Shown piece by piece: positions 1 to 41,081 of a stretch of DNA of 41,081 nt. The position numbers were made by a program, and so were the translations under genes. The DNA lies in IMG/VR virus record IMGVR_UViG_3300027733_000094, positions 1 through 41,081 of that record; one strand, 5' to 3'. The DNA is from a virus (Duplodnaviria; Caudoviricetes). Below the pieces are notes generated by a model. The model saw only the letters and a list, made by a program, of their open reading frames with translations. It had not been told where the DNA came from and did no database searches. The first letter of the stretch is position 1. The number at the start of each line of letters is the position of its first letter.

Positions 1-129
1 ACCAGCAGTGATTGTAGTTCCACCGAGTAGGGCTGAACCCGATACCACAGTCGCTGATGTACCAGATGAGGTAAGGGCGCCAGTCAGCGTTGTCTGCTGC
101 GAGCGAGATGAATATTTTCTAGTTGTCAT
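1..129 (-). CDS. Partial duplicate: 5' end of tail fibre gene (runs off window edge)
   Basis: Same sequence as 40377..40505 ([12 protein letters not shown]...), ATG at 129. Confidence 0.85.
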   Translation of the reverse strand, partial: MTTRKYSSRSQQTTLTGALTSSGTSATVVSGSALLGGTTITAG

Positions 130-705
130 TGCTGGTCCTTATCGGCGGGAGTAGTGGACTTTAGGTGGATAATTCTGTTGCTGTGCTTTTGTCTCTTCAT
201 TAAGACGCTGTGTGTAAAGAGCATAGAGTTGCTTAGTCGCACTCTGTGATGCACCATAAGGGCGCTTAGAGTCTGTCTCGTCAGCCTGTGGGCTAACCTG
301 TGCAGCACGTGCTGGGTCTAGGAATGAAAGCAAGCGATAGGCTGTACCAAGAATCACTACGTCCCGCGTTGATTCTGGCAATCCTGTTACTGTTGTATAA
401 ACTTCTGAATTGCTTGTGAAGGGTGATGGGTCTGTTGTATAGACAACCTTGACTGTGCGACCAGAAATAGGTGCTTCGCCTAATGTGATTGTCTGTACGA
501 CATCTGTACCGCTGGTATAACTAAATGCCTCAGGGTTTGCTACTGAGTCAAGGTCCCACTTACGAATTGGAACCCACTCTTTAGTTGGTCCAATGCTTTG
601 CCACGATACTGTCAAGATGTTCTTGATGTTTAAGTTAGCGAAAGCATAGGTAGACACTGCAGCATTAAAGGTAAATGTTGTTGACTTGACTGCAAAGATG
701 TTTGC
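1..705. repeat. Left copy of imperfect terminal direct repeat (matches 40377..41081)
   Basis: Ungapped alignment at offset 40376; first 99 nt identical; manual count of 72 mismatches in 705 nt (~90% identity). Confidence 0.95.
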
Positions 706-1074
706 ACGAAGAGAGCGAATTGTGTCATTTATTGCACGTTTGACGCTGAAGCGTGGGAAGGTAGGAGAAATAGTTACCTTCGCATCAGCAGCGTGTGTTG
801 CTGCAGTTGTACCAAGATATCCACGACCATATGGAGATACTGTTGCAGTATTTGCTACGCGGTCAAATGAATCTACCCATAGCAACTCTTCATCAATCTC
901 AAGGATACCCTTACCTACTGAGTCAGTTGATGCAAGACTCAGAATAAGTGGTGATGCACTTGTTGATGTGGTTGTACTTACCGCAGATGTAATGTAGGTA
1001 CTGCGGTCTTGTTGAAAGGTATATCCAGCAAGATTGACCAGCACTTCATCAATCATATTAGTTAGAGTTGTCAT
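139..1074 (-). CDS. Virion structural protein, probable head-tail adaptor
   Basis: 311 aa; helical N- and C-termini flanking a Thr/Ser-rich beta region; lies between capsid cluster and tail fibre. Function inferred from position. Confidence 0.5.
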   Translation of the reverse strand: MTTLTNMIDEVLVNLAGYTFQQDRSTYITSAVSTTTSTSASPLILSLASTDSVGKGILEIDEELLWVDSFDRVANTATVSPYGRGYLGTTAATHAADAKVTISPTFPRFSVKRAINDTIRSLRANIFAVKSTTFTFNAAVSTYAFANLNIKNILTVSWQSIGPTKEWVPIRKWDLDSVANPEAFSYTSGTDVVQTITLGEAPISGRTVKVVYTTDPSPFTSNSEVYTTVTGLPESTRDVVILGTAYRLLSFLDPARAAQVSPQADETDSKRPYGASQSATKQLYALYTQRLNEETKAQQQNYPPKVHYSRR

Positions 1075-1328
1075 TAGGCGTTGATGCTCCTTAGCGCTGC
1101 AGGGGCTGCAAGCCCAGTTGTTCCAGCAAGTTCATTACAAATTCCGTTAAGACTTTTAAATTTGTCTCTTGTGCGCGAAGAAGATGCTTTAATGTTCAAA
1201 GCCCCTACTACACCAAGTCCAGTGGTACCAGCATACACATTAGCAGCGCCTTGGCTATCAAGCCCAGTAGTTCCTGCTAGCCTGTTAAGTTCTGTTGCAA
1301 GCGTGCTGCCCGCTTTTCCTAGTGCCAT
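1074..1328 (-). CDS. Small protein with three AGTTGL repeats
   Basis: 84 aa; LAGTTGL / YAGTTGL / LAGTTGL; TAATG coupling to the next gene; GGAAGG upstream. Confidence 0.75.
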   Translation of the reverse strand: MALGKAGSTLATELNRLAGTTGLDSQGAANVYAGTTGLGVVGALNIKASSSRTRDKFKSLNGICNELAGTTGLAAPAALRSINA

Positions 1329-1340
1329 TGTTAGCCTTCC

Positions 1341-2054
1341 TTAGCGTTTTGGTACGATTAAATTTGATTTCTTCTGGGCTTGATTGCCACCGAAGAATGC
1401 TTTGTAGTAGTGCTCATCAAAAGAGAAGCGCTTCATATGTGGAACTGTGGCACCCGTATGACACCACACTGGAACTTCAGCCTTATCGCATAGGGCAAAG
1501 AAATAGATATCTTCTCCCATAAAAGACTTATCAACACCAACTTCAGTAAAGAGTGGAGCACCAGGTATTGTTTCTAAAATCTTAGTTATTGCATTTTTGT
1601 GCATAAGAACAAATCCCATACCTGCTGCACCTACTTGAATAAATTCATTTTCAGGCAAAGGGTGGATTCTTTGAATACCAATTGTTCCAGGTTTTTCTGC
1701 AAACTTAAATACTGTTGGTAGTGGAACCATTAATGGGTCTTCTGGTGTATCTGTTGTAAAATATACGCCAGTTACAATTGGACGCTTTTCAGCATCTTTG
1801 TTATCCCATAGTAATTTGAATTTATCAACACTGATAACCACATCTGAGTCAACCCAAAGCAGCCAGTCAGACTTGTTTTTTTCATACCAATATCTGATTA
1901 CTTTCTCACGCTGTCGAGCAATTTGATTGCCCTGACTGCGAAGCGATGTATCAAATGTAATACCAGATTTGAGTAACACGTCGGTTACTCCGTGCATAAA
2001 CTTTCCGTCTACATTACCGTTATCGCACCAAGCGATTGATACTGTTTCTTGCAT
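1341..2054 (-). CDS. GT-A fold (family 2-like) glycosyltransferase
   Basis: DxD motif in WLLWVDSD, IARQRE, GAAGMGFVL and GEDIYF are typical of phage GT2-like proteins; ATG at 2054 follows GGGGACA (ORF track begins at 2063). Confidence 0.8.
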   Translation of the reverse strand: MQETVSIAWCDNGNVDGKFMHGVTDVLLKSGITFDTSLRSQGNQIARQREKVIRYWYEKNKSDWLLWVDSDVVISVDKFKLLWDNKDAEKRPIVTGVYFTTDTPEDPLMVPLPTVFKFAEKPGTIGIQRIHPLPENEFIQVGAAGMGFVLMHKNAITKILETIPGAPLFTEVGVDKSFMGEDIYFFALCDKAEVPVWCHTGATVPHMKRFSFDEHYYKAFFGGNQAQKKSNLIVPKR

Positions 2055-2069
2055 TGTCCCCACCTTTGT

Positions 2070-2225
2070 TTACTTTTTCTTTGCTCTTGCGTTGTCAACT
2101 AGATTTGGATAAGGGCGTCCAGCCTTCTTAGCCATAGCCTTAGCCTTTGTCTTCTGAACAGGCGTAAGAGGTGTTGACTTTTTGTTAGGATTCTTTTTAT
2201 CCCAAAATGCTACTTTCTTTGCCAT
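2070..2225 (-). CDS. Small basic protein (51 aa)
   Basis: Translated by hand: MAKKVAFWDKKNPNKKSTPLTPVQKTKAKAMAKKAGRPYPNLVDNARAKKK; TAATG coupling at 2225. Confidence 0.75.
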   Translation of the reverse strand: MAKKVAFWDKKNPNKKSTPLTPVQKTKAKAMAKKAGRPYPNLVDNARAKKK

Positions 2226-2377
2226 TACTTTGTTTTCTTTGCTTTAGGTTTTGTGTGAGTAAGAACTTTGCTACTGGCTGTGTGCTTTGCACCTGTATGG
2301 ACTTGTCCATTCATCTTGTGCACAGAACCTGTGTATTCTTTTCCACTCTTAAGATAATGTTTAGTTCCTTTAGCCAT
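2225..2377 (-). CDS. Small basic His/Lys-rich protein (50 aa)
   Basis: MAKGTKHYLKSGKEYTGSVHKMNGQVHTGAKHTASSKVLTHTKPKAKKTK; TAATG overlaps at both ends. Confidence 0.75.
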   Translation of the reverse strand: MAKGTKHYLKSGKEYTGSVHKMNGQVHTGAKHTASSKVLTHTKPKAKKTK

Positions 2378-2634
2378 TACCATTTAACCTTATCTGCCCA
2401 ATATGCGGCACTCATCTTGCCCTTAGCAATGTTCTTTGCGTGACGTGCCTTGAATGAAGCCTGTCGTGCTGTTGGCTTTTTATCTCCAGTTACGCCCTGC
2501 TGACCAAAGCGAATAGTCTTGACCTGCTCACCCGTTTTAGCCACAACAACGTGCGACTTGGTTGGATGACTTGGTGTGCGCTTAGGTTTATTAAAGCCTG
2601 ACACTCCTGCTCGCTTTAGTCGTGGGTCTTGCAT
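2377..2634 (-). CDS. Small basic protein, DUF5754-like
   Basis: 85 aa; IRFGQQG...SFKARH...SAAYWADKVKW pattern of a widespread small phage family (recalled, not searched). Confidence 0.7.
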   Translation of the reverse strand: MQDPRLKRAGVSGFNKPKRTPSHPTKSHVVVAKTGEQVKTIRFGQQGVTGDKKPTARQASFKARHAKNIAKGKMSAAYWADKVKW

Positions 2635-2849
2635 TACTTACCCTGACGATATAACTTGGCTACATTCTTTGCTGCTGGTGTTCCTGTAGTGGTACCAGAT
2701 GTGGTGCGAGCCTTCGCCGCCTTTTGTGCTAAATAGTCTGCACGAAGTTGCTTGAGTTGACCTGGTAAAGCCTTTTTATCTTTTGCTGTTTCAGCAGTAT
2801 CAACAAGCCAAGAACGCTTGTTATCATAAGAGTCATATAGTGTTGCCAT
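2634..2849 (-). CDS. Small basic hypothetical protein (71 aa)
   Basis: ATG at 2849 lies just after the upstream stop; MATLYDSYDNKRSW... Confidence 0.7.
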   Translation of the reverse strand: MATLYDSYDNKRSWLVDTAETAKDKKALPGQLKQLRADYLAQKAAKARTTSGTTTGTPAAKNVAKLYRQGK

Positions 2850-2850
2850 T

Positions 2851-3030
2851 TTACTTGCCCTTCTTCTTTGTTTTGCCTGCTTCAGATAAAGCAATAGCAA
2901 TTGCTTGCTTTCTATTCTTTACAACTGGAGCCTTCTTTGGTCCCTTGGGGTTAACTCCACCGTGAAGAGTTCCACGCTTGAATTCACCCATAACCTTTGC
3001 AACTTTCTTAGTTGCTGCAGTCTTCTTCAT
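2851..3030 (-). CDS. Small basic protein, DUF6496-like (59 aa)
   Basis: MKKTAATKKVAKVMGEFKRGTLHGG...KNRKQAIAIALSEAGK; KVMxE(F/Y)KxGxLH and QAIAIALSEA signature. Confidence 0.75.
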   Translation of the reverse strand: MKKTAATKKVAKVMGEFKRGTLHGGVNPKGPKKAPVVKNRKQAIAIALSEAGKTKKKGK

Positions 3031-3230
3031 TACTGACCTGGCTTCCCAAATGAATTTTCTTTCTTGCGCTTTACTTCAAGAGCAAGGGTAGCCTTAAGAA
3101 GTTGTTCACGACGAGGTGTTGTATTCAATGGTGACATACGTGTTGGCGCAGGCTTTGGCAATGGTGTAATTGATGGTGTCACCTTAGTCATTGTTTTCAT
3201 TCGGTCAAGCATTGGCTTTGGTGTTGGCAT
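3030..3230 (-). CDS. Small Pro/Lys-rich hypothetical protein
   Basis: 66-aa ORF tightly packed between neighbours. Confidence 0.65.
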   Translation of the reverse strand: MPTPKPMLDRMKTMTKVTPSITPLPKPAPTRMSPLNTTPRREQLLKATLALEVKRKKENSFGKPGQ

Positions 3231-3359
3231 TTACTTCTTCTTGCCCATTTTCTTAGGAGCAGCCTTCTTCATAGACTTTTTGCCCATCTTCATTTCTTTC
3301 ATTTTCATAGACTTAGATTCCATCTTTTCGCCCATTGCATATGCTTTGTTCTTCATCAT
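3231..3359 (-). CDS. Met/Lys-rich micro-protein (42 aa)
   Basis: MMKNKAYAMGEKMESKSMKMKEMKMGKKSMKKAAPKKMGKKK; GGGAG upstream, TAATG coupling. Confidence 0.7.
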   Translation of the reverse strand: MMKNKAYAMGEKMESKSMKMKEMKMGKKSMKKAAPKKMGKKK

Positions 3360-3673
3360 TATATTGCTCCCAGTTCTTTGAGTACTTCGGTTGATTTTTT
3401 ATTTATATCTTTTGTCTTTGGCATTGTCTCGGAGTTGTACGCCTTACCCAATGTTGCTGACGCTTCATATGCTGCCTCTACGTGGGCACGTGTTGTGCCC
3501 GCTGGCTGTATTCCTTGTGCTCTTGCATCTCGGTAAGCCTGCAATTCAGATGTCCACTTCTTATCAGAAATGTCTCTGGTTGCATCACCAGTTCCTAGTT
3601 CAAGAGTTCCTATCTTGCAACCAAAGCATCCTTCAACATACTCTGGATGTGCCTGTATTTGATGTAGATTCAT
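3359..3673 (-). CDS. Hypothetical protein with His/CxxC metal-binding motif
   Basis: 104 aa; HQIQAHPEYVEGCFGC; AAGGGACA upstream. Confidence 0.75.
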   Translation of the reverse strand: MNLHQIQAHPEYVEGCFGCKIGTLELGTGDATRDISDKKWTSELQAYRDARAQGIQPAGTTRAHVEAAYEASATLGKAYNSETMPKTKDINKKSTEVLKELGAI

Positions 3674-3680
3674 TTGTCCC

Positions 3681-3950
3681 TTACTGTGCTGTGAAATTTG
3701 CCTCTGTTACTCCGACCCCACCAGCGATTAACTCAGCCTTGGCTGTGTCACCCACTGTGTATTCATAGCCACCACGATAAACAACATCGTAATTGAGAAG
3801 GTCTGAGTCAACTGCAAACCTTAGTGTTGAGTAGGTAGCACCAGATTTAACAACAGTTATTCCTTTGCGAAGATTGGCAAAGTAAAACAATCTATGTTTA
3901 CCTGATGGACCCTCAAGAGCATAAGGTGTCTTGAATGTATAATTTGCCAT
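3681..3950 (-). CDS. Hypothetical, probably virion-associated protein
   Basis: 89 aa; AAGGAG RBS; first gene after the major capsid gene. Confidence 0.7.
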   Translation of the reverse strand: MANYTFKTPYALEGPSGKHRLFYFANLRKGITVVKSGATYSTLRFAVDSDLLNYDVVYRGGYEYTVGDTAKAELIAGGVGVTEANFTAQ

Positions 3951-3973
3951 TAGTTCTCCTTAATGAACTTACT

Positions 3974-4001
3974 GATGAGGCTAGGTTTCCCTAGCCCCAC
4001 C
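3974..4001 (-). terminator. GNRA-capped hairpin after major capsid gene (terminator or mRNA stabiliser)
   Basis: Minus strand GGTGGGGCTAGG-GAAA-CCTAGCCTCATC; 12-bp stem with G-U pairs; no U-tract. Confidence 0.6.
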
Positions 4002-4011
4002 CGTCAATCAA

Positions 4012-4965
4012 CTAAGCGATTGATGAACCTGATTCGATTCGGTATAGTGCTTCTTCGCGGTAGCGAGCAAAGCCAAGTACGCCGTACCAACCCATTGGGC
4101 GGTGACGCATCAACTTGTCCACGACTGGTCCGATGACTACGTGTGGTTCTTCAGCAACTGCTTCTGCAAGCGCTTGCTGTCCGCAGATGATTGTGCGGTA
4201 GTTACGAGCAGATGATGCACCGTCTGTAGCATTGTATAGACGTGCTGACTCTACGAAGTATGCACCTTCGTATGTGCCAATTTCTCCTGCCCAGATACGG
4301 TCTTGTGCAGAGCCGTATTGGTTTGGAAGAAGCCATCCTGCTGAACCTGTCTCAGCACGAAGGTCGTGTGAAACTTCTGGGTGGATACCAGCCCAGTATA
4401 GTGAACCCTTGCGGGCAACTGTCTTATTTGCACGTAACTTTGCAACAGCCTTACGGATGTTAGCAGAAGATAGTGTTGCAGCAGCAGTAATTGTTGCTGT
4501 TGATGTTGCAGTTGAACCTGAGTAGATTACGTTGGTTCCCTGACGAAGTGTTGTCATTGCAACTGAGTCGATTGAATCTGCAAGGTTGAATGCGATGATG
4601 TTAGCAATTGCTGGGTCTACATCAGCGAGGCTGAAGAGTTCCAACGCACGTGTTACAAGAACAGAGTTACCGTACTCGTTAAGAGTAATGGTTACTGATG
4701 TTGGTGTTGACATTGCTACTGCATCTGGGTCAGTATCTTCTGTGAGTGCAGTTGTTGCTGCTGAAAGGTCGACGTAGCGCTGTAGAACTACTGTTGAGCC
4801 TGGGACTGACTGGTTTGCTGGGCGCTTGTCTGCGACTGAGCGAATGAGTGGCTCTGAACGGAGTGCGAACTCCAAGAGACGGTCATAAGCCTTCTGTACA
4901 AGACCAGCAGCACCAGCGGTACCTCCGAGTGAGGAGGAACCCGTGGTTACGTATGTGTTTGCCAT
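4012..4965 (-). CDS. Major capsid protein, N4-gp56 family
   Basis: 317 aa; VTITLNEYGN, GIHPEVSHDLR, GEIGTYEGAYFVES, DKLMRHRPMGWYG; follows scaffold; AAGGA RBS. Confidence 0.9.
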   Translation of the reverse strand: MANTYVTTGSSSLGGTAGAAGLVQKAYDRLLEFALRSEPLIRSVADKRPANQSVPGSTVVLQRYVDLSAATTALTEDTDPDAVAMSTPTSVTITLNEYGNSVLVTRALELFSLADVDPAIANIIAFNLADSIDSVAMTTLRQGTNVIYSGSTATSTATITAAATLSSANIRKAVAKLRANKTVARKGSLYWAGIHPEVSHDLRAETGSAGWLLPNQYGSAQDRIWAGEIGTYEGAYFVESARLYNATDGASSARNYRTIICGQQALAEAVAEEPHVVIGPVVDKLMRHRPMGWYGVLGFARYREEALYRIESGSSIA

Positions 4966-5003
4966 TTAGGTTTATTCCTTAGTGTTAGAAACTATGATTG
5001 GAT

Positions 5004-5483
5004 TTATTGCGAACGGAGAACATTCAAGAAATCTTCCAGGTTATCTGCCTGGTCCATTCTCAAGTTAAGGCTCTCTGCTCTGTCGGGTGTTAATGCACCC
5101 TGAGTCATAACATCCTGCTGACGCAATGCAGCACGGTCTGTTTCACTCGCTTGCGGTGCTTCCTGGGTACTTGTAAGCCCGAACAAATCTCCGTTATCTT
5201 CTAGCCAGGTATTAACTGACTCTTCAGATACATCGTCGATGTCCTTGAGGATTAGTCGTACTGCTTTAGGATTCACACCCTTTTTTTCTAGGACTTCTTT
5301 GACGGTTCGCTCACGCTGCGACTTGGATAATCCCTCAAGTTGCTCAGTGAGTTCCTTAATTCTTTTCTCGTCACTACGCTTGGCTTTTCGCAACTTCTTT
5401 AAGAGGTCGCTTCCATCCATTTGTGTTTCCGATACATCAGTATCGAGGTCATCGTCTTCTTCATCCCAGTAGTTGTTGCTCAT
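5004..5483 (-). CDS. Capsid scaffolding protein
   Basis: Acidic N-terminus plus coiled coil, directly upstream of MCP; ATG at 5483 chosen (GAAGGGTGG upstream). Confidence 0.7.
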   Translation of the reverse strand: MSNNYWDEEDDDLDTDVSETQMDGSDLLKKLRKAKRSDEKRIKELTEQLEGLSKSQRERTVKEVLEKKGVNPKAVRLILKDIDDVSEESVNTWLEDNGDLFGLTSTQEAPQASETDRAALRQQDVMTQGALTPDRAESLNLRMDQADNLEDFLNVLRSQ

Positions 5484-5515
5484 AGCAACTGCCACCCTTC
5501 TCTATTAGTTAGTTC

Positions 5516-5598
5516 GCAAGCCTCAGGTTCCAATCGGGGAATCGGTCTGGCTCTTACTACCAGTCTTTTACGCTGACGGGGCTGGTGGGTCCGTTCAG
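5516..5598 (-). ncRNA. Candidate structured leader RNA (H-type pseudoknot plus hairpin) upstream of scaffold/capsid
   Basis: CTGAACGG/CCGTCAG stem whose loop ACCAG can pair with CTGGT after an A-rich linker; second stem ends CCGATT-CCCC-GATTGG. Confidence 0.5.
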
Positions 5599-5610
5599 GA
5601 TTCTATTTGT

Positions 5611-6936
5611 TTAGAAGGACTGTGCTCTGCGTGATGAGGCTAGAGTTGCAATCCCAGCCTTACCTCTAAAGCGATTCTCTTCTTGTGTTCCTAGTTGTTC
5701 AAGTGCAGTAAGTTCTTTTGCTTTCTTACCTAGGACAGCGTTTGTCAAGCCAGTAACACCCATAGATGTTGTGCCTGAAATTTCAGCAAGTTTCTGTTCT
5801 GTGGTTCTGGCTTGTGCTACTTGAGCAAATCCACTAAGTGTGTTTGCATATGTTCCACCACCTGCGGCTAGGTTGCCAGCAATATCTTCGGTGATTCCAC
5901 CAGTAAGAGTGTTGGCTCCAATGCCTTGTGTCTCTGCTGCAGCAAGAACTTCATATCCTTGAATCTTCTTCTCAAGTTCCTTGGCTGTCTTATCTCCACC
6001 AAGTAATGCAGTAGCAAGTTGTGTTCTATCCACTGTTGGGAAGAATCGAGTTAAGGTATCCTTGATTTCTTTTGGAGCCTGGTCGATGCGGTCAAACACT
6101 GTAGTAATTCTATTTGCAAACTCTGTTGCTGATACACCCTTACCGATTACATCTCCAAGGAATGATTCTGTAGCCAGAGTAGATAGTCCAGTTCCGCGTA
6201 AGATGTCACCCATCTTTGATTCTGTTGCAAAGTACTCAGCAATCGTAGGTACATCAATTGCAGAACCCTTTACCTTCATATCCTGAAGTGCATAGATTCC
6301 CTTGAAACGGTCAGTAAATGGCTTCATTGTTGGGTCATTGCGTGATGACTGAAGAGCAAGGTTAAATGATTCGTCTACTGTTGAACCAGTCTTATAGAAA
6401 CTTGAGATTGACTTATATAGTCCGTCAACCCAAGGCTTAGTCATTTCAGCCTGACCAAAGAAAATTGCAAGAGTGTTCTTAAATGTATCAACTGCAAGGG
6501 TTGGTGCAGTAGGTACTGCTGGAAGCGTTCCAGTTACATCGCTTCCTGTAATATTAGAACCAGTTGCATTGCCTGTTACATTGCCTCCGCCTACAGCGGG
6601 TGCAGATACAGCATCATTATAAAGTTTATATTCTGTGCCAATCCAGGTCCAGTGTGTTCCTGCTGGAGCAGCATACGGTGGACCAGCATCTTTGTTAGCC
6701 TGATTAGCAGCAACACGTGTTGTTGGGGTTACCACTGCAGGTGTTGCGACAGGAGTAGATACTGGTGGAGTAAACACTGGCATTGATGTTGCTGTCATAC
6801 CAAGTACTTTGTTTACCAAAGCATTTGCATCTGCCACTGCCTTATCTGCTGCAATATCTGCTGCTGTAGAATAAGAAGGAGATAGGGAAATTCTAGCCCG
6901 TAGTCTGTTGTCTGAATCGTCAGGTGCAATAGCCAT
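5611..6936 (-). CDS. Putative internal virion/ejection protein
   Basis: 441 aa; low-complexity N-terminus, helical remainder; third of three large genes between portal and scaffold. Confidence 0.5.
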   Translation of the reverse strand: MAIAPDDSDNRLRARISLSPSYSTAADIAADKAVADANALVNKVLGMTATSMPVFTPPVSTPVATPAVVTPTTRVAANQANKDAGPPYAAPAGTHWTWIGTEYKLYNDAVSAPAVGGGNVTGNATGSNITGSDVTGTLPAVPTAPTLAVDTFKNTLAIFFGQAEMTKPWVDGLYKSISSFYKTGSTVDESFNLALQSSRNDPTMKPFTDRFKGIYALQDMKVKGSAIDVPTIAEYFATESKMGDILRGTGLSTLATESFLGDVIGKGVSATEFANRITTVFDRIDQAPKEIKDTLTRFFPTVDRTQLATALLGGDKTAKELEKKIQGYEVLAAAETQGIGANTLTGGITEDIAGNLAAGGGTYANTLSGFAQVAQARTTEQKLAEISGTTSMGVTGLTNAVLGKKAKELTALEQLGTQEENRFRGKAGIATLASSRRAQSF

Positions 6937-8043
6937 TTATACTCCAAATCCCATTGCTCGTGCAGTACCAACTGCGGCATCTCTTGCCTCAAGGTTTGCT
7001 GCTCTGGTTTTTTCACGATTAGGGTGGTTGATTGCAAAGTCGTAAACTTCTGCAATAGACGCTGCTGGCTTCTTGCCAGTGACATCATTGTTTAGAAAGC
7101 GCATAACATTTGGGTCATCAAGATTGAATGCGGTTGAATCCATTTCCCAAACCTTGGATAGTGTTCCAATGATTGGTTCAGCAATATCAAACATAGTCAG
7201 TTTAGGGTTAGACGCTAAACGTTCGGCATATGCTGGGTAAAGTTTCTGTGCCTTTGTTGAAAGGTCTGCAGTAAGGTCTTCAAGTGTCTTAACACCTGAT
7301 GCGATATCAATACTGTATTGATTAATTTCTTTTGAACTAAGGTTATTGATTCCATAGTTCCTAACCAATGTTTTTACATTCGCAACTTGCTTGATTGCAG
7401 ATGATGGAAGAGTTTTTGTATCTCCGATATTAACCTTAGCCCAAATGAATGATTCAGTAAATGTCTTGGGGTCAAATAATGATGGAGTAATTATAGTCTC
7501 ATACCCACCAGTAGTTGCCTTGCGGGTGGTTGACTTACCAGAAGCACCAGCCTCGGTATTAATCTTAGCAAGAAAATCTACTTTGTCTTCTTCAGAAAGA
7601 AGTGCTGCATCAAAACCAATTGATTTAGAAATCTTGCTTAAAAGTGCATCAGATACAATTCTGTCATACTGGGTAATCGTAGAAGTCAGTCCAGTATTGC
7701 CAGGATTGTTCTGAGTCATTACATCAAGAACATCCCAAGGTGACTGCTTCTTGCCCTGCTTAAATGCTGCTACAGCGCCATCAACAATGTCATTCCATAG
7801 GTTCTGACGAGCAGAATCTGTAGGTTGACGGTTGGCTACTCCTAGTAAGTATTCAGTCAGGCTTACCTGGGCAGATGTAGGAAGTTTTGCAAAAGACTTT
7901 TTGATAATAGAAGCCTCAGCCTTGACAAGATTTCCCTTGCCGTCTGGCATCCAGATATAAGTCTTTTCTTGCTTACTTCCCTTAGGGGGAACAATTATTG
8001 TACCGCCACCCGCTGGTGGTGGTGTGGCTGCTGGACCTGCCAT
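6937..8043 (-). CDS. Putative internal virion/ejection protein
   Basis: 368 aa; helical, coupled to the 1938-aa gene. Confidence 0.5.
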   Translation of the reverse strand: MAGPAATPPPAGGGTIIVPPKGSKQEKTYIWMPDGKGNLVKAEASIIKKSFAKLPTSAQVSLTEYLLGVANRQPTDSARQNLWNDIVDGAVAAFKQGKKQSPWDVLDVMTQNNPGNTGLTSTITQYDRIVSDALLSKISKSIGFDAALLSEEDKVDFLAKINTEAGASGKSTTRKATTGGYETIITPSLFDPKTFTESFIWAKVNIGDTKTLPSSAIKQVANVKTLVRNYGINNLSSKEINQYSIDIASGVKTLEDLTADLSTKAQKLYPAYAERLASNPKLTMFDIAEPIIGTLSKVWEMDSTAFNLDDPNVMRFLNNDVTGKKPAASIAEVYDFAINHPNREKTRAANLEARDAAVGTARAMGFGV

Positions 8044-11000
8044 TACTTATTCTCCCTCATATTGTCATCTTCAAAATATCTAGTAATCATTCGTTGCATT
8101 GTTGGGTCCCACAAGTCATAACTTGAAGCCAAGTATTCTGCCCACTTGTCTTTTACCAGTTGTTTTGAACCAGTTGGTGCATCAGCGTATGCTTTTGCAT
8201 AATCGTTACGGTACTGAATGAAAGCCTTAGCGTGTTGCCAGAACTGTGTCTTGCCAAACTTATCCATAAACTCTTTGTTATTTACAACGGTGAATAGTCC
8301 TTGTGCTTGAACCCAAGACTTGTTTCCTTTTGTTGCGCCTTTTTGATACTCTGTATACCAGGCACGAGAAGCAGGTCCAAGAGTATCGTTTGCGTATGCA
8401 CGCAATCTATCTTTTAGTTCTGGAACGCTAAGGTAACTTGCGTATCCAGCATCCTTTGCAGCCTTGTTAAGACGATTCTTTTCAGTTGTATATGCTGACC
8501 AGAAGCGAGACTTTTCAATCTCTTCTTCGACTAACTGAGGTGTCTTAAGCGTGCTATTAACCATAGTTCCATCTGGAAGACGGGCAGTAGTTGAGTTAAG
8601 GAACTTATTTACTTGAGGACTGTACTCCTTAGGCAAATCTGCAACCATAAGACCAACTGTAGATGGGTCAACTTGACGCAAAGATGTTGCCAGTCCAGGA
8701 AAATCTTCCCAGATTCTGTTGTAAGCCTTTACGCTAGGCGTAATGTAGGTTATAGACTTCTGTGAAGATACAAAGAGTCTGTCCATTGGGAATGTTTTGC
8801 CAGTCTCTTTAAGCATATGAGCGCTGAAATCTTCTCCAGCCTTCTTGTATGCCTCAGTGCTTGACATACCTTGAGCGGTATTGTTGTTTACAAGTGAGAA
8901 GAAATAATCCTGATAAAGACTATCTGGTCGGCTATCCACATATTGTGGTGTACCAAGAAGTGAGAAGAACTGTGTGCGGAATTTACGGAAGTAAATATCA
9001 CGTGCACCATCCATAATTGACTGCTCTGTAGGTGCTGGACCCTTGCCCATATCGTGCAGAATTCCCTGACGATTAGCCTCAGAAATCCAAGAATCGACGA
9101 ACATCTTATCTGTCTTATCTGGAGCAAGGTATGTCTTTAAGTTTCTTGCCCAGGCAGGAGTAAATGTATTTGCTAATTGCTTACCAGTGTTAGGTTCAAT
9201 TCCATATGGGAATAGTTCTTCATAAGAATATCCAGGAATCTTACCAAAAGTTTTATCTATTAACTTAGAAATCTGTTCTTCGGTTCCTGGCTTGCCGCCA
9301 TAAACCTTGCTAAGAGCAATTGGCACCATCCAGGTTGCACCTGGGAAGTTGGCAACATAGTTAGTTGCACGAGCATTAACGATAACGCCTTTACCATTGT
9401 TTAGACCCATTTCCTTTGTTCCAGGAATGAGAAGGTATTGAGCCTTCATTGGGTCATCAACTGGGTTACCATTCTGGTCTACGCCGAATGAGTTATAAAG
9501 CCCATAATATGAGTTAAGGAACCCAGCAAAACGCTTAGGCTTCTGAACTGCAAAGCGTGAGTAACGATATATACCAGATGCTGCCGCATTAGGAAATGTT
9601 GCTAATCCTCTTGCTAAATAAAGTGCACGGTGTTGACGTGGGATTGTGTAGAAAACCTTTGCCACTTCATCAACAAGTTCAGTTGCTGCAGCGTGATGAA
9701 TACGATTAAGTGTGGATACATCAATCTGATAACCCTGTGCAAGCAAGCGTTCCGCACGCTCTGCAACTAGGGTTGTATGACGAGTAGTTCCCCAAACTTC
9801 ACGGACCATATTTTCTGGCTTCATTAAGAAACGCCAAGCGCCAGCAAATGCTGAATCAAATGCACGTGATGCAGAAGCAACAATATTAGTAGGGTTAGCA
9901 TATTCAATTTCAAGTGGTTGAATAGGAACCATCTGGTCTAACTTGTCTCCAAGTAGTCCACGAAGTTGAGTTGCCTCTACTGCATTTTGCGATGCTGCTA
10001 GTTTAGCCTCAGATGTTGGTAGGTATCGATTGACATATGTAATATTTTCATCAATCATACGCACGATTTCGTCAGGAGAACGACCCATTTGAACAGCATA
10101 CTTGCGAGCCTGTCCAGTAGTTGCCCACTCTAGGAGTTGGTCACGAGACTGTCCAGATAGAACTCTGTCGACAAGAATATCTCCACGCATATGGTTATTA
10201 ACCACATAAGCCAGTTCATCAAAGTAAACTGGGTCTGCTACGTTAGTAATAGTCTTAGGACTACGAGACATAACAGTTGTAATCTTAGCAACGGTTGCTT
10301 TATTGCCAAGGAATTCTAGGTTACGTGAAGAGTTGTTGGCGATTTCAGACATATAGCCTTCGCCAAAATGCTTACGACTAGCAAACGATGGGAACTCTAG
10401 AGTCTGACCATTAGATAGTTGAACTTTCTGAACCTCTGGAAGAAGTGGTTTCTTCTCATAACGTCCTGCAGATACAGAAAAAATATCAGCCTGTTCTTTA
10501 ATCTTAGGTCCAAGTTTTTCTAGAACTGCACCAATATTATCGTAAGCCTTAGCAATCTGTGCATCAAGAACATTAAGTTCTGGTGCAAGAGTATTAATTT
10601 GACCAACAGCCTTTTGCAATACCAATTCGGCTGAGCGAATTTCAGATGCGTAACGTGAAGCAGCAATAGCCTCTGGGCTTAAAGAGCCACCCTTAACTCC
10701 ACTTGAAACAACAACCTTTATCTTATTGCCATTTACTTCGGTTACTGTAAATTTTGTGTTGCGTGGAAGAAGCCATTCAGATTCTCCTGCTGCAATCTTT
10801 GCATTTACTTCAACTCTCATACCAATTGGAAAAATTCCTTTTGTTCCAGCAGGATTTACAATCTCAACAATAACACCACGCATTGGACCATTCTTTGGAT
10901 TTGCGTACCATCCAGTACCACGAGCAAATCTATCAGCAATTTTTTCACCTAACGATGTAGAAGAAAATGCTTTATCAGTAAATGATTCTCCAGGTTTCAG

Positions 11001-13859
11001 GTTACGTATTTCTGCAGCAAGTTTTGTATCTTCAATACCACGAAATGTAGTAATTGGAGTTTCAAGGACTGGTGCTTTTGAAATAAGTGAATCTAGGTCA
11101 CTAACAATTTTATTAACCTTTACTGTTTCTTTTGCGGACGCCTCATAACCTCCACGTAAAACAGTATTGACAAGACTATAATCTCCACTGCCATTTGTAT
11201 AGTTTATTAATGAATCTTCGTATTGCTTATACTTTTCAACAGTAAAGCCTTTTGAGCGCTGGCTATTAAGTAAAGAAATAATTGAATTTTCATCAGTAAT
11301 AACTGGAGCAATAATTTCTTTTAGTTCTACTCCAGTTGTTTGCTTTCCGATACCCTTAAGGGTTTCAATGCGAGACTTTAGACTGTATACAGATGGTACC
11401 TGGATAGGCTTACCATATTCAATTGTGTATGTATTAAGTTTAGATTCAAGATTTGCTACGTCACGTTCTGCTTCGCGGAGGGCTTCCTTAATTTGGTCAG
11501 CCCAGTCGCGCTTTGATGCTGGAGATACTCCAGGTGTGTTAGAGAAATGTGATTCGTGTGTAGCATAAATTTGGTCACGAATAATAATAGCCTGATTGTA
11601 TTCTTCAGACAACGCTTTAACTTCGCGTTGAATTTCTTTCTTTGCGCTAGGCAAAAGAGTTGCAGATTTCTCTACATTACGCATTACAAAGTTTCCGCTT
11701 TTAACAATAGCGCCTTTGGCTGCACTTGTAAATAGTGGAACAGCAAACTTGCTTCCTTCTGCCAATGTAGCAGCAAGAACAGGTTCAAAGACTGAGTTCT
11801 TTGGAATATATGAAAAACGATAAAGTTGTGCTACAGAGAAGATTCTGTTTCCAGACTCAAAGATTCCTTTAGCGGCTGATGCTGTGCGTTGAGTACCAGT
11901 AGTTATTGCACCCTTAACAACACTTTTTTCCTGACGAGCAGCACGAAGAATCATACGGTCTAGGTCACCCATTGGAAGCATTGGCATTGAGTTCTGCAAT
12001 TGACGTTGAGTTTTAATATCAACAGATACTCGAACACCAGTGGGGTCCATAGAGTGACCGTGTGTACGCAGGTTTCCGTGCATTGAATACACATCCTGCA
12101 TTAACTCATCAACCATATTGTCAATTACTGCATCGTTGTAGTATCCACGAGAGTAAGCAATTGTACGAGCAAGTTCTTTATTTGCATTCTTAATTACATC
12201 TGCTCTTTCACCATCTGTTTTAGAGGATACAAAGCGGTCAATAAGATTGCGACGATAATCAGATACGCTCATCTGGTTCAAATCGTGTGTTTTAATTGTT
12301 GTTGTTCCGTTACGGAATAGAGGAACATCATCAAATACTGAAATAAGTTCGTCAACGCCATTCATAGGACGAAGACCAGAGTTTGTAATTATACCCTTAG
12401 GCATATAAGTGCCGAACTGACGCAGAAGAACTGTGACTGGACCATTCATACGTCCGCCTAAAACAGTCTGTGCTACGCCACCAATTTCAGGATTAGTAAA
12501 GTCGCGCTCTGTAATGGCTGTTTTAATCTTTCCAGCCTTAGAACGTACCGCTCCTGCAGGACCTTGTAGTCCCTTTGGCTCCATTGGCTTATAGTTTTTG
12601 CCAAGAGCAAGCGGTTCAACGTTAAGAAGTCCAGTAGTCTCATCAAGTTCCTGGGTAAGAAACGCATCGTAAACATCCTGATGCTTTGGTTCCTTTTTGA
12701 TTGCATCATCAAATGCGCTCATCCAGCGGTTGCGCTGTTCTGCTGTGTATTCAGGCAGTTTGCCATTGATAATGTAGTCTGAACGGAATGATGCAGTGCC
12801 ATCACCAATAACCCATAGGTCATCGCTAAGATTTAGTTTAGTTAGTCGGTCAATTGCTGGACCATAACCTTTGTCTGCAAGAAGAAAGTCTGCAACAACC
12901 TTTGGGTCCTTAGTAGATTTCATAAGGTCTGGTAGTTGCGGGTTAAAACTGTGCTTCTTTACAATTCGAGTAATGTCAATAATGTTATCTGAGGCAGCAA
13001 GGTCCATAACATCTTGACCAATGACTGTTCTAGTTCCAGTAGTTCCACCACTATTAACAAAGTCAATATGGTCAATCATATCTTTTTCAAACCCTGGCAT
13101 TGCCTCAGCATCGGCAGCCTTAAACTTTGTCCTTAGTCCAGCACGAGTTGCTCCAGCCTTAGCAAGCGCACCTGCTCCTGCAAATGCTACGTTAATAGCA
13201 ACGTTCTTGATAACAAAGTCATTGGCACCAGTAATGTACTTGCCAAGTGTATTGTCTACAAAATTCTTTTGGATATCTTTGTCATTCCACAAATCAATCC
13301 CGCTTACGTCTACACCATTAGCCTTAAGCACAGATGCTTCAGCAACACCAAGTAGGTTGAATGGATTCTTAAGCATTGATTGACCAAGAGAAACACCTTC
13401 TCTTGTAAGAACTTCTTGCCCATTAATGGTTTCATACTCGTTGCCAGTGCGATTGTACGCATCTTTGACATCAGATAATTGAAAACCTTTACCGAATTGT
13501 CCACCTTGATATAACTTGCTAGTAGGGTCAGACAATAAATTTATAGTAGAAATAGGTCGAGAGATGACAGGACTAAAGACATACTTCTCAGCCTTCTCAC
13601 CCAAATAAAGAATTGGGTCAAGAGCCTTCATTGGCGCCTCTGATTGAAGTGCAATTCCAGCCTGTTGCAGTTTCTTTGCCACTTGCTGCTGTGCAACAAT
13701 GCCTACGTTGGCTGCAACTTCAGGATTCTTAAAAGATTGTCCCGCTAAAGATGCAGCACTTGCTACTGCAACTGCACCTGGGTTAATTCCAAGTATGCCG
13801 CTGGCAGTATTCTTTGCAACTTTAGAAATGCTATCTACAAAATCACCCCAGAAGGACAT
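8043..13859 (-). CDS. Large putative internal virion/ejection protein with embedded ADP-ribosyltransferase domain
   Basis: 1938 aa; ~aa 870-1050 contain YT..Y..VN..LR, TFRG, FSSTS and GESEWLLPR (R-STS-ExE, VIP2/C2/Alt-like). Confidence 0.85.
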   Translation of the reverse strand: MSFWGDFVDSISKVAKNTASGILGINPGAVAVASAASLAGQSFKNPEVAANVGIVAQQQVAKKLQQAGIALQSEAPMKALDPILYLGEKAEKYVFSPVISRPISTINLLSDPTSKLYQGGQFGKGFQLSDVKDAYNRTGNEYETINGQEVLTREGVSLGQSMLKNPFNLLGVAEASVLKANGVDVSGIDLWNDKDIQKNFVDNTLGKYITGANDFVIKNVAINVAFAGAGALAKAGATRAGLRTKFKAADAEAMPGFEKDMIDHIDFVNSGGTTGTRTVIGQDVMDLAASDNIIDITRIVKKHSFNPQLPDLMKSTKDPKVVADFLLADKGYGPAIDRLTKLNLSDDLWVIGDGTASFRSDYIINGKLPEYTAEQRNRWMSAFDDAIKKEPKHQDVYDAFLTQELDETTGLLNVEPLALGKNYKPMEPKGLQGPAGAVRSKAGKIKTAITERDFTNPEIGGVAQTVLGGRMNGPVTVLLRQFGTYMPKGIITNSGLRPMNGVDELISVFDDVPLFRNGTTTIKTHDLNQMSVSDYRRNLIDRFVSSKTDGERADVIKNANKELARTIAYSRGYYNDAVIDNMVDELMQDVYSMHGNLRTHGHSMDPTGVRVSVDIKTQRQLQNSMPMLPMGDLDRMILRAARQEKSVVKGAITTGTQRTASAAKGIFESGNRIFSVAQLYRFSYIPKNSVFEPVLAATLAEGSKFAVPLFTSAAKGAIVKSGNFVMRNVEKSATLLPSAKKEIQREVKALSEEYNQAIIIRDQIYATHESHFSNTPGVSPASKRDWADQIKEALREAERDVANLESKLNTYTIEYGKPIQVPSVYSLKSRIETLKGIGKQTTGVELKEIIAPVITDENSIISLLNSQRSKGFTVEKYKQYEDSLINYTNGSGDYSLVNTVLRGGYEASAKETVKVNKIVSDLDSLISKAPVLETPITTFRGIEDTKLAAEIRNLKPGESFTDKAFSSTSLGEKIADRFARGTGWYANPKNGPMRGVIVEIVNPAGTKGIFPIGMRVEVNAKIAAGESEWLLPRNTKFTVTEVNGNKIKVVVSSGVKGGSLSPEAIAASRYASEIRSAELVLQKAVGQINTLAPELNVLDAQIAKAYDNIGAVLEKLGPKIKEQADIFSVSAGRYEKKPLLPEVQKVQLSNGQTLEFPSFASRKHFGEGYMSEIANNSSRNLEFLGNKATVAKITTVMSRSPKTITNVADPVYFDELAYVVNNHMRGDILVDRVLSGQSRDQLLEWATTGQARKYAVQMGRSPDEIVRMIDENITYVNRYLPTSEAKLAASQNAVEATQLRGLLGDKLDQMVPIQPLEIEYANPTNIVASASRAFDSAFAGAWRFLMKPENMVREVWGTTRHTTLVAERAERLLAQGYQIDVSTLNRIHHAAATELVDEVAKVFYTIPRQHRALYLARGLATFPNAAASGIYRYSRFAVQKPKRFAGFLNSYYGLYNSFGVDQNGNPVDDPMKAQYLLIPGTKEMGLNNGKGVIVNARATNYVANFPGATWMVPIALSKVYGGKPGTEEQISKLIDKTFGKIPGYSYEELFPYGIEPNTGKQLANTFTPAWARNLKTYLAPDKTDKMFVDSWISEANRQGILHDMGKGPAPTEQSIMDGARDIYFRKFRTQFFSLLGTPQYVDSRPDSLYQDYFFSLVNNNTAQGMSSTEAYKKAGEDFSAHMLKETGKTFPMDRLFVSSQKSITYITPSVKAYNRIWEDFPGLATSLRQVDPSTVGLMVADLPKEYSPQVNKFLNSTTARLPDGTMVNSTLKTPQLVEEEIEKSRFWSAYTTEKNRLNKAAKDAGYASYLSVPELKDRLRAYANDTLGPASRAWYTEYQKGATKGNKSWVQAQGLFTVVNNKEFMDKFGKTQFWQHAKAFIQYRNDYAKAYADAPTGSKQLVKDKWAEYLASSYDLWDPTMQRMITRYFEDDNMRENK

Positions 13860-14062
13860 TACTTCACCGCCAATGGATTAAAGGTTGACGATTCGCCACC
13901 CTTTACTCCTTCGCCAGTAAGGGTCATAATAAATACATCCCTATCTTCTGGGGATTTCCAAGGAACCATTGCAAGTGGTAAGGCAATCGCAAAGTTTTCG
14001 TAACCTAGAGAGTTTGCAAACTTATCTAGATGGTCAAAAAATCCGTTTTCCATCCACTCCAT
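13859..14062 (-). CDS. Hypothetical protein
   Basis: 67 aa; TAATG overlaps at both ends. Confidence 0.7.
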   Translation of the reverse strand: MEWMENGFFDHLDKFANSLGYENFAIALPLAMVPWKSPEDRDVFIMTLTGEGVKGGESSTFNPLAVK

Positions 14063-14532
14063 TAAAGTATCTGTTCTTTCAGATAGTTAACAAAACGCTT
14101 GTAGGAATCTGGAGTGTTTGGCATACGTGTTGCATTCTCAAGGTCTGGAAGATAACGCTTGATAAGGTCAATGTTTTCGCTATTGTTGATTGGATTAGTT
14201 ACGCGTCCAGGCAGAGCCTCAGAACCGCGACCACGACCCATATCAACACCATCTGAAATTGGTAAGTTATCTTCTGATGGAGCATCTAGTGGAGTAATTC
14301 CACCAAGTCCTGGAAGAACGCGTGAACTACGTGATTCAACTGATGGCATATCTTTAGCCATAGGCGCTCCTGCTGCCTGTGCTTCTAACTGACCATTCTG
14401 TCCATAAGGAAATCCTGTGTAACCTGGGTTAGCCTGTCCTGACTGCCCATCTCCACCCTGACCATTAACATTTGCAGGGTTATTCTGTGGAGCAGTTGGG
14501 CGGTATCCGCCACTATTTTGATTGCCTGCCAT
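14062..14532 (-). CDS. Hypothetical Gly/Gln/Pro-rich protein, probably virion-associated
   Basis: 156 aa; AGGAG RBS. Confidence 0.7.
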   Translation of the reverse strand: MAGNQNSGGYRPTAPQNNPANVNGQGGDGQSGQANPGYTGFPYGQNGQLEAQAAGAPMAKDMPSVESRSSRVLPGLGGITPLDAPSEDNLPISDGVDMGRGRGSEALPGRVTNPINNSENIDLIKRYLPDLENATRMPNTPDSYKRFVNYLKEQIL

Positions 14533-14541
14533 TAGTAACTC

Positions 14542-15084
14542 CTACTTAGAATGTTTGAATTGTGATTTGGATATGTAAGGACCTGCAGTAAATGCTGTAA
14601 GTGTTGCAGCAATTTCCATTGCTTCATAAGCATCAGCGCCTGCGTGCAGTGCCCCTAGTGCGTAAGGCGCACCAGAACCTGCAGCATAAACTCCACTAAT
14701 GTTTTTACTTACTGCTAGTTCGTGGTCGATATCAAATATCTCACCACACACTGCAATTAAAAATTGAAATCTTTGTTCAGTCTTTGGTTCATCAAAGTTA
14801 AAACCATTTGATGATAAACATTTACGAAGCGAAGGCATAGCCTTTGTAATCATAAAGTGAAACAAATCTTTTTTATCTGACTTGATTGGAGTCGGTGGGT
14901 CCCAGATGTGTTGTGCTACATCACAGGGAAGTACCTCACCAGAGCCAGCAATCAAATAACCATTTGTCTCTGAAATCTTTTTTACATTTGGATGAGTGTA
15001 GATATATCCACTATCATCTGTAGTGCGGCTATCAGCCACAAGGACGCAACTATCGTCGTATTCGATACCAATTAAAGTTGTCAT
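14542..15084 (-). CDS. Proteasome beta/HslV-like Ntn threonine protease
   Basis: MTT N-terminus, VADSRTT, VKKI lysine, LIAGSG and AAGSGAPYALGAL. Confidence 0.85.
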   Translation of the reverse strand: MTTLIGIEYDDSCVLVADSRTTDDSGYIYTHPNVKKISETNGYLIAGSGEVLPCDVAQHIWDPPTPIKSDKKDLFHFMITKAMPSLRKCLSSNGFNFDEPKTEQRFQFLIAVCGEIFDIDHELAVSKNISGVYAAGSGAPYALGALHAGADAYEAMEIAATLTAFTAGPYISKSQFKHSK

Positions 15085-15098
15085 TGTCCCCTACTTTG

Positions 15099-16889
15099 TT
15101 AGCGTCGGTTAATTGTTCTGACGCTTGCGTTTGCTTCTCCCGAACCAGATAGGCTAGAGAGCAAATTCATAATGCTTGGTGGTGCTTCCTGCGGTGCTGG
15201 CATTGCTGGTCCACCTTGTTCTGGTGGAAGAGCGCCTCCTGCTGGAGAAGCGGCGGGAGCAGGGGACGGTTGCTCAACCATAGGTGCTGCCCCAGCAGGA
15301 GGAACCTGTTGCTGTGGCGCGAAGGTTGCTTCAATAGCATCCTCAAGAGCCTGTCCTTTTTGACGTGCCTTGATAACCGCAGCAATTTTACGAACTACCT
15401 CTGAGGCATCTCCGCCAGATGCAGCCATTTGTGGGATGGCTTGTGTATAGGCAGTAATGGAACCAAGAAGGGAATCTCTCATCTTCTCAATTTCAATCTT
15501 TTCTAATTCTTGTGTGACGTTAACTGTGAATGGAAGTTCACGCATAGCCATATCCTTAGAGATAAGACCGCCACCTAGAGCCTGAAGCATAAAGATAAGA
15601 CCCTGTGCAGGGTTCAAACCAGCAAGCATTCCGTAACGAACATCTGCTGAGTAATCAGCCTTGATGTCTTTGGAAGGCTTGTATGTGATTTCGTATGGAG
15701 AACCAGCGTCAACACCACGAATGGTCTTTTCGTCTGGGAAAATTTTCTCATCAACTTCAAAAGCAACACTGATTACGTCACGAAGTGCCGCAGCAAAGAT
15801 TGCTTGTGCTGATTTAACCTGGGTATCAAATGCACCCATAAGAGCCTGTACGCCTTGTCCAGTGACAATAGAGGCATCGATGTTTCCTGTACGTCCTTCA
15901 GGATAACGTGCACCTACTCGGAGTTCTTGGTTGAGTAGTTGCTGTTCTGTGAATGCGCCTTGTGGAAGTGAAAGTTCTACACGACGAACTCCTGCTGGAT
16001 TAGATGTACGGATAACCGCATCTCCACCCAACTGTAGTTCTTGTACATCCTGTGGAAGAACGATAGGAGCCTGAACGCTCTTCTCTGCTGCTTCCATTGC
16101 AAGCAACGCAAAGCGATTGCGAAGCAATTGGATACCAAGAACATCATCAAATTGTCCACGCAGTTCACCATCAATAGATGGCTTACGTGCGATAATAACC
16201 ATCATCTTACCGATAGGATTTGCAGCCTTCGATAGAACTAGGTTGTCCTTTGATGGGATATAAATAACTGACTGGTCTTTGTCGTAATAGCGAATTAACT
16301 CAACCTGAGCATTCAAGTCCTGCTTGTAACCTGATGGTCCAAGAAGCATTGAATCGTATTCAGGGAACTGAGTAACGAGTTCGCCTAGTGTCATCATATA
16401 TCGTTTTGCAAATGCAACACAGCGTCCGTAGCGGTCAAACTCTGGGTAAGCCCCCACTGGGTTTTCTACGCGGATGCGAGGCAGTTTGCTTTCTTCGTCT
16501 AATTCAATGATGAAAGGGACGAAACCAAATGTGATATACCAGTCAGCGCCTGAGTACATCTGTACGGTCAAATCAGAATGTTGGAAATAGTTAGCAGCAA
16601 TACGTGTGCGCTTATCTGCAAAAGAACGTGCACGGTCATTGACCGCATTGGCTGCAGAGCAGTTAACCGCTGGAAGCGGAGCCATTACTTCAGATAGGTC
16701 ACGAGCAACAATGTCAATAAAGTTTGCTACTACGTTTGCATCTACGCCATCTGGAAAGAAGTCTGGATAGACCTCAGCAATTTTTCCTTTACGGACAGCA
16801 AGAACGTCAAGGTTGCGAGCATCGCGCTCGTGATTGCGGTAGCGCAGCGACTGTACGCGTGCCGCTACCTGCTCCATTGATAATGCCAT
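15099..16889 (-). CDS. Portal protein
   Basis: 596 aa just downstream of terminase; VVANFIDIV, mixed alpha/beta body, TGQGVQAL, Pro-rich tail. Confidence 0.8.
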   Translation of the reverse strand: MALSMEQVAARVQSLRYRNHERDARNLDVLAVRKGKIAEVYPDFFPDGVDANVVANFIDIVARDLSEVMAPLPAVNCSAANAVNDRARSFADKRTRIAANYFQHSDLTVQMYSGADWYITFGFVPFIIELDEESKLPRIRVENPVGAYPEFDRYGRCVAFAKRYMMTLGELVTQFPEYDSMLLGPSGYKQDLNAQVELIRYYDKDQSVIYIPSKDNLVLSKAANPIGKMMVIIARKPSIDGELRGQFDDVLGIQLLRNRFALLAMEAAEKSVQAPIVLPQDVQELQLGGDAVIRTSNPAGVRRVELSLPQGAFTEQQLLNQELRVGARYPEGRTGNIDASIVTGQGVQALMGAFDTQVKSAQAIFAAALRDVISVAFEVDEKIFPDEKTIRGVDAGSPYEITYKPSKDIKADYSADVRYGMLAGLNPAQGLIFMLQALGGGLISKDMAMRELPFTVNVTQELEKIEIEKMRDSLLGSITAYTQAIPQMAASGGDASEVVRKIAAVIKARQKGQALEDAIEATFAPQQQVPPAGAAPMVEQPSPAPAASPAGGALPPEQGGPAMPAPQEAPPSIMNLLSSLSGSGEANASVRTINRR

Positions 16890-16910
16890 TGTTGTCCTAA
16901 CTAAAATTGT

Positions 16911-17156
16911 TTACGCTGGATATGTCTTATTGACAATAGATACTGTTGTACCCTTAACATCATACTGCTTACGAATAGCAGGATATTTCTTTTTTAGAGC
17001 AGCAACGTCTAGTTGTGCTTGCATTTTCTGAAGTGCTTGTCTGCGATTGTCAGCAGGTTGGTTTGCTACTTCATTTGCATAAATAAAATCATCTGGAACC
17101 AAGTTCTTATTTGGCTTCTTAGGTACTCGTGAACCACCTGAGTTGTTTACTGGCAT
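16911..17156 (-). CDS. Hypothetical protein
   Basis: 81 aa between terminase and portal; AGGA upstream. Confidence 0.6.
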   Translation of the reverse strand: MPVNNSGGSRVPKKPNKNLVPDDFIYANEVANQPADNRRQALQKMQAQLDVAALKKKYPAIRKQYDVKGTTVSIVNKTYPA

Positions 17157-17165
17157 AATCGTTTC

Positions 17166-19034
17166 CTATCCGTATGTTTGTGCCCATTGCTCTGCAAAGG
17201 CTTCATCTAAATTCAGTGAACCACGACTGGACATCTGCGCCCTGGTAGCCCATCGGTTGGTTTGATACTGTCCCACTCTGGAGGACTGTTGCATTAACTC
17301 ACGGATGCGAATAATCGCAAACCATAAAGCCATAACGCAGTCGGTAGGGTTCTTGGTGTCTGGCTTCCAGGTAATCAATTCTTGAACCAAAGTCTTAAGA
17401 CCCTCAGAGCCTTCGTTAGAAGGTAGTTCAATGATATTGTTATCGTTAAAGCGTCCATCACGTGCACTGCCAAAAAGCATTGCCATAGATGCCACACCAA
17501 AAGATGTGTCCCACTTATTCTTACCAGTAAAGTGTGAGTTTAACTGGCACCCATACTGGGCTAAAAAGTTTCTTAAGTTCTCATCCAGGGCGTAAGCCTT
17601 CTGGTGAGCGTTGATTTCAATTCTTACTTCCTGGGGTTTGTACTTCTCAACCCAGTCTTCAATCAAACTTTGAATCTTGGCTGGCGTTGGGTCAGTCATA
17701 TTGATGCAGTCAAGAACATAAATCTTGCCATCGGCTCGATTGTATGTACAGATGACGGCACCTGTTGCACCTGCCATAGCAGGGTCAAGTCCCATTACCG
17801 TGTAAGAAGATTCGATATTCTTAGGATGACCTGGAGTTCCAGCCTTTAGTGGTCCGCGTTTACGCATTCCGTTGACAGAGTTTTGCACGCACAGGGGTGA
17901 GAAGATTGAATCTTCGGTGACGTCTTCTTGCTGGTAGACCATAGCCCAGACCGACGGAGCGACCTCAGAGCGGCGTGTAAAGAGAGAAGGTCCATCCCAC
18001 TTGGGAAAAAGTCCTTGCTCATCAGGTTCATCCAATTCGTTTTCTTGCTGGTCCGATTTAGCCCAGAGTGTTTTCCATTCAGAAGGCTTTTCATCAAACT
18101 CAAGAACCGCTGGCATAGCGCAGTAGGTGAAGGGGGTCTTGCCACCCGACCACTGCTTTGAATCGCGCAACATCTTGTAGAGGTCAATCGGTGCCACTCT
18201 GGTTCCGACGATAATTAACTTACCGTGTCTACCAAGACGGGTAATAACTTCTTTCTGAAGCCAGTCCATCTGTTTTTCCCACTCGTGGGCATTGCTACCC
18301 ATAACTGCGTCATCAACAATAATCAGGTCAGCACGAGCACCGTAAATCTGGGAACCGATACCAAGGGCTTGAACCGTTGGGTCCTTCTCGCCTGAGTCTC
18401 GACCAGTACCGAGGTAAATCATATCTGCCTGCCACTGGGTGGCATCTGCCTTGTATCCACCATTAGGTCCAAAGGCAACCTGTAGTTTGGTGTAGGCAGG
18501 GTGTGAAAGTCTTGTCTTGATTGCCCCAAGAAATTTACGAGCCATACCCTGAGTCTTAGAGACGATAATGACTCTAGTGTTGGGATTGGTCACAATTCGG
18601 TAGACCACGTAGTTGGTCGTGATGACCGTAGACTTAGCGTGCTCAGGTGGGACGTTAATTAGGATTCTGTTGGTAGCCGCTGGCTCATAGGTCATAGCGG
18701 GATGTAGCCATCTAGGTTCCCGACCCTCAATCATATCGAACCAGTTAAGGTGATGTGGGAAGAGGCGGGTATCTAGGAACTGCTCACAGAAATCAGGGAA
18801 CTCGATATCTTTAAGTTCTTTTAGGTCAGCCTTGATGCCCTTACCTAGAAGGCGGGCTTTCTCAGAGCGTTCTTTGAACTCAGGGTCTTGCATCACCCAT
18901 TGTCTAAAAGTTGTGTCATTACGGTTGACGGTACCCATAGCACCAGTAATGGTGTTACCTTGCTCCAGTTGGAGGAGTACCCGTTCCTGGGCTTCCTTCT
19001 TGGAGATGTCCTGCTTTCCAGCCTTACGTCCCAT
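17166..19034 (-). CDS. terL: Terminase large subunit with N-terminal TerS-like HTH extension
   Basis: Walker A variant VPPEHAKST, Walker B LIIVDD, coupling GTR, nuclease GLDPAM and DCVMAL; ATG at 19034 after GGGACA. Confidence 0.92.
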   Translation of the reverse strand: MGRKAGKQDISKKEAQERVLLQLEQGNTITGAMGTVNRNDTTFRQWVMQDPEFKERSEKARLLGKGIKADLKELKDIEFPDFCEQFLDTRLFPHHLNWFDMIEGREPRWLHPAMTYEPAATNRILINVPPEHAKSTVITTNYVVYRIVTNPNTRVIIVSKTQGMARKFLGAIKTRLSHPAYTKLQVAFGPNGGYKADATQWQADMIYLGTGRDSGEKDPTVQALGIGSQIYGARADLIIVDDAVMGSNAHEWEKQMDWLQKEVITRLGRHGKLIIVGTRVAPIDLYKMLRDSKQWSGGKTPFTYCAMPAVLEFDEKPSEWKTLWAKSDQQENELDEPDEQGLFPKWDGPSLFTRRSEVAPSVWAMVYQQEDVTEDSIFSPLCVQNSVNGMRKRGPLKAGTPGHPKNIESSYTVMGLDPAMAGATGAVICTYNRADGKIYVLDCINMTDPTPAKIQSLIEDWVEKYKPQEVRIEINAHQKAYALDENLRNFLAQYGCQLNSHFTGKNKWDTSFGVASMAMLFGSARDGRFNDNNIIELPSNEGSEGLKTLVQELITWKPDTKNPTDCVMALWFAIIRIRELMQQSSRVGQYQTNRWATRAQMSSRGSLNLDEAFAEQWAQTYG

Positions 19035-19071
19035 TAAGTTGTCCCAATCTCGGTGCCCTCTGGAGTGCGAA

Positions 19072-19620
19072 TATAACACCAATAACGCCTACAAAATAAC
19101 GGCATAACTGTGGCGCATTCCTACGAAGTAGGTTCGATATTTATATATTATATCGAACGAGTGAAGCCCTAGCGAAGCGAGTTCGCTAGAACTTTTAATA
19201 AGTTCTTGCTATATAAGATAACCCGTTGGAACGGGTAAAACCGAACACTTGTATGTATATATATTTATATATGGGGGCTACTATATATAAAAGCCCTGGT
19301 CAGGGCGCTTATAACAGAAATATATTATGGGACCATATATACTATATAGTCGACTGATTTAATCAATACCCCCTCAAACCCTCACCGAGTTCTGTAGTTC
19401 TGCAACCCTCACCCTTTACCACAGGGTTAGACATTCTTTTACCTTATGTTTATTTCTAGTTAAGGCATATTAAAACCGTCTTTCTTGGCTAATACCGAAA
19501 GTTCAAGGCGTTCTTTGATTGGTTGACTATCCCCTCTCCAAATCTACGGGGCAATATATAAGTTACTCAGTGGTAACATATCGGGGAAGGTTTCCCAAAT
19601 TGTCGACAAATCGACATTGA
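19072..19620. other. AT-rich non-coding region dense in inverted and direct repeats (candidate origin, packaging site or late-promoter region)
   Basis: Inverted repeats at 19132..19158, 19169..19189, 19188..19207, 19221..19236 and 19293..19306; ATAAC x4; AACCCTCACC x2; separates divergent arms. Confidence 0.55.
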
Positions 19621-19657
19621 CAGAGTGCGACAGTTCACAGGATTCTCTCAGGAAATC

Positions 19658-19677
19658 GTTATCAAACTGTTATCAAA
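19658..19677 (+). promoter_or_regulatory. GTTATCAAA direct repeat with 11-bp period upstream of early promoter
   Basis: Copies at 19658..19666 and 19669..19677. Confidence 0.45.
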
Positions 19678-19693
19678 AAAGCCTTGTTTGCTC

Positions 19694-19722
19694 TTGACAC
19701 GCCTAAGTTGTGCCTGTAGATT
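19694..19722 (+). promoter_or_regulatory. Early sigmaA/sigma70-type promoter
   Basis: TTGACA-17 nt-TAGATT; predicted start site ~19730. Confidence 0.8.
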
Positions 19723-19774
19723 TCATCTTAGAAGGTCAGGAACTACCCCGACCTCAACACGACAGGAGCACCAA

Positions 19775-20038
19775 ATGTACATCAACAACACACAGGCAGA
19801 AACAATCTTCGACCTTATCGCAAAGCAAGATGAGAAGTTATCTCTCGGAGAATATCGCCTAAACTTCTTGGCAAGCCGTGAAGAACTCGTTGAACTTATG
19901 GAGAAACTCGCTCCAGTAATCAAGGACACAGGTTGGGCAGATTCCCCTGAGTGGCTTGCACAGGTTCACCGCAAAGCCCTAGAAAACGACCTAGCCGAGA
20001 AGCGTGCAAAACTCGCCGAGGCGTTCGGCGTAAAGTAG
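19775..20038 (+). CDS. First early protein, hypothetical (87 aa)
   Basis: GACAGGAG RBS at 19761, ATG at 19775. Confidence 0.8.
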   Translation: MYINNTQAETIFDLIAKQDEKLSLGEYRLNFLASREELVELMEKLAPVIKDTGWADSPEWLAQVHRKALENDLAEKRAKLAEAFGVK

Positions 20039-20045
20039 CAAGGAA

Positions 20046-20115
20046 GCCCCTCCCCGCGAAGGCGGCACAGGTTCACGACCTAGAGGGGCACGAGTCAGGG
20101 AAACAACTCCCCGAC
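20046..20115 (+). ncRNA. tRNA-like three-way-junction element copy 1 plus leader hairpin
   Basis: GCCCCTC/GAGGGGC; CCGC-GAAG-GCGG; AGG-TTCACGA-CCT; then ACG; hairpin 20094..20115. Confidence 0.7.
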
Positions 20116-20135
20116 CAAAAACAGGAGGCAATAAA

Positions 20136-20600
20136 ATGACTGAAGACTTCAACGCTTACCGATTCGGCAACAACTTACCAAAGCGCCTACAAAATGGCTT
20201 CTTTAACAAGTTACACGAAATCGAACGCGAGGCGCGTTCTCGTGGCGCTTGGCAGGCAAATAGAGACCTAGACGAAATCGTCAAGAACTACCGAGCAACA
20301 CAAAAGGAGCGTATGCAGGCGATTCAAGACGAGGAAACTCAGAAGCGAGCCGAGATTCGTGACAAGCAGGACGAGTTGCACCGCCAACTCAACGCCCTTC
20401 AAGAAGAACTCAACCAAGTTTACGAAACAAGGAGCGAAGCGGTGGCAGATATTGACCGAGAGGCTTGTGCTTTGCCTGAGTATCAAGTCAAAAAGCAGGT
20501 GCATAGTATCCTTTGGAATACCGCCCACGAATACGAGCAAATCAAGCAACGCGAACTAGTCGCAAATTATGAAAAGAAGATAGAAAAAGCCACAGTTTAA
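20136..20600 (+). CDS. Early coiled-coil protein
   Basis: 154 aa, E/Q/R-rich; ACAGGAGG RBS. Confidence 0.8.
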   Translation: MTEDFNAYRFGNNLPKRLQNGFFNKLHEIEREARSRGAWQANRDLDEIVKNYRATQKERMQAIQDEETQKRAEIRDKQDELHRQLNALQEELNQVYETRSEAVADIDREACALPEYQVKKQVHSILWNTAHEYEQIKQRELVANYEKKIEKATV

Positions 20601-20606
20601 GGGCTA

Positions 20607-20675
20607 GCCCCGCCCGCCTAGGGCGTGCCGATTCGATTCGGAGCGGGGCACGAGTGGAGGCAACAATGCCGCCAC
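20607..20675 (+). ncRNA. tRNA-like three-way-junction element copy 2 plus leader hairpin
   Basis: GCCCCGC/GCGGGGC; CGCC-TAG-GGCG; CCGA-TTCGAT-TCGG; then ACG; hairpin 20654..20675. Confidence 0.7.
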
Positions 20676-20698
20676 CAAATCAAGACAGGAGCACGACA

Positions 20699-20881
20699 AT
20701 GACACGCAAGGACTTCGAACTAATCGCAGGAGCGATTGCAGGAATGCAAGACAAATACACGGGAGAGGATTGGTCTATAAATGGGGCTATGTATCCATTC
20801 GCCCGCCAACTGGCGGACGCTTTAGAGAAATCAAATCCACGCTTTGATTCTGAGAAGTTCCTCAAGGCTTGCGGGGTATAA
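20699..20881 (+). CDS. Small early protein of the common MTRKD...NPRFD...AC phage family (60 aa)
   Basis: GACAGGAG RBS; MTRKDFELIA...NPRFDSEKFLKACG. Confidence 0.8.
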   Translation: MTRKDFELIAGAIAGMQDKYTGEDWSINGAMYPFARQLADALEKSNPRFDSEKFLKACGV

Positions 20882-20888
20882 ATCCCCA

Positions 20889-20961
20889 GCCCTAGCCCCT
20901 TGACAGAGGGCAACTGCTCGCGACAGACTAGGGCACGGAGGCAGGGCAACAATGCCAAGCC
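20889..20961 (+). ncRNA. tRNA-like three-way-junction element copy 3 plus leader hairpin
   Basis: GCCCTAG/CTAGGGC; CCCT-TGACAG-AGGG; CTG-CTCGCGA-CAG; then ACG; hairpin GGCA-ACAA-TGCC. Confidence 0.7.
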
Positions 20962-20985
20962 CCATTTTAGACAGGAGAAAACAAA

Positions 20986-21123
20986 GTGAAACAGTGCAAA
21001 GTTACAGGGTGCAACTCTGTAGAGTTAGTTTATTCAGGGATTGACGCTTTTATTCTTGGCGTTGAAACAGAAACCATCTGTTACGACCACGCCAACGAGC
21101 AGGCGCAGGCGGTCACACAATGA
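20986..21123 (+). CDS. Small putative Zn-binding protein (45 aa)
   Basis: GACAGGAG plus GTG; MKQCKVTGC...ICYDH; ATGA overlap with next gene. Confidence 0.75.
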   Translation: MKQCKVTGCNSVELVYSGIDAFILGVETETICYDHANEQAQAVTQ

Positions 21124-21554
21124 CCACAGGCAAAGAACTAAAAGCAACACTCGGCAAGATTGAAGGCGGGGAACTCTTCGACATCTTTAACCTTCTCCCT
21201 GATATCGCAGGGGGCGAGGCTTGGTCGGCAGAGATTAAAGACTGCGCCCGCTCAATGGCTGATTGGCTAGACGAGGGCAGAGACTATGACCTAGATGACC
21301 TCCGCGACCTTGGCGGGGAGTGGTCTAACTCAGAGTGCGAGGACTACCACAACAACATAAACGCACGAGTGCAAAGCCTTAGCCTATGGGCAAGTAATGA
21401 TTTAGATTGGCAAGTGGACGAGGTTAATCAGTTGTCAAGTTATCCAAGCCTCACAGACTTGAACACGCAGTATCTCTGCTCCGCTATGCGCCAACTATGG
21501 GACGCAGTAGCAGACCAAGCACACCAAAACACAGAAGAAGGAGGCGAAGAATGA
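21120..21554 (+). CDS. Acidic early protein, candidate Ocr-like DNA mimic
   Basis: 144 aa with 31 D/E versus 9 K/R; DYDLDDLRD segment; acidic tail. Confidence 0.55.
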   Translation: MTTGKELKATLGKIEGGELFDIFNLLPDIAGGEAWSAEIKDCARSMADWLDEGRDYDLDDLRDLGGEWSNSECEDYHNNINARVQSLSLWASNDLDWQVDEVNQLSSYPSLTDLNTQYLCSAMRQLWDAVADQAHQNTEEGGEE

Positions 21555-21712
21555 AACTCACACGACGCGGAGAAATTGTATTCAAAGTTCTTTTAATTGC
21601 TGGCGCACTGCTCCTTCTTTGGGGCGTGTACGAGGTGGTCGGCAACCTATGGTGGACAGGTTCGGGTTATTGCTGGGGTTCAATGGTCGAGTGTATGGCG
21701 GGTGGGCTATGA
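21551..21712 (+). CDS. Small membrane protein (53 aa)
   Basis: MKLTRRG plus one TM helix; GGAGG RBS. Confidence 0.75.
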   Translation: MKLTRRGEIVFKVLLIAGALLLLWGVYEVVGNLWWTGSGYCWGSMVECMAGGL

Positions 21713-21867
21713 CATACGGGTGCGGGGTTGGTGGGTGCTTGACTTGTTATCCGTATCAGTACGCTTGCGCGGACTGCGGAGCAAGGTGGGAAAAGCCTAT
21801 CAACAATGGAGAGGTTTACACCTGCGAAGATTGCGACTACATTAACAACTCAAAGGAGGAACTATGA
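21709..21867 (+). CDS. Zn-ribbon protein (52 aa)
   Basis: MTYGCGVGGCLTC..CADC..CEDC; ATGA overlaps. Confidence 0.7.
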   Translation: MTYGCGVGGCLTCYPYQYACADCGARWEKPINNGEVYTCEDCDYINNSKEEL

Positions 21868-22139
21868 ATCAAGACTCGATTTCTTGGGGCGAGTTGGCAG
21901 AACTAACTCACGCCACACAGGTGGAGCGGTTTAACTTCTGCACTTGCGAAGAGCAGGAACAGTTTCCATATTCAGATTGTCCAAGACCAAACTGCAAGCA
22001 ATGTGGGGATAAAGTAATCACAGAGGGCAACGGGTGCACAAAATGCAACAATGAATTCTGCGGTTATTGTTGCGAGTTCGACAACACCCCGTTGTGCGGT
22101 GACCATCTTGTGTCAATAAAAGATTGTGATTGTTTGTGA
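21864..22139 (+). CDS. Cys-rich putative Zn-finger protein
   Basis: 91 aa with multiple CxxC; AGGAGG RBS. Confidence 0.75.
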   Translation: MNQDSISWGELAELTHATQVERFNFCTCEEQEQFPYSDCPRPNCKQCGDKVITEGNGCTKCNNEFCGYCCEFDNTPLCGDHLVSIKDCDCL

Positions 22140-22225
22140 TGATGTTCTTGATTATTGCAGGCTTTCCAATTATAGTTCTAACCGTGCTTGGAATCCTAAG
22201 CACGCAACCAATAGCAGACGAATAG
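22139..22225 (+). CDS. Hydrophobic micro-protein (28 aa)
   Basis: TGATG coupling; MMFLIIAGFPIIVLTVLGILSTQPIADE. Confidence 0.5.
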   Translation: MMFLIIAGFPIIVLTVLGILSTQPIADE

Positions 22226-22239
22226 ACAGGGGCAAGGAA

Positions 22240-22407
22240 ATGGAAAAAGATTATGAAGTTAAGATGACATACGTTGTCTATATCAACACGGAAGCAGAGT
22301 CGGAAGATGACGCTATCGAAACAGCAAAACAAACAGCAGAAGAACAGCACGGAAATCGTATATCAGAGTTCGCACAATTTGAAATCGTAAATGGACAGGA
22401 GAAATAA
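22240..22407 (+). CDS. DpnD/PcfM-like small acidic protein (55 aa)
   Basis: YEVKMTYVVYINTEAESEDDAIE pattern; GACAGGGG/AAGGA upstream. Confidence 0.6.
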   Translation: MEKDYEVKMTYVVYINTEAESEDDAIETAKQTAEEQHGNRISEFAQFEIVNGQEK

Positions 22408-22409
22408 AA

Positions 22410-22586
22410 ATGATTAACTACTTTACAAACTGGAATCAAACAATGCAGGACGCATACAACAACGGAGAAATCTTTCTATGGGCTTGGTCAATAGGGGCTA
22501 TGCTACTTCCCTTCATAGGCGTGGCACTGGTAGTTGCCGCCCTTGGCTTAGGTGCTTTCAAACTATGGGAGGAACGCGGACTATGA
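22410..22586 (+). CDS. Small membrane protein (58 aa)
   Basis: GACAGGAG RBS; MINYFTNW...IGAMLLPFIGVALVVAALGLGAF. Confidence 0.7.
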   Translation: MINYFTNWNQTMQDAYNNGEIFLWAWSIGAMLLPFIGVALVVAALGLGAFKLWEERGL

Positions 22587-22690
22587 GCACACAAGAACAA
22601 AAGATAGATGAAGCAATATCAAGTTTAGAGCAGGCTATGCAAGCGTTGCGAGACTTAGGACTCATCACAGAGGCGGACGAAGATGACTAA
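22583..22690 (+). CDS. Small acidic helical protein (35 aa)
   Basis: GGAGG RBS, ATGA overlap; MSTQEQKIDEAISSLE... Confidence 0.65.
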   Translation: MSTQEQKIDEAISSLEQAMQALRDLGLITEADEDD

Positions 22691-22862
22691 GCGCACAATT
22701 ACTGCAGAGGTGGACGAAGAATGGTTCACTATATTGGGGCAGATAACCCGACATCAAGATGGTTTCGTATGGCTTGGCGTAGAGGAGGAGACTTTACAAG
22801 ACCGAGCCAACCGCACTAACCCTTATCTATTAACAACCAAAGAGGAGGCAGGCAATGGCTAA
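22683..22862 (+). CDS. Hypothetical protein (59 aa)
   Basis: MTKRTITAEVDEEWFTILG...; fills the gap with 8-nt overlaps. Confidence 0.65.
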   Translation: MTKRTITAEVDEEWFTILGQITRHQDGFVWLGVEEETLQDRANRTNPYLLTTKEEAGNG

Positions 22863-22995
22863 GTATGTAGTCTTATGTCAAGCAGATGAGTGCGAGGCAG
22901 AGAACGAAGATTGGGAGGACAAGAACGGTACATACTGGTTCACTTGTTCTACTTGTGGTTATGATAATGAAGTTGTCTATGATGGGAGTAAATAA
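22855..22995 (+). CDS. Zn-ribbon protein (46 aa)
   Basis: GAGGAGG RBS; CQADEC...CSTC. Confidence 0.7.
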   Translation: MAKYVVLCQADECEAENEDWEDKNGTYWFTCSTCGYDNEVVYDGSK

Positions 22996-23228
22996 TGGGA
23001 GAACAATATCGGATATCTTATAAACTCGAAGGTGTAAGGATTGTTAATGTGTGGTTACCTGATGGACTTGAACCCCCAAAAGGGTTTCATCTGTGGGAGT
23101 ACGCACAACAGGACGAATGGTTGTACCAACATCAAGCACATATGAATGTGCACCTTGAAGATATACACCACGCAGAGGCAGAGTCAGTGCTGAAGGTGCA
23201 TCATCTCAAGGCTGTAGTTAATGAATAG
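22995..23228 (+). CDS. Hypothetical protein
   Basis: 77 aa; TAATG coupling. Confidence 0.7.
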   Translation: MGEQYRISYKLEGVRIVNVWLPDGLEPPKGFHLWEYAQQDEWLYQHQAHMNVHLEDIHHAEAESVLKVHHLKAVVNE

Positions 23229-23574
23229 CGGGAGAGACTGGCACGCAGAGGGGCACTGTTCGGGTCACCCTGACCCTGACTTGTGGCACTACACGAATTC
23301 AAACCTATTAGATGAGCAACAACTGGAAGTCTTACGCAGTGTTGAGGCTATAGAAATCTGTCGCTCTTGCCCTGTTAAATCGGAGTGCTTGCAACAGGGG
23401 CTAGAGCCTGAGAATTTATTGTGGTCTATAGGTGGCAACGGTGCTATATGGGGAGGCAGGCTTGCCTCAGATAGAGCACTGATGGCGGGTTACAAACCAA
23501 CTCATAATGCAGTGCGCCACGAACAGCGACACGCAAGGAATGTAAAGGCAAAACTTGGTAGAATTCTCAGATGA
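23221..23574 (+). CDS. whiB: WhiB-family [4Fe-4S] transcription factor
   Basis: W...C...DPDLW...A..ICRSCPVKSEC...GAIWGG with four conserved Cys. Confidence 0.9.
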   Translation: MNSGRDWHAEGHCSGHPDPDLWHYTNSNLLDEQQLEVLRSVEAIEICRSCPVKSECLQQGLEPENLLWSIGGNGAIWGGRLASDRALMAGYKPTHNAVRHEQRHARNVKAKLGRILR

Positions 23575-23981
23575 AAATAAGAATGATGCTTCTTATCCTG
23601 ATGTTCGTATTCGCTTGGACATTTCCATTAACCCATAATGTAGAGGTCAAGGTTAATATCGGTAAGCCTTTAACTAAGCAGACCAAGGCTACCTATGAAC
23701 AGAAGCAAGAGAATAAAGTGATGGCTATGCGCTACGCCAAGGCAGGTTGGAACTGGGATGCAAAGCAAAGACGGTGTGCCTTCTCACTCTTTATGAAAGA
23801 GAGCAAGTTCGACCACTTAGCAAACAACCCTAAGTCAACAGCCTTTGGCATAGGGCAGGTACTTAAAGAGACAAGCAGAGAACCTGCCATACAGATACTG
23901 CACGCATATAAATATATCGAGCACCGATATTCCACTCCCTGCAGGGCACTAGCCCACCATAATCGCAGGAACTGGTATTGA
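23571..23981 (+). CDS. Secreted or anchored lytic transglycosylase (SLT-like, actinobacterial type)
   Basis: Hydrophobic N-terminus; KES catalytic Glu, AFGIGQ, YIEHRYSTPC, terminal WY. Confidence 0.8.
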   Translation: MKIRMMLLILMFVFAWTFPLTHNVEVKVNIGKPLTKQTKATYEQKQENKVMAMRYAKAGWNWDAKQRRCAFSLFMKESKFDHLANNPKSTAFGIGQVLKETSREPAIQILHAYKYIEHRYSTPCRALAHHNRRNWY

Positions 23982-24163
23982 TGTTTGACCTTTACAACCT
24001 AGAGAACCCAACCTTTGCGTGTATCTGTGGTTGTTTAATGTTTGAGATTACCGTAATGTGGGATGTTGAATCAAGAGAGGTGGGCTGGTATGATTTACGA
24101 CAGAGGTGCAAGGAATGCGGGTCAGAATCCACAGCCCCAACACCAATGGATTGGGATACATAA
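23978..24163 (+). CDS. Small Zn-binding protein
   Basis: 61 aa; CICG...CKECG. Confidence 0.7.
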   Translation: MMFDLYNLENPTFACICGCLMFEITVMWDVESREVGWYDLRQRCKECGSESTAPTPMDWDT

Positions 24164-24330
24164 TGCCAACGTATGATTATAAATGTGAAGTATGTGGTGG
24201 TACTCTAGAGATACAACGTGAGTTCTCTGAACAAACAAATATAATGTGTTGCCAACAGGCTATGCAGAGAGTATGGTCAGCACCAGCAGTCAAGTTTAAT
24301 GGCACTGGTTTCTATAGCACAGGAGGATAA
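24163..24330 (+). CDS. FmdB-family zinc ribbon protein (55 aa)
   Basis: MPTYDYKCEVCG...CC..M.RV.SAPAVKFNGTGFYST. Confidence 0.85.
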   Translation: MPTYDYKCEVCGGTLEIQREFSEQTNIMCCQQAMQRVWSAPAVKFNGTGFYSTGG

Positions 24331-24331
24331 G

Positions 24332-24457
24332 ATGGATGTACAGATTGCAAGTTGGAAAGAAGTTGTTGAACTCTACTACTCAGAGTTGATACAAGATTAC
24401 CCTGAAGGATTGTGGGTTGACTCAGGTGAAGTGGACTATGACTCCAAGGAGTCTTGA
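24332..24457 (+). CDS. Small acidic protein (41 aa)
   Basis: AGGAGG RBS; MDVQIASWKEVVELYY...; converges on the sigma gene with a 22-nt overlap. Confidence 0.55.
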   Translation: MDVQIASWKEVVELYYSELIQDYPEGLWVDSGEVDYDSKES

Positions 24458-25077
24458 GGTTCAGTGTCTTCATCTCGATAAGGTTTGAAGCCACCAATCT
24501 TATGGATTAGTTTCTTGATTGCCCGCTTGTTACGCATACGAGCAGTGTCTTCACTACCTAACTCCATCTCTTTGGCTATGTCATCAAAGTGCATAGCCTC
24601 AGCGTAACGCAGGAACAATAACTTCCTATCGTCTTTACTTAATTTCCAAAATGCAAAGTCAACTTCAATCATCATAGCCATTAGATTGCCACCCTCATTA
24701 GGTGCACTGGGGCGTCCAGGTCTACCAAGATTTAGTTGTGCTGTTAGGTTAAAGTCACCGCGTAATACAGATGGCAACAGTGCTTCGACCATATCGGATT
24801 CATAGTAAAACAAATCGCTAGTCTCATAGCCGCCTGACTTAGCCTTCCAACGCTGGCAATAATCTAATGCCTGATTGCGTAGGCTACGGTAGATAAGATT
24901 CTTTGCGTCCTTCTCACCGATTGCTTCCCACTCATTTAACTTATTAGGATGTTCAATGAACCACTGATACAAGGATTGTCTGATGTCATCAAAGTCTATC
25001 TCGAACTTGCGATGGTACTCAGTAGCAACAGAGTCAACCACATAATCCCAACGCTCAATGCGTTCCCACTCAATCAT
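24436..25077 (-). CDS. Phage sigma-70 family (ECF-like) sigma factor
   Basis: Region 2-like DDIRQSL...RNQALDYC and region 4 HTH LSKDDRKLLFLRY...DDIAKEM...RAIKKL. Confidence 0.8.
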   Translation of the reverse strand: MIEWERIERWDYVVDSVATEYHRKFEIDFDDIRQSLYQWFIEHPNKLNEWEAIGEKDAKNLIYRSLRNQALDYCQRWKAKSGGYETSDLFYYESDMVEALLPSVLRGDFNLTAQLNLGRPGRPSAPNEGGNLMAMMIEVDFAFWKLSKDDRKLLFLRYAEAMHFDDIAKEMELGSEDTARMRNKRAIKKLIHKIGGFKPYRDEDTEPQDSLES

Positions 25078-25460
25078 ATAATCTTAAACCCTTGGTCAAC
25101 GTGGATGAATCCAACCATCTTCATCTTGTTGTTCTTATTAGCAAACTCAGTGGTGGATGGTAGCCACTTCTCTGTCCACTCAATATCTTTGAGGTCGAGC
25201 AAAGCAAATGCCCAGATACCCTCAGGTGTGGAGTTAAGATACCAAGGTGACAGTCCTAACTTAGCGGACTCTTCAAGAAGAAAGTCATACTTCATCTTCT
25301 CAATCAGTAACTCAGGGTAGTGCGTGCGTCTGCACTTTAATTCTATAAATAGTTTTGCTTCTTCTGATGTGCAATCAAAGCCATCATATTCTTCGGGGGA
25401 GTGAATGAGGTCGGGGAACTTCTCTGCTTTAAGCCAGTCGAACAGTTCCTGTTCTTTCAT
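25074..25460 (-). CDS. PD-(D/E)XK-fold nuclease
   Basis: FDC...FIELKCR motif. Confidence 0.65.
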   Translation of the reverse strand: MKEQELFDWLKAEKFPDLIHSPEEYDGFDCTSEEAKLFIELKCRRTHYPELLIEKMKYDFLLEESAKLGLSPWYLNSTPEGIWAFALLDLKDIEWTEKWLPSTTEFANKNNKMKMVGFIHVDQGFKII

Positions 25461-25840
25461 TTATCCCATTTCCCTCGCAATACTAACAGTCCAATTATAC
25501 CATAGTTGGCTATATCCTTGAAGGAATCTTCGAGTGGTTCGTTCTCTGCGGTCACGTTACCCTGCTTGGAAAGGTTAACAATGCGGGCTATCTTGTCCCA
25601 CATACGCACGACTAGCCCATTGGTTGCACCGTAAGGTGAGTTGCTAATGTTCTTCGGTCCGTAGTCACGGTGCTTCTTGATGAGCAGGTCACCTAGTTCC
25701 TGCATTACATCCCTTACATCTAACTCGAACTCTGCCCAGTTAATATCGGAACGTGGATGGTCACCTGAAGCATCTCCCCCTGGACGTCGTAACTCTTCAC
25801 GTTCAATCCTAGACTTGCCAAGTGGGTTATAATCAGCCAT
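25457..25840 (-). CDS. Nucleotide-modification-associated domain (DUF1599/Nmad1-like) protein
   Basis: KKHRDYG, RMWDKIARI and EDSFKDIANYGII motifs; start uncertain. Confidence 0.75.
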   Translation of the reverse strand: MADYNPLGKSRIEREELRRPGGDASGDHPRSDINWAEFELDVRDVMQELGDLLIKKHRDYGPKNISNSPYGATNGLVVRMWDKIARIVNLSKQGNVTAENEPLEDSFKDIANYGIIGLLVLRGKWDK

Positions 25841-25846
25841 ATCTCT

Positions 25847-26221
25847 TCACGCTCCGCCTTCTTCATCTGTGTCCTTTGATAGTAACTTCTCAATGTTCTG
25901 TTCCAAGTTCTGCATAGCAGACTTGACAACCATATCTTCAACCAATTCATCAATCATATCGAAGCCCATCTCCGCTGCAAATAGCGTGACATAGGTGGAC
26001 TGAGCAATCAATTCAATCTGTTCTGGTTCATTAGAATGGTTGTACATAAATCTAAGCAATGACCCCAGCAATAACTTCATACCATTAGGCAGTATGTAGT
26101 AAGGGTCAAACTCCTCATCTTCATCCAGAGTGTGGTCAACTAAGTCAAATGAATTATCAAACTGTGTGTCACACTCGTGGCAATAAGATTCGGGTGGTTC
26201 ATTAGGGTCGAACTCGTTCAA
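25847..26221 (-). CDS. Acidic protein with CxxC...H Zn-finger-like motif
   Basis: 124 aa; CHECDTQFDNSFDLVDH. Confidence 0.7.
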   Translation of the reverse strand: MNEFDPNEPPESYCHECDTQFDNSFDLVDHTLDEDEEFDPYYILPNGMKLLLGSLLRFMYNHSNEPEQIELIAQSTYVTLFAAEMGFDMIDELVEDMVVKSAMQNLEQNIEKLLSKDTDEEGGA

Positions 26222-26839
26222 TTAAATATCCAGTTTTTCGTGGAAAAATCCAGCCCCCGCTTGCACGAACATTGAATTAACATCTTCCCCTTCGGGGAGT
26301 TGCACAATAGTAACTGGTAGTTCGCGGGCAAGACCCTTGGCGAACTCTGTGCCTGGTTGGTCACCATCTGCAAAGATGAATACTCTTTCAAAGTCTGCAA
26401 GCAATCGTGTGTAGTGTTTCTTCCAGGAGTTCGCTCCAGGTACACCAACACAAGGAATGCCAACGCAGTAACTGAGAGTAATAGTATCCAGTTCACCTTC
26501 ACACACCCCTATAAAATCTCCTGCTTGTTCAACGTCGAGCACGTTGTACATTCTGGTTTCTGCTCCAGTCATACCCATATACTTGGGTTCAACTGCGGGG
26601 TTAAGGCTTCTGAAACGTAAGTCTACTACACCTGTCTTAGTTATGTAAGGTATAGCAAGGCGTCCAGAGTACTGCTCGTGTCCAACTTCAGGTTCCGAGA
26701 CTACGCCTAATGACGCCAGACGTGCTATTTCCTGGCTGATTCCTCTGCTTTCTAGGTAATCGTATGCCAGATGAATACTTTCCGCGTACTTCTTGGTTGC
26801 TTTGCCCAGTAATTCCTTCTGCAAATGTCCGTGCTTCAT
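26222..26839 (-). CDS. DNA primase catalytic (TOPRIM) subunit
   Basis: YLESRGI, LAIPY, PKYM, CEGELD and FADGDQPG. Confidence 0.9.
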   Translation of the reverse strand: MKHGHLQKELLGKATKKYAESIHLAYDYLESRGISQEIARLASLGVVSEPEVGHEQYSGRLAIPYITKTGVVDLRFRSLNPAVEPKYMGMTGAETRMYNVLDVEQAGDFIGVCEGELDTITLSYCVGIPCVGVPGANSWKKHYTRLLADFERVFIFADGDQPGTEFAKGLARELPVTIVQLPEGEDVNSMFVQAGAGFFHEKLDI

Positions 26840-27065
26840 TTATATTTACTCTCTCCTGTTGCGCTATGAGTTGTAAACTGTTGCCTTGAATGCCACAGGC
26901 AAAGCATATAAAGATATTTTTATCAAGGTTGGCTGAACCTGATTGGTGCGTATCTGAATGGAACGGGCACTTAAGATTAACTTGCCCGTGTCCTTGTCGT
27001 ATGTTCGCACCATAGTGACGCAAGACATCTGCGATGTTTGGCAAGTCATTGTCAATCTTTATCAC
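26688..27065 (-). CDS. DNA primase CHC2 zinc-binding subunit
   Basis: CPFHSDTHQS...FICFACG. Confidence 0.9.
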   Translation of the reverse strand: MIKIDNDLPNIADVLRHYGANIRQGHGQVNLKCPFHSDTHQSGSANLDKNIFICFACGIQGNSLQLIAQQERVNINEARTFAEGITGQSNQEVRGKYSSGIRLPRKQRNQPGNSTSGVIRRSLGT

Positions 27066-27414
27066 CTGACTTCTCCTTCATCCATTGTTCTAAGTTCTGA
27101 ATAACCCAAGCGTTTTCTATGCCAGAGTTGCGGCGTTTAACTACAACATAATGCAGGGGTACTTCCGATATATCCCTAGCCTTAGCGTAGTTAACCGCCT
27201 CAACCTGTGCCTCTCGCCAAAACTCAGGAAGCGATAGGCTCTTCCTGTTTTTCAGTTCGAGTATGTATGTCCGTCCCGCGACCATACAAACCATATCACC
27301 TTCATCTTTTGCACCAGCCTTAGTAAGACGCTCAGCCATAGCACCCATCTTGCGTAACCATTTCATTACATCGGTTTCAAACTGGGAACCTTTACGTCCG
27401 TTAGGGTTAGCCAT
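27052..27414 (-). CDS. Holliday junction resolvase (Hjc-like PD-(D/E)XK)
   Basis: KGSQFE, EGD and ILELKN. Confidence 0.8.
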   Translation of the reverse strand: MANPNGRKGSQFETDVMKWLRKMGAMAERLTKAGAKDEGDMVCMVAGRTYILELKNRKSLSLPEFWREAQVEAVNYAKARDISEVPLHYVVVKRRNSGIENAWVIQNLEQWMKEKSGDKD

Positions 27415-27611
27415 TAAGTTGCGCTCTTATCCTTACGCAAGATACGTTGCGCCCAACCAAGACCAGCATTCACTCCATCTGTCCACTCATCTGTGACAGG
27501 GACTTTTGCATCTTCAATTTTTTGAAGCAACTTCTCTACCTCTTGCTTGATTTCAAATACGATAAGTGCACGCATATCTTGCATAGTATCGTCTTCTTCT
27601 TCTCTAATCAT
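27414..27611 (-). CDS. Hypothetical protein
   Basis: 65 aa packed between helicase and resolvase. Confidence 0.65.
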   Translation of the reverse strand: MIREEEDDTMQDMRALIVFEIKQEVEKLLQKIEDAKVPVTDEWTDGVNAGLGWAQRILRKDKSAT

Positions 27612-27613
27612 AT

Positions 27614-28396
27614 CTATCCATTCTCTGGTATGTCTTCAACGTACATATATTCAGGGTTAAATGATAGCCAACAAGTTAGGTTAGCGTTAGCATCGGCACG
27701 CCCATATCTATTCTTTACTGGAGCAATAGCCATAGAAGTACCAACGATACCAAGAGTGCAGATAAGAGCGGGGAGTTGAGCCACCTTCCCTTGTAGCGCA
27801 GAACGTGGTTGACAAGGGGTACCCAGTACACCTTCAGAAGTATGGTGGAGAACAATAATCCCAGCGTTAGTAGCACGAGCAAGATACTTTAACTCCTTCA
27901 TAATGGCACGCATAGAGGCGAACTCTTCGCCACCATCGGTTGCTATATCCATAAGGTTATCAACGAACACAGCCTCAGGTGGCACACCCCATAGTTCCTC
28001 AAAGGCTTCAACCTCTTCGAGAATATCCTGCAAGGTAGGTGAGGATTCAAATGACCAGACAATGTGGCTTGCCTTGTGAAGCACAGCCTTAGTCCAACCA
28101 GTATCTGTATTCATTAGGTGCTCAACATCAGTCTGATTCTTACCGCTAATCATTGACGCAAGACGCATAGCCATAGTATGTGCATTAGTATCTGCTGAAA
28201 TGTACAGAGTGGGAACGTGCATCCGAAGGGCTAAAGCCAGTGCTAGAGTGGACTTTCCGACCCCTGGTACACCTGCAAGCATAGAGACTTCTGCTCTACG
28301 AAAGATAATCTTATTAGCATCGAAGGTCTTGAAGCAACTAGGTAAAGGTTCTCCACCTATGTCGGCTCTGCCAACGCTTCTTACAAGGGTTCTCAT
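27614..28396 (-). CDS. DnaB/RecA-like SF4 helicase (ATPase domain only)
   Basis: GVPGVGKST, VFVDNL, VLHH and KNRYG. Confidence 0.88.
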   Translation of the reverse strand: MRTLVRSVGRADIGGEPLPSCFKTFDANKIIFRRAEVSMLAGVPGVGKSTLALALALRMHVPTLYISADTNAHTMAMRLASMISGKNQTDVEHLMNTDTGWTKAVLHKASHIVWSFESSPTLQDILEEVEAFEELWGVPPEAVFVDNLMDIATDGGEEFASMRAIMKELKYLARATNAGIIVLHHTSEGVLGTPCQPRSALQGKVAQLPALICTLGIVGTSMAIAPVKNRYGRADANANLTCWLSFNPEYMYVEDIPENG

Positions 28397-28971
28397 ATCT
28401 TCTTAATCCAGAACTGACCGTTGACCAGCACAGGTTCAATCTGTTTCTGATTAGCCCAGTAAAAGAAATTGATTGCTGGTTTAGGTGTATCAACTTCCTG
28501 TCCACTATCTGCGAACCAAGTGTAGTCATCAAACGCCATAATGCCACCAGACTTTAGATGTTCCCAGCCTAGCACTGCATCAGCAAGTACACCCGCTGCT
28601 GTGTGGTCCGCATCTACATAAATAAAATCAAACCACCAGTCACCGTCATCTTCATAGCCATTAAAGAAATGATTAGTAGCACACCTTACGGGATGAACGT
28701 TGTCATAATCTTTTACTTTATTAATATAGGTTTTATATACATCATCAAAGTCCATATCTTTATGGACATCTTCATTAGAGCCAGACCAAGTATCAACATC
28801 AATCAAAGTTGATGATGGGTCGGTTAAAATATTATCAAGCATCCAAACACTTGCGTCACCAGTAAATGCACCCAGTTGTAGGAATCTTAAGTCTGGTTTT
28901 CCTGCATAATCTTTTAATACAAATTCAAAGTTATCTTTGGCTGTTAGTTCAAACCAATTTGGATATTCCAC
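28393..28971 (-). CDS. Class I SAM-dependent methyltransferase (Methyltransf_24-like)
   Basis: LQLGAFTGDAS, FIYVDADH, LKSGGIMAFDDY; GACAGGAG plus GTG start. Confidence 0.85.
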   Translation of the reverse strand: MEYPNWFELTAKDNFEFVLKDYAGKPDLRFLQLGAFTGDASVWMLDNILTDPSSTLIDVDTWSGSNEDVHKDMDFDDVYKTYINKVKDYDNVHPVRCATNHFFNGYEDDGDWWFDFIYVDADHTAAGVLADAVLGWEHLKSGGIMAFDDYTWFADSGQEVDTPKPAINFFYWANQKQIEPVLVNGQFWIKKI

Positions 28972-28990
28972 TTGCGTCTCCTGTCTAATG

Positions 28991-29037
28991 TTATAAGTGG
29001 GGCAGTCACCTTCCCCGATTAACTACCCCACTTATAA
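28991..29037 (-). terminator. Long intergenic hairpin (terminator, stabiliser or RNase III site)
   Basis: TTATAAGTGGGGTAGTT...GACTGCCCCACTTATAA, ~17-bp stem; G-U pairs favour the minus strand. Confidence 0.6.
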
Positions 29038-29044
29038 TTCTTAT

Positions 29045-29473
29045 TTAGTTTACTGGCTTACATTGGTCGGGAGTTCCCTGAGGAGTCGGGCAAGCCCAGA
29101 AAGCGTAAGGCTTCCCAGTTGTCTTGCTCATTCCCTGTCGGAAGATTCTCGCGCCGTGTACGCACGTTGGTGTTGTTGGATGCGCCGATGCGCTCTGTTG
29201 GATGGGTGCTGGTGCCCCACCGAACGGATTGTCCGCCTGGGTTTGAGTTAAGAATCCAGGTTGAGTTGTGCTTATAGTGGAACTCTGCGTTGATAAAGGG
29301 AGCACGGTGTAAGCACCTGCTACCTTCTTAGATACTGCTGCAATCTGAGTTGAGTAATCGCCAATACCTTCTAGCAAGATACTCAGTTCATCTGCACTGC
29401 CTGCACGTACGTTAATCAAATCTCCATTAGGAGACTTCATAGAAACTTGTAGTTTCCAGTCTTCGTTTGTCAT
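29045..29473 (-). CDS. Hypothetical protein with C-terminal C-x-H...C...C Zn motif (142 aa)
   Basis: ATG at 29473 after AAGGA; PTCVHG...WACP...QCKP; coupled to the exonuclease gene. Confidence 0.7.
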   Translation of the reverse strand: MTNEDWKLQVSMKSPNGDLINVRAGSADELSILLEGIGDYSTQIAAVSKKVAGAYTVLPLSTQSSTISTTQPGFLTQTQADNPFGGAPAPIQQSASAHPTTPTCVHGARIFRQGMSKTTGKPYAFWACPTPQGTPDQCKPVN

Positions 29474-30084
29474 TTGTGTTCCTTCTTGGTGAATTGGCAG
29501 TGTTCTTTTAAGCCACAGAAACTGCACGATTGTAGGTTCGGTAGAAATATACCAGCCTTACGAGCCTTGTCAAAGCCATCCACGAAATATTCAAGGGTGT
29601 CTAAGGTATATCTACTTAGGTCAATCATCTCTCCTGTCCCCGATTCACGAGACATCCAGTAGTTTCCTAGATTGACTGGAACTCCAATCATCTGTTCGAC
29701 TCCTACTTTGTAGAAGCCTAACTGAAGGTCAGAGGTTGGTCGTGTGCGTGAGGTCTTAAGGTCGACAATCACAAGTTGTCCGTTAACCTCAAAAATTCTG
29801 TCAATGAACATCTTCACTGGCACGCCTGCAATGACTGGATTAAGTTCTAATTCGATTGCACGTGCACCTTGCGGTGTAGTCCAAATCTTCCAGTCAGGAT
29901 TGTTCTGTCTCCATTTGATGTAGTTGTCTACCCAAACAGAGCCATTGATATTCCACCAGTTAGCATCTTCCCTGTTAGGATTAGCCTTGGTAGATTTACC
30001 CGCCACTCTTGCAGTGGCAAGATTGAGTCCTTCAGTTTCCTTAGACCAGGCTTTCGCCCACAATTCATTCGTTGTCGTAATCAT
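29470..30084 (-). CDS. Cas4/RecB-like exonuclease, C-terminal catalytic part
   Basis: IELEL, FIDRI, IVDLKT, QLGFY, CSFC...C; ATG at 30084 has GGAG 4 nt upstream. Confidence 0.8.
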   Translation of the reverse strand: MITTTNELWAKAWSKETEGLNLATARVAGKSTKANPNREDANWWNINGSVWVDNYIKWRQNNPDWKIWTTPQGARAIELELNPVIAGVPVKMFIDRIFEVNGQLVIVDLKTSRTRPTSDLQLGFYKVGVEQMIGVPVNLGNYWMSRESGTGEMIDLSRYTLDTLEYFVDGFDKARKAGIFLPNLQSCSFCGLKEHCQFTKKEHK

Positions 30085-30253
30085 ACAACTCCGTTGCGTA
30101 GTGGAAAGCACGTCCTCCTGCTGACCAGATGGATGGTTCCTCAGGAACCTGGAGCAAACGTCCAAGATAGTACTGATAGCCGCAGGTAAGGTAAGTCGTG
30201 AAGGCGGAGTAAGAGATGTGTTCGGGTAGAACATACTCATTTAATTTAATCAT
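30065..30253 (-). CDS. Cas4/RecB-like exonuclease, N-terminal part (62 aa)
   Basis: HISYSAFTTYLTCGYQYYL...GRAFH, the typical PD-(D/E)XK_1 N-terminus. Confidence 0.8.
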   Translation of the reverse strand: MIKLNEYVLPEHISYSAFTTYLTCGYQYYLGRLLQVPEEPSIWSAGGRAFHYATELYDYDNE

Positions 30254-30395
30254 CGAGAAAATCTGATAGGTAATCTACTTCTTCACGTAGTTCTACTACT
30301 GATTCGTGCAGTTCGTTCAAGGCAAATGTTAATTGCCCTACTAGGAAAGCGATATCGTCGTGCTCTTCTTCGTGCTTCTTAAATGGATTCCACAT
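30246..30395 (-). CDS. Small acidic coiled-coil protein (49 aa)
   Basis: GACAGGAG RBS; MWNPFKKHEEEHDDIAF... Confidence 0.7.
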   Translation of the reverse strand: MWNPFKKHEEEHDDIAFLVGQLTFALNELHESVVELREEVDYLSDFLDD

Positions 30396-30556
30396 AGTTG
30401 CTCCTGTCGGTAGTTGAATAGATAGCCCTCCCTAAGAGGACAGGAGGTGACTCAATTAGGAAGAACTATCTAATATTCAGTTGATTATTATATATAATAT
30501 ATATTATATATAGGCGCCTAGCGCCTTATATAGTTTTTATTATTAATAATAATTTA

Positions 30557-30599
30557 AGTATACACATACCCTGACCTGATTGGAAGTCTTAGACACGCC
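30557..30599 (-). promoter_or_regulatory. Promoter of replication operon with upstream GACAC box
   Basis: Minus strand TTCCAA-17 nt-TATACT; GACACGCC at 30592..30599 on the plus strand. Confidence 0.55.
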
Positions 30600-30613
30600 G
30601 AGAAACGACAAAT

Positions 30614-30653
30614 AACCCCCCACCAGTAGGATAATACCTACCGATGAGGGGCT
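30614..30653 (-). terminator. Terminator hairpin ending the late/lysis operon
   Basis: AGCCCCTCATCGGTAGG-TATTAT-CCTACTGGTGGGGGGTT, 17 bp with G-U pairs, followed by ATTTGTCGTTT. Confidence 0.7.
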
Positions 30654-30700
30654 AAGTGTCTTAAACAGCCCCCTAGGGGCTTGAATAGGGTGGTTCTAGG

Positions 30701-30892
30701 CTACTTCTTGCGACCAAACTCAGGTGAGTTAGTGTCCAAAGCCTTCAGCACTGGTCCTACGAAGCCTGCTATGAATGCCATAGACAACTTCTTAGGGTCG
30801 TGCTCTCCTGCCATATACAGTGCGGTTACAGCAGTTGCTGCGGCACGGAAGTATGACAGTCCGATTTGCTTTAGTTTCTCTGTGTCGAACAT
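30701..30892 (-). CDS. Putative holin
   Basis: 63 aa with two hydrophobic segments and a basic C-terminus, directly after the lysin. Confidence 0.6.
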   Translation of the reverse strand: MFDTEKLKQIGLSYFRAAATAVTALYMAGEHDPKKLSMAFIAGFVGPVLKALDTNSPEFGRKK

Positions 30893-30901
30893 ATGTTCTC
30901 C

Positions 30902-31411
30902 TTATGACTTAAAGACTGGCTTCCCGAACCCTACTATATAAACAGGTAGGGACTTCTTCAAGGCTGGTCCATTCTTTGCTTTGTATGCACGCTTCTTCAG
31001 GCAGACTTGCCCTCCGTTGCGCTGGTCACCCTTCTTGTCAGGTGCTGTGTTGCCTTCGATGGTGATTACAGTTCCATCTCCGTTGTCTCGTACCACGATA
31101 CCAACGTGACTAATGCGGTCAATACCATCGTTAGGAAAGTCAAAGAAAACAATATCGCCAGGTAGCGGTGTTGCTTCATTTACTTTTTCCCAAGCATTCT
31201 TTTTAATGAACGCTTGTGCTCCCGCCAACGTGCCGACCACATTAGGAATCTTAAGTCCCACTTCATTTGCACACCACATCACGAACGAGCCACACCAAGG
31301 TAGGAAGTTAGCCTTAGTGAAAGCACCGTACTTAGTCTCGTTGTCCTTTGGTCCTTCGATAACACCGACTTCCTCACGGGCTACCTTAATAAAGTCGCTA
31401 CGCTGACCCAT
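30902..31411 (-). CDS. CHAP-domain endolysin
   Basis: PWCGSFV (Cys), PGDIVFF, SHVGIV (His), IEGN; ATG at 31411. Confidence 0.88.
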   Translation of the reverse strand: MGQRSDFIKVAREEVGVIEGPKDNETKYGAFTKANFLPWCGSFVMWCANEVGLKIPNVVGTLAGAQAFIKKNAWEKVNEATPLPGDIVFFDFPNDGIDRISHVGIVVRDNGDGTVITIEGNTAPDKKGDQRNGGQVCLKKRAYKAKNGPALKKSLPVYIVGFGKPVFKS

Positions 31412-31412
31412 A

Positions 31413-31655
31413 TTATTCTGCCTTTCTAGCGTCGACCTTTGCGAATGCAGCATTAATTTCTGCTGCATCTAACTTGCCATCGGCAAGGAAGAATCGTGCT
31501 AGTGCTTCAATCACAGTGGCTGCACCTAGTGCTCCAGCAAGCACTGCTGCCTGCCAGACTTCAATTCCTACTAAAGAACCTGCACCAATTACGCCTAGTG
31601 ATTCTGCTGCAATGACTGCGATAATACGCATCATTACATTTTTGAATGTATCCAT
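31413..31655 (-). CDS. Membrane protein (holin-like)
   Basis: 80 aa with two hydrophobic segments; GAGGA RBS. Confidence 0.65.
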   Translation of the reverse strand: MDTFKNVMMRIIAVIAAESLGVIGAGSLVGIEVWQAAVLAGALGAATVIEALARFFLADGKLDAAEINAAFAKVDARKAE

Positions 31656-31825
31656 TAATCGTCCTCTGAGTTTCTTAGTTTGTATGTCACTCCCCAGATG
31701 ATTGTTGATGCAGCAATTGCATAACCAACAACCGTCTTGGCAGAACCGTCAAGGACCACCCAGGCAATGAACATACCTAGTAGAGTCCATAGTTGATTTG
31801 CTATATCTGAAAAGAATTTCTTCAT
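31655..31825 (-). CDS. Two-TM membrane protein (56 aa)
   Basis: MKKFFSDIANQLWTLLGMFIAWVVLDGSAKTVVGYAIAASTIIWGV...; TAATG at both ends. Confidence 0.75.
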   Translation of the reverse strand: MKKFFSDIANQLWTLLGMFIAWVVLDGSAKTVVGYAIAASTIIWGVTYKLRNSEDD

Positions 31826-33237
31826 TATGGTTTTCTCCTGTATGCTGCAGCGCCAGCAGCAGCGGTTACTGCAGCCTGTCCAGCGATTTGACCTACGATG
31901 ACTGCAGCAACAATGGTCTTCTCGGACTCTGTTCTTTCTTCAGCACTCATATCCGCTCCGATGGAAGCGATTGCTAGGAGTGCTTGTGCTGGGTCAGTAA
32001 AAATTGCAGTAATTAATTCTGCTGGGTTCGCAAGAACCTCTAACGCAGCAGCAATTTCTGCTGTAATAACAACTTCATTTCCATTCTCATCTTGACGAAC
32101 TTCAACTGGTGTCTCAGGTGGTAGGTCAGCATAGGTAAGACCAGCATCTTGAATTGCTTGTGCTGTTACTGGTTCTCCTTGCGCTGCTTCAATAAGCGCG
32201 TCTGCTACTACTGCTCGTTCCTCTGGTGTAGAATCTTCTGTAGCCACAACTGGTGGCTCAGGTTCTACTGCAGGAGGTTCGGGTGCGATATCAATTATTT
32301 GTTCTGGTTGAGGTTCTGGAAGAGGCTCTGGCAAAGGCGGAATCTCTACTGGAGGTTGTTCCTCTAGAGGAGGTTCAACTGGAATTTCGGGTGCAACTTC
32401 TTCAACAGGAGGTGCAGGCGGTTCTTCGACAGGCGCAGGCTCTTCAACAACTGGAGGCTCTTCAACGGGAACAGGTGGTTCAGGAACAGGGTCAGGTGTC
32501 GCAACTGGTACAGGCTGAGGCTCAGGTTGAGGTGCTGGCTGCTGAACAGGTGCGGGAGTTGGTTGAGGTTCCACTACTGGAGGTGGAACGGGCATAGGCA
32601 CTGGCTCAGTAGTTGGTTGCGATGTTACAGTTGACGTATCAGAAAGGACAGTAGATGTCTCTTGATTTACAACAGTTGAAGTCTCTACTGTCTGAGTTGC
32701 AGTCTCGCTTGGAGTCGGAGTCGGAACTGTGGTTGCAGTATTCGTATCTGCTTGAGCAGTCGGAGTTGGACTCGGAGAAGGAGTTGGCGCAGGCGAAGCG
32801 GATGCTGTTGCGCTCTCAGATGGAGTTGGTTGTGGACTCACTGTTGCAGTTGGAGTCTCACTCGCAGATGGTGAAGGAGAAGGAACTGGCTCTGGACTGG
32901 GACTTACAGTAGGCGCTATGCCATTGTAATATCTTCCTGGACCTGAGTAGTTGTCACTTAAATAAGTAGTCCACTCACCACCAAAGCCACCTTCACAAAA
33001 CAATCTTGCTATGTCCCCCTTGCCATTGAAGTAAGAGTTGTCAGCATCCCAACCTGTAGTTGCAGTATGTGTTTCTCCAGCAGGGTTGGCACAAATGATT
33101 GTTACATTTCTAACCATTAACTCTGGTGGTGTTGCAGCAGCAGATGGAATACAAAAGAATGATGTGCCTAATAGTATAAAAAATACTGCGTACTTACTTG
33201 CTTTTGTTCTCACAGAGTAAGAGATAGATTTGGTCAA
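31825..33237 (-). CDS. Exported Pro/Thr/Glu-rich stalk protein with C-terminal hydrophobic anchor
   Basis: Signal peptide-like segment ending SAAA, small two-Cys domain, ~230-aa low-complexity linker, helical C-domain, hydrophobic tail plus RRKP; start may be GTG at 33213. Confidence 0.7.
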   Translation of the reverse strand: MTKSISYSVRTKASKYAVFFILLGTSFFCIPSAAATPPELMVRNVTIICANPAGETHTATTGWDADNSYFNGKGDIARLFCEGGFGGEWTTYLSDNYSGPGRYYNGIAPTVSPSPEPVPSPSPSASETPTATVSPQPTPSESATASASPAPTPSPSPTPTAQADTNTATTVPTPTPSETATQTVETSTVVNQETSTVLSDTSTVTSQPTTEPVPMPVPPPVVEPQPTPAPVQQPAPQPEPQPVPVATPDPVPEPPVPVEEPPVVEEPAPVEEPPAPPVEEVAPEIPVEPPLEEQPPVEIPPLPEPLPEPQPEQIIDIAPEPPAVEPEPPVVATEDSTPEERAVVADALIEAAQGEPVTAQAIQDAGLTYADLPPETPVEVRQDENGNEVVITAEIAAALEVLANPAELITAIFTDPAQALLAIASIGADMSAEERTESEKTIVAAVIVGQIAGQAAVTAAAGAAAYRRKP

Positions 33238-33397
33238 CGCGTTCTTCCAATCGGTTCACTTGGTCTTTCACGGAACCGCCCCCATTTGGTTTTAATTCGT
33301 ACAGGTAATGCTTTACTAGCCATCTGACAAAAGCCGCAAACCCAGCGAGTATTGTCATTATTGCTACGCATAGCGCTGCATAATCTTGCGCTGTCAT
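33194..33397 (-). CDS. Single-TM lysis-cassette membrane protein
   Basis: 67 aa; TM helix followed by ELKPNGGGSVKDQVNRLE. Confidence 0.7.
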   Translation of the reverse strand: MTAQDYAALCVAIMTILAGFAAFVRWLVKHYLYELKPNGGGSVKDQVNRLEERVDQIYLLLCENKSK

Positions 33398-35320
33398 TTA
33401 TACTGTCCTAATCGTTACTTGTATAACTCCACCAAAACCGCTAAAGCGTTTGTCTGGTGGGGTCATACGTGAGAATGAAATCTGTTCGATAACTGCTTGA
33501 CGAGATTCTCCAGTAGTTAAGTCCTGCCAGGTGAGCACGTCACCTTCTTCTTCAATACCTTCTAGGGCTAGAATCTTTTCGAAGGCTTTTCCTTCATAGC
33601 CAATCATTGAGTTGTATCTATCTGTCTCTAAGTCATAGCAGTAGATAGGGAACTGAATAACACGCTGGCGTGGCGTAGCAATGGTTGCCTTAGCCTGATA
33701 GCCCTTGAAGATTGGACCTTGTGATGTTGTTGTTGCATCACGATAGAGAATAAATTTATAGGCTACATACTCTTGGGCTGTAGCGGGAGATGAGGTTCCA
33801 ACTTCAATAGATGGAACTGATGAGTCGTATGAAATGTGGTCATACTCAACACCATCTTTGTCTACGGTTTCAAGGGTCATAGAACCTTTAGTGAAGTCAC
33901 CGCGTCCTAGTAGGCGCTTAAAGTTCTTAGGCTCAAGGGTTCCGTAGCGGATGTTTCCTGTAGTTATAAAACCGCTAGGTGTCAGGTTTGTAGTTGATTG
34001 GATAGCGATACCGTTACTGCCAGATGTAGTAAATGCAATCTGGTCTGTGCTTCCTACAAAGTCCACGCTAGTGGCATATCCTGTAATGCCATCAAGGAAG
34101 GCATCTGTTGCGTAAGCAAAGCGAAGTGGTTCAATTTCATTTGCAAGGTTGATTCGGTATAGACCAACGTACCCATCGATGCTTCCTGTTACCCATACAT
34201 AACTACCTCTGAATGAAAAGTCTGCACCAATATTGTCACCTTCGATAACCAATGGTCCATAATTTAGGTCGCCATTTGTATCAGAGATAGTTGCAACTCG
34301 AACACCCTTGTTAGTACCTATGACTAGGTATCCAAGGTATGACTCAATCTTTGTAACGTACTCACCAATAGGTAACTGTGCAGCGATAATTCCTGATGTA
34401 AGCGTTGGCATTACGCCTGTAGTTGATAGCACAAACTTGTAGATAGCAGATGTAGTGCCAGCATATCCAGCAGCGTAGATAGCAGAGCCACCTTCTGAGA
34501 TAGATGTCCAAATCCACGCAGAGTTTGGATGTGTATAAATTGGAGTTGGCAGCGAAACATAAGTTCCTGCTGCTGCTGACATTTCGTAAATAGAGTTCGT
34601 AATACCAGCAACCAAACGCTGTTTAACCCAAGCAAGGATTGTACGACCACCAGTTGGGTAGTACTCAGTCCAACCAGCAGATGCTGCGTTGAGTGGACCT
34701 TGGTAGATGTGGTCAGAGTCTGCTACAAATAACCGCGTGCCATCAGTGACTACTGAACCGTCAAGTATGTTACCCAAGTTTGTTGGAGCATAGGTTGTAA
34801 CTACTGTGCCATCTGCTTGAAAAGATTTAATTGTTGTCGAGCCAGGGATGTATCCAACCACTACGTTAGTAGAGCCAGAGATTCCCGATATTGTCTTATA
34901 GATACCAGTGGTAACGCCAGACATATTGGCTGTCTCTTTGAGTAAAGTTACTTGCCCCTTTGTCCAGACATCCACACCTCTGCTATCAGCAAAGCGATAG
35001 TGCCCATTCTCATCTGTAGTCGCAGGGTCAAAGAACTTAATACCAGTACCAGAGTGAAAAGATGCTTGGCTTCTAATCCACCAACCAGTCAGAGACTGCT
35101 CGCCAGGCTCAGTACCATTGTCGAACTGGTCCTTACGAAAAGGTGCAGTCTGACGGACATAAGGGCGTGAGTCATTGATTGCGTAAAAGAATGGGAGTCC
35201 ACCTATGGCTACGTCGTAAGACATATCGGTGTTCTGCCAGATTGCTGTAGATGAAACTACACCTACGTCAACTGCGATAGAGCGTTCGGCTCTACCGTCC
35301 GTGATGTCCCGACCCGCCAT
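33398..35320 (-). CDS. Tail nozzle/stabilisation protein (predicted beta-propeller)
   Basis: 640 aa of short beta-strand repeats (e.g. YLVIGTNKGV); size and position typical of podovirus nozzles. Inference. Confidence 0.55.
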   Translation of the reverse strand: MAGRDITDGRAERSIAVDVGVVSSTAIWQNTDMSYDVAIGGLPFFYAINDSRPYVRQTAPFRKDQFDNGTEPGEQSLTGWWIRSQASFHSGTGIKFFDPATTDENGHYRFADSRGVDVWTKGQVTLLKETANMSGVTTGIYKTISGISGSTNVVVGYIPGSTTIKSFQADGTVVTTYAPTNLGNILDGSVVTDGTRLFVADSDHIYQGPLNAASAGWTEYYPTGGRTILAWVKQRLVAGITNSIYEMSAAAGTYVSLPTPIYTHPNSAWIWTSISEGGSAIYAAGYAGTTSAIYKFVLSTTGVMPTLTSGIIAAQLPIGEYVTKIESYLGYLVIGTNKGVRVATISDTNGDLNYGPLVIEGDNIGADFSFRGSYVWVTGSIDGYVGLYRINLANEIEPLRFAYATDAFLDGITGYATSVDFVGSTDQIAFTTSGSNGIAIQSTTNLTPSGFITTGNIRYGTLEPKNFKRLLGRGDFTKGSMTLETVDKDGVEYDHISYDSSVPSIEVGTSSPATAQEYVAYKFILYRDATTTSQGPIFKGYQAKATIATPRQRVIQFPIYCYDLETDRYNSMIGYEGKAFEKILALEGIEEEGDVLTWQDLTTGESRQAVIEQISFSRMTPPDKRFSGFGGVIQVTIRTV

Positions 35321-35770
35321 AGCGTACCTCCAAGGTATTTACTTAAGTGATATAATTAATGTATGAAAGTTTGCACAAACTGCAGTGAACTTAAACCGCT
35401 ATCTGAGTACCATAAAAACAGTAAACGTTCAGGTCAAGTAAAAGAAGACGCTCAATGTAAAGAATGTACATCTAGCCGAAGAAAACAGTACAGACTAAAT
35501 AATAAAGAAAAGATACGCGCTGAAAATAAACGTCGTAATCCTGGATGGGATATAGATAGATATAATCAACAGTTGGAACTTCAGGAGAATTGTTGTGCCA
35601 TCTGTAAGACAAATGACCCAGGACTATCTGACTGGTGTTGTGACCATTGCCACGATAGCGATAGACCTAGAGGATTGCTCTGCGTTAGATGCAACGCTGG
35701 ACTTGGGTACTTCAGAGATAACCCTGAGTACCTTCAGTCAGCAATTGAGTATCTAAATAAATGGCAGGAA
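35321..35770 (+). mobile_element. Free-standing homing-endonuclease-like insertion cassette
   Basis: Flanked by duplicated MAGR starts of the nozzle gene (35771..35782 and 35309..35320); opposite orientation; own promoter. Exact boundaries uncertain. Confidence 0.65.
35348..35356 (+). promoter_or_regulatory. Extended -10 promoter for leaderless endonuclease mRNA
   Basis: TGATATAAT (TGn-TATAAT) with 6 nt between it and ATG 35363; no SD. Confidence 0.7.
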
Positions 35771-35794
35771 GCGACCAGCCACGTTACTCCTTAG
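35363..35794 (+). CDS. Endonuclease VII-type HNH endonuclease
   Basis: N-terminal CTNC...CKEC; CAIC...DHCH...RGLLCVRCNAGLGYFRDN. Confidence 0.88.
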   Translation: MKVCTNCSELKPLSEYHKNSKRSGQVKEDAQCKECTSSRRKQYRLNNKEKIRAENKRRNPGWDIDRYNQQLELQENCCAICKTNDPGLSDWCCDHCHDSDRPRGLLCVRCNAGLGYFRDNPEYLQSAIEYLNKWQEATSHVTP

Positions 35795-35839
35795 ATAGAA
35801 AAATTAGTGGGTAGTTTCTATCCATACCCAGGGAACTTA

Positions 35840-36079
35840 CTAGATAACTAGTGTTGCTGCTTCTGCTTCGGTAAGTGGTGTTCCTGCTACCAACTTAGCC
35901 TTAGCAGATACCTTAAGCGCAGCAAGTGCTTCTGCTGCTGCAGTGCGTTCTGCTTCTGCTGTAGCAAATGCTGCTGCATCTGCTTCACGCTGTGCAATTT
36001 CTTCTGCAGTAAGGTCACGTTCTGTAACAACTCCTGTTTCGCAGTTTACTTCGATTGCCTTTGGTGTTGATTCTGTCAT
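35840..36079 (-). CDS. Tail-associated small protein (possible fibre chaperone)
   Basis: 79 aa; EVNCETG...RDLTAEEIAQ; GGGAG RBS; follows the tail paralogs. Confidence 0.55.
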   Translation of the reverse strand: MTESTPKAIEVNCETGVVTERDLTAEEIAQREADAAAFATAEAERTAAAEALAALKVSAKAKLVAGTPLTEAEAATLVI

Positions 36080-36090
36080 TGTTTTTCTCC

Positions 36091-36612
36091 CTATGAGTTT
36101 TTGATGCCGTAAAGGTATGCTGTTGAGTACTGAGCATAATTTGTTCCATTATCTGTAACTAAAGTAATTCGGTTTATTGCAGATGTATCACTCCACAAAC
36201 CAGAAATTATATGTAAATATGCAGTTGTAGCATTAGTCTCTGCACCGTTATCTGAAGAATAAGATTTGTAATTTGACCCTGCATAATTTGGAACATATAC
36301 AGCACCACTGCTAAAAGTATTAGAAGTTGTCGTTGCTCCAGGTGCTCCGCCAAAATAACCACCCGAACCTGCATAGGCATTAGAACCAGGAAGTGCAGAC
36401 GCTCCATTACCATACATATATTTGTTGGTAAAATTAGCAGTTGAATTATTAAATTTGATTAAGTTATCATTCCAAGTTCCAGCCACTACGGTTCTTAAAG
36501 AAACTTCTAAATATAAATCCGTGTAAGTACTAGGTATACTTGTAAAATCTATACTTGCAGCACCGCCTGCACCAACAGTTGAAGAAGCAATAAGTGTCAT
36601 TGTGTTTGCCAT
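36091..36612 (-). CDS. Tail/receptor-binding paralog 4
   Basis: IDFTSIPSTYTDL...GLWSDTSAINRI...LYGIK, shared with neighbours. Confidence 0.7.
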   Translation of the reverse strand: MANTMTLIASSTVGAGGAASIDFTSIPSTYTDLYLEVSLRTVVAGTWNDNLIKFNNSTANFTNKYMYGNGASALPGSNAYAGSGGYFGGAPGATTTSNTFSSGAVYVPNYAGSNYKSYSSDNGAETNATTAYLHIISGLWSDTSAINRITLVTDNGTNYAQYSTAYLYGIKNS

Positions 36613-36614
36613 AG

Positions 36615-37118
36615 TTATGCGCTCGCAATTCCATAGAGATTAAAGGTAGAACCAGCAGCAAGGTAAGGACCACCGTCTGTAAAAATAGATATGCTAGTTA
36701 TTGCTGCAGTGTTTCTCCATACTCCAACAACAGCGTCAGAGCCTGTGGTTGAATTTGTACGGCAAAGGACTGTTTTATATGTTGTTGTATTGCTGTAATT
36801 TTGAAAATTTATTATATAAGCACCATACTCGCCAGTTCTAACTGAAGCATTGTATTCAGGTGTAATCTTGTTAACATTTGAGGCTTTATAACTATTAGCA
36901 GATGACCCAGTGCTAGTTAAGTATGTTACCGAATAATTAGTTCCTGTATCTCCATTAAATTGAATTCCAAAATCAGCAGAAGTAGTTATTGTTTTTGCTG
37001 ATATAAAAAGAACTAAATCTGTATATGTACCAGAGATTGAAGAAAATGTTATTGTATTAGTTGTTGAACCCGACACAGTATTTGTTGCTATTGGTGTATA
37101 AGTTGAGCCTGCTGCCAT
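36615..37118 (-). CDS. Tail/receptor-binding paralog 3
   Basis: ITFSSISGTYTDL...GVWRNTAAITSI...LYGIA. Confidence 0.7.
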   Translation of the reverse strand: MAAGSTYTPIATNTVSGSTTNTITFSSISGTYTDLVLFISAKTITTSADFGIQFNGDTGTNYSVTYLTSTGSSANSYKASNVNKITPEYNASVRTGEYGAYIINFQNYSNTTTYKTVLCRTNSTTGSDAVVGVWRNTAAITSISIFTDGGPYLAAGSTFNLYGIASA

Positions 37119-37127
37119 TGTCTGTTC

Positions 37128-37940
37128 CTAGCCTTTCACGCCGTATAGGGCAAATGATGAATACTGTGCAAACTGGTCAGTCCCAGGAACAAAAGTAATT
37201 GATGTTACGGCTGCTGGTGTTGCAAACCATAAACCTGACATAAGTTCAATAGATTGGCTTGCTGCACCATTTGTATCATAACCCATAAGTGTTTTTGTAG
37301 TTTTATTTTTTGTTGTTGAAGTATAATCTAAAACATCAATAATGAATCCAGTAAATACGCTTGTAGCCGCTCTTCCATTTCCAAGATACATATAACTATT
37401 TACACCATTAGAAAATGCTCCAGCAGAAGTACCATCTCCATAAAGATGATGGGTAATATAATTACTTGCTGTATCGCCATTATATTGCATACGCAAATTT
37501 GATACACCCACAGTATTTCTATAAATAACTCTAAGTTGAAGATGCTTATATGTGCTAGGAATAGAACTAAAAGTTATTGAAGAAGAACCACCTGACCCTA
37601 CTGTTTGAGTAGCAATAGATTCAAATGCTGAACCAGCAAGTGCAGTAATAGAGTTAGATGCAGAACTGTATTCACTAGAGCCAGTAGCGTTAGTACCACG
37701 CACAGTAAATGTATATGCAGTTCCTGCTGTAAGCCCTGATACTGTAATAGGGCTAGTGCCAGTTCCCGTCACGGAACCAGGATTAGATAATGCGGTAAAT
37801 GTAGTTACAGGTCCACCTACAGTTGCTGCAGTAAATGCCACAGTTGCTAATTCGCCACCAGCAGTAGCAGTACCAACAGTCGGAACTGTAGGAATGTCTA
37901 CAACTTTACCCTTCTTGGGAGATGTTCTATTGATAGCCAT
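37128..37940 (-). CDS. Tail/receptor-binding paralog 2 with N-terminal FN3 domain
   Basis: VSGLTAGTAYTFTVRGTNATG (FN3); ITFSSIPSTYKHL...LYGVK. Confidence 0.75.
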   Translation of the reverse strand: MAINRTSPKKGKVVDIPTVPTVGTATAGGELATVAFTAATVGGPVTTFTALSNPGSVTGTGTSPITVSGLTAGTAYTFTVRGTNATGSSEYSSASNSITALAGSAFESIATQTVGSGGSSSITFSSIPSTYKHLQLRVIYRNTVGVSNLRMQYNGDTASNYITHHLYGDGTSAGAFSNGVNSYMYLGNGRAATSVFTGFIIDVLDYTSTTKNKTTKTLMGYDTNGAASQSIELMSGLWFATPAAVTSITFVPGTDQFAQYSSFALYGVKG

Positions 37941-37942
37941 AG

Positions 37943-38398
37943 TTATGCAGGGATTCCGTAGACAGAAATTGTTCCACCAGTAAATGATGCAGTTCCATTG
38001 TATGGGTAAACAATAATACTTGTAATAGCAACTGGATTTGTATACGCATCATAACCATTGTAAAGGCTATCGCTTACGCTTTCAACTCTATGCGGTACTG
38101 CTTGGTCAACATTATAAATCCTAAAACTAAAAGAGTGAGCAGTGGCAGTGTTTTGTCCAACATAAAAACTGCTGGCTCCACCATCTTGAGACCAAGCATA
38201 AGAACCAACAGCAGTATCATTATTTGGTCTAATTCTAACTGCAGTTGCTGCATTTTTTGTTATGCTATTTCCAACAATCCAGATATGTTTATATCCTGTA
38301 AAACCATTGAATGTCATAGATGTGGTTGATGCAGTCGTACTTGAAATTAACTGCCAAGCCTCATCAAGGTTTGCACCCGATACTGTACCTACAGCCAT
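37943..38398 (-). CDS. Tail/receptor-binding paralog 1 (divergent)
   Basis: MTFNGFTGYKHI...AITSI...VYGIP. Confidence 0.65.
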   Translation of the reverse strand: MAVGTVSGANLDEAWQLISSTTASTTSMTFNGFTGYKHIWIVGNSITKNAATAVRIRPNNDTAVGSYAWSQDGGASSFYVGQNTATAHSFSFRIYNVDQAVPHRVESVSDSLYNGYDAYTNPVAITSIIVYPYNGTASFTGGTISVYGIPA

Positions 38399-38727
38399 TA
38401 TGCAATCTCGCTTCCGTATGCGTTGAATGAAAGGTTTGCGCTAGATGCGTAGACTGTTACTACATCTGTTGTTGCAAGGGTTAGTCCAACTGTAATCATA
38501 GTTGAATCAGAGGCTGGTACTGTTGCACCGTAAACAATGTAATGCTGTGCTGCCAGGGTAGCACCTGCTGGGCGTACTGCAATACGATATGTAGCAGCAG
38601 TAGATGCCTGATTACATACAGAGATAGTAGAAACTACCGTTGCTGTTGCAGAAGGCACTGTATATAGAGTAGTTGCCGTAGTTGCTGCTGGGTTTGACTG
38701 ACCCAACACTTTATAGGTTGTTGCCAT
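38398..38727 (-). CDS. Small beta-rich tail protein
   Basis: 109 aa; TTLYTVP...FNAYGSEI; AAGGAG RBS. Confidence 0.65.
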   Translation of the reverse strand: MATTYKVLGQSNPAATTATTLYTVPSATATVVSTISVCNQASTAATYRIAVRPAGATLAAQHYIVYGATVPASDSTMITVGLTLATTDVVTVYASSANLSFNAYGSEIA

Positions 38728-38747
38728 TTATTTCTCCTTAGTATTGG

Positions 38748-40505
38748 TTAAGCGCCCATTAGCATTAATGGATTGAAAGTTTCGCCTTGTGCGGTTCCTG
38801 ATGAGATGGCAGTAATTCTACCATTTGAATCCACAGTAACTGTGGTAAGTGTATATGTTCCAGCAGATGCTCCAGTAGGAGGTGTCCAAGAAGATACAGT
38901 TCCGTTTGTAGTTAGATACTTGCCTGAGTTGCTTGTCTGAGAAGGAACAACATAGGTTGTTGAATCTGTAGCCACAAGAGTCTTGCTTGATGGAATTGTT
39001 GTTCCGTTGATGGATGTAGCAGTAGCCACACCAAGAACAGGAGTGACAAGCGTTGGGCTTGTATCTACTACAAACTTAGTTCCAGTACCAGTCTGTGAGG
39101 CAATAGATGTTATGTTGCCAACAGATGTGATAGGACCAGTCAGGTTAGATGGAGCAAGGATTACGTTATCAATGTAGTACTTAGTTGCTGCATCCTGTGC
39201 GTTAGTAGGGTCTCCAAGACCTGTAATCTTGTTAGTTCCCATAGCAATAGCACCAGACATAGTGCCACCAGCCAGTGGTAACTTGCCAGCAATGCTGTTA
39301 GTTACAGTGGTTGAGAATGATGCGTCATTACCTAGTGCTGCAGCCAACTCGTTAAGAGTATCAAGAGCAGCAGGAGAAGATGCAATCAGGTCATTGATTT
39401 CTGTCTGTACATAAGCAGTGGTAGCAACCTGTGTTGTATTGGTATTTGCTGCTGCTGTTGGAGCAGTAGGTGTTCCAGTTAGTGCTGGACTAGCCAGCGG
39501 AGCATATGTGCTTGCTGCTGTGGTTGTAGCCAACTTAGCGTCAATCTGAGTCTGAATAGCAGAAGTTACTCCATCTACATAACCAATCTCAGTTGATGAG
39601 ACGGTAGATGATATGCCTAACTTTGTCCAGTCAATTGCAGCAGATGCGTTGATATCTGCATTCACAATTACGTTAGCGCCGATTGCTGCTGTGATGCTGG
39701 CATTGCCAGTTCCATCAAATGATGCAGAAGTACCTGTTACATCGCCTGCAAGGCTGATTGTACGCCCTGTAGCAAGGGCTGTGGCTGTTGCTGCATTACC
39801 AGTAGTAGAACCAGATGAACCAGTTACATTGCCAGTCACATTGCCTGTGACGTTACCAGTTACATTGCCAGTTAATCCACCAGTAAATGTACCTGCAATA
39901 GCACCAGTACCAGTAATAGTTGGGCTAGCAATTGTTGGGCTAGTTCCAAGAACATTGGCTCCTGAGCCAGTTGATGTTGTTACACCAGTTCCGCCGTTGG
40001 CTACTGGAAGAGTTCCAGTTACAGCAGTTGTCAAAGGAATGCCAGTTACATTTGTCATAACACCAGATGCTGGAGTTCCAAGTGCTGGAGTTGTTAGCAC
40101 TGGGCTAGTTAAAGTCTTGTTAGTTAAAGTCTGAGTGTTAGTTGTACCGACCACTGCACCAGTTGCACCGTGTCCTGTAGTTGCCTCAATGTGGGTGTTG
40201 GCTTCACGGTAGTCTCTACCTACAGCCATATGTCGAACTACTGCGCCAGCAGAGTGAGCCTGTCCTGTTGAACCGTCAATGGCACGGGTGATGGTTAGTG
40301 TGTTAGTACTAACCGCCGTGACATCTACAATTTCTTCAAGCGCCGTATCTGGGTCGATGACTACGGTAAAGGTTTCACCAGCAGTGATTGTAGTTCCACC
40401 GAGTAGGGCTGAACCCGATACCACAGTCGCTGATGTACCAGATGAGGTAAGGGCGCCAGTCAGCGTTGTCTGCTGAGAGCGAGATGAATATTTTCTAGTT
40501 GTCAT
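38748..40505 (-). CDS. Tail fibre protein
   Basis: 585 aa, Thr/Gly/Ala-rich; [12 protein letters not shown] x4, [31 protein letters not shown] and [10 protein letters not shown] fibre motifs. Confidence 0.85.
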
Positions 40506-41081
40506 TGCTGGTCCTTATCGGCGGGAGTAGTGGACTTTAGGTGGATAGTTCTGTTGCTGTGCCTTGGTCTCTTCGTTAAGGCGTTGTGTGTAAAGAGCAT
40601 AGAGTTGCTTAGTCGCACTCTGAGATGCACCGAATGGGCGCTTAGAGTCTGTCTCATCAGCCTGTGGGCTAACCTGTGCAGCACGTGCTGGGTCCAAGAA
40701 TGAGAGCAGGCGATAGGCTGCACCAAGAATCACTACGTCCCGCGTTGATTCTGGCAAGCCTGTTACTGTTGTGTAAACTTCTGAGTTGCTAGTGAAAGGG
40801 CTAGGGTCGGTTGCATAGACAACCTTGACTGTGCGACCAGAGATAGGTGCTTCGCCAAGAGTAACTGTCTGGACAGTATGAGTTCCAGTTGTGTAACCGA
40901 ATGCCTCTGGGTTAGCAGATGAGTCAAAGTCCCAGTGTCGAATTGGAACCCACTCTTTAGATGGTCCAATACTTTGCCAACTGATTGTCAAGATGTTCTT
41001 GATATCTAAGTTAGAGAATGCGTAGGTAGATACCGCAGCGTTGAAGGTAAATGTTGTTGACTTGACTGCAAAGATGTTTGC
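40377..41081. repeat. Right copy of imperfect terminal direct repeat
   Basis: See 1..705. Confidence 0.95.
40515..41081 (-). CDS. Partial second allele of the 311-aa adaptor-like gene (5' part beyond window)
   Basis: Translation nearly identical to the C-terminal part of 139..1074. Confidence 0.85.
   Translation of the reverse strand, partial: ANIFAVKSTTFTFNAAVSTYAFSNLDIKNILTISWQSIGPSKEWVPIRHWDFDSSANPEAFGYTTGTHTVQTVTLGEAPISGRTVKVVYATDPSPFTSNSEVYTTVTGLPESTRDVVILGAAYRLLSFLDPARAAQVSPQADETDSKRPFGASQSATKQLYALYTQRLNEETKAQQQNYPPKVHYSRR

Follow-up and report, generated by a model that had tools for sequence, protein, structure and literature searches.

Between the first early genes of a phage genome lie three short RNA elements that mimic tRNA in acceptor stem, T arm and elbow and are without an anticodon arm, an assignment strongly supported by a length ruler, covariation of the G19-C56 type, canonical T-loops in relatives and a C74 of host type. 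Host RNase P, perhaps with a further cut after C74, is predicted from the sequence to split the early message at these elements, a reading towards which we lean slightly. An earlier note on this DNA had described them as tRNA mimics that punctuate the early transcript; of that reading the mimicry holds up, and RNase Z cleavage and a decoy role fare less well.

The window analyzed here is a complete virus record of 41 kb (41,081 nt). A family scan of its 54 proteins identified, among others, a terminase, a portal protein, WhiB, a sigma-like factor and an ADP-ribosyltransferase domain. By terminase, the closest named cultured relatives are Streptomyces podoviruses of the Beephvirinae (43-45% identity), and two lake metatranscriptomes contain contigs 95-100% alike to the window; from these relatives and contigs we infer an actinobacterial host. 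Other features of the window include a 1938-aa protein with an ADP-ribosyltransferase domain (8043-13859, minus strand), probably an ejected virion protein; an Endonuclease VII gene (35363-35794, plus strand) within the structural block, on the opposite strand; and palindromic AT-rich stretches at 30470-30560 and 19130-19340, which separate gene blocks and are possible origin or packaging signals.

The predicted main early promoter (TTGACA-17-TAGATT, 19694..19722, plus strand) is the top site in 19000-25000, with 10/12 matches; it is divergent from the terminase gene and reads into small early genes without known families. ORF 1 (19775..20038, plus strand, 87 aa, no family match) has a leader with a hairpin at 19733..19754 on the same strand (folding z -1.44, weak alone) and a Shine-Dalgarno sequence, GACAGGAG, at 19761-19768. 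This hairpin resembles the one behind each element, and the covariance model gave no match to a tRNA-like fold ahead of it. On the same strand follow ORF 2 (20136..20600, 154 aa, no family above the cut-off), ORF 3 (20699..20881, 60 aa, no family match) and ORF 4 (20986..21123, 45 aa), which starts a run of small, mostly overlapping genes without further elements. RNA data on 19000-25000 consist of seven contigs, 151-301 nt long, from two studies of lake metatranscriptomes; none of the seven crosses an element and one stops at 20039, assembled contigs telling neither RNA ends nor strand nor level.

All three elements are on the plus strand. Element 1 (20046..20092) begins 7 nt past a stop codon and comprises a 7-bp P1, a D-like arm (CCGC/GCGG) whose loop ends in G, a T-like arm (AGG/CCT) with loop TTCACGA, then A, and the tail A73-C74-G75; behind it, at 20094..20128 (plus strand), stand a fourth hairpin (20094-20115) and the Shine-Dalgarno sequence ACAGGAGG (20121-20128). 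Element 2 (20607..20652), 6 nt past a stop codon, likewise has a P1 of 7 bp, with arms CGCC/GGCG (loop TAG) and CCGA/TCGG (loop TTCGAT) and tail ACG, and is followed at 20654..20691 (plus strand) by a fourth hairpin (20654-20675) and GACAGGAG (20684-20691). Element 3 (20889..20937) starts 7 nt past a stop codon; its 7-bp P1 encloses CCCT/AGGG (loop TGACAG) and CTG/CAG (loop CTCGCGA), its tail is again ACG, and a fourth hairpin (20940-20961) with GACAGGAG (20970-20977) occupies 20940..20977 (plus strand). P1 spans 20046-20089, 20607-20649 and 20889-20934, with ACG directly after each, giving cores of 44, 43 and 46 nt, or 47, 46 and 49 nt with ACG. Sequence and a fold check reproduced the positions, stem pairs and loops that the earlier note had assigned; it had overlooked that each element precedes a fourth hairpin plus Shine-Dalgarno sequence.

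Folding z-scores of elements 1 to 3 are -3.30, -2.32 and -2.42. A structure-only descriptor matched three times on the plus strand between 19001 and 25000, where 200 dinucleotide shuffles averaged 0.04 matches, and four times on the entire plus strand of the window, against 0-1 in 25 shuffles. The fourth match (30491-30532) is an AT-rich palindrome and not an element, and a covariance model search found no fourth copy in the window.

Further copies were collected by pattern scans of viral contigs and from 80 terminase-linked loci and were selected by parsers; one parsing step retained 73 of 92 candidates, two of which were later discarded as chance, and one of these, L181, re-entered with short-arm copies. 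The resulting family holds 128 distinct copies; of 38 related phage loci that extend 2.9 kb or more upstream, 36 carry one copy or more. A covariance model, R1, was built from 104 copies and gave 38 matches on terminase-linked loci, every one on the early strand. Homologues retain the pairing that had been noticed in the three window copies: in 32 distinct terminase-linked copies, aligned by fitting to the model, 90.2% of cells are paired, where slid controls reach 33-56%, and both partners change in 10 of 14 pairs. Family stems contain 40 G-U pairs and 4 A-C pairs, and therefore the fold belongs to the message strand. Across the family P1 has 6-8 bp and P3 has 3-5 bp, 86 of 115 copies start 4-11 nt past a stop codon, position -1 is A or C in 114 of 115, and the hairpin behind the element opens at position 75 in 41 and at position 77 in 38 of 101 copies.

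The next start codon is mostly 38-64 nt off, and such a position between stop codon and Shine-Dalgarno sequence would suit a fold whose elbow docks on the ribosome, at the L1 stalk or the E/P site, and which aids termination and re-initiation on the next gene; tRNA elbows are indeed read by the ribosome. We consider this role very improbable, since loci of the CRP-box type, described below, have the next start 88-123 nt away, behind a new promoter, and conservation of C74 and of position -1 points to end-processing enzymes.

More distant relatives carry a divergent class, for which the search gave 17 matches, each of them on the early strand, where shuffles gave 0.8. Its T-loop is canonical and its T stem has 5 bp; a purine and an acceptor of 6 bp follow, and the D-loop, which carries GG or AG, is stemless. 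The search imposed the T arm and the 12-nt length but not strand, D-loop or tail, so the R-C-(G/T) tails of this class were free to vary; a pair count on its T stem would be circular and was left out. In L106, L110, L111, L116, L117 and L123, a long conserved hairpin stands upstream of the divergent mini-tRNA, and downstream of it are two hairpins that are short and palindromic. BLAST matches of the divergent element are mostly annotated tRNA-Pro genes, and its only Rfam match is a weak one, on the opposite strand, to RF04354 (L572-L580). The consensus of that family, named 'Plastid-ycf2 5UTR', can be read as the reverse complement of a tRNA T arm plus acceptor, and RF04354 may therefore be antisense tRNA. 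The stemless D-loop is shared with the tRNA-like domain of tmRNA, from which the elements differ in having no tag frame, G3-U70 or encoded CCA.

Beyond these phages, R1 matched 2 of 151 genomes from the order of the actinobacterial genome G001; both matches are well formed and follow a stop codon on short contigs with phage-like genes. Across the phylum it matched 1 of 151, which looks like chance, and a bacterial pattern scan (1 of 64 parts) proved too loose, the best of the 100 of its 120 loci that were scored with R1 reaching 25 bits and lacking a D-like helix. Single high-GC copies were seen in other phage-like contigs, namely L612 (G050), L613 (G150), L181, L200 and L250, and the family therefore reaches past this lineage; one of these copies follows a probable single-stranded DNA-binding gene. 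The element is absent from the whole record of phage Immanuel3 and from the right arms of Manuel and FlowerPower, and BLAST with the window region and with three elements found no cultured phage with an element. Two loci with 94-95% terminase identity, L076 and L078, do without it, and so the element is dispensable.

A first tRNA-like property is a length ruler. In each of the 100 copies with a 7-nt T-loop, the distance from T-loop to position 72 is 11 nt (52 copies) or 12 nt (48 copies); one search pattern permitted only 10-12 nt, and 32 copies from L002-L151 found without a length limit were also all 11 or 12. P1 and P3 lengths trade off (rho -0.68), and the junction is nearly constant (1 nt, C-R-M, one purine). 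RNase P is described as measuring 12 bp from the T-loop and as reading the T-loop and RCC end as well (PMC11143913), and an acceptor of 7 bp is counted among the major determinants for RNase P (PMC4201824). In the window, elements 1 and 3 measure 11 nt, one short of 12, as do about half of the copies; P1 is 7 bp in all three window copies, and members with 6 or 8 bp depart from that acceptor length. Two departures concern the T arm: a bulged purine breaks the acceptor/T stack, and C takes position 58 of the T-loop in 52 of 100 first-class copies, elements 1 and 3 included, and in 44 of the 52 short ones. U54-A58 occurs in all 16 divergent copies, where the search required it.

A second tRNA-like property is the elbow. 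In all 94 copies with C56, a G closes the D-like loop (87 at -5 and 7 at -6), while the three U56 sequences all have an A, and no G, at the end of that loop. A directed metagenome scan added five U56 copies, all with A, from two of the same sequence types. Of 120 matches in a search for non-C56 copies, three were genuine, all U56, and neither A56 nor G56 was found. We read this G-C to A-U co-change as a tRNA G19-C56-type elbow pair, on a count of one to three events. Actual tRNA genes are not involved: ARAGORN called no tRNA or tmRNA gene (0 genes), and there was neither a match to RF00005 nor an anticodon arm.

The loop TTCACGA of element 1 also resembles the L3 loops of HDV and CPEB3. A self-cleaving ribozyme, HDV-like or of a new class, would agree with a 7-bp P1 starting with G, a YYCRCG loop, a next hairpin often followed by CAA and a position -1 that is never G in the first class. 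We rate it as extremely unlikely. A P2 pseudoknot with CRA is feasible in 5 of 101 copies versus about 2% in shuffles, the junction past P1 is AC and not G in 100 of 101, position -1 is G in 7 of the 128 copies, no Rfam ribozyme matches, and the loop grades into canonical T-loops. The HDV-like form, which calls for a P2 pseudoknot, a G at J1/4 and a catalytic C in J4/2, fails on topology, and a pseudoknot between T-loop and tail was dismissed on inspection.

The third property is the tail. It had been given as ACG, which is correct for the three window copies; family-wide it is R73-C74-(A/G/T) and not strictly ACG. Among 48 tails not fixed by the pattern, 10 of which stem from a model trained on ACG tails, ACG occurs in 18, ACA in 10, ACT in 9, GCG in 7, GCA in 2 and CCG and CGA in 1 each; C74 is thus found in 47, R73 in 46 and C75 in none of the 48 copies whose tail was free in the search. 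In three genomes of one actinobacterial order (G001, G010 and G018), 95 tRNA genes were called (L582-L611, L616-L675); of the 94 that could be parsed, all 94 encode C74, 31 encode C75 and only 25 encode full CCA. All three genomes possess RNase P RNAs carrying the GGU motif. The tRNAs of phage Immanuel3 encode C74 in 22 of 22 cases (L566:16040-17988). Another Actinomycetota genome, G177, encodes CC in 31 of 31 tRNAs, and hence the C74-only signature is not phylum-wide.

These tails bear on the choice of nuclease. In B. subtilis, C74 forms a critical pair, a G74 substrate being cut over 100-fold more slowly; RNase P of this organism cuts CCA-less precursors in vivo, and its RNase Z is poor on long 5' leaders (PMC1874595). 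Cytidines past the discriminator are described as suppressing B. subtilis-type RNase Z (PMC7479834), and in CCA-encoding tRNAs of S. coelicolor the cut falls between C74 and C75 (PMC4681348). With C74 near-invariant, and such cytidines unfavourable to RNase Z of the B. subtilis type, classic cleavage by RNase Z behind A73 appears less likely than the earlier note proposed. The RNase Z model TIGR02651 scored above its cut-off in 0 of 31 genomes of the family of G001, a count taken on incomplete MAGs in which actinobacterial orthologues may score low.

A cut by RNase P at G1 would most likely be the first event, because this enzyme reads C74/RCC and cuts CCA-less precursors, and RNase Z works poorly where 5' leaders are long or cytidines follow the discriminator. 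RNase P would bind the elbow, pair C74 with its P15 GGU and cut 5' of G1, at 20046, 20607 and 20889. A possible second cut or trim at C74/N75, as in S. coelicolor tRNAs, would free an RNA of about 46 nt. The downstream message would then open in a stem, which could be the mimic or else the fourth hairpin (positions 75-77), and a cut like that of S. coelicolor would place its start at, or two bases before, the fourth hairpin. The opening stem would protect the 5' end of the downstream message, in the same layout as the leader of the first gene. In some copies, element 3 among them, transcription from an embedded promoter would yield almost the same 5' end with no cut needed. Further difficulties attend this scheme: C75 is avoided, so that RCC pairing is partial; the upstream message, once cut by RNase P, would have a bare 3' end 4-11 nt past its stop codon; and the U56 variants may go back to no more than one or two events.

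A released mini-tRNA could alternatively act in trans, as the main product, by titrating RNase P, the enzyme that adds CCA, or a toxin or defence that targets tRNA. The earliest transcript carries several copies, and acceptor stems are similar to those of host-type tRNA-Leu, -Glu and -Arg. There is also a precedent in YrlA of M. smegmatis, an actinobacterial RNA that mimics D arm, T arm and acceptor and is cut by RNase P and CCA-tailed in vivo (PMC4201824). Y RNAs differ, however, in being free-standing, in having a Ro60-binding stem and in adjoining the Ro60 gene (PMC4201824), and in the window no TROVE family was found among the 54 proteins and no YrlA match in the Rfam search. Copies of the element occur singly at gene junctions, neither in arrays nor as separate genes, and a plain promoter or a long hairpin can occupy the same slot. 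With no anticodon loop to offer to anticodon nucleases and CC(A) avoided, a trans-acting RNA seems improbable, and the decoy for tRNA-targeting defences that had been suggested for these elements finds little support on the same two grounds.

Some copies contain more than the fold. An embedded -35/-10-like pair, consisting of TTGACA or a near variant in the D-like loop and an A2/T6 -10-like hexamer 17-18 nt further, is present in 35 of the 128 copies, element 3 included. Its promoter-like pair (20900..20929, plus strand), which had escaped the earlier note, has the -35 sequence TTGACA at 20900-20905, 18 nt and the -10 sequence CAGACT at 20924-20929, and initiation from it would fall near A20935 (A73). 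A CRP-type box directly precedes the -35-like hexamer of 22 of 44 copies versus 1 of the 84 others, counts made on related and not independent copies. The box ends 10-11 nt before the -35, a spacing shared with free-standing promoters of these phages. A recurrent promoter layout, TGTGA-N6-TCACA, 10-11 nt, TTGACA, 17-18 nt and a -10 that often starts with G or C, was seen in L076, L079-L081, L087, L088, L121, L133, L165, L182, L411, L418 and L423, and it suggests control of early genes by a host protein of the CRP family. Separately, in L089, L094, L096, L100, L133, L135 and L138, the first early gene is preceded, upstream of terminase, by promoter-like TTGACA sites in tandem, three to five of them at intervals of about 85 nt. 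The 8-mer CTTAAGAC, counted on either strand with genes included, occurs at 1.5-4.1 per kb in L165, L180, L182, L208 and L226 and at 0.1 per kb in the window; it is a possible operator or protein-binding site.

The embedded promoters bring the elements close to the PeSLs of T4-type phages, repeated intergenic cassettes in which a stop codon and a Shine-Dalgarno sequence go together with a promoter that overlaps a terminating stem-loop, and which lie between interchangeable early genes (PMC2839356). By analogy, the fold might go uncut by RNase P and end or shield the 3' end of the upstream message, as a terminator, a pause or an exonuclease roadblock, perhaps CCA-capped after trimming, and a promoter inside or behind it would restart transcription. 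The 35 copies with an embedded pair, the CRP-type boxes (22/44 versus 1/84), the promoter or CRP-type box that lies directly behind some other copies, and the upstream stop codon as a constant anchor all speak for this explanation, which we nonetheless consider unlikely. A PeSL is a simple terminating hairpin and always has a promoter (PMC2839356), whereas the fold here is a tRNA elbow and an embedded pair is missing from 93 of 128 copies, elements 1 and 2 among them. No U-tract follows the elements and a terminator scan flags none there; moreover, a plain terminator needs no elbow pair, ruler, C74 or A/C at position -1 (114/115).

Comparison of relatives shows what else can fill the slot. L076 and L078 hold only promoter-like sequences plus a simple hairpin there. 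In Streptomyces BF phages the same gaps contain helices of 10-31 bp, often with a central mismatch, followed in many cases by a small hairpin and a CAAGGGAGAGAG-type Shine-Dalgarno sequence (Immanuel3, L566:38396-44354; Manuel, L567:8055-13377; FlowerPower, L568:8037-14269), and these helices are probably unannotated RNase III sites of the T7 style. Reportedly, RNase III punctuates the early mRNA of T7 (Dunn and Studier 1973), where, as proposed for the elements, host nuclease signals between the first early genes split a polycistron. The T7 signals differ in being long double-stranded stems, which the Streptomyces BF relatives do have; the three window gaps have none, their longest helix being 7-9 bp. 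Since promoters, elements or long helices occupy it in different relatives, the slot appears to serve for creating a fresh 5' end that is protected, by means of a promoter in some phages, of a tRNA mimic in others and of what is probably an RNase III hairpin in yet others.

Other systems share single features with the elements. In mascRNA/menRNA and in mitochondrial tRNA punctuation, RNase P and RNase Z are guided to their cuts by a tRNA-shaped unit embedded in a longer RNA; those cases are eukaryotic or organellar, involve real tRNAs or mimics with a reduced anticodon arm, and are not repeated between phage genes. The P1/P7 C4 antisense RNA and the phage M3 RNA, listed as RNase P substrates (PMC11143913), are likewise phage RNAs matured by host RNase P, but each is a single functional RNA. 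DUF2693-FD (RF02926) and salivarius-1 (RF03030) are alike in size, about 45-55 nt, with model lengths of 49 and 56 nt; at E values of up to 10, neither model matched the elements of the window or those of four relatives, a search with no genuine member as positive control. In distinction from both, the present elements are repeated at early gene junctions, bear the actinobacterial C74 signature and sometimes embed a promoter-like pair.

The novelty of the motif, which the earlier note had proposed, withstood comparison with Rfam 15: no family matched the elements, at gathering score in the window and at E up to 10 on the elements, and none matched in 16 related loci. In the literature searched, the motif was not found described, tLRNA as a term aside. 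The main text of Weinberg 2017 names neither DUF2693 nor salivarius (PMC5737381), and the motif may be among the 8,495 unnamed candidates of Fremin 2023 (PMC10690425). The element would work like a tRNA-mimic processing signal and belongs to no family tested.

Taken as a whole, these observations lead us to a tentative picture that we rate as somewhat short of probable. In actinophages, an early polycistron would be under mitochondrial-style punctuation by anticodon-less mini-tRNAs tuned to the host N73-C74; some copies would hold a CRP-regulated promoter, giving the same 5' end by cleavage or initiation, and the cassette would be interchangeable with the RNase III hairpins of Streptomyces phages. 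If the elements are cut as predicted, tRNA punctuation, known from organelles and MALAT1, is a strategy of phages for their early mRNAs too. The elements would then be among the smallest natural RNase P substrates, at 43-49 nt and with variants that have an 11-nt ruler and C58, and would offer a handle on how actinobacteria process CCA-less tRNAs that encode C74 only. They would also provide a compact, portable processing signal for expression systems in Streptomyces or mycobacteria.
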